This document shows, one piece after another, positions 1-64,000 of a DNA stretch of 64,000 nucleotides. Source of the DNA: a virus (lineage: Duplodnaviria > Caudoviricetes); IMG/VR virus record IMGVR_UViG_3300032225_001595, positions 7,935 to 71,934 of that record; one strand, written 5' to 3'. A program made the position numbers and the translations under genes. Every line of letters starts with the position of its first letter. Position 1 is the stretch's first letter. The notes beneath the pieces are model-generated. The model worked only from the letters and a program-made list of their open reading frames with translations, was not told the origin of the DNA and ran no database searches.

Positions 1-2835
1 ATCAGGGCTGATTTTCATCAGGGTAGCCCTACATTGCATATTGAACGGTTTAAGAAAGCACTTTCTCGGGGTGAAGTTTCTAAGGATGTTGCTACATCGG
101 AAATTAATCGCGCTAAAGACGCTATTTCTAAAACTTCTATGTTTGTTAGGCAGACAAGTTTAAAGAGAAAAAACACAAAGGGGGATATGACCCCGGGTGT
201 TCCTAATGTTTCTTTGGACGCCACGCATGAAATTGTTCATCCTGATTATATTGGTAGTCCAGAAGATTCACTCACTGCAAAGAGGTCCGCGGCTAGGGCA
301 TCTACGTGGGGTCCTGCGGAGGACCCGGGCACTCCTCGTATTAAAGGTGAGGGTGCTGTTGTACGTTCTGGTAGACCGACTCCTGAGGGTGTTCTTACGC
401 GCCCGTTTAAAGCCCCGGCTCCTCCTTCAAAAGTTACTGGGTTTACTAATCAAACCACGTTTAATACAGCAAAACCTGCTGAGCCTGAGTCTGACGAGTA
501 TGGTAATCCGCGAGAATTAGAGGGGACTCGTGATATTGGTGGGGCGAGGTCTGTTGAATCTCAGCGCACCGATGTTTCTAATAAAGATCGTTGGAAAAAT
601 CTTACCCGTACCCCAGCACCTGTTGCACATTTGTTAAGTTTTGCGGGTGAGGCCGGGCGCACAAAAGTTTTATCATCTTTGCCTAAGGAAAACCCTGAAG
701 CACTGGTTGAGGGTGATCATTATCAAGATTCTATTGCCCACCACCTTTTGCATAAAAAGTTAACCCCAACACAGGTAATGGGTCTTAAAGAGGCGTTAAC
801 TAATATTCGTAGTGTTCATGGAAATTCCCTTCAAGTTCCTACTGTACGTAAAGGCAGAGTTGTAAGCTCTACTCAGTTGTGGTTTTGTGGGCATGAAGAT
901 TGTAATAAGTTAGCGGGGCACGATCCTGTTAAAGGGGAGCCTTCCCACGTTGGTAGTTCTTCCCGGGCATGGCAAGCGTACCCTGACAAGGATGATGATA
1001 CAACCTTAAAAGAGCCGTATACGACTTCTGGGTTTGATGCGATAGCTACTCGGCATAAGGAACTCAGCGACGAGCTTGCTTCTGCTACAACACAACTTCA
1101 GGGTCATCAACGGGCGGCAGCACGAATTCAAGGTCAAGCTAGGAATAGGGGAACCAGCCCAACAGATCACCCAGATTGGGAGTCCACGCAAGCTGGTATA
1201 GCTTCTTTGGCACCGCGTATTCCGGTGTTGGCGAAGCAGATTAGACAACACAAGTCGTGGATTAGCGCATATAACTTTAGGCAGCAGAATCAAGGTAATT
1301 ATTTTAATGAAGACGGTTCCGGTTTTGCTGCAGGTACGGAAGAAAAAGATGTTCCTGACCCTAAAGTTGGTAGAATTCTAGAACAGGAACGTCTTGAGCG
1401 CGAAAAAGCTGCGGCAGAAACTTTCCCTGAAACGCAAGAAGCTAATGTTAAAGAAGCTGAGAAAAGAATTTCCGAAGGTAACGCACCTAAGGGAACTCGA
1501 ATAGTTTACGGGTCTAGAACTGCTACGGGTAAGGCTAGGGTTGTTACCGATTTAGGTGGGGAGCCACAAAAACTTACGCTTCCAGTGTCTAAACAAGTTG
1601 GTGAGGCACGTATCGCATATAGTCCTTCTTCGTTACCTGCTGAAAGAACGCAGCGAGCTGAGGCGTCGGAAGCATCATCGACGTTACCTTCTTCTGATTA
1701 CACGGTTCAGGGCGGGCGAGTAAGACGTCGTCAGTGGGAAAAAATTTCGCCGACTGTGAGTTCAACTGGTGCTGGGGAAGCTGCTGAACAATTAGGTCAA
1801 TCATTTCGGGTGGTTGATGGTGCGCGTGTCCCTGCAGGGGGTTGGCGCCGCAATTTACTTGAACCTACTGAAAGTGTGGGTGGTATTTCAGTAGAACAGG
1901 CAAGAGCAGAAAATGCTGCGCGACCATTGTTTCCACCGCGTCGTGGAGTCGCAGCCACACCAGAAACTACTAATGATAGATCACCTGTGGTTGGGCGAGG
2001 ATCTTTTTACACTACTAGTGGTCTTACAGCCAAACCTTCCACGGAAGAATCACCAGAAAAACGTTTTCCTTATTTAGCTAACACCCCATCTGATGAACTA
2101 ACATCGGCTGGACGAAAGCGCAGTATTGACATTGCGAATGCTCGCCGTGATGTAGAAACGCATCAAGGCCATCTTGATTTACTGCGTGGCGGTTCCGTGG
2201 TTGATGCTTTAGCAGATAAACTTGGTAAAGCTAAAGAAGCACACGTTGGTCATCTTAAAACTTTAGAAGCTGCAAGACAAGAAGGCGATTTAAGAGAAAA
2301 TGCCGGATATCATGCAGCAAAAGAAACTGTTGCAAAAAGTCAATCAAGCATAGATGATCTCACTAGTAGGTTAGCTGACGCACGGTCGGGTAAATTGCCC
2401 GATAATGAGGTCACTATTCCTTCTCTTGATACTGCTGTTGCTATTCGTTCAAAAATGGGTGTTGGTGCGGATAAATACGCCGTAGGTTCAGCTATTAAAG
2501 TGGGTTCACCTGAACATAAAGCTGCTTTGGCGTATCACACGTCGGCACTTAAAAACGCTAAATCCGTATTAGCATCTCATGGTGTTGAGCAAACAGCACC
2601 AACTGGTGCGGGTGTTACCCCAAGAACATCTTCCTCGTTAACTGTAGGTACGTACGAACCAGCGACTCGGGCAGGGGTTGAAGCTCAGCGTCGTGGCGAG
2701 GATGAGCCTGAGGCACCTCATGATGTTGATGTCAGGTTGGAAAATACAGCTCGATCTTCGCTAACAGATCGCATTGACGAAGCCACTGAAATGCAAAGAA
2801 GAACTTCCGCGTTTGCTCTTGGGCGTGGCATGTAG
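1..2835 (+). CDS. Very large low-complexity protein, 5'-truncated by the window (>944 aa), with an embedded GreA-like coiled-coil segment
   Basis: Frame 1 is open from base 1 to TAG at 2833-2835 (the track start at 34 is an internal TTG). AARQEGDLRENAGYHAAKE at about 2269-2325 matches the GreA signature. Confidence 0.85.
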   Translation: MRADFHQGSPTLHIERFKKALSRGEVSKDVATSEINRAKDAISKTSMFVRQTSLKRKNTKGDMTPGVPNVSLDATHEIVHPDYIGSPEDSLTAKRSAARASTWGPAEDPGTPRIKGEGAVVRSGRPTPEGVLTRPFKAPAPPSKVTGFTNQTTFNTAKPAEPESDEYGNPRELEGTRDIGGARSVESQRTDVSNKDRWKNLTRTPAPVAHLLSFAGEAGRTKVLSSLPKENPEALVEGDHYQDSIAHHLLHKKLTPTQVMGLKEALTNIRSVHGNSLQVPTVRKGRVVSSTQLWFCGHEDCNKLAGHDPVKGEPSHVGSSSRAWQAYPDKDDDTTLKEPYTTSGFDAIATRHKELSDELASATTQLQGHQRAAARIQGQARNRGTSPTDHPDWESTQAGIASLAPRIPVLAKQIRQHKSWISAYNFRQQNQGNYFNEDGSGFAAGTEEKDVPDPKVGRILEQERLEREKAAAETFPETQEANVKEAEKRISEGNAPKGTRIVYGSRTATGKARVVTDLGGEPQKLTLPVSKQVGEARIAYSPSSLPAERTQRAEASEASSTLPSSDYTVQGGRVRRRQWEKISPTVSSTGAGEAAEQLGQSFRVVDGARVPAGGWRRNLLEPTESVGGISVEQARAENAARPLFPPRRGVAATPETTNDRSPVVGRGSFYTTSGLTAKPSTEESPEKRFPYLANTPSDELTSAGRKRSIDIANARRDVETHQGHLDLLRGGSVVDALADKLGKAKEAHVGHLKTLEAARQEGDLRENAGYHAAKETVAKSQSSIDDLTSRLADARSGKLPDNEVTIPSLDTAVAIRSKMGVGADKYAVGSAIKVGSPEHKAALAYHTSALKNAKSVLASHGVEQTAPTGAGVTPRTSSSLTVGTYEPATRAGVEAQRRGEDEPEAPHDVDVRLENTARSSLTDRIDEATEMQRRTSAFALGRGM

Positions 2836-2906
2836 GGCGTATGGGAATTGAACCCATCAGTGGCGGGATATAAGCCCGCTGCGGTCAACCAGCTCGCCCA
2901 CGCCCC
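2833..2906 (-). tRNA. tRNA-Ile, anticodon UAU (no encoded CCA)
   Basis: Minus strand: GGGGCGT GG GCG-AGCTGGTTGAC-CGC A GCGGG-CT TAT AT-CCCGC CACTG ATGGG-TTCAATT-CCCAT ACGCCCT A. Anticodon and T stems are perfect; G1:U72 wobble and G at position 8 are atypical. Confidence 0.75.
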
Positions 2907-2940
2907 AAGTAATGACACATAGTAATGGTAAACTTATAGT

Positions 2941-3483
2941 ATGGCAATAGACCTTTCCAATTTATCTAAAACGTCCCCAGAAGATGGTCCACAAATTCGT
3001 TTATTGGTTTGTCGTACTTGTAAAACTATTGAAGAGCTTCCAGATTACGATGGCCGCCCTGCCGACGACCTTTTGCTTAATATCTCTATAGAGAAGCATC
3101 AGCGTCCTGAGCCTCATATTGGGTTGTTGTTTAAGTTTCCGCTTAAGTATTGGGCAGTTCCCAAAGTTAAGCAGGAAATTGTTAAGCAAATTCAAGGCGG
3201 TTCTGCTGGTCTTGATGTTTTTGGCACTAATTTTTATGACACTAAGATGACTTTTCATGACGATGCGATGACTTGTTGGGCGCAACATAACCGCCCTAAG
3301 GGTCAATGTCCAGACTATAAATCGGATAAGAAACAGTTAAAACCGGATACTGCAAAGGAACGGAAGGATGCTGGCCTTGATGGGCCCGGCAATTCCGGCC
3401 CTAAAGTTTACTTGTGCGATTTTTGTCCTGTTAAAATGTATAACCAGAAGAGAGCGTACAGCGAAAAGGGTCTATACAACTAA
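2941..3483 (+). CDS. Hypothetical protein with CxxC motifs (possible Zn-binding)
   Basis: 180-aa ORF with CRTC and CDFC; ATG sits 6 nt after a TAAACT -10-like hexamer. Confidence 0.75.
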   Translation: MAIDLSNLSKTSPEDGPQIRLLVCRTCKTIEELPDYDGRPADDLLLNISIEKHQRPEPHIGLLFKFPLKYWAVPKVKQEIVKQIQGGSAGLDVFGTNFYDTKMTFHDDAMTCWAQHNRPKGQCPDYKSDKKQLKPDTAKERKDAGLDGPGNSGPKVYLCDFCPVKMYNQKRAYSEKGLYN

Positions 3484-3546
3484 ATTTCAGCGTATAATGG
3501 ATCTTAACAGGTTCCTTCGTACTGACATTTAGGAAGGTCGTGCACC

Positions 3547-3744
3547 ATGTTATTTGACATGGTTTGCTCATGCGGGGCAGCAATTCAAATTGATGTTGAA
3601 CCTACAGAAGATGATAACAGTGTTTGGTTACTTATCAACAGGTTTGTTAATGCGCATGTTAAGTGTGGCTTTATGACGCCTTTGAGAACAGATAAAGACC
3701 CAAGTACTACTTCTTTTAACATGGATATCAGTGAGAATGGCTAA
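3547..3744 (+). CDS. Small hypothetical protein (CxC...HxxC)
   Basis: 65-aa ORF overlapping the next start; GGAAGG upstream. Confidence 0.6.
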   Translation: MLFDMVCSCGAAIQIDVEPTEDDNSVWLLINRFVNAHVKCGFMTPLRTDKDPSTTSFNMDISENG

Positions 3745-4660
3745 TTATTACAAGGCATTAACTGATTCTATTGATGTTGCCCCTAGTGAAACTTCTTATT
3801 TCAGTCAAGCGAGTACTAATTTGGATCCAAGATTATTTGCAAATAATTCTATAAAGCCAAAAGTTCGTTCATCTATTTTGTCGCTTATCACTAATTCTCT
3901 TAGCACAAAATATCAGGGTGTTGAGGCGTGGATGCGTGCATGGTTGGCGGGTTCTGGGGTTTCTTATAATTGGACGGCTAATCGTCAACCTGCAGACCTT
4001 GATTGTTTAGTGGGTGTGGATTTCACTGGTTTTAGGCGAGCCAATACCCAGTATCAGGGGTTTAGCGATAAAGAAATCGCTGATATGATTAACGAAGATT
4101 TTAGATCAGATGTTCACCCGCAGACAGAAAACTTTTTAGGCGCGTTTGATTTAACTTTTTATGTCAACACTAAGTCTAATATTGTAGATATTAAACCGTA
4201 CGCTGCGTATTCTTTAACTGATAACACGTGGACAGTTCCGCCTAGTGATTTAGGTGTTGAGCATAATCCTGAGTGGGATGCTGTTATGGCTGCGGATGTT
4301 TCTCGCGCCACAGATATTGTTAACCGTTATAAAACGCATTATCAGGGTGTTAGAAATGCACCTAATGATGCTATTAGACGTAATCATGAGGTTGCCCTTC
4401 ATCATACTTTAGGTCAGGCAGCGGCATTGTTTGATGAAATTCATGAGGGTAGAAAGCACGCTTTTAGTTCCGCAGGTGAGGGTTACGCAGACTTCACTAA
4501 TTATCGTTGGCAGTCCGGAAAGCAGGCGGGGATTATTCAACCGTTGAAGCAGTTAAAGGACGCCCACCAAACCGCTAGTGCCGGTGAGACGTACGGGCTT
4601 TCTTTGCCCAGTGCTGATATTATGGTACGGCGAGCAGCTAGCCAATATATCCAAAGATAG
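3737..4660 (+). CDS. Nucleotidyltransferase (Pol-beta superfamily)
   Basis: hGS...DhDh motif: AGSGVSYNWTANRQPADLDCLV; further acidic motif FDLTFYV. Confidence 0.75.
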   Translation: MANYYKALTDSIDVAPSETSYFSQASTNLDPRLFANNSIKPKVRSSILSLITNSLSTKYQGVEAWMRAWLAGSGVSYNWTANRQPADLDCLVGVDFTGFRRANTQYQGFSDKEIADMINEDFRSDVHPQTENFLGAFDLTFYVNTKSNIVDIKPYAAYSLTDNTWTVPPSDLGVEHNPEWDAVMAADVSRATDIVNRYKTHYQGVRNAPNDAIRRNHEVALHHTLGQAAALFDEIHEGRKHAFSSAGEGYADFTNYRWQSGKQAGIIQPLKQLKDAHQTASAGETYGLSLPSADIMVRRAASQYIQR

Positions 4661-4667
4661 GAAAATA

Positions 4668-5267
4668 ATGTCCGATAAGTCCATTAATGGTTGGGATGTT
4701 CTTCCCAGCCAATCTGATAAGCGTCTTGCAATTGGTGTTGTTCCCGGCACTAATGTAAAGTTGCGTGCCCGTAAGGAAGTACTTCCGTTGCTTCTTGCAA
4801 TTGCCGCAGACTTTAACCGGGAAGTAGCAAAGTTGCGTAACGGTGAGTGTGGTGCTTACTGCTATCGCAAGGCACGTCAAGGTGGTGGCGCTTTTAGTGA
4901 CCACAGTTCTGGTACTGCCATGGATCTTAACTGGGGTCATGAGGGTGCTATGGGCCCTAAGGGTGGTATGAAGACCATGACCGCAGCCCAGATTAAAGCG
5001 TGTGCCGAAATTAAGAAGCGTTACAAGATTGTTATTTGGGGTGGCGACAAGGCTAAGGGCGGCGATTACAGCAGCCCCGGTTCGTGGGACCCTATGCATT
5101 ACGCGCTTAAGTCAAAGATCACTGTTGGTGATATTGCGAAGGTTTTGACAGACCTTGGTATTGACAAGAATGGTGTTCGTAAGGGCGTTGGTATTAAGAA
5201 GCCAAGTGTCCTCACGAAGGTTACCGCATCCGTTAAGCCAGTTGTAAAGCCAGAACCAGTCAAGTAA
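4668..5267 (+). CDS. Endolysin, M15-family Zn peptidase
   Basis: SDHSSGTAMDLNW (SxHxxGxAxD) and DPMHY; Lys/Pro-rich tail; ATG at 4668 after AGGAAA. Confidence 0.85.
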   Translation: MSDKSINGWDVLPSQSDKRLAIGVVPGTNVKLRARKEVLPLLLAIAADFNREVAKLRNGECGAYCYRKARQGGGAFSDHSSGTAMDLNWGHEGAMGPKGGMKTMTAAQIKACAEIKKRYKIVIWGGDKAKGGDYSSPGSWDPMHYALKSKITVGDIAKVLTDLGIDKNGVRKGVGIKKPSVLTKVTASVKPVVKPEPVK

Positions 5268-5275
5268 ACAGTACT

Positions 5276-5303
5276 GGGTGGGGATGGTTTTCTGTCCCCA
5301 CCC
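5276..5303 (+). terminator. GC-rich hairpin after the endolysin gene (terminator or stabiliser)
   Basis: GGGTGGGGA-N10-TCCCCACCC, 9-bp perfect stem, no strong U-tract. Confidence 0.5.
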
Positions 5304-5323
5304 AAATCCATCAGGAGAAATAG

Positions 5324-6043
5324 ATGAATAAGAACGAAAAAATTACTATTGCGTTTGCCCATGACATTGTTGTGGACACCGAATTTGCGCTGAGCATGAT
5401 GGAAATTGTGCGCAAGTTACCCGATCGTATTGCATCGTACCATTGTGTTGAGGGTACCGGCTTGTTAACAAAGAGCCGTAATATTGTTGTAAAGCATTTC
5501 TTGGACACCCCCAGTACTGGTGATTGGTTACTTATGGTTGATACTGACCAACGAGTTCCAGTGGAGTCTTTGGAAAAGTTAATTCAGGTAGCGGACAAGA
5601 ATAAACGCCCTGTTGTATCGGGTCTTGTTTTTGCTGCTGTGTGGAATGGGTTGTCTTTGCGTCCAGTTCCTGCAATCTTTTATCAAACTGAAGATGGTGG
5701 AATTTTACCTTTGGACAATTATCCAAAAAATACGATTGTTGAGATTGCGGCGTGTGGTGCAGCGTACATGCTTATCCATCGTTCTGTTCTTGAAAAGATT
5801 CGTGAAAACGCCCCAGAAGACATCAAGGATTGGTGTTGGTTCCAAGACGGTCCAATTAATGGTAACCGTTGGTTGTCTGAGGACTTGATCTTTTCGACTA
5901 GAATCCGTGAAAACGGGTTCAAGATTCACGCCCACACTGGGGCACTTGCTGGGCATCACAAAATGCTTTGGATTGAGGAAGCACATTACGATCAGTGGAT
6001 TCAAGCCAATCCAGCAGGTACCGGTCTAGAACAGTTGATGTAA
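5324..6043 (+). CDS. GT-A fold (GT2-like) glycosyltransferase
   Basis: LLTKSRNIVVKHFL; WLLMVDTDQ (DxD); CGAAYMLIHRSVLEKI; SEDLIFS; HTG...HHK. Confidence 0.85.
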   Translation: MNKNEKITIAFAHDIVVDTEFALSMMEIVRKLPDRIASYHCVEGTGLLTKSRNIVVKHFLDTPSTGDWLLMVDTDQRVPVESLEKLIQVADKNKRPVVSGLVFAAVWNGLSLRPVPAIFYQTEDGGILPLDNYPKNTIVEIAACGAAYMLIHRSVLEKIRENAPEDIKDWCWFQDGPINGNRWLSEDLIFSTRIRENGFKIHAHTGALAGHHKMLWIEEAHYDQWIQANPAGTGLEQLM

Positions 6044-6044
6044 C

Positions 6045-6494
6045 ATGTCAGTTCTGGTGTTCTTAGACGGTGTTTTGCGTAAGGACATCGGTTCACCCAT
6101 AGTTCAAGGTGTGGCGCTTTTCCGGTCATTGCAGGAGAAGCGCCGCACCGTTATTTTATGCAAAGAAAAAAGTGAAGTTGAAATATGGTTGCGGCAAAAT
6201 AACATTATAAAGGTGGATGATGTGGTGTCCCATGAGGATGCTAAGTCAACCACAGATGTTGATTTGGTAGAGTATTGCCGTTCCAGAGGGTATGTAGATA
6301 CCGTTGTTACAGCGGACCCTGATGTGGCAAAAGAGCTTTTAGAGCGGGGTATTACGTCACTTCTTTTTCTTAGTGCTAAATATATTCGCCCTGAGTTTAG
6401 GCCTGATGGACGAAAAGGGGTTAAAAGCTGGGAAGCTTTGCAGCATGAGGTTGACAGGCAGGAAGAGTTATACAGGGAAGATCCTCGAGTATGA
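6045..6494 (+). CDS. HAD-superfamily-like protein lacking the motif-I nucleophile
   Basis: N-terminal VLVFLDGVLR resembles hhhDxDGVL but has F at the first Asp position. Confidence 0.55.
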   Translation: MSVLVFLDGVLRKDIGSPIVQGVALFRSLQEKRRTVILCKEKSEVEIWLRQNNIIKVDDVVSHEDAKSTTDVDLVEYCRSRGYVDTVVTADPDVAKELLERGITSLLFLSAKYIRPEFRPDGRKGVKSWEALQHEVDRQEELYREDPRV

Positions 6495-7960
6495 ACATCA
6501 TTTATCTTGGTGCAGAGGTACCAAGCAATAGGAAAATCCTTGAGGCTTGCCATGTTAAAAATGTCGGAATTTCATTTTGGCGGTTAAAGCAACGGGGTTT
6601 GCCGAAAACTAAAGAATATCTTATTGAGAATTATTTCCCGGATTATATGAACGTATATGTGTACCCCGGCCTGCCGTATAACCAAGAATTGAACCCGGTG
6701 GAGTTAGAAGAATTTGCGGCAGATTACGAGCACTTTGTTGCCGTTAATATTGACCGCATTTTTGCGTTTACAGATTTCCATAACGTGTATTTACCCAAGG
6801 GTTTGCTTGGTCAACAACGTGCCATTGTGTTCGATGGGGAAGAAAAGTTTTGGCCCATTTATACCAAAGCGGTGAATTACGCCGAGTTGTTGGAGTTTGC
6901 TCAGAAGTATCCTCGTATAGCCGTGGATGGGGATCTTATTGATTCTGACCCGTCCATAGCAGCCAAAATAAAGGCTGTGAGTTCCCAGTTTGGTACCGAG
7001 TTTCATGCGTTGTCTTACGCCCGTCCAGACGCCCTTAGGGGGGCTTTATGGACCACTGTGAGCACCATGTCTTGGCTTTCCCCAATGATGAGGGGTGAAA
7101 CAATTGTATGGGACGGGAATCAAATTCTGCGGTATCCAGCACGGATGAAGGAGCAGGCTCGCCCAAGATATAAGGCGGTGTGCGAGCGGGCTGGGCTGGA
7201 TTTTGATAAGATATTAGAGGACGACAATGTTGAGGTTTGCCGTCTTGCTGTCTGGTCGTATGACCAGTTTGAGACGAGGTTTAACATGATTTCAGGGTCC
7301 GGTAATGACGACTTATTTAATAACTTGCCTGAATTAGGTATGCAAGTATCTACGGAAACACCCCATTCCGATATTGATAACAGGGGGTCTGGGGTGCGGA
7401 AACTTAAGCCAAGAAATCCCGCCGAAATGACCACACTTCCGGTGTTTGGGGTGCAGGTTGAGACCATTATTGAGAAGGATATTGATGGTAGGGATGTCAT
7501 TAAGGATGTCCCGGTTTTATCGTCAAATGCGACTTCATTACGCATGTGCAATACCTGTTTTGTAGCAGCAAATTGTCCCGCGTTTAAGCCCGATAACATG
7601 TGTGCATTTAACCTTCCGGTGGAGATTAAAACCAAGGATCAGCTTAAAGCTTTGTTGAACGCAATCATTGAAATGCAGGGCCAAAGAGTAGCATTTGCAA
7701 GGTTTTCCGAGGAATTAAACGGCGGTTACCCGGATCCTAATGTGGGTCAGGAAATGGATAGATTGTTTAAAATGTTGGAGTCCATTAAGAAGCTTGAGGA
7801 GTCTTCGTCGTTTGTGAAAATGACGTTGGAAAGTAAGGGTTCTTCTAGTGGGGTTTTGTCGTCTTTGTTTGGTGAGCGGGCGCAAGTTTTGCGTGAATTA
7901 CCTGATGGTGGGTACTCTGAAACGGTTACCGATGCCATCATTCAGCAGTCATTTGAGTAA
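6491..7960 (+). CDS. Hypothetical protein: degenerate TGT/DpdA-like TIM-barrel N-terminus plus C-terminal Cys cluster
   Basis: The order IIYLGAE / VGISFW / FHALSYARPDALR / TVSTMSW parallels phage TGT-like proteins (inference). CNTCFVAANCPAFKPDNMC near the C-terminus. The CDS itself is well supported. Confidence 0.6.
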   Translation: MNIIYLGAEVPSNRKILEACHVKNVGISFWRLKQRGLPKTKEYLIENYFPDYMNVYVYPGLPYNQELNPVELEEFAADYEHFVAVNIDRIFAFTDFHNVYLPKGLLGQQRAIVFDGEEKFWPIYTKAVNYAELLEFAQKYPRIAVDGDLIDSDPSIAAKIKAVSSQFGTEFHALSYARPDALRGALWTTVSTMSWLSPMMRGETIVWDGNQILRYPARMKEQARPRYKAVCERAGLDFDKILEDDNVEVCRLAVWSYDQFETRFNMISGSGNDDLFNNLPELGMQVSTETPHSDIDNRGSGVRKLKPRNPAEMTTLPVFGVQVETIIEKDIDGRDVIKDVPVLSSNATSLRMCNTCFVAANCPAFKPDNMCAFNLPVEIKTKDQLKALLNAIIEMQGQRVAFARFSEELNGGYPDPNVGQEMDRLFKMLESIKKLEESSSFVKMTLESKGSSSGVLSSLFGERAQVLRELPDGGYSETVTDAIIQQSFE

Positions 7961-8095
7961 TACAACCTATTAAATATAATCCCAGTTAGTCATTTGCAAT
8001 AGTACCCTCCAATTTGCCAAATTTCTGCGCGTAGTGTAAGTTCCTTTCCCTTACCTTAGAAGTAGGTAATTAGAATCTATTTTTCAGAAGAGGTA

Positions 8096-10129
8096 GTGGT
8101 GTTTTCTTTCAAATTATCAGATGATTTTGTTGTCGCATTTAACGGCAAGAAGGTCCCGTGGGGCTATAAAGATGCTGCAGGCAGTTCAGTAGGTGAGATC
8201 ACGTTTTTACGCACTTACAGTCGTATCAAAGCCGATGGAACAAAGGAAACGTGGGCAGAGGTATGCCGTCGAGTCATTGAGGGTATGTACAGTATTCAGA
8301 AGGATTGGTGCAAAACCAATCGTCTTCCTTGGAATGAGAAGAAGGCACAGTCATCAGCTAAAGAGGCGTTTGAGCGCCTTTTTGAGTTGAAGTGGACGCC
8401 ACCGGGTCGTGGTTTGTGGGTCATGGGTACCCAGTTGGTGAACGAAGATAAGAACAGCGCGGCGTTGCAAAATTGTTCTTTTGTTAGCACCGTTGAGATG
8501 ACCCGTTATAACCCTGCCAAGCCGTTTGCGTTTTTGATGGAAGCTTCCATGCTTGGTGTGGGTGTTGGTTTTGACACCAAGGGAGTGGACAAGGGGTTCA
8601 CAATTGGTAACCCAGTGAGAGATGATGAGTCCGGCATTGAGTTTGTGATTCCCGATACCCGTGAGGGGTGGGTTGAGTCAGTTTCAATGTTGATTAATTC
8701 CTATTTGAAACCGGAACCTCAGTTTGCCATAAAGTTTGATTATTCCCAAATCCGTCCAGCGGGTACCCCGATTAAAACTTTCGGTGGAACAGCCGCAGGT
8801 CATGAACCGTTGGAGAGGTTGCATAATGCAATTCGCGGTTTGTTTGACGGACGTAGTGGGGAAGAGTTAGATACTTGTGATATTGCCGATATTGGAAACC
8901 TTATTGGGGTTTGTGTGGTGTCGGGGAATGTTCGTCGTTCAGCCGAGTTGTTGATGGGTGGGTTGAATGATGATGTGTTCCTCAATTTGAAGAACCCCGA
9001 AAGGTTTCCTGAGCGCAATTCTTACGACCCGGCAGCCCCGGGTTGGGGGTGGATGTCCAACAACTCTGTTGAGGTGAAGGTCGGCGATGATTTGTCCGGC
9101 ATTGTGGACAACATTGCCATCAATGGTGAGCCGGGTGTTATTTGGATGGATGTGACCCGTAAGTACGGGCGTCTTTTAGATCAACCAAACAACAAGGATT
9201 GGCGAGCATCCGGGTACAACCCATGTGCTGAGCAGTCGTTGGAGTCGTTTGAGTGTTGCACTTTGGTGGAAACTTATTTGAACCGCCATGACAGCCTTGA
9301 GGATTACAAGCGCACATTAAAGTTTGCGTATTTGTACGCCAAGACCGTGACCCTGCTACCAACCCACTGGGAAGAAACAAATGCGATTATGCAACGCAAC
9401 CGCCGTATTGGTACGTCAATGTCGGGCATTGCTAATTTTAGTGACCGCCGTGGTAATTCCGTACTTCGGGAGTGGATGGACGCTGGTTACATTACTGTTA
9501 CAGAGTATGATCGCAGCTACTCCGAGTGGTTAGGTATTCGTGAGTCCATTAAGACCACAACTGTGAAGCCATCGGGAACCGTATCCATTCTTGCAGGCGA
9601 AAGCCCGGGCGTGCATTGGACCCCGGGTGGGGAATACTTTTTGCGGTCAATTCGTTTTGCTAAAGATGACCCGATGTTGCCGTTGTTTAAGCAATCGGGG
9701 TACCGGGTGGAGGATTCTGTTACGGATCCAGAGACAACAGCAGTTGTGTATTTCCCCATTAAGTCGGATGCGTTGCGTTCTGAGAAGGATGTTTCCATTT
9801 ATGAGAAGGCTTCGTTGGCGGCAATGGCACAGCGCCATTGGTCTGATAATTCCGTGTCAGTGACGGTGTCGTTTGATGCGGAAAAGGAAAAGAAGGATGT
9901 TGGTACGGTTCTTCACATGTTTGATGGCCAGTTGAAAACCATTTCCTTCTTGCCCATGGGTAACGCCACATATCCACAGATGCCGTACACGCAGGTAACT
10001 GAGGAGGAGTATCGCGCATATGGTGATACCCTGTTGCCTGTGGATTTGACAGACGTGTATGCTGGGTTGGCAGCGGATGCTATTGGTGAAAAGTTTTGCA
10101 CGACAGATGCGTGCGAAGTACCTAAATAA
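8096..10129 (+). CDS. nrdJ: Class II (B12-dependent) ribonucleotide reductase, monomeric RTPR type
   Basis: PPGRGLW, QNCSF, YNPCAEQSLESFECCTLVE, TTVKPSGTVS, C-terminal CTTDAC redox pair; GTG start after GAGG. Confidence 0.95.
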   Translation: MVFSFKLSDDFVVAFNGKKVPWGYKDAAGSSVGEITFLRTYSRIKADGTKETWAEVCRRVIEGMYSIQKDWCKTNRLPWNEKKAQSSAKEAFERLFELKWTPPGRGLWVMGTQLVNEDKNSAALQNCSFVSTVEMTRYNPAKPFAFLMEASMLGVGVGFDTKGVDKGFTIGNPVRDDESGIEFVIPDTREGWVESVSMLINSYLKPEPQFAIKFDYSQIRPAGTPIKTFGGTAAGHEPLERLHNAIRGLFDGRSGEELDTCDIADIGNLIGVCVVSGNVRRSAELLMGGLNDDVFLNLKNPERFPERNSYDPAAPGWGWMSNNSVEVKVGDDLSGIVDNIAINGEPGVIWMDVTRKYGRLLDQPNNKDWRASGYNPCAEQSLESFECCTLVETYLNRHDSLEDYKRTLKFAYLYAKTVTLLPTHWEETNAIMQRNRRIGTSMSGIANFSDRRGNSVLREWMDAGYITVTEYDRSYSEWLGIRESIKTTTVKPSGTVSILAGESPGVHWTPGGEYFLRSIRFAKDDPMLPLFKQSGYRVEDSVTDPETTAVVYFPIKSDALRSEKDVSIYEKASLAAMAQRHWSDNSVSVTVSFDAEKEKKDVGTVLHMFDGQLKTISFLPMGNATYPQMPYTQVTEEEYRAYGDTLLPVDLTDVYAGLAADAIGEKFCTTDACEVPK

Positions 10130-10139
10130 GGAGAACAAT

Positions 10140-10370
10140 ATGACGAACACATTTGCAGGTCTTCCATACAAGGAAGGGTTTGCCCGAGCTGCGTTTTTTA
10201 ACCGCGAACCTGAGTACAGGGAGATGACGCCCATGTATGAGAGGATGGCGGAAGCGGAGCGTGAGTATGTGAAGAATCTTACGGAGATGAACGCCCTTCC
10301 TTGGGAGTCGTGGAAGGAGCAGTGGGAGTCTAAAATCCGTAACGGTGAGCTAAGACCACATACTTTGTAA
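10140..10370 (+). CDS. Hypothetical protein
   Basis: AAGGAG then ATG at 10140; 76 aa. Confidence 0.65.
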   Translation: MTNTFAGLPYKEGFARAAFFNREPEYREMTPMYERMAEAEREYVKNLTEMNALPWESWKEQWESKIRNGELRPHTL

Positions 10371-10375
10371 GCAGT

Positions 10376-10413
10376 AAAAAACCCCCCGGCTAATCACCGG
10401 GGGGTTTCTTTTT
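10376..10413. terminator. Bidirectional intrinsic terminator between convergent operons
   Basis: AAAAA ACCCCCCGG-N7-CCGGGGGGT TTCTTTTT. Confidence 0.85.
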
Positions 10414-10416
10414 GGA

Positions 10417-11427
10417 TTAAATACTTAACCATTCGGGATGGTCAAGAGTCCATCGTACAGTACGTTCAAGGGACTCTTCAAGTGGGATTGGCGCTTTCCA
10501 TCCAGCTTGCGCCAAAAGGGTTCCATCTAAGGCATATCTGAGGTCATGCCCCGGTCGTGATGAGTGGAAGTCCACCAACTCGTACTTCAATTCTTTACCT
10601 GCCGCAGATGCAATCATTTGCGCCATTTCAAGGTTGTCCACCTCACGCTCACCAACAACATGAAAACGCTTAGGGCGATCAATAGTGTCTGAGTAGTTAT
10701 CTACATCAATATTGTTAAGAATGTACAGCAACGCATCAGCTTGGTTCCTCGCATGGAGGTAGAACCGACTGCCTACCTCACCTGAAGGAGATGCGTGGAT
10801 TTCCATCGTGTCACCCTTGAGTACTCGTGAAAGCGTTTTGGGCATGAATTTCTCAGGATCCTGCATTTCCCCAATAATATTCATAGTGTTAGTGATGATC
10901 AATGGCACCCCATAGGTACGCCAAGAGGAAAACGCAATACTTTCTTGGGCAGCTTTACTAGCAGCATAAGGATTGCTAGGAAGGTGAAGATCTTGCCACT
11001 CAACGTGAGCATGTCCAGCAGGGGCTGGCCCATAAACCTCATCCGTGGAGATATGGATGAACTTCTCGATATCAGAGTTTTTAGCCCAGTCCATCATGTT
11101 GCAAATAAGTTGAACATTGTTAACAATGAATGGCGTTGGCTCTTCAATAGATCTATCAACATGTGATTGACTAGCTACATTGAGAACGTAGTCAATTTTG
11201 CCAATTTCTTTGGCGCTGACAGGTGTAATAGGTGCGGTAAGGTCATGCTGAAACACTTTTACCCGGCTAGTGTCAAATCCATCAACGGATAGACGAATGC
11301 GGTCATACATACCTTTGTGTTGGTAGGTAGCTGGGCATACCACTTGCCAATCAGTGTTAGCAAGAATATGACGTAATACGTGACTCCCAACGAAGCCACT
11401 AGCGCCAGTCAACAATACTCGTTTCAT
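10417..11427 (-). CDS. rfbB: dTDP-glucose 4,6-dehydratase-like extended SDR
   Basis: TGASGFVG, ASQSHVDRSI, STDEVYG, YAASKAA (YxxxK), RPGHDLRYALD. Confidence 0.9.
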   Translation of the reverse strand: MKRVLLTGASGFVGSHVLRHILANTDWQVVCPATYQHKGMYDRIRLSVDGFDTSRVKVFQHDLTAPITPVSAKEIGKIDYVLNVASQSHVDRSIEEPTPFIVNNVQLICNMMDWAKNSDIEKFIHISTDEVYGPAPAGHAHVEWQDLHLPSNPYAASKAAQESIAFSSWRTYGVPLIITNTMNIIGEMQDPEKFMPKTLSRVLKGDTMEIHASPSGEVGSRFYLHARNQADALLYILNNIDVDNYSDTIDRPKRFHVVGEREVDNLEMAQMIASAAGKELKYELVDFHSSRPGHDLRYALDGTLLAQAGWKAPIPLEESLERTVRWTLDHPEWLSI

Positions 11428-11955
11428 TTACGCATCCTTAACTGCTTGAAGGTGCCATACTAAATGGCATTCCGATTTCGTATCTTTAGATTGCCCTAAT
11501 AGAACAAACCTGCCATAAAACCCATAATCCCGAGCGATGTGTACCGCCGTGTGGGGTGTGCTTTCAGATGGCTCTATAAAATAGGCAATAGTTTGAGAGG
11601 TGATGAAATTAACATGCTGAGGGTCTTGAAATGCCTCAAGGTAAGGTACGTGGGGTGTGGAAAACCAAGTTTCACCGTTTGGTTTTAACACTCGCCATAC
11701 ATCATTTAATATATCTATAAATGGTTGCGTGCGTTGTCTTCCGTTATACAAAATTCGTGGAACGTGTTCTAAAAAGTCAAAGCCGGTCACGTAATCAAAG
11801 TAGTTGTCTTCAAATGGAATAGGATCTAAAACAAGGTCAGCTACTTTAATATTAGGGTTGCCAAAATCAACAATGTCCACCCCATAAATTTCATCCGCGT
11901 TGAACGGGTTTTTAGGTTGACTACCGCAACCTAAATCCAATGTTTTAGTTGTCAT
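11428..11955 (-). CDS. Class I SAM-dependent methyltransferase (type 11-like)
   Basis: LDLGCG, IYGVDI, DFLEHVP, WRVLKPNG; TAATG coupling with the upstream gene. Confidence 0.85.
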   Translation of the reverse strand: MTTKTLDLGCGSQPKNPFNADEIYGVDIVDFGNPNIKVADLVLDPIPFEDNYFDYVTGFDFLEHVPRILYNGRQRTQPFIDILNDVWRVLKPNGETWFSTPHVPYLEAFQDPQHVNFITSQTIAYFIEPSESTPHTAVHIARDYGFYGRFVLLGQSKDTKSECHLVWHLQAVKDA

Positions 11956-13409
11956 TAGGCAATCCATTCTTTGAGAGTTTCGAGGTTTTCTTTAATATAC
12001 TCCGGGAACGAGTGGTCAATGGGTCGTATTGCCGTCATACCATCATCGAATAAACTCTTGCCAGTGTCAATGCACATTTGGATGTAGTCAAGGTCCTTGA
12101 CCTCGTCACCGTATTCTTGGTGTGAAAACGCCTCAAGTTTCTCGCGGATCTTTTTGTTTTCCTTTAAGAACGAGAAATGCCATCCGGCATTGGCAATCGC
12201 GCTTTTGGTGGAGTTGAACCTAGTCGTGCACTGGTTGACAAAGTCCTTGTAGGTAGTGATTTTTGCGTGGTACCACTTATGCTCGAACTGCAAGTTGAAC
12301 TTGTAATAGTAGAACAAGTATTCAAGCGCGGTAGTTTTTACGTCTTTGACGTAGGTCAAGTATTCAATAACGGTGCGCCGGGGAATCTCATCCACATCGC
12401 CAATGATCAAGATGTCATCAGGATTGAGACCAAGGGGGGCGAGAGTATCGCGGTTGATGTGGTTCATCTGGTACTGCTCGCGTTCCCACGGGTTCTCAGT
12501 TTCAAACAACTCCGGGGTGATGATAGTCACTTTACTGGCGTATTTGGGATAACGTTCCTGCAAACAGTCTTTAAGCCAAAGATCCTTGGGGATGCCGGTG
12601 AACGTTTCCTTGCTTTCTACAATGACAAAGTGATCGACAAAATCGTTGAGCTCGCAAAACCTAACATCAAGCAAAAGGAACTCGTCGTAGAACGGAAAAC
12701 AATCAACCACTTTGCGCCCTTCAATAGGCTTGTCGCCTTTAAGTTTGCTGACATCAATAGCAAAACGCGATTGCATGTAGCGTGTGAATTTGACGTGGTC
12801 AGATTTCAGCAAATTGCTAATCCGATGGCTGATTTTGTCTTCCTTTGCTTTACCCACAATTGGGTGGTTATGCTCCATGATCACATCAGGCAAATACATG
12901 CATGTGCCTAACGTCTGGGCAATAGTCATCCAGTAGTTGTCGAAGAAGTTGTGCTCGACAGCAGGGCATCCGTAGAAACCCACGGCTTTGATCATGCTGC
13001 TCTTGATACAGGGGTGAGTAGCAAGCTTGCCGTTGTGCACTAGGTCGTTGCCGTAGACCATACCAACTGGCACATCTTCCAAGAAGTCAATGAACTTTGA
13101 TTCCCACGGAGTTTGCAGCACAATATCGTGAGCAAGGAATTGAATGTACTCATGCTTGTCCGCAATATCTAACGCGTGGTAATTGAGTTTTTCCATGAGT
13201 GTGATGTCGCTGGGAACACTTAACCATTTCACATCACTAAAGGACTCCAATAATGTAGGGTGTCCTATTGTTTCGTCATCATCTGTAATGACATAAATAT
13301 CAGACAGTCCTTCAGTTTGTTTCTTCCATGAAGAAAGTGCTTCAACAAGTTGTGCTGTACGACCCGTACCACCGTCACGGAAAGGAAGAATGACACCGAT
13401 GGGCTTCAC
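11955..13409 (-). CDS. Two-domain glycosyltransferase: GT2-like N-terminus fused to GT17 (GnT-III/MGAT3-like) C-terminus
   Basis: N-terminal VILPFRDG and VYGNDL; C-terminal VVDCFPFYDEFLLLDVRFCELNDFVDHFVIVES, IGDVDEIP, AGWHFSF, AFSHQE. Confidence 0.8.
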   Translation of the reverse strand: MKPIGVILPFRDGGTGRTAQLVEALSSWKKQTEGLSDIYVITDDDETIGHPTLLESFSDVKWLSVPSDITLMEKLNYHALDIADKHEYIQFLAHDIVLQTPWESKFIDFLEDVPVGMVYGNDLVHNGKLATHPCIKSSMIKAVGFYGCPAVEHNFFDNYWMTIAQTLGTCMYLPDVIMEHNHPIVGKAKEDKISHRISNLLKSDHVKFTRYMQSRFAIDVSKLKGDKPIEGRKVVDCFPFYDEFLLLDVRFCELNDFVDHFVIVESKETFTGIPKDLWLKDCLQERYPKYASKVTIITPELFETENPWEREQYQMNHINRDTLAPLGLNPDDILIIGDVDEIPRRTVIEYLTYVKDVKTTALEYLFYYYKFNLQFEHKWYHAKITTYKDFVNQCTTRFNSTKSAIANAGWHFSFLKENKKIREKLEAFSHQEYGDEVKDLDYIQMCIDTGKSLFDDGMTAIRPIDHSFPEYIKENLETLKEWIA

Positions 13410-14164
13410 AGGTAACCTCCTAAATCAACACCGTAAATGCGCTTAATAAAGTTTACATCTTGTTCAGCCATTACTTTAAACTGCGTAAATAATGACTTTT
13501 TTACAAAAGGATAACCAAGTGTCAATAGTCGTTCCCACGCGTAAATGTACTGGTTAGGGTCGTCTACTAAATCAATGATGCGTTGACTAACAATATTTTT
13601 ATACGAATACATCACTTTTAGTTTGTTTCCCTGTTGATTAATCAATTCATTTAACGGAAACCCTACTTCATACTTCATTACCAAATTAAATTTATCTAAA
13701 GATTGCACATCGGTTACGCTTGGACATAGCGCTTCTTGAAGAACATGGTTTTCTAGCGCGTAACTTGAAAAAGCTCGCATGTAGGACTGTAAGTGGTACT
13801 GACCATTGGCGATGTTATCAGTAAGCCCCCAAATATCGTAATCATAGGCTTCAATGCTTTCAAAAACAGGATCCAATGATTGGATAGGACCAATGCAGCT
13901 ATCGTTCATGAGAACCAAAAGATTACTATCAAATATGTCAGGGTTGTCTGACAGAACCCTAGACCACGCACCAATATCCCATCCACGATTAATACGACTT
14001 AGCAATTCCACGGCAGGGAACTGATCGTAGGGAAATTCGCTTGGGTTAGTTGTTGATACAATAACCCTGTAATTGCGTCGTATAAACGCGTTGATTTGTG
14101 ATATCACCCACGGATTAAATTCTCCGTGGTGGGCGTAAACCAATACTTTATCATTTTGTTTCAT
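13406..14164 (-). CDS. Rhamnan synthesis protein F (RgpF)-like
   Basis: NRGWDIGAW, LMNDSCIGP, DIWGLT, HLQSY, YEVG motifs. Confidence 0.75.
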   Translation of the reverse strand: MKQNDKVLVYAHHGEFNPWVISQINAFIRRNYRVIVSTTNPSEFPYDQFPAVELLSRINRGWDIGAWSRVLSDNPDIFDSNLLVLMNDSCIGPIQSLDPVFESIEAYDYDIWGLTDNIANGQYHLQSYMRAFSSYALENHVLQEALCPSVTDVQSLDKFNLVMKYEVGFPLNELINQQGNKLKVMYSYKNIVSQRIIDLVDDPNQYIYAWERLLTLGYPFVKKSLFTQFKVMAEQDVNFIKRIYGVDLGGYL

Positions 14165-14295
14165 TTCTTGCCCTTACCAGCGTAGCCAGTCTTCTTCTTG
14201 TTCATTGACCCCGGCTTGTTGTATCCACGCTTATCGGGAGTATTTTTTCGCCTAATTTCAAGGGCGCGTAGAATCTTATCTAAATGCTTACCCAC
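14161..14295 (-). CDS. Small basic protein (44 aa, not in the ORF track)
   Basis: GGAG then GTG: MGKHLDKILRALEIRRKNTPDKRGYNKPGSMNKKKTGYAGKGKK; stop overlaps the next ATG (ATGA). Confidence 0.7.
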   Translation of the reverse strand: MGKHLDKILRALEIRRKNTPDKRGYNKPGSMNKKKTGYAGKGKK

Positions 14296-14453
14296 TAGTT
14301 ACTCCTAAAGAATTTGCGCCACACAGTCACGACGACAATAGTAGCAGTGCTGAGCCAAAAAACTTGCGGGCTGATCCAAAAGTCAAACCAGTTTGAGCTG
14401 ATACCAAAACCATCCGAGTTATAGTGCAGGCTAATGAGTGTTACATCTTCCAT
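14295..14453 (-). CDS. Small membrane protein
   Basis: AAGGA then ATG at 14453; hydrophobic VFWLSTATIVVVTVW followed by RK. Confidence 0.6.
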   Translation of the reverse strand: MEDVTLISLHYNSDGFGISSNWFDFWISPQVFWLSTATIVVVTVWRKFFRSN

Positions 14454-14582
14454 TTGTTGGTCCTTATTTGTTGTTGGAAAAGGATGGGGCGCAGGTACGC
14501 CTAGGTTCAACCAACCATCATGAGCGCCCTTGGTAGGTCGAAAGGAGAGGAAAGCCCCTACTTTAACGCCCCATCCCTAAGT

Positions 14583-14720
14583 TTATTTATGGCATGAGCA
14601 AGAACAATTGTATGTTTTATCGTAGTAGTTGTGTGTGATGATGCACTTGTCGTGGTGGCCGGTCATGCACCAACCAAACGGTCGGGGCTCACCCCTGAGA
14701 ATCGCGCCCAAGGCAAACAA
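14583..14720 (-). CDS. Small Cys/His-rich protein (FGWCMTGHHDKC...CSCSCHK); start uncertain
   Basis: In-frame TTG at 14720 or ATG at 14666, to TAA at 14583. Confidence 0.45.
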   Translation of the reverse strand: MFALGAILRGEPRPFGWCMTGHHDKCIITHNYYDKTYNCSCSCHK

Positions 14721-14726
14721 TTTCTC

Positions 14727-14939
14727 TCATGTGCCGCGAATGAACTTGCTCACCACACAGCATGGGTCGCCTCCGTCTTCCCACTCTGTTGCTTCTTCGT
14801 CTGTCATGTATGGGTCACCGTCGTGTGTGCTGCAAAAGGGTAGGCTGATCCAGTCACGGGTAATCCCGTTGTTCAACCAGATAAGGAACTCTCCTCGTTC
14901 ATTTGCGCCCAGATAATCTTTGGGTGTTTCTTCTTCCAT
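14727..14939 (-). CDS. Hypothetical protein (CSTHDG...DPC)
   Basis: 70-aa ORF coupled to whiB. Confidence 0.7.
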   Translation of the reverse strand: MEEETPKDYLGANERGEFLIWLNNGITRDWISLPFCSTHDGDPYMTDEEATEWEDGGDPCCVVSKFIRGT

Positions 14940-15220
14940 CAGTCAGCTCCTGTAATCAAAGGGATGACGACTATACCACGACGCTGTCTTATGGCGCGTC
15001 GCTCATTGTGTGTCGTGCCTCCCCATACACCCACAACATTGTGTTTCAGCGCGTACTCTAAGCACTCAAACTGAGACGGGCAGCTTTTGCATATTTGTTT
15101 GACAAGTTTCAGTTCAACATAGGCACGAGTTTGTTCAGCCTCAAAGAACATCTCCCCATCTATACCTGCGCATGCTGCACCTTCTTGGAAGTGTGGAAAG
15201 TCTACCGCAATTTTTACCAT
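14939..15220 (-). CDS. whiB: WhiB-family transcription regulator (copy 1)
   Basis: AAC..DGEMFF...KQICKSCPSQFECLEYAL...GVWGGTTHNERR: four Cys plus the GVWGG turn. Confidence 0.92.
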   Translation of the reverse strand: MVKIAVDFPHFQEGAACAGIDGEMFFEAEQTRAYVELKLVKQICKSCPSQFECLEYALKHNVVGVWGGTTHNERRAIRQRRGIVVIPLITGAD

Positions 15221-15232
15221 GATGTTTCTCCC

Positions 15233-15514
15233 TTAGTTTAGGTAGTGACCTAAGTCTCCTGCGTATCTGCGTACATTTGCCCATGATGTTTCGCCGTAAA
15301 AGTATTTGACTTTCTTTTGCCCGTTGATGATGGATGTTACTTTGTAGTAGCATGGAATGAACTCTGCTTCTTCAACTGTAAGGTGGCAGTCGTTTAGTCC
15401 ACGCCAGTTATTTTCCGCGTACTTGTTGTAGAGCTGCTCCCATTTGGTGACATAACTGACGGGTGGTCGGCGTGAATAGTATTTTAGGTTACCTTTGATT
15501 GCGAACGGTTCCAT
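15233..15514 (-). CDS. Hypothetical protein
   Basis: 93-aa ORF in a TAATG-coupled array. Confidence 0.65.
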   Translation of the reverse strand: MEPFAIKGNLKYYSRRPPVSYVTKWEQLYNKYAENNWRGLNDCHLTVEEAEFIPCYYKVTSIINGQKKVKYFYGETSWANVRRYAGDLGHYLN

Positions 15515-15717
15515 TAGTGCTCCTTGTAGTAGTCTAGATCAACGCTGTGTAGGTTGATGATTTTGCCCGATTGTAGTTTGACTGTCACTTTGTCTTCTTC
15601 TGTTTCTAGGACTGTTGCTCCCCGTACTGTGTCAGCATCATAGTAGTCGTTGGTGTCGTAACTTGGAATGGCCAACATCATTGCTTCTAGGTCTTCTCGC
15701 ATTGTTATGTAAGTCAT
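15514..15717 (-). CDS. Hypothetical protein
   Basis: 67-aa coupled ORF. Confidence 0.6.
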   Translation of the reverse strand: MTYITMREDLEAMMLAIPSYDTNDYYDADTVRGATVLETEEDKVTVKLQSGKIINLHSVDLDYYKEH

Positions 15718-15959
15718 TACTTGTCCTTCCTTTGTGGTAGTGGCAGCCCAAAAATAAATCCGCCGCCGTTGCCTTCCTCGTCAGCACTAACCTCAAGAGT
15801 TAGTATCTGTCCTGTCAGGAGTTTGACTAGGAACCTTGGGTATGGTGAAAGCCCATACTCGTCTTCTTGTCTACCTGTGTAGCCGATGATACTTGCGCCT
15901 GTGAGCTGTCGGTAGTAGTCATCGTAGTATGGATCTTGGATTAGTTTTGGCTCGCTCAT
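15717..15959 (-). CDS. Hypothetical protein
   Basis: 80-aa coupled ORF, DEEGNGGG motif. Confidence 0.65.
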   Translation of the reverse strand: MSEPKLIQDPYYDDYYRQLTGASIIGYTGRQEDEYGLSPYPRFLVKLLTGQILTLEVSADEEGNGGGFIFGLPLPQRKDK

Positions 15960-16627
15960 TATTCCTCCTCTTTGTAGTTAGGGCAGTCTTCGTACAGTTC
16001 AGACGCTTTCATAGAACCATGGTTGTAATTTTCGCATCGCCAGCACACTTCACTTTGCCGTAGCATATTCTCCGCATGGCTATCAGGAATGTCCCACTCT
16101 TCTCTTTGGAGAACATTTTCGCCTTGTAGTGTCACATCACCACCCCAGCCCTGTTCCTCTTCATACTCAATGTTGATAATCAAGTCAGGGTATTGCTTGG
16201 CTAGTTTCTCAATGGCTTTTAGTGGGGGATTCCAAGGGGTCTCAAACTTGTAGGAAATTGTGAGAGTACCAGCAAGTTCTATGTCGTCTAGCACTTCTAC
16301 ATCACCTGCGTCCCACTTGCAACCCCATTCACGCACATTCCAATGCCACCAATCTCCACCTTCTGCAAGAGCCTTTGTGTATGACTCTGCAAAGTTACCT
16401 AGGTCTACCTTGTGTGTTGGTTCACCCCAATAAGCATCAAGGTCGGTGGGGGCAATGATGTTCCAAAAAGATAAAGCAGACTCATGCATTTGTTTCACAT
16501 GCTGAACACCATCTTTGGTCATTGTCCTGTGATTGGTTTCATACGGCTGTGCAAGTTTCGCTCTGACTTCATTCACCAAGTCGGTGGAACCTGTGATGGA
16601 CACATAATTAAATACCCAATTAGGCAT
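15959..16627 (-). CDS. DUF1281/YubB ferredoxin-like domain protein
   Basis: MPNWVFNYVSITG, WNVREWGCKWD, YKFETPWNPP; AAAGGAG RBS. Confidence 0.75.
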   Translation of the reverse strand: MPNWVFNYVSITGSTDLVNEVRAKLAQPYETNHRTMTKDGVQHVKQMHESALSFWNIIAPTDLDAYWGEPTHKVDLGNFAESYTKALAEGGDWWHWNVREWGCKWDAGDVEVLDDIELAGTLTISYKFETPWNPPLKAIEKLAKQYPDLIINIEYEEEQGWGGDVTLQGENVLQREEWDIPDSHAENMLRQSEVCWRCENYNHGSMKASELYEDCPNYKEEE

Positions 16628-16765
16628 TGTTGTTCTCCTTTGTTGTTGTTGTTTCTTGTAGCATTACTTGGCACTTAGAGCAATACACATCATCGTCCTC
16701 CCAATAAGCAGGCTGATTACAATGCTCAAACGATATGTCTTTATGGGGCGTGAGTACCCAGCCGT

Positions 16766-16966
16766 TCATAGTGTTCCTTCCCTGTCTTTACGGTAGTAGG
16801 CAGCAGCAGTCAGGACTCGTATGTCCATCTCTTTTTCTGTGGCGATATGGTAGGCGTAACTCATGGCGTTGTCCATACTTTCGGCAACACATAGGCAGCG
16901 TTCTTCATCGTAGACTTCCCAACTCTCGCCACGGCCATTGTTATCTATCTCAGCAACAGTAATCAT
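16766..16966 (-). CDS. Hypothetical protein
   Basis: 66-aa coupled ORF. Confidence 0.6.
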   Translation of the reverse strand: MITVAEIDNNGRGESWEVYDEERCLCVAESMDNAMSYAYHIATEKEMDIRVLTAAAYYRKDREGTL

Positions 16967-17133
16967 TCTTCGTCCTCGTCAATCTCGTCAATGCGTAGGT
17001 TGCTCTCCGACCAGCCCTTATAGGTCTTGCACATGTATTTCCAAAAGGCTTGCCACTCTTCATCGTTCAGGGGCATGTACCCATCGAAGTCCTCAATGCG
17101 ACTGAACATCAACTCGTTTGGTAACTCGCTCAT
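16963..17133 (-). CDS. Hypothetical protein
   Basis: AAAGGAG then ATG at 17133. Confidence 0.55.
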   Translation of the reverse strand: MSELPNELMFSRIEDFDGYMPLNDEEWQAFWKYMCKTYKGWSESNLRIDEIDEDEE

Positions 17134-17135
17134 TA

Positions 17136-17390
17136 TTATTCTCCTTTGTTGTTTTCTATTTCCAGCACCGCGTCTGCTAGTGCAGTTAGTCGTTCTGCTA
17201 CCCACTCAGGGCAGCCAACCGCTATCAAATCCTCAGACTCAATCTCCTCGCCTGCCCAATCGGGGCAGTCGTAGGTTGTGCATATCCACGCGCAGCCTTC
17301 CTCGTCCCATGTGGATACATTGGGAAGCATTGGCTCGTTGCAGTGGTCACATACTAGGACTGTTTCTTTCGTCCAAGTTAGGTCGGTCAT
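17136..17390 (-). CDS. Hypothetical protein with CDHC and CTTYDC
   Basis: 84-aa coupled ORF. Confidence 0.65.
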   Translation of the reverse strand: MTDLTWTKETVLVCDHCNEPMLPNVSTWDEEGCAWICTTYDCPDWAGEEIESEDLIAVGCPEWVAERLTALADAVLEIENNKGE

Positions 17391-17692
17391 TCTTTCTCCT
17401 CGTAGTCTGCGAACTGTGGGATAAGGTCTGTGAACCCCTCGTTAGGGTTATTGGGGACTGTTTTGACAGCCTGAATAAATCTCAGCCCACAAGAGTCCTC
17501 ATACCAATCTTTCAGGATAGCCAACACATCGTCAATGAACTTTCCATGAGTATTGACAACATACTGATATTCGTACTCGTTCATAAGCATTACTTGGTAG
17601 TCGTCCATAAGCACATAGATTTTATGGCAGCCGTCCCAAGCGATAGCCTTGCTAGCGCGTATGTATTCCTCAACCTTAGTGAAGTCGGTCAT
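17387..17692 (-). CDS. Hypothetical protein (AWDGCHKIY...SCGLRFI)
   Basis: 101-aa coupled ORF. Confidence 0.7.
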   Translation of the reverse strand: MTDFTKVEEYIRASKAIAWDGCHKIYVLMDDYQVMLMNEYEYQYVVNTHGKFIDDVLAILKDWYEDSCGLRFIQAVKTVPNNPNEGFTDLIPQFADYEEKE

Positions 17693-17925
17693 TCCTCAAC
17701 CACCTTTACATCTGTCACATCTGCTCCTGTCGTGTCTAAGTATTCCTCTTGGTATCCTATTGAGATAGCCAACTCATACACTTGTTGATTAGCCTGCTTA
17801 TCTCCTGTACGGGCTAGGGCTAGCAAGTCTTTATGCTCGCTTAGGAACTCTGCGTCATACTCATCTTGGATACGGATAATACTTATCCTAGTAATGTCCT
17901 CTGTAATGTAAATACTGATACTCAT
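17689..17925 (-). CDS. Hypothetical protein
   Basis: 78-aa coupled ORF. Confidence 0.6.
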   Translation of the reverse strand: MSISIYITEDITRISIIRIQDEYDAEFLSEHKDLLALARTGDKQANQQVYELAISIGYQEEYLDTTGADVTDVKVVEE

Positions 17926-18125
17926 TATTCCTCCTCACATTTGCAATCGATTGTGCCTTCTAAGCCTTGGCAAGTTTCGCATACTAGCCACGCTTCCATA
18001 TCTATCATTTCTGTTACTACTTCGTAGTACCCCTCAATGAACTTGGTAATAGCCCCCCATTCTGCGTCTGTGTAGCCTTGCCCAATCTTGGGGCGAATAA
18101 AGGTGATGTGTTGTGAACTAGACAT
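17925..18125 (-). CDS. Hypothetical protein
   Basis: ORF with C-terminal CETC...CKC. Confidence 0.55.
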   Translation of the reverse strand: MSSSQHITFIRPKIGQGYTDAEWGAITKFIEGYYEVVTEMIDMEAWLVCETCQGLEGTIDCKCEEE

Positions 18126-18133
18126 TGTTGCTC

Positions 18134-18544
18134 TCATTCTGATAGGAAGGTGAACGATGCGCCTGTTGGCTCATCGTGGGAGTATCTTGTAACCGATAGG
18201 TCACCGTTGTAAAGGGTGAATACGAGTCTGTAATCACCATTGAGCGTTAGCGCGTCAAAGGTCTCCTCTAACCCACCAATAGGCTCGGTATTACCGCTTG
18301 CTCTTGTCCAGCCCATATTATTGCCCCTGATAATCCACTCGTCTATCTTGTGACTATCAGACCACTCTGTGACAAGTCGTAGGGCTTCCTCTTTGGAATC
18401 GTTGTAACAGTCTCCGTAGCAATCGGTGGGGACTAACTCACTCTTGCAGTCGTGGCATAGCCCATTTTCCTCACCCCAGCCCCATACCTTACAAGTGTTG
18501 CAGTATTGGCAAGCGCAAGTATTAGTTACTTCTACCTGTGGCAT
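18134..18544 (-). CDS. Hypothetical protein, Cys-rich N-terminus
   Basis: 136 aa; CACQYCNTC and CHDC; SRYSHDEPTG-like motif. Confidence 0.7.
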   Translation of the reverse strand: MPQVEVTNTCACQYCNTCKVWGWGEENGLCHDCKSELVPTDCYGDCYNDSKEEALRLVTEWSDSHKIDEWIIRGNNMGWTRASGNTEPIGGLEETFDALTLNGDYRLVFTLYNGDLSVTRYSHDEPTGASFTFLSE

Positions 18545-18572
18545 TATTATTCACCTTTACTTTTCTCTTGTT

Positions 18573-18737
18573 TCATTCACTAGTCTTGACAGTAGGGTAG
18601 ATAGTGTCTCCTTTGGGTAGCCCGACAAAGTAACCAACAAGGGTATCGGGGCTAGGAGTAGTGCAGTCTTGCTTATGTGTGTATTCACGCCAATAGAATC
18701 CACTTCTGACAACTCGCTGACTAGGACAGTTACACAT
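18573..18737 (-). CDS. Hypothetical protein
   Basis: AAGGAG then ATG at 18737. Confidence 0.5.
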   Translation of the reverse strand: MCNCPSQRVVRSGFYWREYTHKQDCTTPSPDTLVGYFVGLPKGDTIYPTVKTSE

Positions 18738-19349
18738 TATTACTCTCCTTCTCTCAAATAGCCCCAATAAAGGGCATGGTGATTACATAGGTGGGTAGTA
18801 AGTGTTTTATTGCCCTTTGCGTACTCTTCGTACTCATAGGGCTTGACACTCTCTCCCTGATAGGTACATAGGTCACACTTCATTGTTGCTCTCCTTTGCT
18901 TGTAGTAGTTCAGCGAGTCGGGCTGTCATGCGCTCTAACTCACATGAACAACCGTCCCACTCTTGTATGGCTGTTGTGTAGACGCTAATGTTGTGGTCTA
19001 ACAACTCTCTGTTATCCGCGTACGGAATAGTGCTAGTCATTATTCTCCGCCTTTACTTATTCTCTTGTTTCTACATATCCTACTAATGTAGGGGTATCAG
19101 TAGCATTAGGGCAGGTATTGTCATGGTTAGACAATAGGAACCCTGCAATGGTAATGGGCTTGCATTTACAGGACATTACTTTTCCTTTCGTTATTGTTAG
19201 GTGTTCCTAACTCTATGGACATACTAACTATGCCCCAGCCAAGTGATACCTATTAGATAATAGGTAGGCTGACAACCCCAAGCACTTGGTCGCACCGTTG
19301 CATAGTCGTGTGTGGGTGGTGGCAGTAGCCTAGTGGGTGGGCTTGTGTG

Positions 19350-19376
19350 TAGGGGTATGTTGTGAACATAACCCTA
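19350..19376. promoter_or_regulatory. Isolated copy of the AGGGGTATGTT-GTG-AACATACCCCT palindrome
   Basis: TAGGGGTATGTTGTGAACATAACCCTA: one mismatch to the palindrome in the 25.6-25.9 kb repeats; lies in a non-coding stretch upstream of a minus-strand gene run. Confidence 0.7.
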
Positions 19377-19526
19377 TCTGTTATCTAGCCTTGGGAACAG
19401 TCCCGCCCAAGGCAAACAATTGTGCAGCCCCCGTAATACGGCAAGGTGGGTAGGCTGTCTACCAGCAACCTACCCACCCGCGCTACACCTAGGTGAAAGG
19501 GGGAGAAACACCTAGGGAGTCTATGG

Positions 19527-20252
19527 TTATTTCTTACTTATACTGAATAAGACATCTTTTCTACCTTGGGGGCATAAATCGCACCGTTGGCAGGCTGAGC
19601 CTTGGTCTGATACTAGTGGCAGCACTTTGTTATTCTCGGGACAGAATGTGCCAGATTTACCTAGTGTGTCTAACATTTCGCTTTTACCTGCCTCAAAGGT
19701 GAGTGCTAGGTAGGCTAACAGTAAGTTAGGCTGTTTATTCCGCAGTTCTAGTGCTGTTTCTCTGTTGTCACTATCTGTGCTGAAATACAGGGCTAGGTTA
19801 CTGATATTGCTAAGGATAGGTACAGCGAACGCTGACCTTGTGTAGACCCAGAATTGTGTGTCAGGGTGGGCTTGGATAACTCTCTTCCATGCCTCAGTGT
19901 AGGCAACTGAGTAGAAGTCTCCGTCCCAGTGAATACGGAACTTTTTGGGCGCTGAATATCTGTCGCATTCTCGCTCGAAGTCGACGATGATGGCTGCCAA
20001 TAGATTACCTATCTTATCCACATCATCTCCACAGGCTTGTAATGTTTCCCAGTTGTGTAGCAGTAGGGCTCGCACTGTGGGGCGTATGTTGGCTAGTTTA
20101 TTGGCGTAACAGATTTTGGTGCAGATAGACGTTGCACCGGGGCATGAGTACTGATTCCCAGCAGGTAGCCCGAAGGAGTTCGCTATCAGGGGCTTATTAC
20201 TAGGGGTCAGTATGTTAGCCACCTTGGTGACTGATGAGCGTTTCAGGTACAT
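19527..20252 (-). CDS. Gene product 88-like protein (putative Fe-S, radical-SAM-like)
   Basis: CPGATSICTKICYA, FRIHWDGDFYS, FWVYTRS, CQRCDLC. Confidence 0.75.
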   Translation of the reverse strand: MYLKRSSVTKVANILTPSNKPLIANSFGLPAGNQYSCPGATSICTKICYANKLANIRPTVRALLLHNWETLQACGDDVDKIGNLLAAIIVDFERECDRYSAPKKFRIHWDGDFYSVAYTEAWKRVIQAHPDTQFWVYTRSAFAVPILSNISNLALYFSTDSDNRETALELRNKQPNLLLAYLALTFEAGKSEMLDTLGKSGTFCPENNKVLPLVSDQGSACQRCDLCPQGRKDVLFSISKK

Positions 20253-20277
20253 TATTTCTCCCTTTTGTTTGCCTTGG

Positions 20278-20568
20278 TTACAGGTTCTCTACCTGTATCT
20301 CTTCTAACTGTTGTTGGAAGTGCTTGACTTGGAGTAGTTCTGTTGCCCAGCGCATGGACTCTCGCAGTCCTTTCATAATGATGACCATGCCTAGCAGTTC
20401 GTTGCCCTGATTTTGGTCGTTCTCTAGGTTGACCTCAATGGTTTGCTCAACAATAGAGAGTAGTAACTCTAGGTTGATGTAGGTCATACCGTCTCTGTCT
20501 ATTATTGACCCCGGCATTTCCTGCTCAACCTTGAGTAGTGTGTCTACATCTAGGGACATGAAGTCCAT
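20278..20568 (-). CDS. Hypothetical protein
   Basis: 96 aa; AAAGGGGAG RBS. Confidence 0.65.
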   Translation of the reverse strand: MDFMSLDVDTLLKVEQEMPGSIIDRDGMTYINLELLLSIVEQTIEVNLENDQNQGNELLGMVIIMKGLRESMRWATELLQVKHFQQQLEEIQVENL

Positions 20569-20666
20569 TATTTCTCCCCTTTACAGTGTTTACATCCGTA
20601 GCGGATGTGCATCCAGTTCTTACATACCTTGCACTTGATGATTTGTTTTTCTCCGTTGAACCCCAT
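20568..20666 (-). CDS. Small Zn-finger-like peptide (CKVC...CKHC), 32 aa
   Basis: AAGGAGG then ATG at 20666; TAATG overlap with the next gene. Confidence 0.55.
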   Translation of the reverse strand: MGFNGEKQIIKCKVCKNWMHIRYGCKHCKGEK

Positions 20667-20687
20667 GGATCCTCCTTGGTAGTAGGG

Positions 20688-20717
20688 TGAGCCAGTTTAG
20701 CGACATGGCTCAGGTCG
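20688..20717 (-). ncRNA. Predicted H-type pseudoknot, copy C
   Basis: CGAC C TGAGCCA T GTCG CTAAAC TGGCTCA. Confidence 0.75.
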
Positions 20718-20737
20718 TGACAGGTGGAAGGGTCCTG

Positions 20738-20926
20738 TCAGGCTTGCAGCTCTTCCTCATCAGCCATTAGAGCGAGGTTGAGTTGGTGAAACAGAGTGGT
20801 AACCTCTGCTTTGTTGAGGTACACAATATTGGTACCTAGCCAGAGTGAGTACTCCCAACCGACAGTGTTGGGGGCTGTTTTACGCACCCGAATGTCTGTT
20901 CCTGTACTTTGCATGTACATGTCCAT
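20738..20926 (-). CDS. Hypothetical protein
   Basis: 62-aa ORF with AAGGAG RBS. Confidence 0.55.
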   Translation of the reverse strand: MDMYMQSTGTDIRVRKTAPNTVGWEYSLWLGTNIVYLNKAEVTTLFHQLNLALMADEEELQA

Positions 20927-21102
20927 CAGTTGTTCTCCTTGTTTGAGTTGTGGTTGATGTAGGCAATGATGTCAAGCAGCATTAGGCGTGAAAGTTCCCA
21001 ATGGCGCTCGTGAGTGAGCGTGTCACTAAGGTGCAGGTCACGGACAATGGCGCAGTTATTTGCATGAGTTTCTAGCAGGGTGATGATTTCTTGCGTGGTC
21101 AT
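20926..21102 (-). CDS. Hypothetical protein
   Basis: GGAGGT then ATG at 21102. Confidence 0.55.
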   Translation of the reverse strand: MTTQEIITLLETHANNCAIVRDLHLSDTLTHERHWELSRLMLLDIIAYINHNSNKENN

Positions 21103-21263
21103 GATACCTCCCTTGTTAGACATGGATTAGATAGTGACGCTAGGTACATCATGGCGACTGGCATTGCACCTTCATCGCGGGCTTTATCAAAATTTGCCCA
21201 CTGTCGTATCTTTTCTTCATCAGTGAGTGGGTGCCAGATGATACACCTACATGTGTTTTCCAT
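21099..21263 (-). CDS. Hypothetical protein (54 aa, not in the ORF track)
   Basis: AAAAGGGAGAAATACA then ATG at 21263; stop overlaps the next ATG. Confidence 0.55.
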   Translation of the reverse strand: MENTCRCIIWHPLTDEEKIRQWANFDKARDEGAMPVAMMYLASLSNPCLTREVS

Positions 21264-21291
21264 TGTATTTCTCCCTTTTGTTTGTGTTGGA

Positions 21292-21319
21292 TGAGCAGTT
21301 TAGCCACATGCTCAGGTGG
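21292..21319 (-). ncRNA. Predicted H-type pseudoknot, copy B
   Basis: CCAC C TGAGCA T GTGG CTAAAC TGCTCA. Confidence 0.75.
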
Positions 21320-21325
21320 TATTGC

Positions 21326-21928
21326 TCAGCCCTGTGAAAGGTCAGTGCTTGAGATGGCGTAGTCCATGTCACCTTCACCTGTGTAGGTGAGGTCGAGGTC
21401 GAAGTCGCTCTCGTCAATGTCGTCTGGGTCAACACCTAACGGCAACTTGAGTGTGATTGCGATGGTGCAGTCTAGTGTGTACTCCACCTCAGTAGTGAGG
21501 TCAACACCGAGCGCTTCTGCTAGTTCTTTGGCTACGGTACGGTCAAGGTCATCTGAGTCAGCGTCCTTGATGATGTTACCTGCAGCAGTAATTCTGCTCT
21601 GCAGGATGCTGATGGTGTGCAACTGGGAGTCGATTGTGTTCTGCATTGAGGACACAACCTTGTCGTGCTCAGCCTTGTCAACTGTGTTGATTTCTAGCAT
21701 GGTAGTTCCTTTCGGGTAGTTTTTGCACTCTGGATGGCACTTTGCCCCCCAGTTGTTATTTGAACAAGCCCCACATAGGCCTGTTACTAGGTTTAGCATT
21801 ATTGTTCCTAGCGGGCGGTGCTCATAGCACCGTTGAAAGTGGCGGACGACATGAGTGCGGACTCGCCAGAACGCTTCCGCATCGTTATTGCACCGCCAAG
21901 CACGGCATTGGTTTAGGCGTTTACACAT
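21326..21928 (-). CDS. Hypothetical protein with three in-frame SD-preceded ATGs (21928, 21799, 21700)
   Basis: Single open frame of 200 aa; coiled-coil then acidic C-terminal part. Confidence 0.65.
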   Translation of the reverse strand: MCKRLNQCRAWRCNNDAEAFWRVRTHVVRHFQRCYEHRPLGTIMLNLVTGLCGACSNNNWGAKCHPECKNYPKGTTMLEINTVDKAEHDKVVSSMQNTIDSQLHTISILQSRITAAGNIIKDADSDDLDRTVAKELAEALGVDLTTEVEYTLDCTIAITLKLPLGVDPDDIDESDFDLDLTYTGEGDMDYAISSTDLSQG

Positions 21929-21945
21929 GCTCCTCCTTTGGTAGG

Positions 21946-21973
21946 TGAGCAGTTTAGTGTCATGCTCAGGACA
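21946..21973 (-). ncRNA. Predicted H-type pseudoknot, copy A
   Basis: TGTC C TGAGCA T GACA CTAAAC TGCTCA. Confidence 0.75.
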
Positions 21974-21979
21974 GTATTA

Positions 21980-22315
21980 TCAGACGCTAACTACAGTAAA
22001 GCGGGTAGTGGGCTTCTTGCAGTCGGCATACACCGCTGGGTACTTGAGTTTGAGCGTGTCAGTGTCTAGTCGCTCACCGTTAGGCTTATCGAACACCACC
22101 TCAACACCGTTGTAGGTGATGACACCACCGGCACCACCGCGAGCCTTGTCAAGGATTTCGCGTAGGCGCTTTTTGTTTGCTTCGGCTTCGGTCGCTGCTT
22201 TCTGCCACTTGATGTACTCACGAATGGCATCGGCGAGACCTTCCACATCAGAGACCTTGACGGCCTGACTGACGGGAATGTTGAGGACTGAGGTCTCAAC
22301 GGCTGTGTCTTGCAT
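21980..22315 (-). CDS. Hypothetical protein resembling the C-terminal part of YqaJ-type phage proteins
   Basis: Coiled-coil then RLDTDTLKLKYPAVY...TRFTV; AAAGGAGG RBS. Confidence 0.55.
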   Translation of the reverse strand: MQDTAVETSVLNIPVSQAVKVSDVEGLADAIREYIKWQKAATEAEANKKRLREILDKARGGAGGVITYNGVEVVFDKPNGERLDTDTLKLKYPAVYADCKKPTTRFTVVSV

Positions 22316-22401
22316 GGTTCCTCCTTTATTGTGGAGCGGTGTTGCTCCGTGCCTGCCGTGGGACTTGCACCCACGCATGCCACTATGGGCAGGCGACCAA
22401 C

Positions 22402-23424
22402 TCAGACTGTAATCAGAGTGCTGACAACATCAGCAATCTTTTTGCGCTGAGCGGTGGCAAGAGTGTCAAACCCTGATGCCTTGACCAGTCGGTTCTCACC
22501 CTTCTTGTCACCACGAGTTGAGGTGTAGTAGTCCTCGAACTCTGTCAGGGTGTTGAGCACACCCCATGCTGTGCCGCGTGCATTGTCCAGCGTTGGGCTG
22601 AACCGGTACAGCGTCCAGATGGTGCCGACAGCGTTACCCCAACGTGTCTTGGCTGATGGGCTGGCGTCCTCATCTGGGGTTGGGAACAGCACATTGAGCA
22701 CTTTCTGCATGTCTGCATCTGTGGCAGGTGTGCTGTACAGTTTCTGAGCGAACTCATCCATCTGTGTGAGGTACTGCGTGGACAGGTTGAGTGCTTTACG
22801 CACGCCCTTGGCTCGTTCGTCAGCGGTCGCTGTGTGCTTGATGCTGAAGATGTTCTCCGCACCACCGATTGCCCAGTTGACTGTGTTCTGGCATACACCA
22901 CGCACATTGGATGCGAACAACTTGGTGCTTGACGAACCGTCGAACGAGGTCACACCGAACAGGTAGCGGTTGATCTTGTCCTCTTGACCGTCAGGTCCAA
23001 GCAGCATCCCACCGGGTAGGCGTAGGGTGATGGCTGCACGCAGACCGTTGTTCAGAAGCATGGCGGACTCCCAACCATAGCCGGACTCATAGTCCACAGC
23101 ATAGTCAAGCGTCTCACCAAGTGTCTGCACTTGGAAGGGCGTGTAACGCTCGGTCAAGCCGCGACCAAGAATCTTGCGCTTGCCACCTTCGAACAGTGGT
23201 TCACGCACGGTCTTGAAGTATTGACGGCTGGACTCTTCATCATCCAGTAGCACCTCAGGCTCAACCACAACATGGTGGTCAGCGAACCCGGCGTGGGTGA
23301 GGAACTCTTGGAGCGTGAGCTCCTCATCCTCACCAGCGATGTATTTAGCCAGACCGTGCCACGCAGGGTCGCTGCGTAGTGCAATCATTGGCTGACCGTT
23401 GACGAACTCGATACCGTGTGGCAT
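22402..23424 (-). CDS. DUF932 (TIGR03299-like) phage/plasmid protein
   Basis: PAWHGL, RYTPFQ, SFDGSSS, VCQNT, HTAT, GTAWGVLNTLTEFEDY. Confidence 0.85.
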   Translation of the reverse strand: MPHGIEFVNGQPMIALRSDPAWHGLAKYIAGEDEELTLQEFLTHAGFADHHVVVEPEVLLDDEESSRQYFKTVREPLFEGGKRKILGRGLTERYTPFQVQTLGETLDYAVDYESGYGWESAMLLNNGLRAAITLRLPGGMLLGPDGQEDKINRYLFGVTSFDGSSSTKLFASNVRGVCQNTVNWAIGGAENIFSIKHTATADERAKGVRKALNLSTQYLTQMDEFAQKLYSTPATDADMQKVLNVLFPTPDEDASPSAKTRWGNAVGTIWTLYRFSPTLDNARGTAWGVLNTLTEFEDYYTSTRGDKKGENRLVKASGFDTLATAQRKKIADVVSTLITV

Positions 23425-23642
23425 TGTATTTCTCCCTTTTTGTTGTGTGTGACTAGCGGTGTGCTAATCGGCCAGTGAGTCACGCCCACTGGAATCTAGG
23501 GTGGGAGATTTGTTTGCCTTGGGCTAGTTGTTCCCGTCTACTACGCAGTAATCTACGCGCTCACCTCCTTTCCACCGGCATTTCCAACCCACAAGCCAGC
23601 ACAGATGTACTCGCTTGTTGTTGACAGTGATCATGTCAACGT

Positions 23643-23846
23643 TCATTCTTCCTCCATCACTCGTGAGTTGAGTAGGGCTACAACAATGTCGTGCCCCTTG
23701 TATGCATCCTCTTCGCTGTCATAACGCCAGCAGAATAGGTCTAGGTAGTTATTCTCTGAGGGGAATACCATCGTCTCCCACTCATCCGCAAACCGGTTCG
23801 GTGGCACAGTGCTGACACACATGCCATTCTTGAGGACATCTTTCAT
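23643..23846 (-). CDS. Hypothetical protein
   Basis: VSTV...WETMVFP motif; GGAGG RBS. Confidence 0.6.
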   Translation of the reverse strand: MKDVLKNGMCVSTVPPNRFADEWETMVFPSENNYLDLFCWRYDSEEDAYKGHDIVVALLNSRVMEEE

Positions 23847-24049
23847 TCTTCCTCCAGTTTGATTAGTCTGTCCCAACACTCACCGCACATGTTGGACTTG
23901 ATGAGTTCCCTGTCCTCAGGGGGCAGGTTGGGTAGTGCTACCTGAATGAGTACCTCACGACGCTGCCACGCAGCGAAGTTGGCGATGTCAACCTCCAACT
24001 CCTTTGCCGTGGGGCAGTGGTGGCAGCGCACTGTTATTGTGCCTAGCAT
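23843..24049 (-). CDS. Hypothetical Zn-ribbon-like protein
   Basis: CHHC...LIQVALPNL...RELIKSNMCGECW. Confidence 0.65.
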   Translation of the reverse strand: MLGTITVRCHHCPTAKELEVDIANFAAWQRREVLIQVALPNLPPEDRELIKSNMCGECWDRLIKLEEE

Positions 24050-24349
24050 TATTTCCCTTTCCGTGGGTAGATGTGTCCACCGTACTGGTCTGTGATGCAC
24101 CAGTCGGTCATGTGGTTACGGCAGTCCGGTGACATTGTCGCCCGGTCTATGGTGTGGATTGCGAGAGCGATGATGGCAGCCACTAGGACTGCCACCACGC
24201 GCTTTCCGCGTTTAGTGAGTTGCATTACTCACCCCCTTGTGTATTTGTTTGTGTTGGGCAGCCGCCCATGTCGCAGACACAACACAGCACCGATGCTGGC
24301 GCTGTGTTGACTATCGTGGTGTGGCATGTGCTGCCACATTGTTCGCAAG

Positions 24350-24517
24350 TCATCGTCCCTCCAAGGTCTCTAAGGCTGTACGCAGGCGCACGTACAGCGC
24401 CAGCTTGGGGAATGGAAACTTATCCCCTTCTTGTGCTCGCTGGTTAGCGAACTCCATGAGAACACGCAGTTCGTCTGCGCTCAACTCAACGCTTTCGCGT
24501 TTGATTTGCATCGTCAT
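24350..24517 (-). CDS. Hypothetical protein
   Basis: GGAGGTGAT SD sequence. Confidence 0.55.
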   Translation of the reverse strand: MTMQIKRESVELSADELRVLMEFANQRAQEGDKFPFPKLALYVRLRTALETLEGR

Positions 24518-24579
24518 CACCTCCCTAGTAGATGCACGGAAGCACATAGGCCCTCACCTATGTGCAACCGAACCCCTAC

Positions 24580-24870
24580 TCAGGCACGTACGTAGTTCAT
24601 CCATTCGTCTCGGCGCTGTGCCGGTAGGCATGGGTACTCTGTCTGGCACTCAGGGCAGTACCCATCTCCGTCGGCAGTGTGCTGGCACTCCCAGCATGGG
24701 CAGCCCATGTTTGTACCTGCGGTCATCAGGTGCAGCCCCACAATCCACCGCAGGCGTTCCAGTGTGATGCCGTATTCAGCAGCAAGTGCTTGACGACGCG
24801 CATCATCATCATCGCCAATCCTCATCTCACGTTCGCGGTTGATGAGGATTGATCGCTCTACTATGTTCAT
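24580..24870 (-). CDS. Sigma-region-4.2-like HTH plus Cys clusters (diverged paralog of 25216-25449)
   Basis: LAAEYGITLERLRW...CPCWEC...CPEC. Confidence 0.55.
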   Translation of the reverse strand: MNIVERSILINREREMRIGDDDDARRQALAAEYGITLERLRWIVGLHLMTAGTNMGCPCWECQHTADGDGYCPECQTEYPCLPAQRRDEWMNYVRA

Positions 24871-24931
24871 AATCACCTCCTTAGTAGATGCACTGCAAGG
24901 CAGGGACTATTGCCCCTGCCCTGCCGAACTG

Positions 24932-25180
24932 CTAGTCAAGGTTGAAATGTAACTGGGCAAGCAACTTGTTCGCGTCAGTAGTTAGGTAGAACGCGCTGTA
25001 CACGCCGTCGACCGTGTTCTGAAGAAACTCGTCCAAGAGGTCGTGCAGGTACTTGACCTCGTCCGGGTCTTTCCACACAGCCTGCGAGTCCATATTGCGG
25101 TAGCAGATATCGCTGTGAATGATGTCTCCGTACTGCATCTCTCCGCAGATTCTGCCTTCGCATGGGTCCGCGTATGTCAT
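24932..25180 (-). CDS. Hypothetical protein
   Basis: GGAGGTGAG RBS, ATG at 25180. Confidence 0.55.
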   Translation of the reverse strand: MTYADPCEGRICGEMQYGDIIHSDICYRNMDSQAVWKDPDEVKYLHDLLDEFLQNTVDGVYSAFYLTTDANKLLAQLHFNLD

Positions 25181-25215
25181 CTCTCTCACCTCCTCTCCGG
25201 TGACGTGTTGGGCCG

Positions 25216-25449
25216 TCAGGCTTGGAGTTCCTCTATCTCCTTGCCGCTGGCAATCTCGACCTTGCGGTCTCTCTCGCACAGAGCGCACACGCATTTCGCG
25301 CTCGTATTGTGCATGTGCTCAATCATGCGCACACGCTCGGCTGTGATGCCGTACTCTTCTGCGAGGTCTCGCAGAGTCTGTGGTGGCTGACCGGTCAGGC
25401 CAAGCCGTTTGCGCAGAAGGTCTGCGCGTTGTTCGGGTGTCATTCCCAT
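25216..25449 (-). CDS. Stand-alone sigma-70 region 4 (SigA-like) HTH protein with C-terminal CxCxxC
   Basis: RKRLGLTGQPPQTLRDLAEEYGITAERVRMIE versus the group-1 sigma consensus RxRFGLxxGxPxTLxEIGxxxGVTRERIRQIE. Confidence 0.8.
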   Translation of the reverse strand: MGMTPEQRADLLRKRLGLTGQPPQTLRDLAEEYGITAERVRMIEHMHNTSAKCVCALCERDRKVEIASGKEIEELQA

Positions 25450-25469
25450 TTCCTTTCAGTCAAGGTTTG

Positions 25470-25607
25470 TTAGTCGCCCATATCCAAGTCCGGCAAGTGT
25501 TGGTCACATGCCAGTTCGTAAGTGTCAGACACATAAGGTGTGCCGTCGTAGTAGTGGTGCGTTTCACGCTTGGTGAAACGGCCACAGCGTATGCATTGCC
25601 CACGCAT
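25470..25607 (-). CDS. Small CxxC protein, first gene of the leftward array
   Basis: AAAGGGG then ATG at 25607; CIRC...CDQH. Confidence 0.55.
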   Translation of the reverse strand: MRGQCIRCGRFTKRETHHYYDGTPYVSDTYELACDQHLPDLDMGD

Positions 25608-25625
25608 ATTGCGTTCCCCTTTCGT

Positions 25626-25884
25626 CATGGACATAGTCTGCCACCATGCCCAAACACTAGGGTCATGTTGTGAACATACCCCTAGTCTGCCCTGCCTACG
25701 CGGTGCGTAGCCCGCGCTTCGTGGCATGGACATAGTCTGCCACCATGTTCAAACACTAGGGGTATGTTGTGAACATACCCCTAGTCTGCCTTGCCTACGC
25801 GGTGCATAGCCCGCGCTTCGTGGCATGGACATAGTCTGCCACCATGCCGCTATGGCTAGGGGTATGTTGTGAACATACCCCTAG
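25626..25884. repeat. Tandem ~99-bp direct repeats (about 2.6 copies), each with a 13-bp-arm palindrome
   Basis: Units begin CATGGACATAGTCTGCCACCATG at 25626, 25725 and 25824; palindrome CTAGGGGTATGTT-GTG-AACATACCCCTAG at 25657 (2 mismatches), 25756 and 25856. Confidence 0.92.
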
Positions 25885-25998
25885 GGGTTAGGTGAATTGT
25901 CCGAATTGTCCGGGCCAGATGTCAGACGCTAGTGGAGCTTAGGGGGGCTGAGGCAGTAGCTTTATTATGAGTTGTGGCGTATCTCATAATAGGGAGGG

Positions 25999-26301
25999 GT
26001 GGTGTTATGTTTCACGTGGAACATTGGGACAGTAGCGGTTTTTTTGGGTTTGTCCGTTATTCTTGTGTTTATGTTTGGTGAATGGTTGGATGAGCAGCGT
26101 GACCGTAATGATGATGTTGGTCGTTTTGCGCGGTTGTGTTGGGATGATTTTACTTCGGGTTGTGCACGGTGGTTTTCTGGGGCAGTAGAGTGGCGGGATC
26201 ATTTTGTTGCTTTGCACCCGGATAGGGCGGATTTTATGTTTGGTTTGTTGCGTGAAGCTTTTGTTGCTTATGCTGACGATGTGGTATCTAAGCGGGCATA
26301 A
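25999..26301 (+). CDS. Membrane-anchored hypothetical protein
   Basis: Hydrophobic N-terminal segment; first rightward ORF. Confidence 0.55.
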   Translation: MVLCFTWNIGTVAVFLGLSVILVFMFGEWLDEQRDRNDDVGRFARLCWDDFTSGCARWFSGAVEWRDHFVALHPDRADFMFGLLREAFVAYADDVVSKRA

Positions 26302-26308
26302 TAGTGGT

Positions 26309-26431
26309 ATGTCTTTAGCTGATTTGTATCATGGGCATTATGCTGATTTGGTGCGGTCTTTTGGGGTGGCTAATGCTGAGGGTGCTTATAAGGACAGTAG
26401 ATTGGCTAGGGCTTTTGGTGATGGTGTATGA
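26309..26431 (+). CDS. Small hypothetical protein (leaderless start)
   Basis: CATAAT-N6-ATG; stop overlaps the dps start. Confidence 0.5.
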   Translation: MSLADLYHGHYADLVRSFGVANAEGAYKDSRLARAFGDGV

Positions 26432-26862
26432 GTCTTAAGGATGATTTGAAGGGCTTGTTGGCGGATGTTGTGAGTTTTTATTTCCGCGCCCATGGGCATC
26501 ATTGGAATGTTGAGGGTGAGGATTTCGCCCAGTATCATAAGTTGTTTCAAAAAATTTATGAGGACGCGTATTCTAGTATTGATCCGATTGCGGAGAATAT
26601 TAGAAAACTTGGTGACTATGCACCGTTTAGGTTAGCGCGGTTTACTGAGTTGGCGAAGGTGCCGGATGCGGGCAGTAGCAAAACTGATCCGAAATCGTTG
26701 GCTAAGGATTTGTTGAAGGCTAATGATTATGTGGTTGGTCGGTTGCGGGAGTTGTATGTGGTTGCTGATGGGGAGAAGGAGTTTGCTGTTGCGAATTTTT
26801 TGGCGGACAGGTTGGATGCGCATCAAAAGTGGGGCTGGCAGTTGGGGGCGAGTGTTAAGTGA
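26428..26862 (+). CDS. dps: Dps / ferritin-like DNA-protection protein
   Basis: AHGHHWNVEG, YHKLFQKIYE, DPIAENIRKLG, HQKWGWQL. Confidence 0.92.
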   Translation: MSLKDDLKGLLADVVSFYFRAHGHHWNVEGEDFAQYHKLFQKIYEDAYSSIDPIAENIRKLGDYAPFRLARFTELAKVPDAGSSKTDPKSLAKDLLKANDYVVGRLRELYVVADGEKEFAVANFLADRLDAHQKWGWQLGASVK

Positions 26863-27305
26863 TTGAGCGCGGTATACAGTTTGATCATGATGATTATGAT
26901 GATGATGAGTTCGAGTATCCTGAGGTTACTGGGCGAACTGTTTTAAAGAATGTTGACCGTAGTATTGGGGATCATTATGCGAAGGAGTGGTTGGCTCGTA
27001 CCCCGTGTGATTGTGGTTCTCCGGGGGGTAAACGCTGCAGTTCGTGTAAGTACACGGGGGGTATGATGTCCGCCGGTAGGCTTGGCAGGATAATTGGTCA
27101 AGCTAAGCCGAATATGATAAATTTATTGTCGGGTAAAGCAAATCTTGGGCCAGCTGTTGCTCAAAGTATCACTGAGGTGGTTAGCCCCGGAAGCCACTGG
27201 TCCGTTCTCCAATCCCCACCACCACAAGCAGTGGTAAGTAAACCAGCTGATGTAGGTAAATTTAGCGCAAAAATGGCCGCAAAGCCTAAACCCTTAGGGT
27301 TCTAA
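26859..27305 (+). CDS. Hypothetical protein with CDC...CSSC
   Basis: 148-aa coupled ORF. Confidence 0.6.
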   Translation: MIERGIQFDHDDYDDDEFEYPEVTGRTVLKNVDRSIGDHYAKEWLARTPCDCGSPGGKRCSSCKYTGGMMSAGRLGRIIGQAKPNMINLLSGKANLGPAVAQSITEVVSPGSHWSVLQSPPPQAVVSKPADVGKFSAKMAAKPKPLGF

Positions 27306-27971
27306 ATGTCGCTACAAAGAACGCCCCGCCAGTTTATATCGTTACGGTCTGTGCCTAAATTTGAAAAGCTACCTATGAGTCAGCGAGATAAAGACGCTTT
27401 AAAAGGCAATATAAGTGATGTTGTTACCCATTTATCTAATCATTTTGGGAGTAACCCAATAGGGGAAAAAGATGCAACCCTATCCCCAATACCGTATGAC
27501 ACCACCTCACGTAAAGGGTTTGTGCAACCAGAGGGAATTGACCCAAAGGGTTGGAGTCACGTAGTAGACCTAAACGGTAGAAAAACAGTGATGGTAAAAG
27601 CCGCAGGTAGGCATATACCGTTCTACTTATCAACGGGCATGGGAGGTAAGTTCACGTCTTCCGGGGCATCAACTGAGGGTATGTGGTTGCCGATGATGGG
27701 TATACACCATGAGTCCGGCTGGATTAATAAAGGAAGTGGGGTTGATAGTCATTATGGAAGCCCGCATTTGCAACAAATAGGAGCTATGCTAACAAAGCAT
27801 TTTGCTCAAAATCCTATAGGTAAAGCTCCTATGTTAAGCGCCGGTAGTGAGACAGATGTACGAGGGCTTGGTCCCGGTAATGGTGGGCCCGAATCTATAA
27901 CTCATCGTTTTATAAACAGCGCTATGAAATTTCGACCTATTTATGGCGAGATGTACAAGAGGGTAGGATAA
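27306..27971 (+). CDS. Hypothetical protein
   Basis: 221-aa ORF; PFYLSTG motif. Confidence 0.65.
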   Translation: MSLQRTPRQFISLRSVPKFEKLPMSQRDKDALKGNISDVVTHLSNHFGSNPIGEKDATLSPIPYDTTSRKGFVQPEGIDPKGWSHVVDLNGRKTVMVKAAGRHIPFYLSTGMGGKFTSSGASTEGMWLPMMGIHHESGWINKGSGVDSHYGSPHLQQIGAMLTKHFAQNPIGKAPMLSAGSETDVRGLGPGNGGPESITHRFINSAMKFRPIYGEMYKRVG

Positions 27972-28093
27972 TGCCATTTAAATCCCAAGCGCAACGCAAA
28001 TGGATGTACGCTAATGAACCAAAAATGGCAAAACAGTGGGAAAAACACACACCTGATAAAAAACTTCCTGAAAAAGTAAAAAAGGCAACATAA
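27971..28093 (+). CDS. Small basic protein (40 aa, not in the ORF track)
   Basis: MPFKSQAQRKWMYANEPKMAKQWEKHTPDKKLPEKVKKAT; TAATG overlaps at both ends. Confidence 0.75.
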   Translation: MPFKSQAQRKWMYANEPKMAKQWEKHTPDKKLPEKVKKAT

Positions 28094-28431
28094 TGGAACG
28101 CGGCCAACAGTTCCCACTTAAAATGACCGCACGCCAAATTGTTGGTGGGTATCACCTACCTGACCGTGAAAACCTACTTACAGGTGAGGTTACACCAACG
28201 GATCAGTTTTTAAAAGACCGTTTGGCAGTAGCTGACCGTCGTGGAATAACTAACAGCATTCTTAAAAACGGTTTAAAGAACCCTATTAGGCTTGTGACAG
28301 GTAATGTGAACGAAGTTGAGGACGGTCATCACCGTTTAGCGGTTTTGTATCATCACATGCCTGATACCCCTGTTGATGTGGTTCATGAAACGAAAACCAT
28401 GGATGATCGTCTCAAAGATATTTTTTCATGA
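28093..28431 (+). CDS. ParB/Sulfiredoxin-like N-terminal domain protein
   Basis: SILKNGLKNPIRL...VEDGHHRLAVL. Confidence 0.75.
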   Translation: MERGQQFPLKMTARQIVGGYHLPDRENLLTGEVTPTDQFLKDRLAVADRRGITNSILKNGLKNPIRLVTGNVNEVEDGHHRLAVLYHHMPDTPVDVVHETKTMDDRLKDIFS

Positions 28432-28567
28432 ATAAAAAACCCCTTGTTAAAGATATTCCGGTACAATTTAGAAGAGTGAACTACGGCCCGTTTAATGGCC
28501 GTACTCAATCATTCCAGCAGTATTCTGTTGCACCGGCGGCGATGGATTCGCAAATAAGGAGGAGCGC

Positions 28568-30118
28568 ATGACTGATAAAGCTCCTAAACCCACAGAGTAC
28601 AATGATGATGACTACCGTTATTTGCTAAAAAGGGTGGGCGCACCGGATAGCCCTGAAAATAGGGCGTGGTTGCGTTCATGGAAAGCCGCTGAGAAAAGCG
28701 ATTTTGAGCACAACCCGTTTAACACCACCCAGTATGTGACGGGTGCGAAAAACCCTTCGGGGCAAATTCAGTCGTATAAGACCCGTGAATCGGGGTTGAA
28801 CGCTACCGCTGACACACTGTTGTATGCGGGTAAGGGTTCGTACTATAAGGATATTTTGAAGGGTTTGCGGGCCAGTGACCCGAAGTCGTCAACGCAGGCG
28901 CTTGTTAATTCGCCTTGGGCTGCTGGTCGTTATGGTGGTGCGGATGATTGGACAAAGTCCAGTGTGTGGGGCGCGTATCAGCGTAATAAACCTGCCCCTG
29001 TGCCCCGGCAGTTCACCCCTGAGGCTAATTTTCAGAAAAGTATTGGGTCACCAAAAGCGTCAAAACCTATCCAAGATCCGCTTATGGCACCCGGGTTGCA
29101 GGGTATATGGAACCGTGAAAAGGATCTGTTTAAAAGAACAATACCCGGGGCGGCTGCATTTTTGGGACATGTTGCCTCTGAGGTTCCACGTCAAGCGTTT
29201 AATGTTGTGAGTGCTGCCGCATCGGGTATGAGTGGGGCAAGCTCAGTAGCATCACAACCGGATTACAAAACCCCAAGCCTTCGTTTAGAGAACAAATCTG
29301 ATCGTCCGTTTGATTACCAGACCAGTAATAAAGCCCCCACAGCCGGGCAGTTAACTTCTGATATTGCGTGGACGGTAGCTAATTTAGGCGGAGCTGAGGC
29401 TGTTAAAGAAGCTGCTAAAGGTGTTGGTGCCGTGGTTAAAACGGCTAAGGTTGCCCGTGAGGCTCGTGCTGAAAGAGTATTAGGTGCCGGTAGTAAGTCC
29501 CGTATTTTTCCAAAAGAAGAATCTGGGGTATCAACGGGTGATGTTGAGGCAGTATCTGGACGCCCAAGTATGTTTAATCGCGCCCAACAGTCTTTGGGTA
29601 AAAAAATTTCTACCGCTGGTTTGGCTCTTTCAGCTTTCGCCCCATTGTCTGCTGACGCAGCGGCGCTTGCTAAACCAGCGTACTCAATGTCAGAGTCAGT
29701 AGCTAAAGCTGGTAAAGCAATTGAAACATCAGGGAAAGAATTTAAAGTTGCAACCGCTCCAGAAGTGAAACCTGTTGTTGAACCTGCAGCGAAACCCGCA
29801 ACCCCACCGAAAACTGAAACCCCACCAAAGACTGAAACCCAAGTGGAGTCGCACAGTCAAGGTTCACAATGGGCAGCCACAACAGGTGTTCACGCCGCTC
29901 AGGAAGCCGGTAGGCAAGCCGCTACCGCACCAATAACTTCTGAAGTACCAACACGTCAACAGGTACCCACGAATCAACCTAAGGGCCCAACAATGCCCGG
30001 GGAGATGCCCCCTAAGGAACCGTCACCGGAACCAATTAAAGAAAAACTTAAAATGGGTGGTGACGGGTCCGACATGGTTTATTCGGGAGCCCCAGAAACA
30101 TACAAGGCGGTGTACTAA
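28568..30118 (+). CDS. Protein with N-terminal lysozyme-like (putative muralytic) domain and long Pro/Ala-rich C-terminal region
   Basis: W..AE....HNPFNTT...QSY.T..SG..ATA.TL...Y..IL..L...SPW motif; GGAGG RBS. Confidence 0.65.
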   Translation: MTDKAPKPTEYNDDDYRYLLKRVGAPDSPENRAWLRSWKAAEKSDFEHNPFNTTQYVTGAKNPSGQIQSYKTRESGLNATADTLLYAGKGSYYKDILKGLRASDPKSSTQALVNSPWAAGRYGGADDWTKSSVWGAYQRNKPAPVPRQFTPEANFQKSIGSPKASKPIQDPLMAPGLQGIWNREKDLFKRTIPGAAAFLGHVASEVPRQAFNVVSAAASGMSGASSVASQPDYKTPSLRLENKSDRPFDYQTSNKAPTAGQLTSDIAWTVANLGGAEAVKEAAKGVGAVVKTAKVAREARAERVLGAGSKSRIFPKEESGVSTGDVEAVSGRPSMFNRAQQSLGKKISTAGLALSAFAPLSADAAALAKPAYSMSESVAKAGKAIETSGKEFKVATAPEVKPVVEPAAKPATPPKTETPPKTETQVESHSQGSQWAATTGVHAAQEAGRQAATAPITSEVPTRQQVPTNQPKGPTMPGEMPPKEPSPEPIKEKLKMGGDGSDMVYSGAPETYKAVY

Positions 30119-30399
30119 TGGGTGAAGTTAAAAAGTTTGGGCCCTACAAAGGATCTAAGCAAAAGGGCGGTAGACCCATCTACGTGTACAAAGAGCGGGT
30201 TTCTAAGGGTGTGTGGAAAACCACGTCCAAGAATAAAGCCCGTGCTGATTACGAAGAAAAGCATGGCAAGTTGTCTAAAGACACTGATGTTGATCATAAA
30301 GACAATAATAAGAAGAACGACAAAACCAGTAATTTGCAGGCCATGTCCCACAGTAAGAACGTGGCTAAAGAGAACAAGCGCCGAGCGGGTAAGAAATAA
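30118..30399 (+). CDS. HNH endonuclease-like protein
   Basis: DVDHKDNNKKNDKTSNLQAMSHSKN. Confidence 0.8.
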   Translation: MGEVKKFGPYKGSKQKGGRPIYVYKERVSKGVWKTTSKNKARADYEEKHGKLSKDTDVDHKDNNKKNDKTSNLQAMSHSKNVAKENKRRAGKK

Positions 30400-30584
30400 T
30401 GGCGCGTAAAATACATTTTTTATCAGGTTTAGGAAATGCCGCAATAAATGCTGCCGACAGTTGGTGGGAAAAAGAAAAAGCAAAATCCACAAAACACGGC
30501 GTTAGTAAACGTGAAGCTATTGATGATGCGATAGACGACAACAACATTATTGAGGCGTCTATGGAAAGCGATATGGGTTACTGA
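30399..30584 (+). CDS. Hypothetical protein
   Basis: 61-aa coupled ORF. Confidence 0.5.
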   Translation: MARKIHFLSGLGNAAINAADSWWEKEKAKSTKHGVSKREAIDDAIDDNNIIEASMESDMGY

Positions 30585-31030
30585 TGATGCGTAGCCAACA
30601 ATTCCCCACGCCCAAGAAAAAGGCAGTAGTCTTTGACCTTGATGGTACTTTGGTCGACACTATGAAGTACGAGAAACACCATAAGCATCACCACCCAAAA
30701 TTTGCTAAAGAAGCTTTAAAAGCTGACCCTATTGACAAAAACATTGACAAATTAAAAGATAAAAGCGAAGACAGTAACATTGTTATTTTAACGGCCCGTT
30801 CCGCCCACTATGAGGACGAAACTAAAACATGGCTAGATAAGCATGACGTTCCTTACGATAAACTAGTGATGCGCCCAGAAGATGACTCAACATCTAAAGA
30901 TAAAGACCTCAAAGCTAGTTTGTTAAGGTCAGAGATTTTGCCGAAATATAATGTGGTTAAAGCATACGATGACAAGAAGAAAAACGTTAAAATGTTTAAA
31001 GCGCACAATATAGAAGCGAAACAGGTGTAA
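30584..31030 (+). CDS. HAD phosphatase, polynucleotide-kinase 3'-phosphatase-like
   Basis: VVFDLDGTL, ILTAR, LVMRP, YDD. Confidence 0.85.
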   Translation: MMRSQQFPTPKKKAVVFDLDGTLVDTMKYEKHHKHHHPKFAKEALKADPIDKNIDKLKDKSEDSNIVILTARSAHYEDETKTWLDKHDVPYDKLVMRPEDDSTSKDKDLKASLLRSEILPKYNVVKAYDDKKKNVKMFKAHNIEAKQV

Positions 31031-31032
31031 TT

Positions 31033-31827
31033 ATGGCTTTAGATGATGTTGGCGGCATGGCAACAAGTTCAGGCATGCGTGGTTACCTACCTGCGCTGGG
31101 TTTGAGTTGGCTTTACGGGCGTGGTGGTGGTGGTCGCGGCGCCGGTGGCGGGGGCGGGGTTACTCCACGCCGTGAGCTAGAAAACCAAACCATTGCTTTG
31201 CAGAACCGTGAGCAAATTGGTATTAATGCCCAAGGGCAAAGCCTCAACCAGCAGGTTGATGCCCACTCACGTATGCAAGGGCTTACTTTAGGTAACGCGG
31301 GAGTTCAATCCGCTGCTGGTGGTAGATCTGGGCTTAGAGGAGTTACTGGTCCGCTGGCGTCAGTTCAATTCGCTAATCTTGCTGCCGGTACCCCAATGTC
31401 AGGTCAAACTGTTATTGGTGGTGGCCGAATGGACTTCGGTAACCCGCAACATGCGGCGTCTCCTTCTGGTCCTCAAATGATGGGTATGCCCGGCACGCCT
31501 GCTAGACGGCACACTAGGGTTGCCGCTCTTCCCCAAGGCGGTCCTGTGGGTGGGTACCGGCAGACTAGGTGGAGCCCAAATGACGATGACTCAAATATTA
31601 TTGACGCAGTAATTATTCCAAATGAGAGAAAACAATCTCGTACAGGGGGACAGTCTGCAGGTACAACTGCACTACCCTCAAGGAGAACACCGTTAGCCAT
31701 TGAAGGACCTAGTAATACTACGCCCGCAGTGGCAGGCACAAAACCTCCGCTAGAACTTAACGCTGGCCCTATAGGTAAACCTTGGAAACTTGCAAACCCT
31801 TACGATGAATTGAAGTCTGGCAAATAA
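31033..31827 (+). CDS. Gly/Pro-rich hypothetical protein
   Basis: 264-aa ORF. Confidence 0.65.
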   Translation: MALDDVGGMATSSGMRGYLPALGLSWLYGRGGGGRGAGGGGGVTPRRELENQTIALQNREQIGINAQGQSLNQQVDAHSRMQGLTLGNAGVQSAAGGRSGLRGVTGPLASVQFANLAAGTPMSGQTVIGGGRMDFGNPQHAASPSGPQMMGMPGTPARRHTRVAALPQGGPVGGYRQTRWSPNDDDSNIIDAVIIPNERKQSRTGGQSAGTTALPSRRTPLAIEGPSNTTPAVAGTKPPLELNAGPIGKPWKLANPYDELKSGK

Positions 31828-31832
31828 TTTAC

Positions 31833-31988
31833 ATGAGTAAAAAAGTTAACTCCCCGCGTAAGTCTAAGGGATTACCTGAGTCACAAAAACAACGAGACGC
31901 TAACACCCGGACTATTAAACCATCTGCAGAAACCCCATACAAGGGCAAGAAAACTAACGCTTTGCAGTGGAATCGTTGGACACCATGA
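31833..31988 (+). CDS. Small basic protein (51 aa)
   Basis: MSKKVNSPRKSK...WNRWTP; ATGA overlap with the next ORF. Confidence 0.5.
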   Translation: MSKKVNSPRKSKGLPESQKQRDANTRTIKPSAETPYKGKKTNALQWNRWTP

Positions 31989-32143
31989 AACGCAAAACTA
32001 GTTTCAAGAAGGCAGTAGAGCCGCCTAAAATTATTCGGGACAGTAGATTTGGGCTTAGGAAACTTCCCCGTAGTGAAGAGCACCCGCAAACTTATTCATA
32101 CATGGATCCCGGTAAGGGACCAAATGGTGAGCATTTAAGTTAA
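31985..32143 (+). CDS. Small basic protein (52 aa)
   Basis: MKRKTSFKKAVEPPKIIRDSRFGLRK... Confidence 0.55.
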   Translation: MKRKTSFKKAVEPPKIIRDSRFGLRKLPRSEEHPQTYSYMDPGKGPNGEHLS

Positions 32144-32152
32144 AATAGAGTC

Positions 32153-32431
32153 ATGGCTAAATCAGAAGCGTGGTCTCGTAAAGAGGGCAAGGACCCTAAG
32201 GGTGGCTTAAACGAAAAGGGACGCAAGTCTTACGAAAAGTCGCACCCCGGTTCTAATTTGAAACCCCCTGTTAAAAAAGAGCAGGCTAAGAAGTCTAAAA
32301 AATCTGCCGCAAGGCGTGATTCCTTTTGTGCTCGCATGGAGGGCATGAAGAAGAAAAATACGTCAAGTAAAACAGCCAACGATCCAAACAGTAGAATCAA
32401 TAAGTCGTTACGTGCGTGGGATTGTAATTAA
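32153..32431 (+). CDS. Lys-rich conserved phage protein (DUF6321-like)
   Basis: AWSRKEGKDPKGGLNEKGRKSY...RRDSFCARM...SRINKSLRAWDC; leaderless start. Confidence 0.7.
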   Translation: MAKSEAWSRKEGKDPKGGLNEKGRKSYEKSHPGSNLKPPVKKEQAKKSKKSAARRDSFCARMEGMKKKNTSSKTANDPNSRINKSLRAWDCN

Positions 32432-32527
32432 CTCAGGTTTAGGCAAGAAACTTTTAAAAAGCCCGATAAACTAATAGTGTATGCGACGGCATACGTTATC
32501 CTAACTCTAGAGAAAAGGTATTAAATA

Positions 32528-33523
32528 ATGGCTGGAACTTTTGACTCCCCTGTGGCGTCTTTTGATTTGTACAAGTCAACAGTTGCGTCTAACGCCTCGG
32601 TGACATCGCCCCCTAAGATTGCAAACTTTGTTGCCCCTTATGACCTTGAAATCCTTGCTGGTTCAATTTCTGCGCTTACTGCGTCTACTGGTGCTTACTT
32701 GTGGGCGAATATTAAGGCCACTGACCCGGCTGGTAACACGGTTACGTTGTTTGCTCGTCCATCTGCTCCCGCAGTTATTACCAAGGCGCAGGTTGACCAG
32801 AGCTACTTGACGGTTGTTACTACTGCCCCAGCTGTTGCGTCAACGACCCCAACTTCTGCGGTTTCCACAACACTAGTTGCTGTATCAGCAACTGATAACA
32901 TCAAAGTTGGTCAAGGTGTTGCTGGAGCTAAGGTGCCTGTCGGTACCCGTGTTACTGCGTTGTCTGCTGCATCAGGTGCTGGTAACGTAACTGTTGAGCT
33001 TCCGCAGAACGCTGATGGTACATACCCGAACTTGACGCTTGCCACAACTGACACTATTGCGTTCTTCACCGCTCCGACCCCAATTCCAAACCAGACGGTT
33101 TTGTTCCAGAACCTTCCGGCTCCGTTCAACGGTGTGAACTCCGCGTACGGTTACGGTGACGGTCGCTCTGTCACGTGGCAGGTGGTAGATTCTTCGCACT
33201 CAGTCACCGCGCAGACCGTCAAGGTTGGCCCGTTGACTCAGGCGTCGCAGTACAGCAACACAAGTGGTTTCTGGAACTTCACTGTTGCACAGACCGCTGT
33301 CGCTACTGGTCAAATCCAGATCGTTGAGGCACCAGTGTTGGCGTCAACAACTGCAAACTCTGGTAGCGTGTTTAACTACCCGGACAAGAAGGCTGTTATC
33401 GCTAAGGGTTCTGTGGTGTTCGTTGAAGCTTCCGCTATCACCACTGGTTTCACTGGTATTGCTGCAACTGCTGCTGCTGACTGGGCTGATGTGTCGGTTC
33501 GTTTGACCACCCGGAAGGTCTGA
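32528..33523 (+). CDS. Thr/Ala-rich beta-strand protein, probable virion component
   Basis: 331 aa with own promoter-like TAAACT and RBS, followed by a terminator. Confidence 0.7.
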   Translation: MAGTFDSPVASFDLYKSTVASNASVTSPPKIANFVAPYDLEILAGSISALTASTGAYLWANIKATDPAGNTVTLFARPSAPAVITKAQVDQSYLTVVTTAPAVASTTPTSAVSTTLVAVSATDNIKVGQGVAGAKVPVGTRVTALSAASGAGNVTVELPQNADGTYPNLTLATTDTIAFFTAPTPIPNQTVLFQNLPAPFNGVNSAYGYGDGRSVTWQVVDSSHSVTAQTVKVGPLTQASQYSNTSGFWNFTVAQTAVATGQIQIVEAPVLASTTANSGSVFNYPDKKAVIAKGSVVFVEASAITTGFTGIAATAAADWADVSVRLTTRKV

Positions 33524-33532
33524 CCTTTCATA

Positions 33533-33564
33533 GAGAACCCCCGCTTCGGCGGGGGTTTTTCTAT
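33533..33564. terminator. Bidirectional terminator with UUCG loop
   Basis: AACCCCCGC-TTCG-GCGGGGGTT TTTCT between convergent genes. Confidence 0.85.
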
Positions 33565-33851
33565 TTCAACACCGCGTCATTAAACTTAATAATGGATTCA
33601 GGCCGTGGAAGGTTTCTTTCTTTACGAAGCCTTCTGCGGTCTGTTTTTGTTGTTCCCGCCCAAATACCTACAACATCAACAGTGAGTGCGTAGTCTAAAC
33701 AAGGTGTTTTAAACGCACACTGGTTGCATATTTCTTTTGCTTTCCTACTGTTGTGGTAAATGTCTTCAGGTGATTCGGGAAAAAATAGTTCAGGGTCAGC
33801 GTCCATGCATGGTTGAGTACCATCAAAATATGGCGCTTTAATACCATCCAT
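33561..33851 (-). CDS. whiB: WhiB-family regulator (copy 2)
   Basis: QPC..ADPELFFPE...AKEICNQCAFKTPCLDYAL...GIWAGTT..DRR; start taken at ATG 33851. Confidence 0.9.
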   Translation of the reverse strand: MDGIKAPYFDGTQPCMDADPELFFPESPEDIYHNSRKAKEICNQCAFKTPCLDYALTVDVVGIWAGTTKTDRRRLRKERNLPRPESIIKFNDAVLK

Positions 33852-34266
33852 GTCGTCGTGAATGTTTCCAAGCTGCACAAGGGCTCCCGTAGCGTCTAGT
33901 AATGTATCGAAGTCCGTATTTAATTTGCAAACGTGGATCTGAGGTTTTTTTAACCTTGTAGTTGTGCCATGTTTGCGGCATGAACTGCGCAATACCATAC
34001 GCTCCAGACCGCTTGTTGCGGGCCTTAGGATTGAAATGGCTTTCTTTGGTCCAGAGCATATCTAAACAACGCCATTGTGTCAAATCGAAACCCGCGTCAC
34101 GCGAAACTCTTTGCGCAATTTCTCGGGGTTTTTGTGGCTTAGGTGGGCGCGGCGTTTGTGTGTGTTGCACGACGGGTGTGGGTGTAGGAGGTTTTACGGG
34201 TTCGGCAAACCCAACAAACTGTTGTGTTGTCAACAGCAAACTTGCAATAAAGTATTTTAGTCGCAT
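33838..34266 (-). CDS. Secreted lytic transglycosylase (SLT-like)
   Basis: Signal peptide; CLDMLWTKESHFNPKA...SGAYGIAQF...QIKYGLRYITRRYGSPCAAW; AAGGAG RBS. Confidence 0.88.
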   Translation of the reverse strand: MRLKYFIASLLLTTQQFVGFAEPVKPPTPTPVVQHTQTPRPPKPQKPREIAQRVSRDAGFDLTQWRCLDMLWTKESHFNPKARNKRSGAYGIAQFMPQTWHNYKVKKTSDPRLQIKYGLRYITRRYGSPCAAWKHSRRHGWY

Positions 34267-34433
34267 GTGTCTCCTTCGCTTACATTTAGTAAAGCATACA
34301 TTTGTACGTGTGTCAAATAACACTATTTCACGTTTGTGCAACAATGAAACCGACAATTAAGTAAAATAGGTATAGAGAGTTATTTTGATGGACAAAAAGT
34401 TGGGCTAGGCAATAGTCTAACTGGGAGTCTTGA

Positions 34434-35258
34434 ATGAAGTTACTGCGTGTTTTTATTGCGGCGTTTATCGCCGTGAGTATGGCTTTTGTCGCACCTTTGA
34501 GCAGTAAACCTGCATCAGGCGTAGGTATTGAACCTAAGAGTGCGGTTTATAATTGTGAAACTAAGCGCACATGGGATAGCGCGGAACAGTCGTATGTGTA
34601 TAAGTTTACTTGTGATGTTTTTTCTGCTGACGACCCGAAAGCGACACCATCTCCGACTGCTTCTGAGCTCTCAGGTAGTCCTTCTCCCAGCCCAACAGCG
34701 GTGTTTCCTTCCGTTTCTGCCGAACCATCTCTGACAAAGCTACCAGCAGAACCTGTTCCACTACCCACCCCTGACGTGACTGACCTGACGCCCGAACCGG
34801 CGACATCTAATGTGATTGATAATCCTAGTATATCACGGGATGATCAAGTGATAATTGAGCAAGCCACTGAAGACGGGGTGTTGACTGACGATGAGAAGGT
34901 CAAGGTGGCGGATATTCTTGTGGAGTCATTCACGGATGCCCCAGCTATTCCATCGGATGTGTTGCAGGATTCTGGGCTTGACTATGAGGATTTACCTCCT
35001 GAACAGCCTGTGAGTTTAGATAACGGGGTGGTTATTACCGCAAGTGTGGCTGATGCTATTCAAATTTTTGACACACCATCAGATGTGCTTACAACTGTTC
35101 TTGTGGATCCTAAAAAAGCTTTTAAAGCCATTTTTAATGTGGGGGCAGATTTACCTAAGAAGGTAAGAAAGAAAAGCCAACAAGTGGTTTTTCCCGTAAT
35201 TATTGTTGGTTCAGTTATAACTAGTGCAACTTTGGGAATAATAAAAATAAGGAGGTAA
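34434..35258 (+). CDS. Secreted/membrane protein with Pro/Thr-rich linker and C-terminal TM helix
   Basis: N-terminal signal peptide; VVFPVIIVGSVITSATLGII anchor. Confidence 0.7.
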   Translation: MKLLRVFIAAFIAVSMAFVAPLSSKPASGVGIEPKSAVYNCETKRTWDSAEQSYVYKFTCDVFSADDPKATPSPTASELSGSPSPSPTAVFPSVSAEPSLTKLPAEPVPLPTPDVTDLTPEPATSNVIDNPSISRDDQVIIEQATEDGVLTDDEKVKVADILVESFTDAPAIPSDVLQDSGLDYEDLPPEQPVSLDNGVVITASVADAIQIFDTPSDVLTTVLVDPKKAFKAIFNVGADLPKKVRKKSQQVVFPVIIVGSVITSATLGIIKIRR

Positions 35259-35261
35259 GCA

Positions 35262-35441
35262 ATGAGGTGGTTCAAAGATGTGTTTATTGAACTCCTTAAT
35301 CAAACTTTTACACTCCTTGGCTTTTTTACTGCGTGGGTTCTTCTGGAAGGTAGCGCCCGCAAAGTGGTGGGGGTTGCAATTTTATGGTCGTGTTTTATTT
35401 GGTTGGTGACACTTCGAGTGAGGGAGCCTAAAGATGAGTAA
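35262..35441 (+). CDS. Small two-TM membrane protein (59 aa)
   Basis: GGAGG then ATG at 35262; NQTFTLLGFFTAWVLLEGSAR. Confidence 0.65.
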   Translation: MRWFKDVFIELLNQTFTLLGFFTAWVLLEGSARKVVGVAILWSCFIWLVTLRVREPKDE

Positions 35442-35673
35442 AGTGTTTAAAACTATCCCAATTCGCATGCTGGCGGTGTTTTTACACTCAGCTCTGGCAG
35501 TTATTGGTGCCGGGTCTATTATTGGTATTAACGCCGCTAAGTCTGCGTTGATTGCGGGTGTCACAGGCGTAGCACAAGTGCTACAAGCGTTAACTAAGGG
35601 TTACATTGATGACGGGGTTTTAAATGATGATGAAGTCAATTCAGCGTTTAGTTTGATTGGCGAAGAGAAATGA
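35434..35673 (+). CDS. Membrane protein, holin-like
   Basis: Two hydrophobic segments; DDGVLNDDEVN. Confidence 0.6.
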   Translation: MSKVFKTIPIRMLAVFLHSALAVIGAGSIIGINAAKSALIAGVTGVAQVLQALTKGYIDDGVLNDDEVNSAFSLIGEEK

Positions 35674-35906
35674 ATTGGAACTCTGCTGGTGGTTGGGCCA
35701 CCGTAGGCGGTCTCATTTTAGAAATACTAATTATTTTGTGGGGCGTGTTTCGTCACTTTAATAAAATTGAACGCCGTTTAGACCGCATGGAATTGGAATA
35801 CAAACCCAATCATGGGTCAAGTATGCGGGATGCTGTAAACCGAATTGAGAAGAGCATAGCAAAGCTTGAGGGTCGTTTTGAGCAACATGTGGAAGAAACC
35901 GAATAG
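35670..35906 (+). CDS. TM plus coiled-coil protein typical of actinophage lysis cassettes
   Basis: N-terminal TM; KPNHGSSMRDAVNRIE. Confidence 0.65.
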   Translation: MNWNSAGGWATVGGLILEILIILWGVFRHFNKIERRLDRMELEYKPNHGSSMRDAVNRIEKSIAKLEGRFEQHVEETE

Positions 35907-35941
35907 TAAAATAGGATTACCTACTAGTAGCGAGGAAACTC

Positions 35942-36136
35942 ATGGGTAAAAACCTTCAAACTGTGGTGCAAGGATACTTGTACGCGGGAATCACGGCTGC
36001 TGCTGCTCTGTGGATGAGCGGTGAGCATGACTTCAAGACCATTGGTGTTGCGGCTGCTACAGCGGTTGTCGGTCCCTTGCTCCAAGCAATCAACCCAAAG
36101 GACTCAGCAATCGGTGTTGGCGCATCAACTGAGTGA
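35942..36136 (+). CDS. Putative holin
   Basis: 64 aa, two TM segments, PLLQAINPKDSAIGVG. Confidence 0.65.
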   Translation: MGKNLQTVVQGYLYAGITAAAALWMSGEHDFKTIGVAAATAVVGPLLQAINPKDSAIGVGASTE

Positions 36137-36198
36137 TGTGTCAATGAAAATGGGTCGCTACGGCGGCCCTTTTTCTACTTAGGGAGTAAAATAGTTTT

Positions 36199-36426
36199 AT
36201 GTATGTTATTAAAAAAGTTCAAGCTCGGCAGGCACATGCTTTGCCAACTAGGGTGGGTCGCTCAGTTGGGCCGTTCCCGCCAGAACTTTTTGCTGCACCT
36301 ACTGTAATAAACCCTTATGACCCTACACCGGAGGAATACCTTGTATGCTCTGAATGTGGTGGCAGGGAGTTAGAAGCAAATATTCCGTTCCATGTTTGTT
36401 GGGAGGATGACGATGGCAATGCCTGA
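36199..36426 (+). CDS. Hypothetical protein (CSEC...HVC)
   Basis: TAAAAT-N6-ATG start. Confidence 0.6.
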   Translation: MYVIKKVQARQAHALPTRVGRSVGPFPPELFAAPTVINPYDPTPEEYLVCSECGGRELEANIPFHVCWEDDDGNA

Positions 36427-36871
36427 TCCTGAGGATGTAAACATTGATCAGCCAATTATTCCCGCTACTGGTCTCATTTTTGCCCCCACTTCGGGCGTGG
36501 AAAAAGATGTCAAAAGGATGGCTCATGGGCCTCGTCCGCGTGCTTTGTTGATGAGCTGGACCCCAGATGATAATAATCCGGGGTTTGGAACTATTGGGGT
36601 TGTTTTTCGTGACGCTGGGGGAAGAGTTTATAACTATTATGATGTGCCGCAAGATATTTGGGTTGGGTTTGAGGACGCTTACTCTACAGGTGAGTATTTA
36701 GAATCTTCTGGGTTAAACGGTTGGCCTAATAAGGGCTTTGCCGAAGGGTCTTTTACATTTTACCAAAAGGTAGTTTCGGCACGCCGTCAAGAATTTGGCG
36801 ATCAGTATGCCACAACTAAAGAATTCCTAGGTAGACCGAAGAAGTTGCTTGGAAAGCGCCCAACCCAGTAG
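36413..36871 (+). CDS. KTSC domain protein
   Basis: GTIGVVFRDAGGRVYNYYDVPQDIWVGFEDAYSTGEYL; GGAGG RBS. Confidence 0.7.
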   Translation: MAMPDPEDVNIDQPIIPATGLIFAPTSGVEKDVKRMAHGPRPRALLMSWTPDDNNPGFGTIGVVFRDAGGRVYNYYDVPQDIWVGFEDAYSTGEYLESSGLNGWPNKGFAEGSFTFYQKVVSARRQEFGDQYATTKEFLGRPKKLLGKRPTQ

Positions 36872-36880
36872 TATAGTCAC

Positions 36881-37141
36881 ATGAAATCTTTTGGAAAACT
36901 ATACGCTGATGTTATTAATTACCCTATCTACAAGAACAGGCTTATTGTAGAAAAAGGGTGGAGCAACGAGACAGATGAACCTTATAGAAAAGGTACCTGC
37001 CTTGTTATCAAACTTCCCTTGCTTTCTAAAGCGTTTGTTTTAGGTTTTTGGGGAAAACCACAATCTGAGGCGGATGCCCTTATGGGCGCTATCATGGGTA
37101 AATCCCTTGATGTTTCTACGGAAGAAATTATGGAGTGGTAA
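36881..37141 (+). CDS. Hypothetical protein
   Basis: TAGTAT-N6-ATG start. Confidence 0.65.
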   Translation: MKSFGKLYADVINYPIYKNRLIVEKGWSNETDEPYRKGTCLVIKLPLLSKAFVLGFWGKPQSEADALMGAIMGKSLDVSTEEIMEW

Positions 37142-37374
37142 TGTTTAAGAAAAAGAACTGGAATAAACCGTTTTCTGAGAAAATCGCCAAGCGGGTAAAA
37201 ATCATTCCACGAGATCAGTTATCTGTGTGGATTGAAACATCATCATATGAGGTTACTCGTTGTATCCGGGAGTATGAAAAAACTAATGATCTGTTCTTTC
37301 TTAAAGAGGCGTTAACAGGTGCTGAGGCGCTGCACGCATCGGTGAACGAGTTATACGACCGGTCTGTGATATAG
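37135..37374 (+). CDS. Hypothetical protein
   Basis: 79-aa coupled ORF. Confidence 0.65.
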   Translation: MVMFKKKNWNKPFSEKIAKRVKIIPRDQLSVWIETSSYEVTRCIREYEKTNDLFFLKEALTGAEALHASVNELYDRSVI

Positions 37375-37410
37375 TTAATACTGCCTTCCTTCCTTCCTCC
37401 CGTAGGCGAC

Positions 37411-37445
37411 AAAAGGCCCGGTTTAAACGCCGGGTCTTTTGTTTT
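37411..37445 (+). terminator. Intrinsic terminator before the terminase gene
   Basis: AAAAGGCCCGG-N8-CCGGGTCTTTT GTTTT. Confidence 0.7.
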
Positions 37446-37483
37446 ACGGTAAACTTATAGGAGAGCCCTAACATTGGAAAACC

Positions 37484-39034
37484 ATGCGCGAGATTGAGTT
37501 TTACGAAGAAGATGAACTGCCTCCGATTGAGGAAGAGCAGGAGCTTGACGAATTCTCTAAAGAGTTCGTTAAAAAGCTTGTAGACAAGATGATGCAGTTT
37601 ATGGCTGCCCTTGTTGGTCATGACCTGCACCCGTATCAAAAACCTTTGGCTAGAAGAATTATTGAGTCCGTCATTATCAACGACGGTGAGGAAATCACCG
37701 CTTTAGCTTCTCGTCAATCAGGTAAGTCTGAAACTATTGCTAATACTGTTGTGACGCTCATGGTGTTGCTTCCACGGTTGGCAAAGATGTACCCGGATCT
37801 TTTAGGCCAGTTTAAAGACGGTCTTTGGGTTGGCATGTTTGCTCCTGTTGAGGGTCAGGTAGAAACCCTGTTTGGTAGGGCGATTAACCGTCTTACAAGT
37901 GAGCGTGCGCAAGAAATTCTAGGGGACCCTGAAATTGATGACTCTCTTGGTAAAGTGCCGGGTGTTACCCGCCAAATTAAATTGAAGAACTCTGGGTCTA
38001 CTTTGATGATGATGACCGCTAACCCGAGAGCCAAGATTGAATCTAAGTCCTTCCATCTCATTGTTATTGATGAGTGTCAAGAAGCAGACGATTTTGTTGT
38101 TTCTAAATCTATTAGTCCAATGCTTGCCTACTACTCAGGCACTATGGTAAAAACTGGTACTCCTACGGTGAGTAAAAATAATTTTTATCGGGCTATCCAG
38201 TTAAATAAGCGGCGTCAAACAGCTCGTGGTCGGCAAAACCATTTTGAGTGGGATTGGCGAGAGGTAGCCAAGTACAACAAAAATTACGAAAAGTATGTTA
38301 AGAAGGAAATGCTTCGTATCGGCGAGGATTCGGATGAGTTCCAAATGTCGTACTGCTGTAAATGGATTCTTGAGCGCGGTATGTTTATTACATCATCTGT
38401 TATGGAAGACTTAGGCGATACCAGTATGGAGGTGTCTAAGTCGTGGTTTAAGTCCCCTGTTGTGGTTGGTATTGATCCAGCCAGAAAGATGGACTCCACT
38501 GTGGTCACTGTGGTGTGGGTGGACTGGGATAGGCCGGATGAGTTTGGTTACTACGATCATAGAGTGCTCAACTGGTTAGAGTTACAGGGAGATGACTGGG
38601 AAGATCAGTACTTCCAGATTGTTAACTTCTTATCTAATTACAACGTTATTTTTATTGGGGTGGACGCTAATGGCGTTGGAGATGCTGTTGCACAGCGTTT
38701 AAAGCTCCTTATGCCTCGTGCAGAGGTCGTTCCCATTACAAGTAGTGCACCTGAGCAATCTAAGCGCTGGAAGCACCTCAAGGCCCTTATTGATCGACGC
38801 ATGGTGGGGTGGCCTTCTCACGCAAAGACTAGGCGTTTGCGTACTTGGAAACGTTTTTATCAGCAAATGACAGACTTGGAAACAAAATTTCAGGGGCCAA
38901 ACTTTACTGCTAAAGCGCCTGATGAGCCACATGCTCATGATGATTACGCGGATTCACTGGCTATTGCTTGTGCTTTGACATTGGATATAACAATTCCGGA
39001 AGCTGAAATGTCTAGTTCGCCATTTTTCCATTGA
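37484..39034 (+). CDS. terL: Terminase large subunit
   Basis: Walker A ASRQSGKS, Walker B LIVIDECQE, nuclease VGIDPAR, DANGVG, HDDYADS. Confidence 0.95.
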   Translation: MREIEFYEEDELPPIEEEQELDEFSKEFVKKLVDKMMQFMAALVGHDLHPYQKPLARRIIESVIINDGEEITALASRQSGKSETIANTVVTLMVLLPRLAKMYPDLLGQFKDGLWVGMFAPVEGQVETLFGRAINRLTSERAQEILGDPEIDDSLGKVPGVTRQIKLKNSGSTLMMMTANPRAKIESKSFHLIVIDECQEADDFVVSKSISPMLAYYSGTMVKTGTPTVSKNNFYRAIQLNKRRQTARGRQNHFEWDWREVAKYNKNYEKYVKKEMLRIGEDSDEFQMSYCCKWILERGMFITSSVMEDLGDTSMEVSKSWFKSPVVVGIDPARKMDSTVVTVVWVDWDRPDEFGYYDHRVLNWLELQGDDWEDQYFQIVNFLSNYNVIFIGVDANGVGDAVAQRLKLLMPRAEVVPITSSAPEQSKRWKHLKALIDRRMVGWPSHAKTRRLRTWKRFYQQMTDLETKFQGPNFTAKAPDEPHAHDDYADSLAIACALTLDITIPEAEMSSSPFFH

Positions 39035-39082
39035 TTTTTAGCCGTACAATTGATGTGAGGTACCTCAACCTAAGGAGTAAGA

Positions 39083-39481
39083 ATGCCAATTGCACCAGCA
39101 CCCCGGTTCCCGGAGAATGCGCCTACGGTTTATGACCGTGCCATGGCCCCGGCAATTCCGGGTAAGCGCGGTCCTTTGCGTTTTGAGGAAGGTATCGCCA
39201 CCGATACCGATGTTCCCCAAAACTTTCAGAAGGGCGCATTGCAGGGTTACACACCTGCACCGGGTCGTTCAAACCACAACGCTAATGTCTTTGAGAAGTA
39301 TCCAGAAGAGACAATGGCTGAACGGGCTCACGTTGGTTCCGCCGCATGGGTGGAAGCCCCCGCAATGCTTCAGGAGTTTGCTTCTGAGGCGTTTGCTGAC
39401 CACGGCGTGCTTCAGTACGAAGAGGTGTTCCGTAATGGTGGACACCAGCACCGCGTAAATCCCGCTGTCGTCAACGACTAA
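39083..39481 (+). CDS. Conserved hypothetical protein between terminase and portal
   Basis: GPLRFEEGIATDTDVP; AAGGAG RBS. Confidence 0.75.
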   Translation: MPIAPAPRFPENAPTVYDRAMAPAIPGKRGPLRFEEGIATDTDVPQNFQKGALQGYTPAPGRSNHNANVFEKYPEETMAERAHVGSAAWVEAPAMLQEFASEAFADHGVLQYEEVFRNGGHQHRVNPAVVND

Positions 39482-39541
39482 TTTGTTTGCCTTGGGCAGG
39501 AAGTATGAGTCCTGCCCAAGGTAGGCATTCGTGAGGTCATT

Positions 39542-39856
39542 ATGGCTTATATGCAAGGTCGCCCTGTAGCGGAGAGTGCGCACCTAGAGCCCGCTAATCC
39601 CAAAATGTGGAATATGTATGTGGCTCAGGCTAAGGCGCGGTTTCGTGTTTACCCTTCCCCCACTGCTTCTTCTTGGGTTCACGCTCAATATGTGCAGGCT
39701 GGCGGTAAGTTTGTTGACAACAAAAGTCAAGTAGACCCAAGGTTTAGAGATTACGCCAACGAAGATATTAAAAAGAAGGAAGCCCTTCAAAAGAAAAAAG
39801 TAAAAAAGCCGGTGGGTAAAGGAACGAGAGCAAGCCGTCAGTTCCTTCCCGGATAA
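39542..39856 (+). CDS. Hypothetical basic protein
   Basis: 104-aa ORF. Confidence 0.7.
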   Translation: MAYMQGRPVAESAHLEPANPKMWNMYVAQAKARFRVYPSPTASSWVHAQYVQAGGKFVDNKSQVDPRFRDYANEDIKKKEALQKKKVKKPVGKGTRASRQFLPG

Positions 39857-39894
39857 CGTGCTAAACTAGATGAACAACAGTTGAGGGTGGTAAG

Positions 39895-41616
39895 GTGAGT
39901 ATTGATTTTTCGCCCCCTAGTTATAGGGCAGCGTCATCAGACCTCACTATTTCTATTTCCCCGCTGGGTCTTGTTGAACTTGCGGATGAAGAGTTTGAGG
40001 TTCACGGTCCTCGTCTAAACCGTTATTCCCTTAACTGGGCAATGTATTTGGGTCACCACCAGTCTTACCGCCGTCAGGCTGGTGAAACCCAGATGATCAT
40101 GAATTATTACCGTGCTATGACGGATTACATCATTAACTTTTCTTTTGGTAATGGTGTTAATTTTCGTTCACCAAAAATGACTGAGGCTATTGTGCCCGGT
40201 TTGTTGGAGCGCGTGTGGGAGATTGATAACAATAAACCCACTGTGTTGTGGGAAATGGGTCAGCAGGGCGGAGTTTCTGGTGACTGTTTTATTAAAGTTG
40301 CGTATGAGGAGCCTTTTGAGGATTCCGCCGGAAGACTGCACCCCGGTAAAGTTCGCATTTTGCCGTTAAATTCGTCTTTTTGTTTCCCTGAGTTTCACCC
40401 ACATGACCGCGAACGTCTTATCCGTTTTAAACTTAAGTATCGTTTCTGGGGAACTTCTCTTGAGGGTACTCGTCAGGTGTTCACGTATACGGAAATTTTG
40501 ACTGATGATGTCATTGAAGAGTACATCAATGATGAACTTATTGATTCTCGCCCTAATCCGCTTGGCATTGTCCCTGTTGTTCATATTGCAAACGTAAGAG
40601 TTTCCGGGTCCCCATGGGGGTTATCGGATTGTTATGACATCATCCCAATTAATAGGACATACAATGAAGTTAGTACGGACATTGCGGACATCGTTAATTA
40701 TCACGCTGCTCCTGTTACAGTTATCACGGGAGCCAAGGCTTCCCAGCTGGAAAAGGGCGCAAACAAGGTCTGGGGTGGTTTACCCAAGGACGCGCGAGTA
40801 ACAAACCTTGAGGGTGGTGCCGAAGGGCTGCGGGGTGCCATGGAGTTCCTTGAGATGATGAAGAAGACCATGCATGAACTTGTGGGCATCCCTGAGACTG
40901 CTTTGGGTCAGGCGCAACCCATCTCTAACACTTCTGGTGTTGCTTTGTCTATTCTTTTCCAACCTTTGATGAACAAGTACCGTCAAAAAATTATTCAATA
41001 CGCGCATGGTCTTGAGCGCGTAAATGAACTTGTGTTAATTACTTTAGCGGTTAAAGAACCAGAAGCGTTGCAGTGGAACCCGCAAGTTGATGTTCAGTTG
41101 AAACCCGGGCAAGTTCCTGTGCTTGATCCCGCTGACCCTGCTACATACACAACTTATGCGCATTTTCCGCCGCCTTTGCCGTTGGATAAGCTGATTGTTT
41201 TAAATGAGATTCAGTCGAAAATGTCTCTTGGTTTGGAATCAAAAGCTGGGGCTTTGCGTACATTGGGTGAAGAGTTCCCTGAGGAAAAGCTTGTTGAAAT
41301 TCGCCAAGAATTGCTTGATGATGCTCGCGCAGACGGGGCCCTTAAGTTGGTTCAAACTCAAGTTGAGAATGAAATCATGTCGTTGACGGGCATGATGTCA
41401 GGTGGCCTCGGTGGACAGCCTGTTCCTATGGGTGGTCCTGAGGGGCCAGTTCCGGGAGCACCGGTACCGGGTCAAGCACCTCCTGTACCAATTATTGACC
41501 AAGCAGCTATGGAAGTTCAAATGGGCGAGCAAGCTTTGAGAACTCAATTAGTAACTGAAGCATACGGCACCGTTGTTCCCCCAAGGAAGGTACCGAATGA
41601 TTACAACAAGAATTAG
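39895..41616 (+). CDS. Portal protein (SPP1 gp6-like)
   Basis: Position after terL; NPLGIVPVVHIAN, ETALG...SNTSGVALSI. Confidence 0.9.
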   Translation: MSIDFSPPSYRAASSDLTISISPLGLVELADEEFEVHGPRLNRYSLNWAMYLGHHQSYRRQAGETQMIMNYYRAMTDYIINFSFGNGVNFRSPKMTEAIVPGLLERVWEIDNNKPTVLWEMGQQGGVSGDCFIKVAYEEPFEDSAGRLHPGKVRILPLNSSFCFPEFHPHDRERLIRFKLKYRFWGTSLEGTRQVFTYTEILTDDVIEEYINDELIDSRPNPLGIVPVVHIANVRVSGSPWGLSDCYDIIPINRTYNEVSTDIADIVNYHAAPVTVITGAKASQLEKGANKVWGGLPKDARVTNLEGGAEGLRGAMEFLEMMKKTMHELVGIPETALGQAQPISNTSGVALSILFQPLMNKYRQKIIQYAHGLERVNELVLITLAVKEPEALQWNPQVDVQLKPGQVPVLDPADPATYTTYAHFPPPLPLDKLIVLNEIQSKMSLGLESKAGALRTLGEEFPEEKLVEIRQELLDDARADGALKLVQTQVENEIMSLTGMMSGGLGGQPVPMGGPEGPVPGAPVPGQAPPVPIIDQAAMEVQMGEQALRTQLVTEAYGTVVPPRKVPNDYNKN

Positions 41617-41708
41617 TTGATTTTTGCTGTAAACTAGTAAAAACCCACCGTGTGGTCATATGTGGCATTGATTATCGGACAACGACCCAGACAATATAAA
41701 GGATAATC

Positions 41709-42500
41709 ATGGACACATCTGCAAATGTTGATGCTTTCGCTGCGGAAGCAGGGACAACTCCAGTTGTAGCAGGCGTTGACGCGCCCACTGCTACGCCTTC
41801 TTTTTCTCCCAATACTCCTAATGCTAATAAGTTTTATACTGAAGAAGATTTAGCACGAGTCCGGGGTCAAGAAAAGGACAAGCTTTACCCTCAGATTGAC
41901 AAGTTGAAGGAAGAACTTGACGCGATTAAGCGTGAGCGTGAAGAAGAATCTGCCCGTAAGGCTGCTAAGGAAGCCGCAAAGGTCGCTAAAGAAGCTGAGT
42001 TAGCAAAGAAGAAGCAGGAAGATGAGCTTGAGCTCCGCGACCTGCTGTCTAAAAAAGAACAAGAGTGGTCGGAGCAGTTGGATCGTGAGCGCCAAGAGCG
42101 TGAACGCGCCTTTGCTTTACTGGAGCGCGAAAAGACTTTTGCAGAAGTGCAGTCTTATCGCCAAACTAGACTTGACCAAGTTCGGGATAATATCATTCCT
42201 GAGTTGGTTGATTTAATTCAAGGTAACACCCCTGAAGAAATTGACGCGAGTATAGCAGGATTACAGGATCGTTCATCGCGTATCCTAGAATCAGCGCAGC
42301 AAGCTATGCAAGCAGCGCGTCGTGATATGACGGGGACGCGGGTAACCACGCCCCCAGCCGGACCGTTGGATATCAATACGGGTAATAGACAGTTTACGGC
42401 GGAAGATATTTCCTCCATGTCGATGAACGAATACGCGAAGTACCGCCAGCAACTTTTGAGTGATAAAGCTCAGGGTCGCTCACAGGGACTGTTCGGGTAA
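41709..42500 (+). CDS. Capsid scaffolding protein
   Basis: Charged coiled-coil immediately before the capsid gene; MSMNEYAKYRQQLL C-terminus. Confidence 0.8.
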   Translation: MDTSANVDAFAAEAGTTPVVAGVDAPTATPSFSPNTPNANKFYTEEDLARVRGQEKDKLYPQIDKLKEELDAIKREREEESARKAAKEAAKVAKEAELAKKKQEDELELRDLLSKKEQEWSEQLDRERQERERAFALLEREKTFAEVQSYRQTRLDQVRDNIIPELVDLIQGNTPEEIDASIAGLQDRSSRILESAQQAMQAARRDMTGTRVTTPPAGPLDINTGNRQFTAEDISSMSMNEYAKYRQQLLSDKAQGRSQGLFG

Positions 42501-42541
42501 GAAAAATTTAACCCATCTAAACTAGTTTAGGAGTCAATAAA

Positions 42542-43636
42542 GTGGCTAGCGGTATTACTGGTACCGGGCTTTTGGCAGCATCGCCAACCGCCTATTCGGG
42601 TACTAACACCCAGCTTACTCAGTCGATCCAGACAATCTGGTCGAAGGAGATTCTATTCCAAGCGATGCCGATCCTGCGTTTCGAGCAATTTGCGGTCAAG
42701 AAGACCGAGCTCGGTGTCGCCCCGGGTCTGCAGATTAACTTCATGCGTTACAACAACCTTGGATCAGCGGCCCCGCTGGTTGAGGGTGTTCGCATGTCCA
42801 CCAATGCGCTGACTGCACAGCAGTTCAGCATCACCGTTGCAGAGCACGGCTACGCAATTGCCGTTTCCGAACTTCTGCTTAACGCATCTTTTGATGATGT
42901 GATGGCGTCTGCGTCCCGCCTTTTGGGCCGTAACATGGCTATCTACCTTGACAACCTGTCTCGTGACACGCTGTACAACGCAACGTCGCAGATCTGGGGC
43001 GAAGACATCCTCACCAAGGTAGACAACAGCGGTGCCAAGACCGAAAACATCAACAACTGGTATGCAAATGGTTACGTTGCGACTAGTAACGCGGGCCTGA
43101 ATGGTGCTAATTACTTGACCCCTCACACGGTCAAGGATGCTGTTGAGCAGTTGGCAACTAAGAACATTCCGAGACTGGGCGAAACCTATGTTGCGTTTGT
43201 TCACCCACACCAGAGCCGTCGTCTCCGTGACAACCCTGAGTTCATTGAGGTCACGAAGTACGCAGCCCCGGGTAACTTCATGCTTGGTGAAATCGGTCGC
43301 CTTTATGACACCGTGTTCATTGAGACCACGCAGGTCCGCAAGGTTCCTAAGGGTGCTGGTACCAACTGGACTGCTGACTCGGCTGTTGCAAATCCTGTTG
43401 TTGCACCCGGTGGTGGTTACACCACGCCAGTTACGTTGACAGGTAACGGTACGTATGACCGTTATGATGCCATCTTTATTGGTGACAACGCGTTTGGTCA
43501 CGCAACCTCGCTCCCGGTTGAGCTCCGCGACGGCGGTATTCTTGACTTCGGTCGTGAGCATGCATTAGCTTGGTACTCCATCTTCGGCCTTGGTCTGATC
43601 ACCGATCAGGCTGTGCTGGTTGCGAGCACCAACTGA
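42542..43636 (+). CDS. Major capsid protein (N4-gp56-like family)
   Basis: IWSKEILFQAMPILRFEQFA, GEIGRLYDTVFIET, DFGREHALAWY. Confidence 0.92.
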   Translation: MASGITGTGLLAASPTAYSGTNTQLTQSIQTIWSKEILFQAMPILRFEQFAVKKTELGVAPGLQINFMRYNNLGSAAPLVEGVRMSTNALTAQQFSITVAEHGYAIAVSELLLNASFDDVMASASRLLGRNMAIYLDNLSRDTLYNATSQIWGEDILTKVDNSGAKTENINNWYANGYVATSNAGLNGANYLTPHTVKDAVEQLATKNIPRLGETYVAFVHPHQSRRLRDNPEFIEVTKYAAPGNFMLGEIGRLYDTVFIETTQVRKVPKGAGTNWTADSAVANPVVAPGGGYTTPVTLTGNGTYDRYDAIFIGDNAFGHATSLPVELRDGGILDFGREHALAWYSIFGLGLITDQAVLVASTN

Positions 43637-43653
43637 GGTAACAACCTCGTAAG

Positions 43654-43685
43654 CTGGGGGCTGGTACACTTGTATCAGCCCCCAG
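43654..43685 (+). terminator. 14-bp hairpin after the capsid gene (stabiliser or attenuator, no U-tract)
   Basis: CTGGGGGCTGGTAC-ACTT-GTATCAGCCCCCAG. Confidence 0.55.
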
Positions 43686-43717
43686 TGCTTTCTACAGACA
43701 TTAACTAGGAGAAAATA

Positions 43718-44086
43718 ATGGCAACAAAAGCAAAACCCGGTGACGCTACCGGTAGACTCCGTGAGGAAACCCTTCGTGCAGTAGCAGCGGAGCAAGAGCA
43801 GCGTTCTGCTTCTTTGACCATGGCTGCTGCTGAGGAAAAAATTCGTCAAGAAACCGAAGTTATTGACGCAACTGTGGCAAATACTGCGACTGTTATTGTT
43901 GATGAAGTTATTGTTGCTGAGGCGGCAAAAGATGACACGGTTGTTATTCGTGTTGTTGAAGACATTGAGAACATGACTTTTGGCGCGGGTAATTATTTTT
44001 CGTTTAGGGCCGGTCAAAAGTACGCGGTAAACCGTGATCTGGCTAATCATCTTCAGGCTAAAGGTTACTTAGCAAATACGCTGTGA
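43718..44086 (+). CDS. Head-associated hypothetical protein
   Basis: 122 aa; GGAG RBS. Confidence 0.7.
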   Translation: MATKAKPGDATGRLREETLRAVAAEQEQRSASLTMAAAEEKIRQETEVIDATVANTATVIVDEVIVAEAAKDDTVVIRVVEDIENMTFGAGNYFSFRAGQKYAVNRDLANHLQAKGYLANTL

Positions 44087-44100
44087 TGTAGTTGTGAAGG

Positions 44101-44128
44101 GAGACGGGCTTCGGCCCGTTTTCTTTTT
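44101..44128 (+). terminator. Intrinsic terminator
   Basis: ACGGGC-TTCG-GCCCGT TTTCTTTTT. Confidence 0.85.
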
Positions 44129-44185
44129 GCCTGTTTTTTGCCTGTTTTTTTGAGATAATAGAAGCAGGCTTACTGAGGAGTTTAT

Positions 44186-45328
44186 GTGGCTATTCTCACC
44201 GATTTGATCAGCCGAGTTCGGTTGGAGCTCGGTGATCAGCCTGTGCAGTTCACCACCAACCTTACCGGTGATGGTTCTACTAAAGATTTTTATGTTAAAG
44301 TTAAACCCCTTGAGCCTGCTTATTTGGTGTTGACTACCACATCTGGGGCGGTTAGCACTACTACGGGAACATCAACAAGTATTGCTATTAGTAGTACAGT
44401 GGGCACTACTACAACTAATTTGGCTCAAGGAACAGATTTTACTGTTGAAGAAAACTTGGGTATGATTCATTTTGTTACTGCCCCAGCTGCTGGGGCGGCA
44501 ATTAAAGTGTCGGGTACCCATTACCGTTATTTTAGTAACAAAGACATCATTAGTTTCATTAATACTGTTATTACCCAGCACACGTATAACCGCACGGATA
44601 GCTATGGTCGCCAGATGACCATGGCTCTTTTGCCTCAGGTAGAGGAATATCCGGTTATTGTTTTGGCGTCTTGTGAGGCTTTGTGGGCTTTAGCAACTGA
44701 TGCTGCATTTGATATTAATATTACTGCCCCTGATGGGGTTAACATTCCTAGAAGCCAGCGGTTCTCTCAATTGTCGGCGATTATTGCTCAGCGTAAAGAA
44801 CAGTATCGGGAGTTGTGTGCTGCTCTTAATATTGGTTTGTGGCGCATTGAGATGGGTATTCTTCGTAGGGTTAGCCGCACTACTAATAAATTGGTTCCGG
44901 TTTACATGCCACAGGAAATTGATGATTCTCGTAAACCTGAGCGAGTTTATTTGCAGAATGATTTGATGGGTAGAACCCCTGTACCTTCTACTGCAGCTAT
45001 TTATGACATTGTACTTACACAGGGTGACTCGTGGTCTGCGGTGTTTGATTTCCCCAATACTATGAATTTGACACAGTACACGATTGCTGCTCAGGTGAGG
45101 ACATATCCGGAGTCGCCTACTTTGGTGGCAAATATGGGTGTGACAATTACTAATACTGCGGAGTCGAAGGTTACGTTGTCGTTGACGCATGATCAGACGG
45201 AGAGTTTTCCGCTCAAATCTTATTGGGATATGGAACTCACGCAAAGGGATGTTAATGGGAATGTGACGTTCCAGCAGACTTACGTCAAGGGTTTGGTGTT
45301 CGCTGATCGGCAGGTAACTGATGTCTGA
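44186..45328 (+). CDS. Probable head-tail adaptor with C-terminal BppU-like domain
   Basis: LISRVRLELGD start; DGVNIPRSQRFSQL; LTQGDSWSAVFDF...AAQVR...YWDMEL. Confidence 0.6.
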   Translation: MAILTDLISRVRLELGDQPVQFTTNLTGDGSTKDFYVKVKPLEPAYLVLTTTSGAVSTTTGTSTSIAISSTVGTTTTNLAQGTDFTVEENLGMIHFVTAPAAGAAIKVSGTHYRYFSNKDIISFINTVITQHTYNRTDSYGRQMTMALLPQVEEYPVIVLASCEALWALATDAAFDINITAPDGVNIPRSQRFSQLSAIIAQRKEQYRELCAALNIGLWRIEMGILRRVSRTTNKLVPVYMPQEIDDSRKPERVYLQNDLMGRTPVPSTAAIYDIVLTQGDSWSAVFDFPNTMNLTQYTIAAQVRTYPESPTLVANMGVTITNTAESKVTLSLTHDQTESFPLKSYWDMELTQRDVNGNVTFQQTYVKGLVFADRQVTDV

Positions 45329-46511
45329 TGAAATTATTATTACTCCTCCTGCACCTATTGATATTGTAATAACTCCTACTGTTGGTGCGCCGGGTTCTAC
45401 TGGTGCGACTGGCGTTTACACTTCTAGCATTGGCGTTCCTCCAACTGATACTACTCAACTATGGAATGACCTTTCTACTGACGCAAGTTCTCCGTATTCA
45501 GCTGCTAATGTTACATATTTTGGAGCACTTGGCAATGGTGTTCATGATGATACTTTAGCTATTCAACTTGCAGTGGATACGGGACAACCAGTTTATTTGC
45601 CTGCGGGCGATTACCTTATTACAAAACCTATTACGCTTAAACCATATCAAACATTTTTTGGTTCTGGCATCGGCTCATCAACAATTACCCTTGCTTCTAC
45701 TTTTAGTGGTACGTATGGAATTGGTTGTATTGCTTCACCTTCTCCTACTTTTTGGTATGCAGTTACGATTAAAGACATTACAATTACTGCTCAGATAGGC
45801 GCAACTTGCACTCATGCTGTTTATTTGCGCGACGCAAATGATTGCCTTATTTCCAATGTAAGAGTATATGGAGTAATTTCTGGCGGATCAGCGTACCCGA
45901 CTAACGGCATTACACTTGATTCTACGGTTCCTTGCACAGCAAACAAAATTGTAAATTGTTACATTCGCAATTGTGGTGGCAAAGGCGTTTACATTAACAA
46001 CAATGTTACTGATACTCAAATGGTGGCAATAGATAGTGGCGCTTGCTTAGGTCCCGCATTTTATTTAGGATCGCCAAATAACCAACTGACTGGTTGCATT
46101 GGGTGGGGTTCTACAGTAGGTCTTTTTATTAGCTCATACGCATCAACCAATTGGATCAGCGGATGTCGGTTTGATTACAATACACAAGAAGGAGTTTACA
46201 TTGAGGGTGCTAGCGGTGTGTCAACCATGACCACGATTTCCGGTTGTTTTATTTATAACAATTCTGCTGCTGGAAGTGGCACCCATCCGCAACTTGCTGT
46301 TAATTCATTGGGAAATCATATTGTTATTAGCGGAACAATGTTTGCAAACGCAAACAATACCGCGTCAGCAGCAATTAATCTTGCAAACGGACATAGTTAC
46401 GTAACTATTACTGGTTGTGATGTTACGCAAGTACCAGCTGCGGGAATTGTTGGAGCTACTTCTGCCGCCCATGATATTGTTAATTCTTGTAATGGCGCTG
46501 TGAATGTTTAG
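45321..46511 (+). CDS. Right-handed beta-helix, pectate-lyase-like tailspike/depolymerase
   Basis: NVTYFGALGNGVHDDTLAIQLAV, YLPAGDY, repeated I.NC/I.GC strands. Confidence 0.8.
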   Translation: MSDEIIITPPAPIDIVITPTVGAPGSTGATGVYTSSIGVPPTDTTQLWNDLSTDASSPYSAANVTYFGALGNGVHDDTLAIQLAVDTGQPVYLPAGDYLITKPITLKPYQTFFGSGIGSSTITLASTFSGTYGIGCIASPSPTFWYAVTIKDITITAQIGATCTHAVYLRDANDCLISNVRVYGVISGGSAYPTNGITLDSTVPCTANKIVNCYIRNCGGKGVYINNNVTDTQMVAIDSGACLGPAFYLGSPNNQLTGCIGWGSTVGLFISSYASTNWISGCRFDYNTQEGVYIEGASGVSTMTTISGCFIYNNSAAGSGTHPQLAVNSLGNHIVISGTMFANANNTASAAINLANGHSYVTITGCDVTQVPAAGIVGATSAAHDIVNSCNGAVNV

Positions 46512-46525
46512 TAAAGGAATTAAAC

Positions 46526-49375
46526 ATGTCTTTGCTTAAATACTACAATGCAATAACAGGGCAATGGGTTCCTATTGCTGTCGGCCCTATTGGCGCTACC
46601 GGCCCCACCGGTGCTACTGGGGCTACTGGTGCTACAGGCCCATCGGGAGTTATTACTGCAGCAGCTCCGCTTATTTACAACTCAACTGCACAATCTATTT
46701 CTCTTGATCAAACTGGGCTAAGCATCAATGCTACTCAGGTAGTGGGAACCGCTGCAATTCTTGGCGCAAATATTTTTACTGGAAAGCAAACGCTAAAACC
46801 GTCATCAACCACATCTGCGTCATTGAATCTTGCCAATGGCACGGCACCGACATCGCCAGTAACGGGTGACTTGTGGGCGTTGAGTGGTTCGTTGCAGTAT
46901 CAGTCGTCGTTTGGTGCGCAAACTTTGGCGTTCTTGTCATCAAATATTACGGGCAACGCTGCGAGTATTACGGGCACGATAGCCGCGTCTCAAGTTTCAG
47001 GTACAGCAGCAGTTCTTAATAGTGCAAACACGTTTACTGCTAACCAAACTTTCCCCGGAATTACATCGTCTACTATTACTGCCACGCAAGTAACCATCAC
47101 TGGCACCCCGTCAAACGCTACCGATGCTGTGACTAAGTCCTACGCGGATAACATTTCAGCGGGTCTTAATGCTCACGATTCGGTTTTGGCAGGAACAACT
47201 GGGAATTTAAGCGCAACTTACACCGCTGGAACAACCGGGGCTGATGGTGGTACTGGTGTTGGCGCATTTTTACAAGCAACTGCAAATGGTGCCTTAGTTG
47301 TTGATGGGGTTACTACCGCGTCTTCTCCGGCTATTGCTATTGGTGAACGTATCCTTGTTAAAGACCAAACAAGTGCATCTCAAAATGGTATTTACACAGT
47401 AACTGTAGTCGGATCATCCACAGCACCGTGGAAAATGACACGGGCAACGGATTACGATAACAGTATTGCTGGTGAGGTTTTTTCGGGCGATATCACCTTC
47501 GTTGTCTCTGGTGCTACGCAAGCCAACCTTGGTTATGTAATGAACAGTCGGGGAACGGCTGTAACCCCCGCTAATGGAATTAAAATTGGCACGGATACCA
47601 TTAGTTGGACGCAGTTTTCTGGCGCCGCTCAGGTTGTTGCTGGAGCAGGTCTTACTAAATCAGCGAACACGCTTGATGCTGTGGGTACTACCAACCGTAT
47701 CTTGGTAAATGCAGACAACATTGATATTTCCCCTAATTATGTGGGTCAGTCTTCTATCACTACTTTGGGAACAATTACTACGGGTGTGTGGAACGGCACT
47801 AATATAAATGCCACCCAAGTTACAGGTACTGTTGCTGCGGCTACTACCGCTGTTAATTTAACAGGAACTATTCTTGCCACCCAAGTTACAGGAACAGCGC
47901 TTACTCAAACTACAACTTTTGCCGGTGATGTCACAGGAACTTCTGGCACTACTCTTATTGCAACGAGTGCAGTCACAACCGTTAAACTTGCAGACGGCTC
48001 AGTTACTGCATCTAAAACAAGTAGCGCGTCACCTTCCACTAACTACGGGTCCGTAACTTCTGGTAATGGTGCTTCTGCCACTTATTGGGTAGATACTGGT
48101 GGAGTTATCACAAACGGCGCTACTTATGTTGCAACATCAGGTGTTAGTGGTACTGCTGGCCAGAATACAATACTTGTTAGTACTGCTGTAGCAGTTAACA
48201 TTTTTAAAGGAATGTCGATTGTTGGTCCTAGCGGGTTCCTTGGCTCTGGGGTAACCGTCTCTTCTGTTAATTACATTACTGGTACCGTAACTGTTTCCGT
48301 AAATAATGTGAGTAGTACTTCAAGCGTCACATGTACTTTTAGTTCCAACTTGTACTATAAGAGTGCCACTAGTAGTCTTGTTCTTACCCCAACTGCTGGG
48401 TCGTACGCTACTGGAAGAATATTTAATTCATACACAGCTAACTTAAACTTAACTCACAATATTAATAGGTATGTTCTTAATGCACAACTAATAGATACTT
48501 ACTCTAAAAAACCGTTTTCTTCGCAAGGTATTCAAGTTAACCCAGACGGCTCTGACCCTTCAAATAAAGCAACAATTGTGTGGAACGGCATGCTGCTGGG
48601 GCCAACTTATGGAGTGATCACTGCAACAGCTGGTATTCCGTATTATCGAGTAGACATGAACGCCGTTCCCATTATGGCCATTTCCGGTAATGGCACTACG
48701 GTAACTGCAACTGCTTCACATAATTTTTCGGTTGGGGATAAATTTAAAATTACTGGGACTGGAGCATATGATGGTAACCCCGATCCCCCCATTGGAGGAA
48801 CAATAAGTGGTTTTACAATAACAGCAGTGACTAAAACATCATTCTCGTACGCTGCAGCCACAACTACTGCGTTTACAACAACGGCTACGTCATTAGCTAC
48901 ACTTAATAGTGGAGCAAACTATATCGCCCCGGCTAGTGGACTAATTGTTTATTTGGATATAAACTCCGGAAGTTTAAATATAGCATCAACTGTTGGGCAA
49001 ACCACCTCAGTTCTTGCTACTTTAACTGCTGAACATGGTTTAGCAATTGGCGACACCGTTACAGTCACTGGGGCTACCGCAGCTCACCTCGTTACTGCTG
49101 GGCCAATTACATCTGTACCTTCCCCAACTCAAGTTGTTTATACTAAAAGTTCTGCTGGGACAGCCTCATCTACAGGCGGCTCCATGGCTATTGCCTCAGC
49201 TTATAGAACCGCGTTTACTCCACTTTACGGCACTCTGTATGACAGAAACGATTCTCAATATTACCTTACCCAATCAGCTTCTCCCGGAGCAGTAACAAAT
49301 ATGCCGGTTAAAATTTATTCAACTATTCCTTACGGTTCTTCCCTTAATTCACTTCGAGCGATTGTTGTAGGGTGA
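46526..49375 (+). CDS. Long tail fibre-like protein
   Basis: Short collagen GxT run; DAVTKSYAD; GERILVKDQTSASQNGIY...TRATDYD; HxxxVGD beta modules. Confidence 0.75.
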   Translation: MSLLKYYNAITGQWVPIAVGPIGATGPTGATGATGATGPSGVITAAAPLIYNSTAQSISLDQTGLSINATQVVGTAAILGANIFTGKQTLKPSSTTSASLNLANGTAPTSPVTGDLWALSGSLQYQSSFGAQTLAFLSSNITGNAASITGTIAASQVSGTAAVLNSANTFTANQTFPGITSSTITATQVTITGTPSNATDAVTKSYADNISAGLNAHDSVLAGTTGNLSATYTAGTTGADGGTGVGAFLQATANGALVVDGVTTASSPAIAIGERILVKDQTSASQNGIYTVTVVGSSTAPWKMTRATDYDNSIAGEVFSGDITFVVSGATQANLGYVMNSRGTAVTPANGIKIGTDTISWTQFSGAAQVVAGAGLTKSANTLDAVGTTNRILVNADNIDISPNYVGQSSITTLGTITTGVWNGTNINATQVTGTVAAATTAVNLTGTILATQVTGTALTQTTTFAGDVTGTSGTTLIATSAVTTVKLADGSVTASKTSSASPSTNYGSVTSGNGASATYWVDTGGVITNGATYVATSGVSGTAGQNTILVSTAVAVNIFKGMSIVGPSGFLGSGVTVSSVNYITGTVTVSVNNVSSTSSVTCTFSSNLYYKSATSSLVLTPTAGSYATGRIFNSYTANLNLTHNINRYVLNAQLIDTYSKKPFSSQGIQVNPDGSDPSNKATIVWNGMLLGPTYGVITATAGIPYYRVDMNAVPIMAISGNGTTVTATASHNFSVGDKFKITGTGAYDGNPDPPIGGTISGFTITAVTKTSFSYAAATTTAFTTTATSLATLNSGANYIAPASGLIVYLDINSGSLNIASTVGQTTSVLATLTAEHGLAIGDTVTVTGATAAHLVTAGPITSVPSPTQVVYTKSSAGTASSTGGSMAIASAYRTAFTPLYGTLYDRNDSQYYLTQSASPGAVTNMPVKIYSTIPYGSSLNSLRAIVVG

Positions 49376-49380
49376 TATAA

Positions 49381-51774
49381 ATGAGAGCACCAGATCCTAA
49401 TGCCGCCGGAGATGATAACTACACTCCACCACCGGCTCTTGCGCATATTAATCTTGGCGCTTATTTATTTGACCCACCGGGTGCTAATGATGGTGACGTC
49501 TATTACAACACTAACGCTAATTCTTTGCGCGTTTATGATAGGTCTCTTGCTTCATGGATCCAAGTTAGCGGCGCTATCACGGGTACTACGGCACCTACGA
49601 CTATACCAACTTATCTTGGCCAAACTTATTTGGATTCTACAAACAAAATCAACTATATTGCGACTGGAACAACTGCAACTACTGATTGGAACGGTATTCC
49701 GTTTTTAAGTACTGCTAACACTTTCACGGCAGCGCAAACCATTACCCCGTCATCGGGTACAGCGTTGAGCATTACGCAGGCTTCGGGTGCCATTGGTTTG
49801 CGTCTACAAAATAATGCAACAACCGGAAACTTCATCGAAGGATTTGCATCAGACAACACGACTTCCCAGTTTCGTATTCGTGGTATTGCAGGTCAAATTG
49901 GTACTGGTTCTTTGATTACGGGAACATTGTTCGCCGCCAATCTTGACATACTTGGTGGGACAAACATTGGTGCAGTCATTCGTGGTTCATCATCGCAAAC
50001 CGCTGACCTTCAACAATGGCAAGCAACTGGTGGAACGGTGCTTGGTGGTAGTAATGCGGTTGGTCAAAACTACACAGGCTCAACATCCACAATAAACGGT
50101 TCCACAGCGAGTATTAACCAAACTATTGCTACTGCGGCAGTTTCTGTGCAGTACCAAACTACTGCTGCACACAGTTACGGTGTCGGTGACCTTGTAACAA
50201 TCACAGGTCTTACTACTGCGCAAGGACAGCCTGCAACTAACCCTGTTGTTATTACCGCTGTTACATCAACAACTTTCACGGCAACGGTTACATCAGGGAC
50301 AACCGGCACATACACGGGTTTGACTGCTACGGCAACTGTTCCTGCGCAATCATCTATTACGGCTCGTAGCGCGGGAACTAAGGGTCTTGTTGTTCGTGGC
50401 GCTGCGTCACAAGTTAACAACTTGCAAGAATGGCAAGCCAACGACGCTTCAATTTTAGGTACATTTGGCCCTGATGGAAGATTGACTCTTTCACCCTCTG
50501 CATCTGGTGTTGGGCAAGTCATCAAGGTCAATGGTGCTGATGCGTTGCGTATTCGCAACAATGCTGACACAAGCACAATTGCCAACATTGACTCAAGCGG
50601 AAATATTTGGGGCAATATTGTTCGTGGTGGTTCTTCTGCATTAGACATTGGTGGAATTGTTTCGGGTCTTGGTTACAGCACAGGAGCAGTAAAAGCAGCG
50701 GTATTCCGTGGTGGTTCATCAGGTGGTGTTGGAACACAATACACAGACCTGATGCAATTCCAAACAGGTGCAACAGGTAACGCAGCACTTGGTGGAATCA
50801 ACGCTGTTGGACAATTCTACAATGGTTCAACGCTTCCAACATCTTTTGCAACTGGTGGAACCATTCAGTCTATTGCCACTGGTGCTAACCCACTTATTAC
50901 AACTGGTTCTGCGCATACCCTTTCTGTGGGTGATTTGGTTACTTTGGCTGGAACCACAGGTGGAACATACAACGGAACATTTATTGTTTTGTCTACTCCT
51001 TTGACAACAACATTCACTATTGCAACTTCGCTAACAACAGGTCAAGCGGGTACTGGTGGAACAATCACAGCACCTGCGCAAGCATCTATTACTGCACGAA
51101 GCACTGGAACTATTGGGCTAACGGTTTCTCCCATTAGTTCTTCGTCTGCTGAAGTTGCAAGGTTCTATCATGGCAATGGAAGCACATACAGTGGTTTTGA
51201 TGCTGCTGCACGGTTCTTTGTAAGAACAAGTGGTATCACTCATGGAACCCCATCGTTTGCTGTCAACACTGCAAGTGATACTGCTATCGGTGCTGTTATT
51301 CGTGGTAACTCTGCAACACAATCTGCTGACCTTCAACAATGGCAAACATCAGCAGCAGCAGTAGGTACTCGCGTTGTTGCTGGTGGTGGAATCATTGCTG
51401 TTGAACCAATTGTTACTTCAACTGCTGGTGCTGGAACAACCACAACACTTGACTGTTCAACAGGAACCACATTCACTGTCACCTTTGGTGCAGGAAATGT
51501 CACAGGATTTTTGTTCACTAACCTTCCTGCTGCTGGTTCAGTCACCGTCACTCTCATTCTGAAACAGGATGGTACTGGTTCTAGGACTGTCACATGGTCA
51601 GGAACACAGGTCAACGGTTCTGCTACTAATGCCACACCTAAGTGGGCTGGTGGAACAGCACCAACACTCACAACCACAGCAAGTGCTGTTGATATTGTGA
51701 CTCTTGTTATTAACCGCACTGGTGGTTCCACTGACAATGTGTACGGCTTCCTTGCAGGTAAGGCGTTCGCGTGA
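49381..51774 (+). CDS. Tail fibre / receptor-binding-like protein
   Basis: Duplicated modules (ADLQQWQ; NAVGQxYxGST...PAQxSITARS); C-terminal LILKQDGTGSRTVTW...WAGGTAPTLT...VDIV. Confidence 0.75.
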   Translation: MRAPDPNAAGDDNYTPPPALAHINLGAYLFDPPGANDGDVYYNTNANSLRVYDRSLASWIQVSGAITGTTAPTTIPTYLGQTYLDSTNKINYIATGTTATTDWNGIPFLSTANTFTAAQTITPSSGTALSITQASGAIGLRLQNNATTGNFIEGFASDNTTSQFRIRGIAGQIGTGSLITGTLFAANLDILGGTNIGAVIRGSSSQTADLQQWQATGGTVLGGSNAVGQNYTGSTSTINGSTASINQTIATAAVSVQYQTTAAHSYGVGDLVTITGLTTAQGQPATNPVVITAVTSTTFTATVTSGTTGTYTGLTATATVPAQSSITARSAGTKGLVVRGAASQVNNLQEWQANDASILGTFGPDGRLTLSPSASGVGQVIKVNGADALRIRNNADTSTIANIDSSGNIWGNIVRGGSSALDIGGIVSGLGYSTGAVKAAVFRGGSSGGVGTQYTDLMQFQTGATGNAALGGINAVGQFYNGSTLPTSFATGGTIQSIATGANPLITTGSAHTLSVGDLVTLAGTTGGTYNGTFIVLSTPLTTTFTIATSLTTGQAGTGGTITAPAQASITARSTGTIGLTVSPISSSSAEVARFYHGNGSTYSGFDAAARFFVRTSGITHGTPSFAVNTASDTAIGAVIRGNSATQSADLQQWQTSAAAVGTRVVAGGGIIAVEPIVTSTAGAGTTTTLDCSTGTTFTVTFGAGNVTGFLFTNLPAAGSVTVTLILKQDGTGSRTVTWSGTQVNGSATNATPKWAGGTAPTLTTTASAVDIVTLVINRTGGSTDNVYGFLAGKAFA

Positions 51775-52055
51775 GTCGTCGTCTTGTCAATCAACCACCA
51801 CAAGGTGGAACTATTCTTACTTTCAGTTGGGTATCAGATGGGTTCCTTGGACCCGCTGGAACAACCCTAGTATCCGCAACAGGTGGTAGTGGTAGCGGTG
51901 CAACATTCAATGTTATTCGCAGCGGTACGGGTGCTAATAGACCAATTTCAAGTGTTGTTCTTGTATCAGGTGGAACAGGTTATGCGGCATCAAATGTTTT
52001 ATCTGCTGATGATGGTTCAGGTGTTGCAACTATTACTGTTTTGACCGTAAGTTAA
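51771..52055 (+). CDS. Small fibre-associated protein
   Basis: GGSGSGATFNV...VSGGTGY motif. Confidence 0.55.
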   Translation: MSRRLVNQPPQGGTILTFSWVSDGFLGPAGTTLVSATGGSGSGATFNVIRSGTGANRPISSVVLVSGGTGYAASNVLSADDGSGVATITVLTVS

Positions 52056-52073
52056 TTCAAAAAGGAGTGCAAT

Positions 52074-52640
52074 GTGAAAGCCTACATTCCGGGCGGTAGA
52101 TTTGACGCCGAGTTTGAGACGAACGACATTGTTTCCGGAATTACCTCAGATTTACGCAACCCTGTTGGTACACATGGTTTGTGGTATGTGTGGGTTGCTC
52201 CTGATGACACCACGGTGGCAACAGCAGGCCGGTCAGTTGTTGACCCTGTTTATGATGTGGGTCTTTATGACCCTGCTCCGTATGTTCCCGGTGAAACCCA
52301 TGGTGGGCGTAAATGGCGCACCCCTGTGGAAGTGCCCATTGTTAGAGCGGTTATTAGTCAAGGTAAAAGCCAGTTAAGTGATCGTGGTTTTTATAACGCA
52401 GACATGTTACATTTGACATTTAACCGGGAAGAACTCATGGCGCTTATTCCAGATATTCTTGATAACCCTGATCCGTTAGACCGGGACCGTATTGTGTGGA
52501 AAGGTCAGGTATACCGACCATTTTTGTCCCAAGAACAAGGTATCATTTTAGAGCGGTATGTATTGGTTACGTTTGACTGTATTCAGGTTATGCCTGAGGA
52601 AATGGTCAATGACCCGCAGTTCCAAGCATACGCAAACTGA
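52074..52640 (+). CDS. Probable head closure/neck protein
   Basis: RGFYNADMLHL, DRIVWKGQVYRP; position in the module. Confidence 0.55.
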   Translation: MKAYIPGGRFDAEFETNDIVSGITSDLRNPVGTHGLWYVWVAPDDTTVATAGRSVVDPVYDVGLYDPAPYVPGETHGGRKWRTPVEVPIVRAVISQGKSQLSDRGFYNADMLHLTFNREELMALIPDILDNPDPLDRDRIVWKGQVYRPFLSQEQGIILERYVLVTFDCIQVMPEEMVNDPQFQAYAN

Positions 52641-52706
52641 TGGCAGACAGATGGGCGTGTGAATTGTGCGGAAAAACTTACGTCGTTACATCATTAGCGA
52701 GGGATT

Positions 52707-52910
52707 GTGAAGAAAAACACCTCAAAGACCTTTAAGGCATCTGATGGTAAAGAGCACCGGGTGTATAAAGATAAAGGCAAAGTTATGGTTGATCACACCG
52801 CTAAAAAAGGCGGTAAATGGGATAAAATTAATCTTACAGATAAAGCAGGCGCCAAAACTGTTGGTGAAGGCGTTAAGGCTGTTAAGAAGTACCACAGAAA
52901 GAATGGTTAA
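52707..52910 (+). CDS. Small Lys-rich protein
   Basis: 67 aa. Confidence 0.65.
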   Translation: MKKNTSKTFKASDGKEHRVYKDKGKVMVDHTAKKGGKWDKINLTDKAGAKTVGEGVKAVKKYHRKNG

Positions 52911-52912
52911 TT

Positions 52913-53080
52913 ATGGCTAAGGGTTTAGGGCGTCCAGCACGATTTGGTGGAACAGACTCTAAGTTTGGAACATCTCAGAAACCAAACGAGACTGAAGATA
53001 GTAAGAAAAAGAAAAAGCAAAAACTTGCTGTCATAATTAAGAAACGGGAAGAAGATAAAAGAAAAGGAAAGACCGCCTGA
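52913..53080 (+). CDS. Small Lys-rich protein (55 aa)
   Basis: MAKGLGRPARFGG...KKKKKQK...; TGATG overlap with the next ORF. Confidence 0.6.
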   Translation: MAKGLGRPARFGGTDSKFGTSQKPNETEDSKKKKKQKLAVIIKKREEDKRKGKTA

Positions 53081-53241
53081 TGGCAAAGGCATTTTGGGAT
53101 AAGAAAGATCCGTCTGGTAAAGATAAAAGTCTTACTCCCAAGCAGAAGGCGTCTGCTAAGGCACGTGCTAAAGCAGCGGGGCGCCCGTACCCCAACCTAG
53201 TAGATAACGCGGCTGCGGCCCGTAAAAAGAAGGGTAAGTAA
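53080..53241 (+). CDS. Small Lys/Ala-rich protein (53 aa)
   Basis: MAKAFWDKKDP...ARAKAAGRPYPNLVDNAAAARKKKGK. Confidence 0.7.
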   Translation: MAKAFWDKKDPSGKDKSLTPKQKASAKARAKAAGRPYPNLVDNAAAARKKKGK

Positions 53242-53243
53242 TC

Positions 53244-53348
53244 ATGTGCGCATCCTGTGGTTGCAAGTGCAAGTCTGGTAAGCCGGTTAAGGGTTGCAAG
53301 TGCAACTGTTCTACTTGCAAGCCAAAAGTTAAGAAGGCCAGTAAGTAA
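53244..53348 (+). CDS. Metallothionein-like Cys/Lys peptide (34 aa, 8 Cys)
   Basis: MCASCGCKCKSGKPVKGCKCNCSTCKPKVKKASK; TAATG overlap with the next gene. Confidence 0.65.
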   Translation: MCASCGCKCKSGKPVKGCKCNCSTCKPKVKKASK

Positions 53349-53689
53349 TGGCTCTCAGTCATATTGTTCTTAGTCTCCCGGCAGCAACTAAAACTGCATT
53401 ATTTACTGTCCCTTCAAAAACTATTTCTTGCCATGTCACTATTCAAAACCGGGATACGGCAGCTAGTTTAGCTATTGGTGACGCCACTCTTGGTGGTGTT
53501 ACTGGGATAAATGCAGGTATTCATTTACCTTTAGCGGCGAGTGCTAATGCACCTACAACACTTCAATTTTGGATGAACCCCGGTGATGTGTTGTATGGGT
53601 ACGCTTCCGCTATTATGACTAATAGTTGTATTGTTTTATACTCATCTCAAACAATCACTAACCCCAATTACGCACCACCGGTTGCTTAA
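53348..53689 (+). CDS. Hypothetical virion protein
   Basis: 113-aa beta-rich ORF. Confidence 0.65.
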   Translation: MALSHIVLSLPAATKTALFTVPSKTISCHVTIQNRDTAASLAIGDATLGGVTGINAGIHLPLAASANAPTTLQFWMNPGDVLYGYASAIMTNSCIVLYSSQTITNPNYAPPVA

Positions 53690-53697
53690 AATGATTT

Positions 53698-53720
53698 AAC
53701 CCCCGAAAGGGGGTTTTTTC
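53698..53720 (+). terminator. Intrinsic terminator
   Basis: AACCCCC-GAAA-GGGGGTT TTTT. Confidence 0.8.
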
Positions 53721-53800
53721 ATATACACTATAAATGGATCCCATGCGGGGATCTGATTTACCCTTGCGAAACAGTGCCCCTCCTCCCAAGGAGATATGCG

Positions 53801-53911
53801 ATGAATGATCACCGTGAGTACTTTTACCACGGTATTCAGGATTCACAAGAGCATAAAGACTGGCTTCCTTGGGTATTTTTGGCGCTGCTTCTCAGGGGTA
53901 GGGGAAAATGA
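53801..53911 (+). CDS. Small hypothetical protein (36 aa)
   Basis: AAGGAG then ATG; ATGA overlap with the next ORF. Confidence 0.5.
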   Translation: MNDHREYFYHGIQDSQEHKDWLPWVFLALLLRGRGK

Positions 53912-54222
53912 AAGACTTTTTCAGTAAAGCCTTTAATGATGCAACGCCTGACCTTAACGAATTTTTTCAGGCATCCGCCCAGCAGCATGGTTGGCCCAAC
54001 TCAGTGGCTAAAGAATTAAAAATTAAAGTGGACGCTGATGGTGTTCACGCTGAATATGACGCTAATCTGGAAAAAGAAATAGAAAACCTTGAGTACGGTA
54101 TGTTGCAGTCCCCAGCTAAAGCGGCTTTGCGTAACTTTTCGTACGAAGCGGACAAGATTTTAGACCATGTGCTCACTTATCGGGGTGCGGAAGCACTAAT
54201 CGATAAGGGAGTGATTGTATGA
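53908..54222 (+). CDS. Neck/tail-completion-like protein
   Basis: IENLEYG...PAKAALRNF; position. Confidence 0.55.
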   Translation: MKDFFSKAFNDATPDLNEFFQASAQQHGWPNSVAKELKIKVDADGVHAEYDANLEKEIENLEYGMLQSPAKAALRNFSYEADKILDHVLTYRGAEALIDKGVIV

Positions 54223-54875
54223 CTTTTGTTATTTCGGAAGACACCGCCTTAAAAACGTACCTTGCTGGTATGACTGTTTCGGATGAAAAAAACCCCACAA
54301 GACCAGTAAAGGTTTGGTTTGGGTACCCGGACATTGAACTTCGTACGCAAGAGTTCCCTTTTGTTGTTATTGAACTCATCGGTGTTCGCCCAGCGTATGA
54401 CCGCATGCACTCGGGCGTGTTTACAGACGTGGATATGCAGGGCACTGTTGCCCCATCAATTTTTGCCACTGCGGGAACTACTACGGTGTACAATACATAC
54501 ACGTATGAGGTTCCGGTTCCTTATGATTTGTTGTATCAGTTAACTACTTATTCGCGTCACCCGTTACATGATCGTGCTCTTATTTTGCAGATGCATCAGA
54601 AGTTTCCTTCTCGCCGTGGGTTTCTTAAAGTACCTAACCAGTTGGGCACGCAAAATGCTTACCGGCACATGTTTTTAGAAGGGTTTAATAGACGAGAAAT
54701 AGCAGATGTAGAAACTTCTGGCTCAAGAAGACTGCTTACTAACGTGTATACTATTAGAGTAATGAGCGAAATGACCCCAAGTGTTGTTGCAAGCGCAACT
54801 GGGGCAGTTTTGAACGCCGCTGTTAATAAAACTCCGTTGCAATATTCGGTCCCCCAAGGCAAACAATCTATTTAA
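54219..54875 (+). CDS. Tail terminator/completion-like protein
   Basis: VWFGYPD, FPFVVIEL, YDLLYQLTTYSRHP; directly before the sheath gene. Confidence 0.6.
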   Translation: MTFVISEDTALKTYLAGMTVSDEKNPTRPVKVWFGYPDIELRTQEFPFVVIELIGVRPAYDRMHSGVFTDVDMQGTVAPSIFATAGTTTVYNTYTYEVPVPYDLLYQLTTYSRHPLHDRALILQMHQKFPSRRGFLKVPNQLGTQNAYRHMFLEGFNRREIADVETSGSRRLLTNVYTIRVMSEMTPSVVASATGAVLNAAVNKTPLQYSVPQGKQSI

Positions 54876-54896
54876 TGACCTTAGGAGAGAACAAGA

Positions 54897-56819
54897 ATGC
54901 CAGCATATAACAAGCCCGGGGTGTATGTTCAAGAAAACCTTACGCCTAACATCCCTGTGTACACCGATTCGGCTATTAGCACGGCGGTGTTTATTGGTGA
55001 AGCGGAACGTGGACCGACATCCAGCACTTCGGCGACACTTCTCGGTGTTCCTACACTTGTTACAAGCTGGGCGGATTTTTGTACAAAGTTTAACTTTGGG
55101 TCTGGGGACACGGTGTTCTCTGACACTTACTCTCCCACAGCAAATGCACGCGATCTTAGCTACGCGTTGTACACATTCTTTAACAACAACGGTAGTCAAG
55201 CGTATGTTTTGCGCACACCGTTGAAAGATTCAACAACCGCATCGTCGGTGTTTTACACGTTGTCAACAACATCTGCTAGCGTTAGTGGTAGTGCAACGGC
55301 GACTGTGACATCAACTTCTATTACAATGAAGCTGGTTAACGGTATATCTGGAATTACATCAACATCTAAAGGTTTGGTTACTTTAGGCGGAATTAATGCT
55401 ACGCTTAATAAATCGTGGCCTATATTTTCTGTAACAGATTCTACTAGTTTTGTGTTATCTGGGACGAGCTTGACGGCAACTACTATAACAACTGCTACGG
55501 GAGTTGTTGCAACAGCCTCCGTTGTATCCACTAGTTCCGGTGCTTCGTACACTGTTTCCGCTAAAAATGCGGGCGCATGGGGTTCCAAAATGTGGGTCAA
55601 AACATCTGTTGGAAATGGTGGCACAGGTTATTTTGACTTGGCGGTTTACTACAACGCTGCCGGTGCCACTGGGGATAACTTAAATGCCGCTAATGATTAC
55701 CGTGTTGATTTTTGGCCAAATGTGAGCCTGAACCCTTCTGACCGTAACTATGGCCCAACATATGTTGTTTCAGACTGGGTTAACTTTGCTACAACAGTGA
55801 CTTCATCAGGTGTCACCCCATGGTACACATACTTCCTTAACACTGATGGTTCAGTTACTGCTGGTCCGGTGGCTTTGGGAACAACAACAAACCAAATTAA
55901 CTCTAACTGGAGTACCGGTGTTGATGGAACGAACTCCGGATCAGTGGCAGTTATTGCAACAACTGCTTCCCAATTGGATACTCTTACCGGCCCGTTGACC
56001 ATCAACTACGCAGGTAAAACAGATACCACAAGCATTGACGGATTAACATTATATTCCGCTACTCGTGGTGATTCGTTTGTTGTGATTGATTGCACAACCC
56101 CTACACCAACTGTGGCTATTGGTACAGCGGGTAGTTATAGCAGCACTAACGGGTCTTATGGTGCAATGTACTACCCGCAGATTAAAATCAACGACCCAGC
56201 CACTAAGGGCACATCGTTGAAGTCGGTTTATCCGGGCGGGGCTGTGACAGCCGTGTATTTAACAACAGACACATCTAGAGGTGTTTACAAGGCGCCTGCG
56301 GGAACAGGTGCAGGGTTAAAGTCTAGCCTTGTTGTTGATGTTGCAACTGTCCTCAGTAGTGCTGATTTTGATGCGGTAAGTAACGCATCTTCGGCACTTA
56401 ATATCATTAGATTAATCCCGGGTGCAGGGTTCTGTGTTATGGGTGCAAGAACACTCAAGCAAGGTACTACGGATGACCGGTACGTCCCTGTTCGTAGAAC
56501 GTTGAACTACCTTCGTCGTAGCCTCACTAATATCACACAATTTTCGGTATTTGAACCTAACGGACCGTTGTTGTGGTCGCAAGTGGATTCAGTTGTTGAA
56601 AACTTCCTGTATAACTTCTGGAAGCAAGGCGGTCTTGCAGGAAACACTGCCTCCCAAGCCTACTACGTCAAGTGTGACGCAACCACTAACACTTCTGCGG
56701 CACAGGCTGCGGGAGAACTTCGTATCGAAGTAGGCGTTGCTTTGCAGAAACCGGCTGAGTTTGTGGTCATCAAGCTCAGTCAAATTCAAGGTGGCACTAC
56801 CGTAACTACGTCAGTCTGA
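54897..56819 (+). CDS. Tail sheath protein
   Basis: KPGVYVQE, FFNNNGSQAYVLR, GVYKAPAG, MGARTL, RYVPVRR, FEPNG..LW, PAEFVVI. Confidence 0.95.
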   Translation: MPAYNKPGVYVQENLTPNIPVYTDSAISTAVFIGEAERGPTSSTSATLLGVPTLVTSWADFCTKFNFGSGDTVFSDTYSPTANARDLSYALYTFFNNNGSQAYVLRTPLKDSTTASSVFYTLSTTSASVSGSATATVTSTSITMKLVNGISGITSTSKGLVTLGGINATLNKSWPIFSVTDSTSFVLSGTSLTATTITTATGVVATASVVSTSSGASYTVSAKNAGAWGSKMWVKTSVGNGGTGYFDLAVYYNAAGATGDNLNAANDYRVDFWPNVSLNPSDRNYGPTYVVSDWVNFATTVTSSGVTPWYTYFLNTDGSVTAGPVALGTTTNQINSNWSTGVDGTNSGSVAVIATTASQLDTLTGPLTINYAGKTDTTSIDGLTLYSATRGDSFVVIDCTTPTPTVAIGTAGSYSSTNGSYGAMYYPQIKINDPATKGTSLKSVYPGGAVTAVYLTTDTSRGVYKAPAGTGAGLKSSLVVDVATVLSSADFDAVSNASSALNIIRLIPGAGFCVMGARTLKQGTTDDRYVPVRRTLNYLRRSLTNITQFSVFEPNGPLLWSQVDSVVENFLYNFWKQGGLAGNTASQAYYVKCDATTNTSAAQAAGELRIEVGVALQKPAEFVVIKLSQIQGGTTVTTSV

Positions 56820-56833
56820 GGAGATAAATAACC

Positions 56834-57457
56834 ATGGTAGCTGAAAATCCAACAACAGCGATTAGTCGGTTTTCGACTATTCAGACTGATCCGTTACGTA
56901 ATTTTCGTTTCCGCGCTGACTTTTCTGTGGCGGGAGGTGCAGCGTTTGATAACCGTATCACTAAGTTCAGTGGTGGTTTTCAAAGTGTGTCTGGGTTAAA
57001 CCTGACGGTGACACCAATTCCTTATCGTGAAGGTGGGTTTAACACTACTGCTCATCAAATTCCGGGAATGACTAACCTGCAACCTGTCACGATGAGTCGT
57101 GGTGCGCTGTTTGGTAATGATCAAGCAATTACATGGATGCGCGGATTATTTGCCGTCACTTCAGGTGAAGGTTTAGACCTTGGTGTTACGCAATCTCCTT
57201 CGGCTAAAAATTTCCGTTGCAACATCAAAATCTATGTCATGGATCACCCAAACTCTGATGTGGAAGTTAACACCCCACGTATGGGCTTTATTGTTCGTAA
57301 CGCTTGGCCAACATCGTTGAACTTCAGTGATTTGAACGCCCAAGAGAACGGTCTCATGTTTGAAACTATTACCTTCATCCATGAAGGTCTTAGCGTCTTC
57401 TACACCAACACTGACGGTAGTCCAGCCGATTCAACGTACAGTTTGAACGGCGTCTAA
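56834..57457 (+). CDS. Tail tube protein (T4 gp19-like)
   Basis: DPLRNFRFR, GGFQSVSGL, YREGG, IPGMT, NAWPTS, ETITFIHEG. Confidence 0.92.
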   Translation: MVAENPTTAISRFSTIQTDPLRNFRFRADFSVAGGAAFDNRITKFSGGFQSVSGLNLTVTPIPYREGGFNTTAHQIPGMTNLQPVTMSRGALFGNDQAITWMRGLFAVTSGEGLDLGVTQSPSAKNFRCNIKIYVMDHPNSDVEVNTPRMGFIVRNAWPTSLNFSDLNAQENGLMFETITFIHEGLSVFYTNTDGSPADSTYSLNGV

Positions 57458-57471
57458 TCTAAGGAACACTT

Positions 57472-58260
57472 ATGGAAACTATTTCGAATAATGTTAAAGA
57501 TGTGCAAGATTTGGCGGCACAATTTGAGACCCAAGGAAAAATAACAACGCGATTTCCTGACTCATTAGACGTTGAACTGCCCGGTGGTTTTATTGCAAAA
57601 GATGGTTCTGTTGTAAAGTTTGCTACAGTACGAGAACTGACGGGTGCTGATGAGGAAGCAATCGCAAGATCCTCTGTTAAGGGATTAACGCTTAACGCTA
57701 TTCTTGTTCGTGGTTTAGATAAATTGGGTTATAACACCCCCACGTTGGAAGACATTGATAACCTTTTGGCAGGTGACCGGGACGCAATTCTGCTTGCTAT
57801 TAGACGAACCACGTTTGGTAAAAATGTTGATGCAAAAGCAACATGCACTAGTTGTGCTGCAGCGCAGGATATTACGCTTGATCTTGAAACAGATATCCCT
57901 AACCGTGAGTTGTCTGACCCTGTACAGGATCGTATTTTTGAAGTTGAATTAAGGGCGGGTAAAGCGGTTGTTGGGTTACCTAACGGTCTAACCCAGAAAA
58001 AAATGATGGAAAACTTTGAAAAAACAACAGCAGAGTTAACTACTTTATTTTTGAGCAGTTGCATTATTTCAATCAATGATGAACCGTCTATAGGTTTATC
58101 TAGTGCTTTAAATCTTGGTATCCTAGATAGAGAACTTATTATTTCCGAGATTGTTGACCGCAATCCCGGCCCACGCCTTGAGGCGGTGGTTAAGGCTTGT
58201 AAGGCATGCGGGAATGATATTGAGTTCTCGCTCAGCCTAGCCGATTTGTTTCGTTTATGA
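57472..58260 (+). CDS. Tail assembly chaperone / T4 gp26-like hub assembly protein
   Basis: VRELTGADEE, LLAGDRDAILLAIR..TFG, CTSC and CKAC. Confidence 0.8.
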   Translation: METISNNVKDVQDLAAQFETQGKITTRFPDSLDVELPGGFIAKDGSVVKFATVRELTGADEEAIARSSVKGLTLNAILVRGLDKLGYNTPTLEDIDNLLAGDRDAILLAIRRTTFGKNVDAKATCTSCAAAQDITLDLETDIPNRELSDPVQDRIFEVELRAGKAVVGLPNGLTQKKMMENFEKTTAELTTLFLSSCIISINDEPSIGLSSALNLGILDRELIISEIVDRNPGPRLEAVVKACKACGNDIEFSLSLADLFRL

Positions 58261-58282
58261 CGAAACTTTTTACGAATCACTA

Positions 58283-58411
58283 ATGGACCAATACGAAGTA
58301 CTACTCCGAGCAAAATTTGGTTTAACACTTTTTGATGTTAAAACAATGTCTATGCGCGAAAGAATTAATTGGGTAGAAAGGTCCATGAGGCAGGTGAATA
58401 ATGGCTACTGA
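58283..58411 (+). CDS. Small chaperone-associated ORF (possible frameshift extension of the upstream gene)
   Basis: MDQYEVLLRAKFGLTLFDVKTMSMRERINWVER; the +1 frame is open from just after the TAG at 58238-58240; no SD. Confidence 0.6.
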   Translation: MDQYEVLLRAKFGLTLFDVKTMSMRERINWVERSMRQVNNGY

Positions 58412-59978
58412 TGATGCCGCGTCTAGGCGAGCTACAATCTCAAACCTTAAAGATGTTGTCACTTCGGTTGATCAAAAGTTTGACAGCATTACTGCTAAAG
58501 CTGCTAAGTTTTATACTTCTATTCAACAAGCGGCGGATAAATTAAAGTCTATTTCCGGTAGTAGTGGCGGTGGTGGGTCTGCTAATACTGGCGGTGGATT
58601 TTTTGGCGGTGGCATGGGTGCAGGTACCTTTGGGTACAACGCTGCTGGTCGTGCAGCAATTGGTAGTCAAGATTCTGCGGGAACCCTGTTGGAAGGCACT
58701 AAAGATTATAAATACACAGGTTTTCAAACTGCTATTACACAGTTTGCTCCTGATGTACTAAAAGGTGGAGCATCAGCTTTAGCGGCTGCGGGAATGATGG
58801 CTATGCCGTCTGTTCCTGATGCGCTGCAACTTAACCTTCTTGCTAACCGTCAACGGTTTTACGGCGGTGCCGGTGGAATTACGGGAGGGTTTTTTACTAG
58901 CGCAAAACTTGCGCAAATGGGTACAGCTACCAACTCAATGGACGCTGCCTATGCTGCCAATAATGCTATGGCTTACGGGTTTATGCCAGCCAATGCGGGA
59001 GCATACGGTAATGCTTTGGGTGGCGCAGCATTGTTTTCTAACTTAAGGCCGGGGAGCGGTCTGCAAGGCGGTATGCAAGCAGTAGGTGCGTTAAACCAAG
59101 CCCGGTCAGTCAACATGCTTCGAATGATTGGTATTAACGTTAGAAATAATGATGGCACTGGGTTGCGCAATGTTGAAGACATTGTTAATCATTTGTGGAA
59201 AATTTTAACAAACGCTAATAATGGTAAACCCCCCACCAGAGCCGATATTTCTATTTCGGCAATGTCAGGTAATGCTTTAGATAGCATTTTAAACCAATAT
59301 TTTAGCGGAGATGAAAATCTTCGACTTTCAGTGTTAACTGCACTTATTCAAAAAGCATCTGGTGGTGGTTTAGACATTGCAAGCCTTGAAAAAACAGGCG
59401 CAACAACACGAGCAATTAGAAGCACAGCAGAGATGAACGCTAATATGCTTGCTTCTAAACAACTTTTGTCTGCACCTATTCTTCAAGGAATGATGGGAGC
59501 TAACAAGTTAGGTTCACAAGTACTTAATCTTGTTGGAAAAGCAGCAACATCAAAAAATGATAAAATATCGGGTGCAGTATCTAAAGGCGTACAGCTAGCT
59601 GGTTTTGCTGATGCATTTGGCGGTTTAGGGGATGGTGCGGGAGGTTTGATGCTAGGAGGTCTTAGTAAAGCAACTGGAAGTATATTGGGTGGGTTTGCTA
59701 GTCTGAACAGTGCTGTTGAGGGCGGTTTAGCCCCAGAATTGTTAAGTAATTTAGGCCCATTTTTAACAACTGGTGGTTTGGCCCTTGAAAGTGGTGGGCT
59801 GTCTAACGTAACCGCTGGAAAAGATGTCAACATGAACCCCAGCAACGCTAGAAGTCTTTTACCTGCAACTGGTGGTCAAGTAGTAATTAATGTGAATATG
59901 AGTGGTGATTACGAAACCGGTATTGATGCAGGTAACGCAATAGCTAAATACTTGCTGCAAGCAGCGAAGGCGAGCTGA
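58401..59978 (+). CDS. Tape measure protein (short, 525 aa)
   Basis: Position after the chaperones; Ala/Gly-rich helical sequence. Confidence 0.75.
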   Translation: MATDDAASRRATISNLKDVVTSVDQKFDSITAKAAKFYTSIQQAADKLKSISGSSGGGGSANTGGGFFGGGMGAGTFGYNAAGRAAIGSQDSAGTLLEGTKDYKYTGFQTAITQFAPDVLKGGASALAAAGMMAMPSVPDALQLNLLANRQRFYGGAGGITGGFFTSAKLAQMGTATNSMDAAYAANNAMAYGFMPANAGAYGNALGGAALFSNLRPGSGLQGGMQAVGALNQARSVNMLRMIGINVRNNDGTGLRNVEDIVNHLWKILTNANNGKPPTRADISISAMSGNALDSILNQYFSGDENLRLSVLTALIQKASGGGLDIASLEKTGATTRAIRSTAEMNANMLASKQLLSAPILQGMMGANKLGSQVLNLVGKAATSKNDKISGAVSKGVQLAGFADAFGGLGDGAGGLMLGGLSKATGSILGGFASLNSAVEGGLAPELLSNLGPFLTTGGLALESGGLSNVTAGKDVNMNPSNARSLLPATGGQVVINVNMSGDYETGIDAGNAIAKYLLQAAKAS

Positions 59979-59979
59979 C

Positions 59980-61047
59980 ATGACAGGAACATCAGGGAGT
60001 TACACGTCCCGAAACCCAAGCCTTGCGCAACTTTCTGGCAGTTGGAACTCGGCACAAGCATCTGCTGCTACCTATGTTTCTCGCCCAGTATCCCCTGAAG
60101 TTTTACGCCGGGTAATAAATTCAGTATCGGGTGGCACTATTAATGCGCCAAAAATGTCAAAGATACCTGATTTAAAAAACACGTTAGATAGCCGGGTGTT
60201 CAATAAGAACACCATCATGGCAGATAAAACAGATTTGTCTAAGTATTCATGGAACTTGCCGCCGCACCAATGGAGCAGGCCCGTTGACCCCAGTCAGTAT
60301 GACAACATTATTGCTGATGCTCAAGGCTGGGATAAAGCATCTAATCCTGTGAATAGGCGCGGTCGAATTTACTGGTATTCACGGGTTGACACTGCGGTCA
60401 CGGATTCAAAGTCAAAAAATTACGGCACAAGTTCTGATCCACGTTACGGTTTTCAATTTATTTGGAATCCGGAAAGCTTCTCTACTGGTGTGTCTGTAAA
60501 TCTTGATATTACTCCTACGGCTAAAGATAAGTTTACTAAAGTTGTGGGCGCGTTCCCTAGCGGTGAGTCTTTATCAGTTGCTGTTCTACTAGACAGAACA
60601 AACGATATGTATTGTTTGCGATCACATAACAGTAGTACAGCATCGTTTGTCACCAATTATGATTCTTTTTACGAGTTTTATCGCGGGCACTCATTTGAAG
60701 ATTTTACTTCAGGTAAAGCATCTAGGGAGTCGTTTAGTAAAAAGATAAGTGAGCTGCAAACTTTAGGAACAATTGCTGATGTTGAATACTTGTACAAAGC
60801 AATTAACGGCCCGGGGTGGAAAAACCCAGCATCAGGAAGAGAAACATCAGACATTGGCTTTTTGTCGCCCACTTTGTTGAAAGTTGAGATAGGTCCATTA
60901 TCTTATGTTGGGTATATCTCTAGTATCAGCGTTAACCACACGTCGTTCACTAAAGGCATGATTCCAATTCGTTCAGTGGTAAATATTTCGTTCAACTTGA
61001 TGGCAACTGCTGGTATTGCTTCTGGTGGGGAGTTGGTGAGTCAATGA
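59980..61047 (+). CDS. Baseplate/tube-initiator-like protein
   Basis: YGFQFIWNPES, VLLDRTND, VGYISSISVNHTSF...PIRSVV. Confidence 0.65.
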   Translation: MTGTSGSYTSRNPSLAQLSGSWNSAQASAATYVSRPVSPEVLRRVINSVSGGTINAPKMSKIPDLKNTLDSRVFNKNTIMADKTDLSKYSWNLPPHQWSRPVDPSQYDNIIADAQGWDKASNPVNRRGRIYWYSRVDTAVTDSKSKNYGTSSDPRYGFQFIWNPESFSTGVSVNLDITPTAKDKFTKVVGAFPSGESLSVAVLLDRTNDMYCLRSHNSSTASFVTNYDSFYEFYRGHSFEDFTSGKASRESFSKKISELQTLGTIADVEYLYKAINGPGWKNPASGRETSDIGFLSPTLLKVEIGPLSYVGYISSISVNHTSFTKGMIPIRSVVNISFNLMATAGIASGGELVSQ

Positions 61048-61328
61048 GTGACATTTATTCTAGTTCGCGTTACGCATCTGCAACCATGGACTTTATCTCA
61101 GTTAATGACTCTAATACGGTCACTCCAGTTTTATTTTATAACTTTGATGATGTTTATAACACAAAGTACTCTGTTCATTACTATGCAAAAGGTCAACGAC
61201 TAGATCAACTGTCGTTTATGTATTACGACCGCCCTGATTTGTGGTGGGCAATTGTTGAGTACAACCCTGAAGTGAAAGACTTTTTTAATATAACCCCGGG
61301 AACCCCTTTGAGGATTCCGAATGTTTAA
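61044..61328 (+). CDS. LysM/tail-X-like baseplate wedge protein
   Basis: GQRLDQLSFMYYDRPDLWWAIVEYNP...PGTPLRIP. Confidence 0.8.
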   Translation: MSDIYSSSRYASATMDFISVNDSNTVTPVLFYNFDDVYNTKYSVHYYAKGQRLDQLSFMYYDRPDLWWAIVEYNPEVKDFFNITPGTPLRIPNV

Positions 61329-62475
61329 TTATGTGAACATAACTTTTGCTACTAAGGGAGCCGCTGTTCCTCCTGAACGTATCTCAAGTTTTGTTTTGCA
61401 GTCGGATCGTTACGCTCACGAGATTGCCATAGTGAAATTTCGTGATTGGGAAGTTCCCTATGAGGCGATTAAACCCGGTACTCCTGTGTTGTGTGTGTTA
61501 AAAAGCCCTGAGGGTAAAAGAAACTTTTATTCCTACGTTCACCATGTAAACCCTAGTTACACTCCCGGTAAAAGATTTACAACAGTTGTTCTTATTGGTG
61601 CATCGTATGTTATGAAACAAGCTAGGCAAAAAATATTTACAAATGTTACTGCGGATCAGGTTGTTAAAAAGATAGCAGCTTCGCATGGGTTTGCTGCTGA
61701 GGCTGAGCCGCACCCGCGTGTTTATGATCAAATTGCACAGGCTGGGCATACCGATTTAGAGATTATGGTTCGCTTGGCAAAACAATCAGGTTATTCGCTC
61801 AGAATTAAAGATACTACTGTTTATTTTCGCCCTCAAGCGTACGATTATGATGTTTTAAAAACTAAAGCCCCAACATTTGTTATGCGGTCCACCGGTGACC
61901 CTACGGGGTCTACATTGTACGCGTTTAATCTCACTGCCGGTGAGTCTATTTTTTACCGGGATTCCATGAAAGCTGCGGTGGCTGTTTCCGGTGTAGACCC
62001 CTTGACATTAACTGCCCTGTCTTACACGAATCAAAACCGTTCAGCTGCTTTGCGTGAAAATCAAACTTCTGAAGTGTTTGACAGGTTTGCTACAGATATC
62101 ACCGCCCCCGGGTTTGCGCCTGCTTTCTATGAGGCGTTAGCGGCTGATGCTAGGAACAAGTACCCGTATCGGGCAAAAATAGTGGTCACTGGTCACCCAG
62201 AAATTACCCCAGATATGCCTGTTTATTTAGATGGCCTTGGGACTCAATACTCTGGGTATTGGATTGCGTTAAATGTTGAGCATAAAGTGTCAGAGTTTTC
62301 GTTAAACGAATTTAATTTTACTACCACTATTGAGGTTGGTGCTGATTCACTGGGTCAAGCAAAGGTGACACCAGAGGGTAATGCAGCACGAGTTCCTAAT
62401 GTAAACACAAGTATAATGGTTTCACCAACAACTGCTAAAAAAAGGTCTGTTAATAGGACGGTGTTAACATCATGA
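61321..62475 (+). CDS. Baseplate hub (gp27/gpD/VgrG N-terminal-like)
   Basis: TADQVVKKIAASHG, QAGHTDLEIMVRLAKQSG, GHPEITP..PVYLDGLG..YSGYW. Confidence 0.8.
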   Translation: MFNYVNITFATKGAAVPPERISSFVLQSDRYAHEIAIVKFRDWEVPYEAIKPGTPVLCVLKSPEGKRNFYSYVHHVNPSYTPGKRFTTVVLIGASYVMKQARQKIFTNVTADQVVKKIAASHGFAAEAEPHPRVYDQIAQAGHTDLEIMVRLAKQSGYSLRIKDTTVYFRPQAYDYDVLKTKAPTFVMRSTGDPTGSTLYAFNLTAGESIFYRDSMKAAVAVSGVDPLTLTALSYTNQNRSAALRENQTSEVFDRFATDITAPGFAPAFYEALAADARNKYPYRAKIVVTGHPEITPDMPVYLDGLGTQYSGYWIALNVEHKVSEFSLNEFNFTTTIEVGADSLGQAKVTPEGNAARVPNVNTSIMVSPTTAKKRSVNRTVLTS

Positions 62476-62654
62476 GCGCGTATAACACTAAACATTTTTC
62501 TTTCACTAAAAACAGAAAACCTATTGAAACAAGTACTGTTGAGGAAAGTTTTCCAAGGTGGACTCACTATCTTCATGGGTATGAGGTTCCTGCGGAAACC
62601 CGTCGAAGTAAAATCATAGTGGAACGATTGGCGCGTAGCAATGTCCTTCGTTGA
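62472..62654 (+). CDS. Small hypothetical protein
   Basis: 60-aa coupled ORF. Confidence 0.45.
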   Translation: MSAYNTKHFSFTKNRKPIETSTVEESFPRWTHYLHGYEVPAETRRSKIIVERLARSNVLR

Positions 62655-63477
62655 TACTATTAATAGAACTAATCATGATAAAAAGTTTTACGGAATTTAT
62701 CGCGGTGTTGTTGTTGACGCGTCTGATCCGTTAAAGAAAAACCGCCTTAAAATAGTTGTTCCACAGGTAACTGGTAGTGGGGTAACTAATTGGGCGTGGC
62801 CTTGTCTTTCGGTTGCCGGGGTTGCTAACTCTTTTCCTAATGGTGTTTACGGGTCATTTCAAAGTTTTGTTAATCAATCTACATCCGCTGATAACACAGG
62901 CACCGCAATGACGTTAGATGTTGTGGACGCGGCTAATGGCGTAACAATAGTTGACAATTCAAAAATTATGGTTAATCAAACTGGTTTGTATAACATCCAA
63001 TGGTCAGGTCAGTTCCAAAACACAAACAACCAGCTTCATGACGTATCTGTTTGGATACGTAAAGGTAACGACGGCGGTACAGGCGAAGATGTCGTAGGTA
63101 GTACGGGTTTTATTTCCGTGCCAAATACCCACGGTGGTGTAGATGGTCATACTGTTGCTGGGTGGAACTATTTAATTAACCTACAAAAAAACGATTACAT
63201 TCAGCTTTATTGGTTAACTGAGGCGCACACTAATGTGACTTTACAAACTTATGCGGCAGTAACTACCCCGGCTGCAGCAATACGGCCATCTACAGCAAGC
63301 CTTATTGTCACTGTTACCCCTGTTTCTACTCCACTATCTGCTGCGGGTAATGGCGTGTGGGTTATGTACGAAGGCGGGGATCCTAACTTTCCTGTGTGGA
63401 TGGGTGTTTTTGGGTCTGGTGGGGATGTACCAATTTTTGCGCTTTCTGATTTCATCATGGATGGGGGAAGTGTTTAA
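62641..63477 (+). CDS. gp5/VgrG OB-fold spike protein with an inserted C1q/TNF-like domain
   Basis: [13 protein letters not shown]...[14 protein letters not shown], then about 185 aa, then [20 protein letters not shown]. Confidence 0.75.
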
Positions 63478-63479
63478 CT

Positions 63480-64000
63480 ATGGCTGTTGTTAGAGTTAAA
63501 TTTAGGCGGGGAACTGATGCGGAGTGGTCTGCTAAAAATCCTATTCTTCTTGATGGTGAAGTTGGCGCGGTCACTACAGGAACTAATAAAGGTAAGTTTA
63601 AAGTTGGTGACGGAGAAACCGCGTGGAATGATTTAGCGTTTGCTGTCGGATCGGTTGGTCCACAAGGCCCACAGGGACCAGCTGGTGCAAATGGTGCAAC
63701 TGGTGCAACTGGTGCAACTGGTGCTAAGGGTGATAAAGGCGATACTGGTGCCACTGGTCCGGTAGATCCACAAGCGTCAGTTAACGCTGCTAATGCACTA
63801 ACTACTGCCAATAATGCTTTTTCTAGCGCTACTGCTGCTGTTCTGTCAGCTAACACCGCTGTTGCATCTGCCACTGTTGCGTTCCTGCAGTCCAACACTG
63901 CAATCGCTAGCGCTGCAACAGCTATCGCTACAGCGAACACTGCGTTCACGCAGTCCAACACTGCAATCGCTAGCGCTGCAACAGCTATCGCTACAGCGAA
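63480..64000 (+). CDS. Fibre protein, 3'-truncated: Mtd/hyaluronidase-type N-terminal domain, collagen repeats and Ala/Thr coiled coil
   Basis: [29 protein letters not shown]...[14 protein letters not shown]; [10 protein letters not shown](ATG)n; no stop before the window end (missed by the ORF track). Confidence 0.8.
63887..64000 (+). repeat. Exact 63-bp tandem repeat inside the last CDS
   Basis: GCAGTCCAACACTGCAATCGCTAGCGCTGC... at 63887 and 63950, identical to the window end. Confidence 0.9.

Follow-up and report, generated by a model that had tools for sequence, protein, structure and literature searches.

Introduction

Phages are known to reach the RNA polymerase of their hosts through sigma mimics, covalent modification, jaw and flap binders, and the DksA-like proteins TraR and Orf73. 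In GenBank phages, PHROGs and IMG/VR, no described phage protein with a catalytic finger of the Gre type was found, in agreement with an earlier note on the DNA analysed here, which knew of no phage protein with the architecture reported below. In Gre factors, the N-terminal domain holds the cleavage determinants and the C-terminal domain is responsible for RNA polymerase binding, as stated in a passage of PMC7104715 that cites Koulich 1998, and full GreA activity requires both domains (PMC7104715). A Gre-like finger need not stimulate cleavage: where PMC7104715 treats Gfh1 and Rv3788, these are given as proteins that inhibit RNA polymerase via the secondary channel. In mycobacterial HelD, the Gre-like arm mainly anchors HelD on RNA polymerase (PMC7749165).

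The giant open reading frame

The window is a 64,000-nucleotide stretch from the genome of an uncultured tailed phage (Caudoviricetes; IMG/VR record IMGVR_UViG_3300032225_001595, positions 7,935 to 71,934). It opens within a long ORF, whose missing 5' end was recovered from the whole 71,934-base virus record. The full gene (G000:C1:7650-10769, also L002:7650-10769) encodes a protein of 1,039 aa, P0003, which fits the length of more than 940 aa given in the earlier note. An AAGGA Shine-Dalgarno-like motif lies immediately upstream of its ATG. The parts of the ORF are as follows, in window coordinates.

1..2835, + strand: giant ORF, truncated at its 5' end in the window
1027..1293, + strand: second confidently predicted helical hairpin, aa 438-526 (pLDDT 72-91)
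1696..1986, + strand: constant block, aa 661-757 (86% amino acid and 92% nucleotide identity to P0005)
1987..2580, + strand: insert of ~200 aa relative to P0005, aa 758-955 (from sequence comparison with P0005 and fold prediction)
2581..2835, + strand: C-terminal tail, aa 956-1039 (39% identity to P0005; ends AFA-GRG[ML])

The ORF is a real coding gene, since its GC3 (31%) differs from the overall value (47%) and dN/dS is 0.47 in the comparison with P0004, a relative with 91% identity. Hydrophobic residues make up 12-34% of every 50-residue segment of P0003, and pLDDT is below 50 for 774 of its 1,039 residues in the fold prediction. The ORF had been called low-complexity, and is better described as hydrophilic and mostly predicted to be disordered.

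A hypervariable locus

By comparison with related phages, the P0003 gene is an expanded allele at a hypervariable locus, whose products are hydrophilic and largely predicted to be disordered. In a group of actinobacterial myoviruses, this locus sits between recombination/repair and nucleotide-metabolism genes, and one of its neighbours, of 180 aa, is conserved. The P0003 gene is co-oriented with the recombination/nucleotide-metabolism genes and tightly packed against small ORFs directly upstream, and ~35 kb separate it from the genes for head and tail (terminase, portal, capsid). The positional orthologue P0005 (1,112 aa), from a phage with 95%-identical flanks, does not carry the Gre finger described below. 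The two giant alleles have in common an N-terminal motif (L-x-DDP-[ND]-F), the constant block and the C-terminal tail; their interior is variable, and the constant block is its sole shared stretch. Four residues of the hairpin at aa 438-526 (W515, I516, N520 and R522) are also found in P0005 as invariant columns. In the insert of P0003, a variable linker and a leading helix precede the Gre finger, which is followed by a non-Gre tail with one helix (aa 932-954).

In 51 more distant loci the position is taken by unrelated hydrophilic ORFs (76 to >647 aa), none with the finger. Overall, the alleles range from 76 to 1,112 aa and are unalignable, and no Pfam family was found in 29 of them. The locus clearly exemplifies to what extreme degree the alleles of a disordered protein can turn over in phages with 95% identity otherwise. 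As the finger is absent from P0005 in a phage with such similar flanks, it is an accessory and not part of the protein core, and its absence from P0005 and from the 51 distant loci indicates that it is dispensable for whatever the locus does.

The phage terminase is 55% identical to that of Streptomyces phage BRock, and its ribonucleotide reductase (RNR) is 74% identical to that of a lake Actinomycetia phage and 56% identical to those of mycobacteriophages. The scanned ORFs, which are a part of all ORFs, yielded no phage RNA polymerase, so that dependence on the host polymerase is likely.

Homology to the N-terminal finger of GreA

Within the insert, three overlapping features concern the finger.

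2191..2385, + strand: predicted antiparallel coiled-coil hairpin (fold predictions from alignments that include or omit GreA rows)
2200..2424, + strand: stretch with demonstrable GreA homology, aa 829-903 (Pfam, NCBIfam, phmmer and an actinobacterial GreA profile)
2287..2298, + strand: codons for D858-L-R-E861, counterparts of E. coli GreA D41/E44 (translation and GreA alignments)

Translation of positions 2194-2390 in frame 1 confirms the 65-residue peptide containing the string quoted in the earlier note. The Pfam family PF03449 (GreA_GreB_N) matches the whole of P0003 with 40.9 bits over profile positions 27-70 of 71 (E 2.5e-10; curated cut-off 24.5), far above chance, and the proposed homology to the GreA N-terminal coiled coil is thereby upheld. 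Against the finger segment alone the same family scores 47.7 bits. The NCBIfam model TIGR01462 (greA) matches P0003 with E 2.1e-10, E. coli GreA (1grj) was matched at E 5e-5 in a phmmer search against PDB, and a profile built in this analysis from 68 actinobacterial GreA sequences gives 51.0 bits (positions 18-92 of 166, aa 831-903). PF03449 is the only Pfam family of P0003 at E <= 1, and its NCBIfam matches are all GreA models confined to the finger, bar one at chance level (E 0.22). The homologous stretch extends across both helices and the tip between them and takes in the interdomain linker.

The tip of the finger reads EGDLRENAGYHAA and includes D858 (codon 2287-2289) and E861 (codon 2296-2298), both in GDLREN. 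These align to the tip pair of E. coli GreA, and the two carboxylates are thus kept, as had been claimed. The residues N, Y, H, A and A that flank them are exactly as in cleavage-active GreA. Identity to the GreA consensus is 84% at the tip (aa 853-871) as against 26% in helix 1, 32% in helix 2 and 38% in the linker, and falls to 16% in the region equivalent to the C-terminal domain. Of the highly conserved columns, 15 of 16 survive at the tip and 14 of 41 elsewhere in the finger (Fisher p = 6e-5).

An antiparallel hairpin, the fold that the earlier note had put forward for checking, is predicted whether or not GreA sequences are present in the alignment (pLDDT 86-98 with GreA rows, 62-90 without any). 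It consists of a helix (aa 826-855), a tip loop (aa 856-862, EGDLREN) and a second helix (aa 863-890). It superposes on Gfh1 and GreA N-terminal domains with an rmsd of 1.1-2.3 A over 58-68 residues, and its length equals that of the Gfh1/GreA N-terminal domain (model 31-99 versus Gfh1 8-75, rmsd 2.3 A). The fold was also considered as proof of Gre identity and set aside: GreA and Gfh1 take the top Foldseek ranks but with E 0.02-0.6, and VIA-align gives Z 9-10 for many unrelated hairpins as well. Similarity between hairpins is generic, therefore the fold alone is not diagnostic and the case for Gre rests on sequence.

Absence of the C-terminal Gre domain

No match to PF01272 was found in P0003 at E <= 1 with Pfam, and a GreA profile restricted to the C-terminal domain scores 1.0 bit, a value that 246 of 2,000 shuffled sequences equal or exceed. 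In the fold predictions the finger is followed by low-confidence coil and one helix, with no beta domain. Sequence profile and fold prediction are thus in accord with the earlier statement that an intact C-terminal GreA domain is missing. A remnant of this domain was considered on the basis of a 'V-x-SP' and other matches in a MAFFT alignment, and was ruled out, as 12% of shuffles reach the 1.0 bit and no beta domain is predicted. The stretch of aa ~806-955 is about one whole GreA in length, which is no more than suggestive of whole-gene capture.

Origin of the finger

The cellular sequences nearest to the finger are actinobacterial GreAs, with best identities of 43-52% over ~60 residues. An exact run of 18 residues around the tip is shared with GreA of Actinomyces radicidentis, and the resemblance to actinobacterial GreA stated in the earlier note therefore holds. 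The best 80 matches in a scan of genome contigs are all from Actinomycetota. In a second donor sample of 401 Actinomycetota genomes, 155 have a match; this tally rests in part on eight unpublished genomes (G050, G270, G241, G020, G122, G090, G003 and G228). Sequence affinities place both the phage and the donor of the finger with the Actinomycetota.

The GC3 of the finger is 19%, with no compositional trace of a high-GC donor left. A recent donor was ruled out on this ground and by an identity of at most ~50% to any cellular GreA. For the same two reasons (identity and GC3), the capture is judged to be old, with long residence in the phage.

Distribution of the finger

The only other carrier of the finger found is P0004, in which the tip is invariant. 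With six substitutions only, the hairpin dN/dS between P0003 and P0004 rests on too few changes to be informative. The survey of homologues that the earlier note had called for is divided in its outcome, with the finger kept and its tip unchanged in P0004, and the finger absent from P0005.

In an exhaustive phmmer search among 1.84 billion representatives, all matches other than P0004 and P0005 are of 106-313 aa and align only to aa ~808-967; GreA_GreB_N was present in all nine of those sampled. A search for the finger in longer proteins returned P0003 and P0004 only. With tblastn, the segment and the whole protein found just bacterial greA in contaminated or mislabelled entries among 50,697 phage records. 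Searches of PHROGs gave nothing useful for the finger, none of the 54 pattern matches in an IMG/VR scan for the tip was confirmed, and the ESM Atlas gave no usable match.

A 147-aa metagenomic GreA-like ORF (P0006) has an N-terminal extension that resembles aa 806-827 of P0003. It lies on a contig of 1,079 bases, where it adjoins a divergent gene, and the extension is probably a miscalled start.

Possible functions of the finger

The reading to which we give nearly an even chance is that the captured Gre finger is under selection as a hook or effector for the secondary channel, by which P0003 would be recruited to the host enzyme and cleavage of backtracked RNA stimulated. The ~200-aa insert of P0003 and P0004 carries an old, diverged N-terminal finger of actinobacterial-type GreA, with two predicted antiparallel helices of ~30 residues, the EGDLREN loop and the interdomain linker, and without the docking domain. 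This finger may extend through the secondary channel of the host polymerase as far as the active site, and would tether the giant protein to the enzyme. With its catalytic pair D858/E861 intact, it could stimulate cleavage of backtracked RNA as an anti-arrest factor, and P0003 would owe its docking affinity to other regions and not to a Gre C-terminal domain. The tip has hardly changed a letter, whereas the helices, the linker and the downstream region have drifted. This uneven retention is the evidence that bears on function, and we infer from it that selection still keeps the finger for what Gre tips do; RNA polymerase binding, cleavage stimulation and the timing of finger action we likewise infer only. 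The reading is also favoured by the sequence homology, a predicted hairpin of Gre length, the invariant tip in P0004, the actinobacterial affinity of the phage and of the closest GreAs, and the precedent of HelD, whose Gre-like coil works with no Gre C-terminal domain (PMC7749165). Counting against this reading are the missing docking domain, the absence of the finger from P0005 and from the 51 distant loci, and the fact that there are two known carriers only, 91% identical to each other. In addition, both helices are strongly diverged, so that surface residues contacting the channel may have been lost.

The anatomy of the finger would equally fit a blocker that occupies the secondary channel, either to silence or re-tune the host polymerase or to keep host GreA out, with the giant protein providing affinity. 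Inhibition of host transcription is common among phages, Gfh1 structures are among the top fold matches, and absence from sister alleles would suit an accessory weapon for host takeover. Inhibitory Gre homologues that bind the channel do exist, Rv3788 being an example cited in a passage of PMC7104715, and the Gre-like coil of HelD dismantles the active site (PMC7749165). A pure plug, however, has no obvious need of both carboxylates together with the flanking N, Y, H, A and A of cleavage-active GreA, and as none of the scanned ORFs is a phage polymerase, wholesale inhibition of the host enzyme would also harm the phage; we hold a blocker to be somewhat unlikely. The finger could also be a relic or a re-used structural coiled coil, that is, a greA fragment captured by a gene tolerant of insertions, where it would now function just as spacer or oligomerisation element and leave RNA polymerase unaffected. 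The locus accepts nearly any hydrophilic sequence, as its unalignable alleles of very different length, 29 of them without a Pfam family, attest; a sister allele, P0005, does without the finger; the Gre C-terminal domain is gone; and the gene is under relaxed overall constraint (dN/dS 0.47). Neutral decay should nevertheless erode the tip like the helices, which is not the pattern of 15/16 versus 14/41 retained columns, and nothing in the structure of a spacer would make a loop its best-preserved element. The codon composition and the limited identity to cellular GreA, which point to long residence in the phage, also speak against a relic, and this explanation is considered unlikely.

According to another proposal, raised in the earlier note, P0003 would be a virion component that is ejected along with the DNA, and its finger would meet host RNA polymerase as early as entry. 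Large size and partial disorder are frequent among ejected phage proteins, and the arrangement of an N-terminal motif, a constant block and a tail around a variable interior loosely recalls the internal proteins of T4, which carry a conserved targeting peptide. The gene, however, is placed among recombination, repair and nucleotide-metabolism genes, co-oriented with them and far from the head and tail genes. It has no match to a PHROG structural family, and nothing ties P0003 to the virion. The proposal thus finds no footing here and is regarded as very improbable. An extension of the tethered Gre finger, which we consider quite improbable, is that the hypervariable locus acts as a scaffold, its long disordered proteins taking up hooks for host machines. 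Here the hook would be a catalytically competent Gre finger without its docking domain, tethered near the recombination/replication machinery of the phage, and host polymerase that has backtracked on phage DNA would be cleared or restarted by it.

Should the finger prove active with no docking domain, it would demonstrate that backtracking and arrest of host RNA polymerase are under phage control. An active finger would also be a natural minimal, separately anchored Gre finger for dissecting the action of the tip in actinobacterial RNA polymerase, an enzyme that is a drug target in mycobacteria.

Comparison with known systems

With GreA and GreB (PF03449 + PF01272; 1grj; mycobacterial GreA), P0003 shares a homologous finger of equal length, the GDLxEN tip with both carboxylates followed by G/A-Y-H-A-A, and a recognisable interdomain linker. 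It differs in that the C-terminal docking domain is missing and the finger is located at aa 826-903 of a mostly disordered protein of 1,039 residues, whereas GreA is a stand-alone protein of ~160 aa, to whose consensus the P0003 helices are merely 26-32% identical. P0003 as a whole also falls far below the curated cut-offs of the Gre families (TIGR01462, 40.9 versus 139 bits; NF0012xx equivalogs, 12-39 versus 145-234 bits). In the long GreA fusions NF011309 (906-aa model) and NF004969 (718-aa 'transcript cleavage factor/unknown domain fusion'), the Gre module is likewise near the C-terminal end, and the rest of the long protein has no assigned function. The weak matches of P0003 to these models are confined to the finger (21 bits against a cut-off of 714, and 19 against 697), with no similarity beyond it. 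The proteins of both families are presumably cellular, with a complete Gre module including the C-terminal domain.

Gfh1 of Thermus and Rv3788 of M. tuberculosis have the same finger fold, Gfh1 being among the best structural matches. They are small stand-alone proteins that have kept the C-terminal domain, whereas the finger of P0003 has the canonical GreA tip. TraR and phage lambda Orf73 are mobile-element proteins that also act on host RNA polymerase via the secondary channel, but they are proteobacterial, with a DksA/TraR zinc-finger coiled coil of ~73 aa (PMC9239242); no dksA/traR-type family (C4 zinc finger, coiled coil with a DxxDxA tip) was found in P0003 with Pfam at E <= 1. The polyvalent proteins (Iyer et al. 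2017, PMC5512222) have several enzymatic or anti-defence domains, are encoded with packaging or transfer genes and are delivered with the DNA, whereas P0003 has one recognisable module only and its gene lies ~35 kb from terminase and portal. A Gre domain is not listed among the domains of polyvalent proteins (PMC5512222).

HelD of Bacillus subtilis and Mycobacterium smegmatis, a large NTPase that recycles RNA polymerase, has a Gre-like arm for the secondary channel (PMC7749165). It is a cellular protein with SF1 helicase-like NTPase domains and a main-channel arm, while P0003 is viral and mostly disordered, and an SF1 helicase-like NTPase core was not found in it with Pfam (E <= 1) or NCBIfam. 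The likeness lies in the arrangement, in which a Gre-like coil is part of a large protein that has no Gre C-terminal domain and owes its affinity to other regions (PMC7749165), as P0003 would.

A giant ORF with a genuine coding signal

With upstream DNA from the 71,934-base IMG/VR record, of which the window is bases 7935-71934, the giant ORF (P0003) has a complete length of 1,039 amino acids and starts at an ATG with AAGGA ahead of it, immediately past the termination codon of the small gene that precedes it. The protein is hydrophilic along its whole length, 774 of its 1,039 residues have pLDDT <50 with AlphaFold2, and neither a PHROG family (PHROGs search) nor a look-alike in the ESM Atlas was found. 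Despite this character, P0003 is a genuine gene, as dN/dS is 0.47 in comparison with P0004, a 91% identical relative, and third-position GC is strongly skewed. Features in and around the ORF are as follows.

Window 1027-1293 (+), amino acids 438-526: second long helical hairpin, pLDDT 72-91, the sole confidently predicted part of P0003 other than the Gre-like finger
Window 2832-2906 (-): tRNA-Ile, anticodon TAT (ARAGORN), antisense relative to the neighbouring genes; its span overlaps the stop codon of the giant ORF
Window 2941-3483 (+): 180-amino acid protein containing Cys motifs, assigned to no family and conserved on 51 viral contigs (47-82% identity)
Window 6491-7960: TGT/DpdA-like gene

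The Gre-like finger

The earlier note had described the tip of the GreA coiled coil within this ORF. The peptide it quoted is indeed encoded by window 2194-2390 in frame 1, and the D and E of GDLREN, its tip acidic pair, are codons 2287-2289 and 2296-2298. The HMMER search it proposed, with GreA_GreB_N on the full-length protein, gives 40.9 bits (cut-off 24.5). This is the sole Pfam family in P0003 at E <= 1, with profile positions 27-70 of 71 matched. NCBIfam GreA models match the same stretch, and E. coli GreA is matched by phmmer against PDB sequences. A profile of 68 actinobacterial GreAs scores 51 bits over amino acids 831-903, a stretch that takes in the tip, helix 2, the interdomain linker and the greater part of helix 1. 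When 1.84 billion representative proteins were searched exhaustively with phmmer, two of the matches were full-length relatives; the remaining 38 are proteins of 106-313 amino acids, with alignment confined to amino acids ~808-967 of P0003. GreA_GreB_N is present in all nine of these that were scanned, accompanied in some by the C-terminal GreA_GreB domain. The finger is homologous to GreA; its resemblance is no chance one.

The best cellular-type match is P0006, a GreA-like ORF of 147 amino acids on a 1,079-base JGI contig (L088, 612-1055). It has an N-terminal extension like amino acids 806-827 of P0003, and its C-terminus diverges from GreA. Either a wrongly called start or chimeric assembly may explain this ORF.

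With GreA rows in the alignment, AlphaFold2 predicts helices at amino acids 826-855 and 863-890 (pLDDT 86-98), connected by the EGDLREN loop. The hairpin is predicted again from three phage proteins alone, without GreA rows (pLDDT 62-90). Over its full length it can be overlaid on the N-terminal domain of Gfh1/GreA (rmsd 2.3 A, model 31-99 on Gfh1 8-75), and a second structural comparison gives rmsd 1.1-1.9 A over 58-60 columns. Many unrelated hairpins match the predicted finger equally well, and therefore the fold by itself is no proof of Gre identity.

The GreA C-terminal domain is absent from P0003, in line with the earlier note, which saw no intact one. PF01272 is not found at E <= 1 with Pfam, a C-terminal-domain-only GreA profile scores 1.0 bit (reached by 12% of shuffles), and past the finger both fold predictions give low-confidence coil and one helix (amino acids 932-954).

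Conservation, donor and age of capture

The tip and the remainder of the finger differ in conservation (Fisher p = 6e-5).

Conservation of P0003 regions relative to GreA (identity to GreA consensus; highly conserved columns kept)
Helix 1: 26%; 5/17
Tip, amino acids 853-871: 84%; 15/16
Helix 2: 32%; 5/13
Linker: 38%; 4/11
C-terminal-domain-equivalent: 16%; 4/30

The GreAs nearest to the finger are actinobacterial; P0003 and Actinomyces radicidentis GreA are identical over 18 consecutive residues around the tip. The actinobacterial tip sequence given in the earlier note was essentially correct. Actinomycetota account for 80/80 of the best genome matches to the finger, in a scan that is biased because the tip octapeptide formed part of its seed. 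The unbiased phmmer search of 1.84 billion representatives agrees with this result. The best identity of the finger to any cellular GreA is ~50%, and GC3 of the segment is 19%, versus ~71% GC in matched streptomycete greA stretches. Thus, the capture of the Gre finger is an old event.

A hypervariable locus

UvsX-like, Holliday-junction resolvase, Cas4-like exonuclease, RuvC-like and metallophosphoesterase genes lie upstream of P0003, and glycosyltransferase, TGT/DpdA-like and ribonucleotide reductase genes downstream. L003, a metagenomic contig of 16 kb, matches the flanks at 95-96% DNA identity and carries at the equivalent position P0005, of 1,112 amino acids. P0005 is alignable to P0003 in three pieces only: a short N-terminal motif, a 257-base block (amino acids 661-757, 92% DNA identity), and the C-terminal tail with the final ~37 bases. 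P0005 has no Gre segment; the finger sits in a ~200-amino acid insert relative to it, bounded precisely by the constant block on one side and the tail on the other. Save for the 257-base block and the last ~37 bases, the cassette of small upstream ORF plus giant ORF is swapped whole (L002, the whole virus record, 7475-10733 versus L003 502-4294; roughly window 1-2800 with a further 460 bases upstream). Such a swap between phages with nearly identical flanks makes this locus a case of extreme allelic turnover.

A further 51 syntenic IMG/VR loci (L089-L139) were retrieved via the conserved 180-amino acid downstream gene, a useful marker for this phage group, and ~600 bases upstream of each match were examined. 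In all 51, the marker is immediately preceded by a hydrophilic ORF that differs in length (76 to >647 amino acids) and is unrelated and unalignable in sequence. A Gre-like segment in any frame was found in 0/51, as was resemblance to P0003 or P0005, and 29 of the alleles have no Pfam family. Given the swapped P0005 cassette and these dissimilar alleles, the giant ORF is an expanded allele of a hypervariable locus for disordered proteins. Within it the Gre finger is an accessory, confined to the P0003/P0004 allele.

Many of the 51 alleles end in Lys/Ala/Pro-rich tails, reminiscent of actinobacterial DNA-binding tails.

Phage affinities and other genes

The virus, a myovirus, encodes terminase, portal, major capsid protein and sheath at 37-57 kb. 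The terminase shares 55% identity with its counterpart in Streptomyces phage BRock. For the class II ribonucleotide reductase, identity is 74% with the enzyme of Actinomycetia phage DSL-LC01 (from Dishui Lake) and 56% with mycobacteriophage enzymes. Other genes are as follows.

Window 10417-14164 (-), 19527-20252 (-), 22402-23424 (-): sugar-modification operon (epimerase/dehydratase, methyltransferase, GT17-like, RgpF-like), mycobacteriophage Gp88-family protein and DUF932 protein
Window 24580-24876 (-) and 25216-25449 (-): small ORFs of 98 and 77 amino acids, with a sigma-70 region 4.2-like segment by eye and Cys clusters

Together with the TGT/DpdA-like gene, the first group suggests DNA or cell-surface glycan modification. 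The 77-amino acid ORF has a weak PHROG match to an RNA polymerase sigma factor family (E 0.028), and the sigma-like ORFs are possibly a second RNA polymerase-directed function in the same phage.

Possible functions of the finger

In Gre factors, cleavage determinants lie in the N-terminal coiled coil and RNA polymerase binding comes from the C-terminal domain, as summarized in a passage of PMC7104715 citing Koulich et al. 1998; D43N, at the mycobacterial equivalent of the tip aspartate, eliminates function (PMC7104715). HelD is anchored elsewhere and inserts a Gre-like arm into the secondary channel; in mycobacteria this arm does no more than assist anchoring (PMC7749165). A finger without a docking domain can likewise function if another part of the protein anchors it. 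The second predicted hairpin, ending in a W-I-x3-N-x-R motif common to P0003 and P0005, could be such an anchor.

The sole evidence bearing on function is the tip, near-perfectly kept while the segment has otherwise drifted, which speaks for continued contact between the loop and the region of the RNA polymerase active site. We tentatively favor a reading, itself somewhat short of probable, in which the tethered finger would bring P0003 to host RNA polymerase and its intact carboxylate pair would stimulate cleavage of backtracked RNA. The same anatomy is compatible with a blocker or competitor, which we consider unlikely. That the finger is a relic with no RNA polymerase function would fit its dispensability and the tolerant locus, but is at odds with tip retention and seems less likely still. 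Packaging of P0003 in the virion and its ejection, raised by the earlier note, is not directly supported, the gene being far from the virion module, and is the least probable of these.

Relationship to known systems

P0003 shares a homologous finger with the GreA/GreB family, but lacks the C-terminal domain and the whole-protein likeness of its members, and does not belong to that family. The match to long cellular GreA fusions (NCBIfam NF011309, NF004969) is confined to the finger, with scores far under the cut-offs. TraR/lambda Orf73, the proteins by which phages and plasmids are known to bind the secondary channel (PMC9239242), differ from P0003. No phage protein of this architecture is found in GenBank phages, PHROGs or IMG/VR. 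Present in two near-identical sequences only and absent from sister alleles, the finger is real, rare and mechanistically suggestive; P0003 would work most like a Gre finger transplanted to a different scaffold, the arrangement seen in HelD.

Follow-up and report, generated by a model that had tools for sequence, protein, structure and literature searches.

Pseudoknots and Genes of the Locus

Three H-type pseudoknots, A, B, and C, are encoded on the minus strand of the window, that is, the whole 64,000-nt stretch analyzed here, which belongs to a 71.9-kb Caudoviricetes contig. Their sequences are exactly as described in the first-pass annotation of this DNA, and the upstream stop codons and SD-led ATGs are also at the positions given there. 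Pseudoknot A (21946..21973; TGTC-C-TGAGCA-T-GACA-CTAAAC-TGCTCA, read from 21973 to 21946) consists of stem S1 (21973-21970 paired with 21961-21958), a one-nucleotide loop L1 (C at 21969), stem S2 (21968-21963 with 21951-21946), a junction U at 21962, and loop L3 (CUAAAC, 21957-21952). Pseudoknot B (21292..21319; CCAC-C-TGAGCA-T-GTGG-CTAAAC-TGCTCA, read from 21319 to 21292) has S1 at 21319-21316 and 21307-21304, L1 at 21315, S2 at 21314-21309 and 21297-21292, the junction U at 21308, and L3 at 21303-21298. Pseudoknot C (20688..20717; CGAC-C-TGAGCCA-T-GTCG-CTAAAC-TGGCTCA, read from 20717 to 20688) has S1 at 20717-20714 and 20704-20701, L1 at 20713, a 7-bp S2 at 20712-20706 and 20694-20688, the junction U at 20705, and L3 at 20700-20695.

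The covariance model built from the wider family identifies only A, B, and C in the window, with scores of 47.1 bits (E 2.7e-12), 49.3 bits (E 6.1e-13), and 25.4 bits, respectively, C having one insertion, compensated, in each S2 arm relative to the model; the next match scores 7.8 bits, and by this model the three are the sole copies in the whole contig. The shared-core pattern yields three matches in the window and none in 100 shuffles. Taken alone, the nested portion of the fold has low stability (–5.6 to –10.3 kcal/mol).

The adjoining ORFs are on the minus strand as well. The ORF upstream of A (21980..22378, 132 aa), with weak matches to a RecE-like C-terminal part and to phrog_1956, ends with TGA (21982-21980) followed by a second stop, TAA, the distance from the first stop to S1 being 6 nt. 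A 200-aa ORF (21326..21928) occupies the region between A and B, with an SD-led ATG at 21928, 17 nt past A, and a TGA stop at 21328-21326, 6 nt ahead of B; it is followed by a 54-aa ORF (21099..21263), whose SD-led ATG at 21263 is 28 nt past B. Upstream of C, a 62-aa ORF (20738..20926) ends with TGA (20740-20738) at a distance of 20 nt, and a 7-bp hairpin overlapping the stop codon is possible in this spacer. The ORF after C (20568..20666, 32 aa, Cys-rich) has an SD-led ATG at 20666, 21 nt past the pseudoknot. No promoter or terminator signals were found near A, B, and C on the minus strand.

UGAGCA also overlaps the upstream stop at copy B, and GAGCAUG is seen at the next start of copy A. As the flanks across the family show no enrichment of such copies, we consider these to be a coincidence, and a switch based on alternative pairing was rejected. 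The ATG inside the motif was rejected as a start codon, no SD being present ahead of it, and so were the internal TGA and TAA as back-up stops, their frame relative to the upstream ORF being inconsistent.

Fold and Covariation

Covariation shows that the element folds as an H-type pseudoknot. The family consensus comprises S1 of 3–4 bp with a C-G closing pair, L1 (C), S2 of 5–7 Watson–Crick pairs, the junction U, and L3 (CUAAAC), with the total length of 28–30 bases. Pairs were counted in scans that did not demand pairing, and the pairing-filtered alignment was left out as biased. When the collection was scanned with a pattern containing neither the 5′ arm of S1 nor the 3′ arm of S2, all three inner S1 pairs were observed in 74 out of 76 unique matches with downstream TGCT, in 10 dinucleotide combinations, compared to only 7 out of 20 matches lacking TGCT, which are mostly chance matches. 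The C of the closing pair, at a position left unspecified in the search pattern, is present in all 76. In the converse scan, with S1 fixed and both S2 arms free, all five S2 positions are paired in 41 out of 56 matches, the compensated variants including TAAGCA/TGCTT, TAGGCA/TGCCT, TGGGCA/TGCCT, and TAAACA/TGTTT, and the 7-bp S2 is found in three independent forms, one of which is copy C. The covariation noticed at first pass in three copies has thus gained far stronger support, in both stems.

Across 65 distinct sequences, no variation is seen in the loops or the closing pair, L1 always being C; of the 28 alignment columns, 14 are invariant, and another six are nearly invariant. A Vibrio variant has C rather than U at loop position 2, and the Vibrio and crAss-like copies have UUAAAC instead of CUAAAC. 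No conserved flanks or larger RNA were found around the family copies, and the 3′ flank is G-poor at +1 to +8 (G in only 2–9 of 89 copies), which suggests that the pseudoknot is a self-contained module.

Family Size and Distribution

The copies of the family found here number 155 and come from 122 loci in IMG/VR contigs, 22 loci in bacterial genomes of several phyla, and the window. Cultured carriers are SIO1, phig1e, S-SM2, a crAss-like phage from human faeces, a Vibrio phage, and Lentibacter ICBM1-3. The hosts include Alphaproteobacteria, Lactobacillus, cyanobacteria, Vibrio, and Saccharibacteria, among others.

No Rfam 15 family covers the pseudoknot. At gathering thresholds only a tRNA was identified in the window, and 13 pseudoknot-bearing genome loci yielded only tRNAs; with E up to 10, the region of the elements has only three weak, chance-level matches, all on the opposite strand and none overlapping the elements. 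A riboswitch or other catalogued RNA was therefore rejected. The conserved Saccharibacteria locus had suggested a tmRNA fragment, and this was rejected too, since ARAGORN and Rfam identify no tmRNA there or at other loci; the upstream ORF of that locus is an ordinary gene for a 113-aa protein. Literature searches by sequence string and by topic found no paper on this motif in phages. It is well supported that the pseudoknot constitutes a large RNA family, with more than 100 members, missing from Rfam.

Genomic Context

Placement relative to genes was analyzed for 89 non-redundant copies, considering ORFs of 30 or more open codons. It is the upstream gene that the family is associated with, and not a downstream RBS. 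Its constant feature is the upstream stop codon 5–7 nt away: an ORF ends at this distance ahead of S1 in 35 out of 89 copies, compared to two copies at 2–4 nt and none at 0–2 nt. At such a distance, a ribosome whose A site is occupied by the stop codon just touches the pseudoknot. The upstream gene has the same orientation as the pseudoknot in 55 cases and the opposite one in a single case, the respective numbers for the downstream gene being 41 and eight. The position ahead of an RBS, noted earlier for each copy, holds in the window but not as the context of the family, as an SD-led start within 57 nt downstream is found for only 36 out of 89 copies (40%), and the next such start is never closer than 14 nt. 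What comes after other copies is a terminator, a promoter, a tRNA, or a convergent gene: a terminator-like hairpin is present within 80 nt of only five out of 89 copies, the downstream gene is convergent in at least eight, and a tRNA begins 3–6 nt after two. The upstream genes are unrelated, forming 57 clusters among 97, and both flanking genes are diverse.

We also looked for a possible protein partner. Among four phage genomes with the pseudoknot, no protein family is common to three or more. The most common neighbors, class II RNR, NrdH-like, and Hsp20 proteins, reflect related phage groups, each being present in at most two out of four unrelated genomes, and a dedicated co-occurring protein was rejected; with regard to the protein-binding option raised at first pass, a phage-encoded partner is thus unlikely. 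Given the breadth of hosts and the lack of a common phage protein, the partner should be either universal or nonexistent.

Possible Functions

The function that we favor, with somewhat less than an even chance of being the right one, is that of a roadblock that needs no protein and halts machinery travelling along mRNA in the 5′→3′ direction; its activity, direction, and targets are inferred. We count in its favor the covariation of both stems, the invariant loops and closing pair, the self-contained form, the ORF ends 5–7 nt ahead of S1, the distance of 14 nt or more to the next SD-led start, the breadth of hosts, the lack of a common phage protein, and the resemblance to coremin. Coremin (xrRNA-C), known from beny-, cucumo-, and numerous other RNA viruses of eukaryotes (PMC6546385, PMC10520033), stalls Xrn1 and scanning ribosomes and has been modelled with the same pseudoknot topology (PMC6546385, PMC10520033, PMC10321173). 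The phage elements would be transcribed within a minus-strand polycistronic message, each folding alone into a compact pseudoknot seated just past the footprint of the ribosome terminating the upstream ORF. As it is clear of this footprint and 14 nt or more away from the start codon that follows, translation would never need to melt it. The pseudoknot would most likely work like the coremin xrRNA, as a mechanical block to machinery threading the mRNA 5′→3′, the candidate targets being RNase J where the host has it or else 5′-end-tethered RNase E, and also ribosomes failing to terminate, so that a long message would be split into segments stabilized and insulated separately.

A roadblock to RNase J was among the options listed at first pass. 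Its roadblock part gains weight from the resemblance to coremin, but RNase J cannot be the sole target, as a Vibrio phage carries the motif and RNase J is not known from Vibrio; moreover, no RNase J above the family cut-off was found in two out of five pseudoknot-bearing genomes, both of them MAGs. A flaviviral xrRNA is likewise able to block RNase J1 of bacteria (PMC5760640). The copies with a convergent gene (at least eight) or a terminator (five) downstream speak against a roadblock, since nothing there is obviously worth protecting. So do the absence of a second hairpin (hp2), which coremin needs in order to resist Xrn1, the U (C in the Vibrio variant) in place of the required G of coremin at loop position 2, and the lack of Xrn1 resistance in ordinary frameshifting pseudoknots of similar size.

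The tie to the upstream gene suits a 3′-end cap equally well. Such a cap, similar to REP elements, would act after cleavage in the spacer or, if a tRNA follows, after RNase P cleavage, stopping 3′→5′ exonucleases (PNPase, RNase II/R) and thereby stabilizing the upstream cistron; we consider it rather unlikely. Exonucleases of this polarity are known from across the bacteria, which would suit the breadth of hosts, and the cap agrees with the orientation, bound to the upstream gene (55:1) more than to the downstream one (41:8), with ORF ends 5–7 nt away, and with the copies positioned 3–6 nt ahead of a tRNA or ahead of terminators or promoters. However, given the weak nested fold, a plain GC-rich hairpin would be a better block, and the near-invariance of the loops and of the closing pair indicates a particular tertiary fold; the cap would also be redundant where an intrinsic terminator follows, and coremin, the nearest known fold, blocks the 5′→3′ direction. 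The spacing of 5–7 nt is also that of classic recoding pseudoknots, and coremin not only stalls scanning ribosomes, but causes –1 frameshifting in rabbit reticulocyte lysate (22–30% in vitro) and has been used in a frameshift screen run in Escherichia coli (PMC6546385, PMC10520033, PMC10321173). This could point to an action on the terminating ribosome, either insulation of cistrons by stopping post-termination or read-through ribosomes, or a recoding stimulus, and yet we consider this quite improbable. No slippery heptamer is present upstream of A, B, and C or in the family listing, copy A is preceded by tandem stops, the upstream genes are unrelated, and neither the tRNA-adjoining copies nor long spacers such as that of C (20 nt) fit. 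As the spacing varies between 5, 6, and 7 nt, the copies have no common frame that stays open across the pseudoknot, and of the features of a –1 frameshifting or read-through stimulator, only the distance fits.

The two remaining explanations start from the sequence conservation. The loops and a part of S2 hardly vary from phylum to phylum, and each copy in the window precedes an SD-led start, as could be expected if a specific protein or a small molecule were bound there, be it at an autoregulatory operator like that of T4 gene 32, at an S1 or standby site, or by a riboswitch. The chances of this are low in view of the lack of a phage protein shared by at least three of the four genomes, the diversity of flanking genes on both sides, the detectable SD-led start after only 40% of copies, and the absence of Rfam matches to the elements, riboswitches included, with E up to 10. 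A repeat acting at the DNA level (a recombination or boundary sequence, or a protein operator) or chance similarity would agree with the location of the copies at boundaries between genes, in phage genomes that are mosaic, and with the invariant and nearly invariant alignment columns. This is very hard to reconcile with compensatory changes in both stems, paired insertions included, with strict co-orientation with the upstream gene, and with zero matches in shuffled sequence. The repeated cis-acting RNA element proposed at first pass is supported, in the form of a strand-specific pseudoknot.

If ribosomes, RNase J, or scanning by RNase E are indeed blocked by the fold, phage gene expression would have a further layer, both new and very common, providing segmental control of mRNA stability without any protein and extending the biology of xrRNAs from eukaryotic RNA viruses to bacteriophages. 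It would also offer a 28-nt portable, host-independent part for stabilizing or insulating cistrons in synthetic operons. The existence of cultured carriers (SIO1, Lentibacter ICBM1-3, phig1e, S-SM2) makes the family directly testable.

Comparison With Known Systems

Another H-type pseudoknot of phages, the autoregulatory one of T2/T4 gene 32, has a 1-nt L1 that spans an S2 of 6–7 bp, and the comparison drawn at first pass extends to loop and stem geometry only. It is a single-copy structure in the 5′ leader of one gene, where it nucleates gp32 binding, whereas the family described here has other conserved loops and follows unrelated genes in unrelated phages. REP elements of enterobacteria are, similarly to the phage family, repeated extragenic structures past stop codons, with an influence on how stable the segments of an operon are; however, they are plain imperfect palindromes, host-specific and blocking 3′→5′ exonucleases, in contrast to a pseudoknot with invariant loops distributed across phyla.

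In luteovirid –1 frameshifting pseudoknots (BWYV, PEMV-1), an A-rich L3 lies in the S1 minor groove. Their dimensions are comparable to those of coremin hp1 with the spacer, and L1 is docked in the S2 major groove (PMC10321173). They act 5–8 nt past the A-site codon and require a slippery heptamer and an extended frame, while the phage family has neither. Ordinary frameshifting pseudoknots of similar size, e.g., that of BWYV, are not resistant to Xrn1 (PMC10321173).

The same H-type topology as in the phage form is known for xrRNA-WCC (Sanxia picorna-like virus 5 and selected variants), where S2 is canonical, loop bases pairing with bases after the A-rich stretch, and both L1 and S2 are essential (PMC10321173). 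A canonical S2 and a 1-nt L1 are likewise found in the phage family. On the other hand, S2 of xrRNA-WCC has only 3 bp, its L1 is G, and an 8-nt loop of the phage type is not described there; it stimulates frameshifting without hp2, but still needs hp2 against Xrn1 (PMC10321173).

The closest known relative of the phage pseudoknot is the coremin xrRNA. Both have a short 5′ hairpin (3–5 bp in coremin) with a stem free to covary and a C-G closing pair, the first loop base being a pyrimidine that serves as the 1-nt L1, and both are usually located just past an ORF (the last one in the case of coremin), tandem copies occurring in both. In the coremin hairpin, structure matters more than sequence, and the closing pair is C-G or U-A (PMC6546385); the same is seen in phage S1, with inner pairs in 74 out of 76 matches and closing C in 76 out of 76. 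The hairpin is followed in both by YUAAAC-U, with AAA, C, and U essential in coremin and invariant in the phages. In the coremin spacer, (G)UUAAACUAC, the essential bases are A15–A17, C18, U19, and A20 (PMC6546385, PMC10520033, PMC10321173); phage CUAAAC-UGC has identical AAA, C, and U, and G at the position of A20, while UUAAAC of the Vibrio and crAss-like copies reads as in coremin. Coremin tolerates C at the start of the spacer and the A20C change (PMC6546385, PMC10321173).

The differences concern the loop, S2, and the surroundings. The coremin loop is YGAD or YGNNAD, with G needed at position 2, some hepta- and octaloops starting with CG being tolerated (PMC10520033); in the phage loop, C-U-G-A-G-C-A-U, the first base (Y) and the last two (A-D) fit, but position 2 is U (C in Vibrio) and not G. 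The pseudoknot pairing of classic coremin is non-canonical, while S2 of the phages comprises 5–7 Watson–Crick pairs. Coremin needs hp2 directly downstream for Xrn1 resistance, whereas the 3′ flank of the phage element is G-poor and unstructured, without hp2, and the element resides in DNA viruses whose hosts have no Xrn1. We regard it as possible but doubtful that the phage pseudoknot truly corresponds to coremin in both structure and function, perhaps even as its homologue. If so, it would represent the first class of nuclease- and ribosome-resistant RNAs in DNA viruses of bacteria, common to phages of many phyla and eukaryotic RNA viruses and punctuating polycistronic messages.

Pseudoknots of the window

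Direct reading of the sequence confirmed the three H-type pseudoknots A (21973–21946), B (21319–21292) and C (20717–20688) on the minus strand exactly as written in the first-pass annotation. A 132-aa ORF ending in TGA, with TAA next, precedes A by 6 nt; B lies 6 nt past the stop of a 200-aa ORF, and C 20 nt past that of a 62-aa ORF. SD-led ATGs come 17, 28 and 21 nt after A, B and C, respectively, the upstream stops and ATG distances being as claimed. The shared-core pattern has three matches in the window vs. none in 100 shuffles, and a covariance model built from the wider family of such pseudoknots identifies only A, B and C in both the window and the whole contig (49.3, 47.1 and 25.4 bits; next match, 7.8 bits). 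None of the Rfam 15 families matches A, B or C, whether at gathering thresholds or with E relaxed to 10.

The IMG/VR contig is 71.9 kb long (the window comprises bases 7935–71934), with G+C content of 46% and estimated completeness of about 75%. On the minus strand, the stretches separating the copies have no predicted sigma-70-type promoter or intrinsic terminator, and A, B and C seem to lie within a single polycistronic unit made up of small genes. Relatives of the DUF932 protein adjoining the copies come mainly from actinophages (of Mycobacterium, Streptomyces, Arthrobacter and Gordonia), and GP88 is likewise a mycobacteriophage family; hence, by protein similarity, an actinobacterial host is plausible.

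The upstream stop of copy B sits within a second UGAGCA (GGC-UGA-GCA; 21320–21331, minus strand), which can base-pair with the 3′ side of stem 2 (S2; 21292–21297), yielding the nested minimum-energy fold, and for copy A a second GAGCAUG stands at the next start codon. The family as a whole is not enriched for such duplicates, which permit alternative nested pairing, so they are probably coincidental. The 20-nt spacer ahead of C folds into a 7-bp hairpin (GACAGG.../...CCUGUC; 20718–20743, minus strand) that takes in the stop codon of the 62-aa ORF.

Elsewhere in the window, a 944-aa ORF with an open 5′ end (1–2835, plus strand) matches the GreA/GreB N-terminal domain at residues 752–795, which is unusual for a phage protein. 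A tRNA-Ile gene with anticodon TAT occupies 2832–2906 on the minus strand. No pseudoknot comes after the class II (B12-dependent) ribonucleotide reductase gene (8096–10129, plus strand), unlike SIO1-type phages, where one follows this gene.

Covariation and conservation in the family

We counted 155 copies of the family, spread over 122 viral loci and 22 bacterial-genome loci, with three in the window. The first scan of IMG/VR, with a pattern fixing only loop L1, the 5′ arm of S2, the junction, the G of stem 1 (S1), and loop L3, yielded more than 117 loci, most of which also have the unspecified parts: the 5′ arm of S1 is complementary, and TGCTC follows. With no pairing filter applied, all three inner S1 pairs are formed in 74 of 76 unique matches with downstream TGCT, in 10 dinucleotide combinations, and the C of the closing pair, absent from the pattern, is present in all 76. 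Among matches lacking TGCT, mostly chance ones, all three S1 pairs are formed in only 7 of 20. In the second scan, S1 was held at ACAC/GTGT with both S2 arms free: pairing is retained at five of five S2 positions in 41 out of 56 matches, compensated variants including TAAGCA/TGCTT, TAGGCA/TGCCT, TGGGCA/TGCCT and TAAACA/TGTTT, along with G-U intermediates; about ten are chance matches without complementarity. Moreover, the 7-bp S2 arose three times in the family, copy C among them. Taken together, the unfiltered S1 counts, the free-arm S2 counts and the 7-bp forms support both stems of the H-type pseudoknot by covariation.

Across 65 distinct sequences, 14 of 28 alignment columns never vary; they include the C of L1, the U of the junction, the whole of CUAAAC, the C-G pair closing S1, and the A-U pair where S2 meets the junction. 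Another six are at least 90% conserved. No conserved flank was found around the copies, and the 8 nt 3′ of S2 are strongly depleted in G. To this family the window contributes A and B, clean examples of the modal 6-nt spacing, and C, which combines a long spacer with one of the three independent 7-bp S2 forms.

Taxonomic distribution

The strict pattern, searched in one genome per species, has 25 matches, 13 of them in Candidatus Saccharibacteria MAGs; the remainder come from Akkermansia, Anaerolineaceae, Ignavibacteriales, Pseudomonadota, Actinomycetes, Nostoc, Lactiplantibacillus, Planctomycetia, and others. Among phages, the covariance model identifies the pseudoknot in Roseobacter phage SIO1 (where it follows the gene for ribonucleotide reductase), Lactobacillus phage phig1e, Synechococcus phage S-SM2, a crAss-like phage of human faecal origin, a Vibrio phage and, as a weaker match, Erwinia phage Calisson; SIO1, phig1e and the Vibrio phage have one copy each. 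BLAST alone adds Lentibacter phages ICBM1-3, Celeribacter phage P12053L, and other Roseobacter phages to those with the motif.

Several Saccharibacteria MAGs share a conserved locus (L145:2000-2715; also L121, L123, L127, L132, L133 and L135) with the pseudoknot after a 113-aa ORF. In L145, the neighboring ORFs of 153 and 713 aa are nuclease-like and ATPase-like by appearance. The locus has the look of a mobile or defence island that has integrated. A tmRNA at this locus was ruled out, as an ordinary ORF precedes the motif.

Gene context

The genes on either side are diverse (for the upstream ORFs, 57 clusters among 97, including ribonucleotide reductase, Hsp20 and capsid-like proteins), the upstream stop codon being the constant feature. 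Counting open frames of at least 30 codons in 89 non-redundant copies, we observe 35 with the ORF end 5–7 nt ahead of S1, none at 0–2 nt, two at 2–4 nt, and 7–8 per 3-nt bin from 8 to 16 nt. At 5–7 nt, as is established for recoding signals, a ribosome with the stop codon in the A site touches the downstream structure and need not open it. The downstream context varies: an SD-led start is found 14–57 nt away in 36 of the 89 copies (the closest at 14 nt), a terminator-like hairpin in five, and a TTGACA-type promoter in three. Hence, the location ahead of an RBS is true for A, B and C, but is not a family rule. Upstream, the coding strand agrees with the pseudoknot strand in 55 cases and opposes it in one; downstream, the counts are 41 and eight. 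The constant stop and upstream co-orientation, against this varied downstream context, indicate that the element belongs to the 3′ side of the preceding gene.

In two cases (L131:7045-7150 and L072:133-160), a co-oriented tRNA-Asp gene follows the pseudoknot at a distance of 3 and 6 nt, so that RNase P cleavage would make the pseudoknot the 3′ terminus of the upstream RNA. Two tandem pseudoknots share one spacer in L044, L069, L166 and L176 (92 nt apart, between genes for ribonucleotide reductase and a glutaredoxin-like protein) and in L018 and L046 (60 nt apart). In L004, L028, L084, L167, L191 and relatives, an Hsp20-like gene is followed by a GC-rich hairpin, which may be a second structured element, GGAU, and the pseudoknot; the next gene encodes an FmdB-like zinc-ribbon protein in some of these loci and is a different one in others.

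Possible function

Our preferred reading, held at somewhat less than even confidence, is that the pseudoknot would act as a protein-independent roadblock to machinery moving 5′ to 3′ on mRNA. It is physically reasonable, since purified bacterial RNase J1 is blocked by a flaviviral xrRNA (PMC5760640). Of five pseudoknot-bearing genomes, three (the Saccharibacteria MAG, Nostoc and Lactiplantibacillus) have RNase J (TIGR00649) scoring above the cut-off, but not the Akkermansia and Pseudomonadota MAGs, which may be incomplete or mis-binned; with the motif also present in a Vibrio phage, RNase J cannot be the only target. Further candidates would be 5′-end-tethered RNase E and ribosomes failing to terminate. 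The main rival, a 3′-end cap for the upstream cistron, explains the association with the upstream gene, the convergent-gene cases and the tRNA-adjacent copies at least as well as a roadblock. We consider it rather improbable; it leaves unexplained both the highly specific loops and the weakness of the helices, the nested part having –5.6 to –10.3 kcal/mol.

Programmed recoding is unlikely, given no slippery heptamer upstream, tandem stops before copy A, and a distance shifting between 5, 6 and 7 nt. A dedicated partner encoded by the phages is also unlikely, since no protein family is shared by at least three of four pseudoknot-bearing genomes (the window's contig, SIO1, phig1e and Vibrio phage D456) at BLASTP E ≤ 1e-3, a comparison limited by BLASTP sensitivity and the incomplete contig.

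Comparison with coremin

The closest known relative of the phage element is coremin (xrRNA-C) of plant and other eukaryotic RNA viruses, which stalls Xrn1, blocks scanning ribosomes, stimulates –1 frameshifting by 22–30% in rabbit reticulocyte lysate, and has served in a frameshift screen with expression in E. coli (papers by Dilweg and Olsthoorn: PMC6546385, PMC10520033, PMC10321173). Its hairpin of 3–5 bp has a stem that may covary and a closing pair that must be C-G, with U-A tolerated (PMC6546385), and the loop consensus is YGAD or YGNNAD (PMC10520033). The hairpin is followed by the spacer (G)UUAAACUAC, where AAA, C, U and A are essential, and by a second hairpin, hp2; the current model is an H-type pseudoknot with 1-nt L1, in which the loop pairs with the bases following AAA to form S2 and the A-rich strand occupies the minor groove of S1 (PMC6546385, PMC10520033, PMC10321173). 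Watson-Crick variants of coremin S2 are known (PMC10321173).

Our literature search found no report of coremin or xrRNA elements in phages. The phage element and coremin agree in topology, in the closing pair, in having a pyrimidine as L1, and in YUAAAC-U, and both occur as tandem copies, in some loci of the phage family and in some plant viruses. L3 is UUAAAC, as in the coremin spacer, in Vibrio phage D456 (L211:1498-1525) and crAss-like cr7_1 (L215:1199-1226), rather than CUAAAC. On the other hand, the phage loop C-UGAGCA-U lacks the G at position 2 required in coremin, S2 consists of 5–7 Watson-Crick pairs, unlike coremin, and hp2 is absent. We therefore place the phage element outside the coremin family, as a variant that probably works in a similar way.
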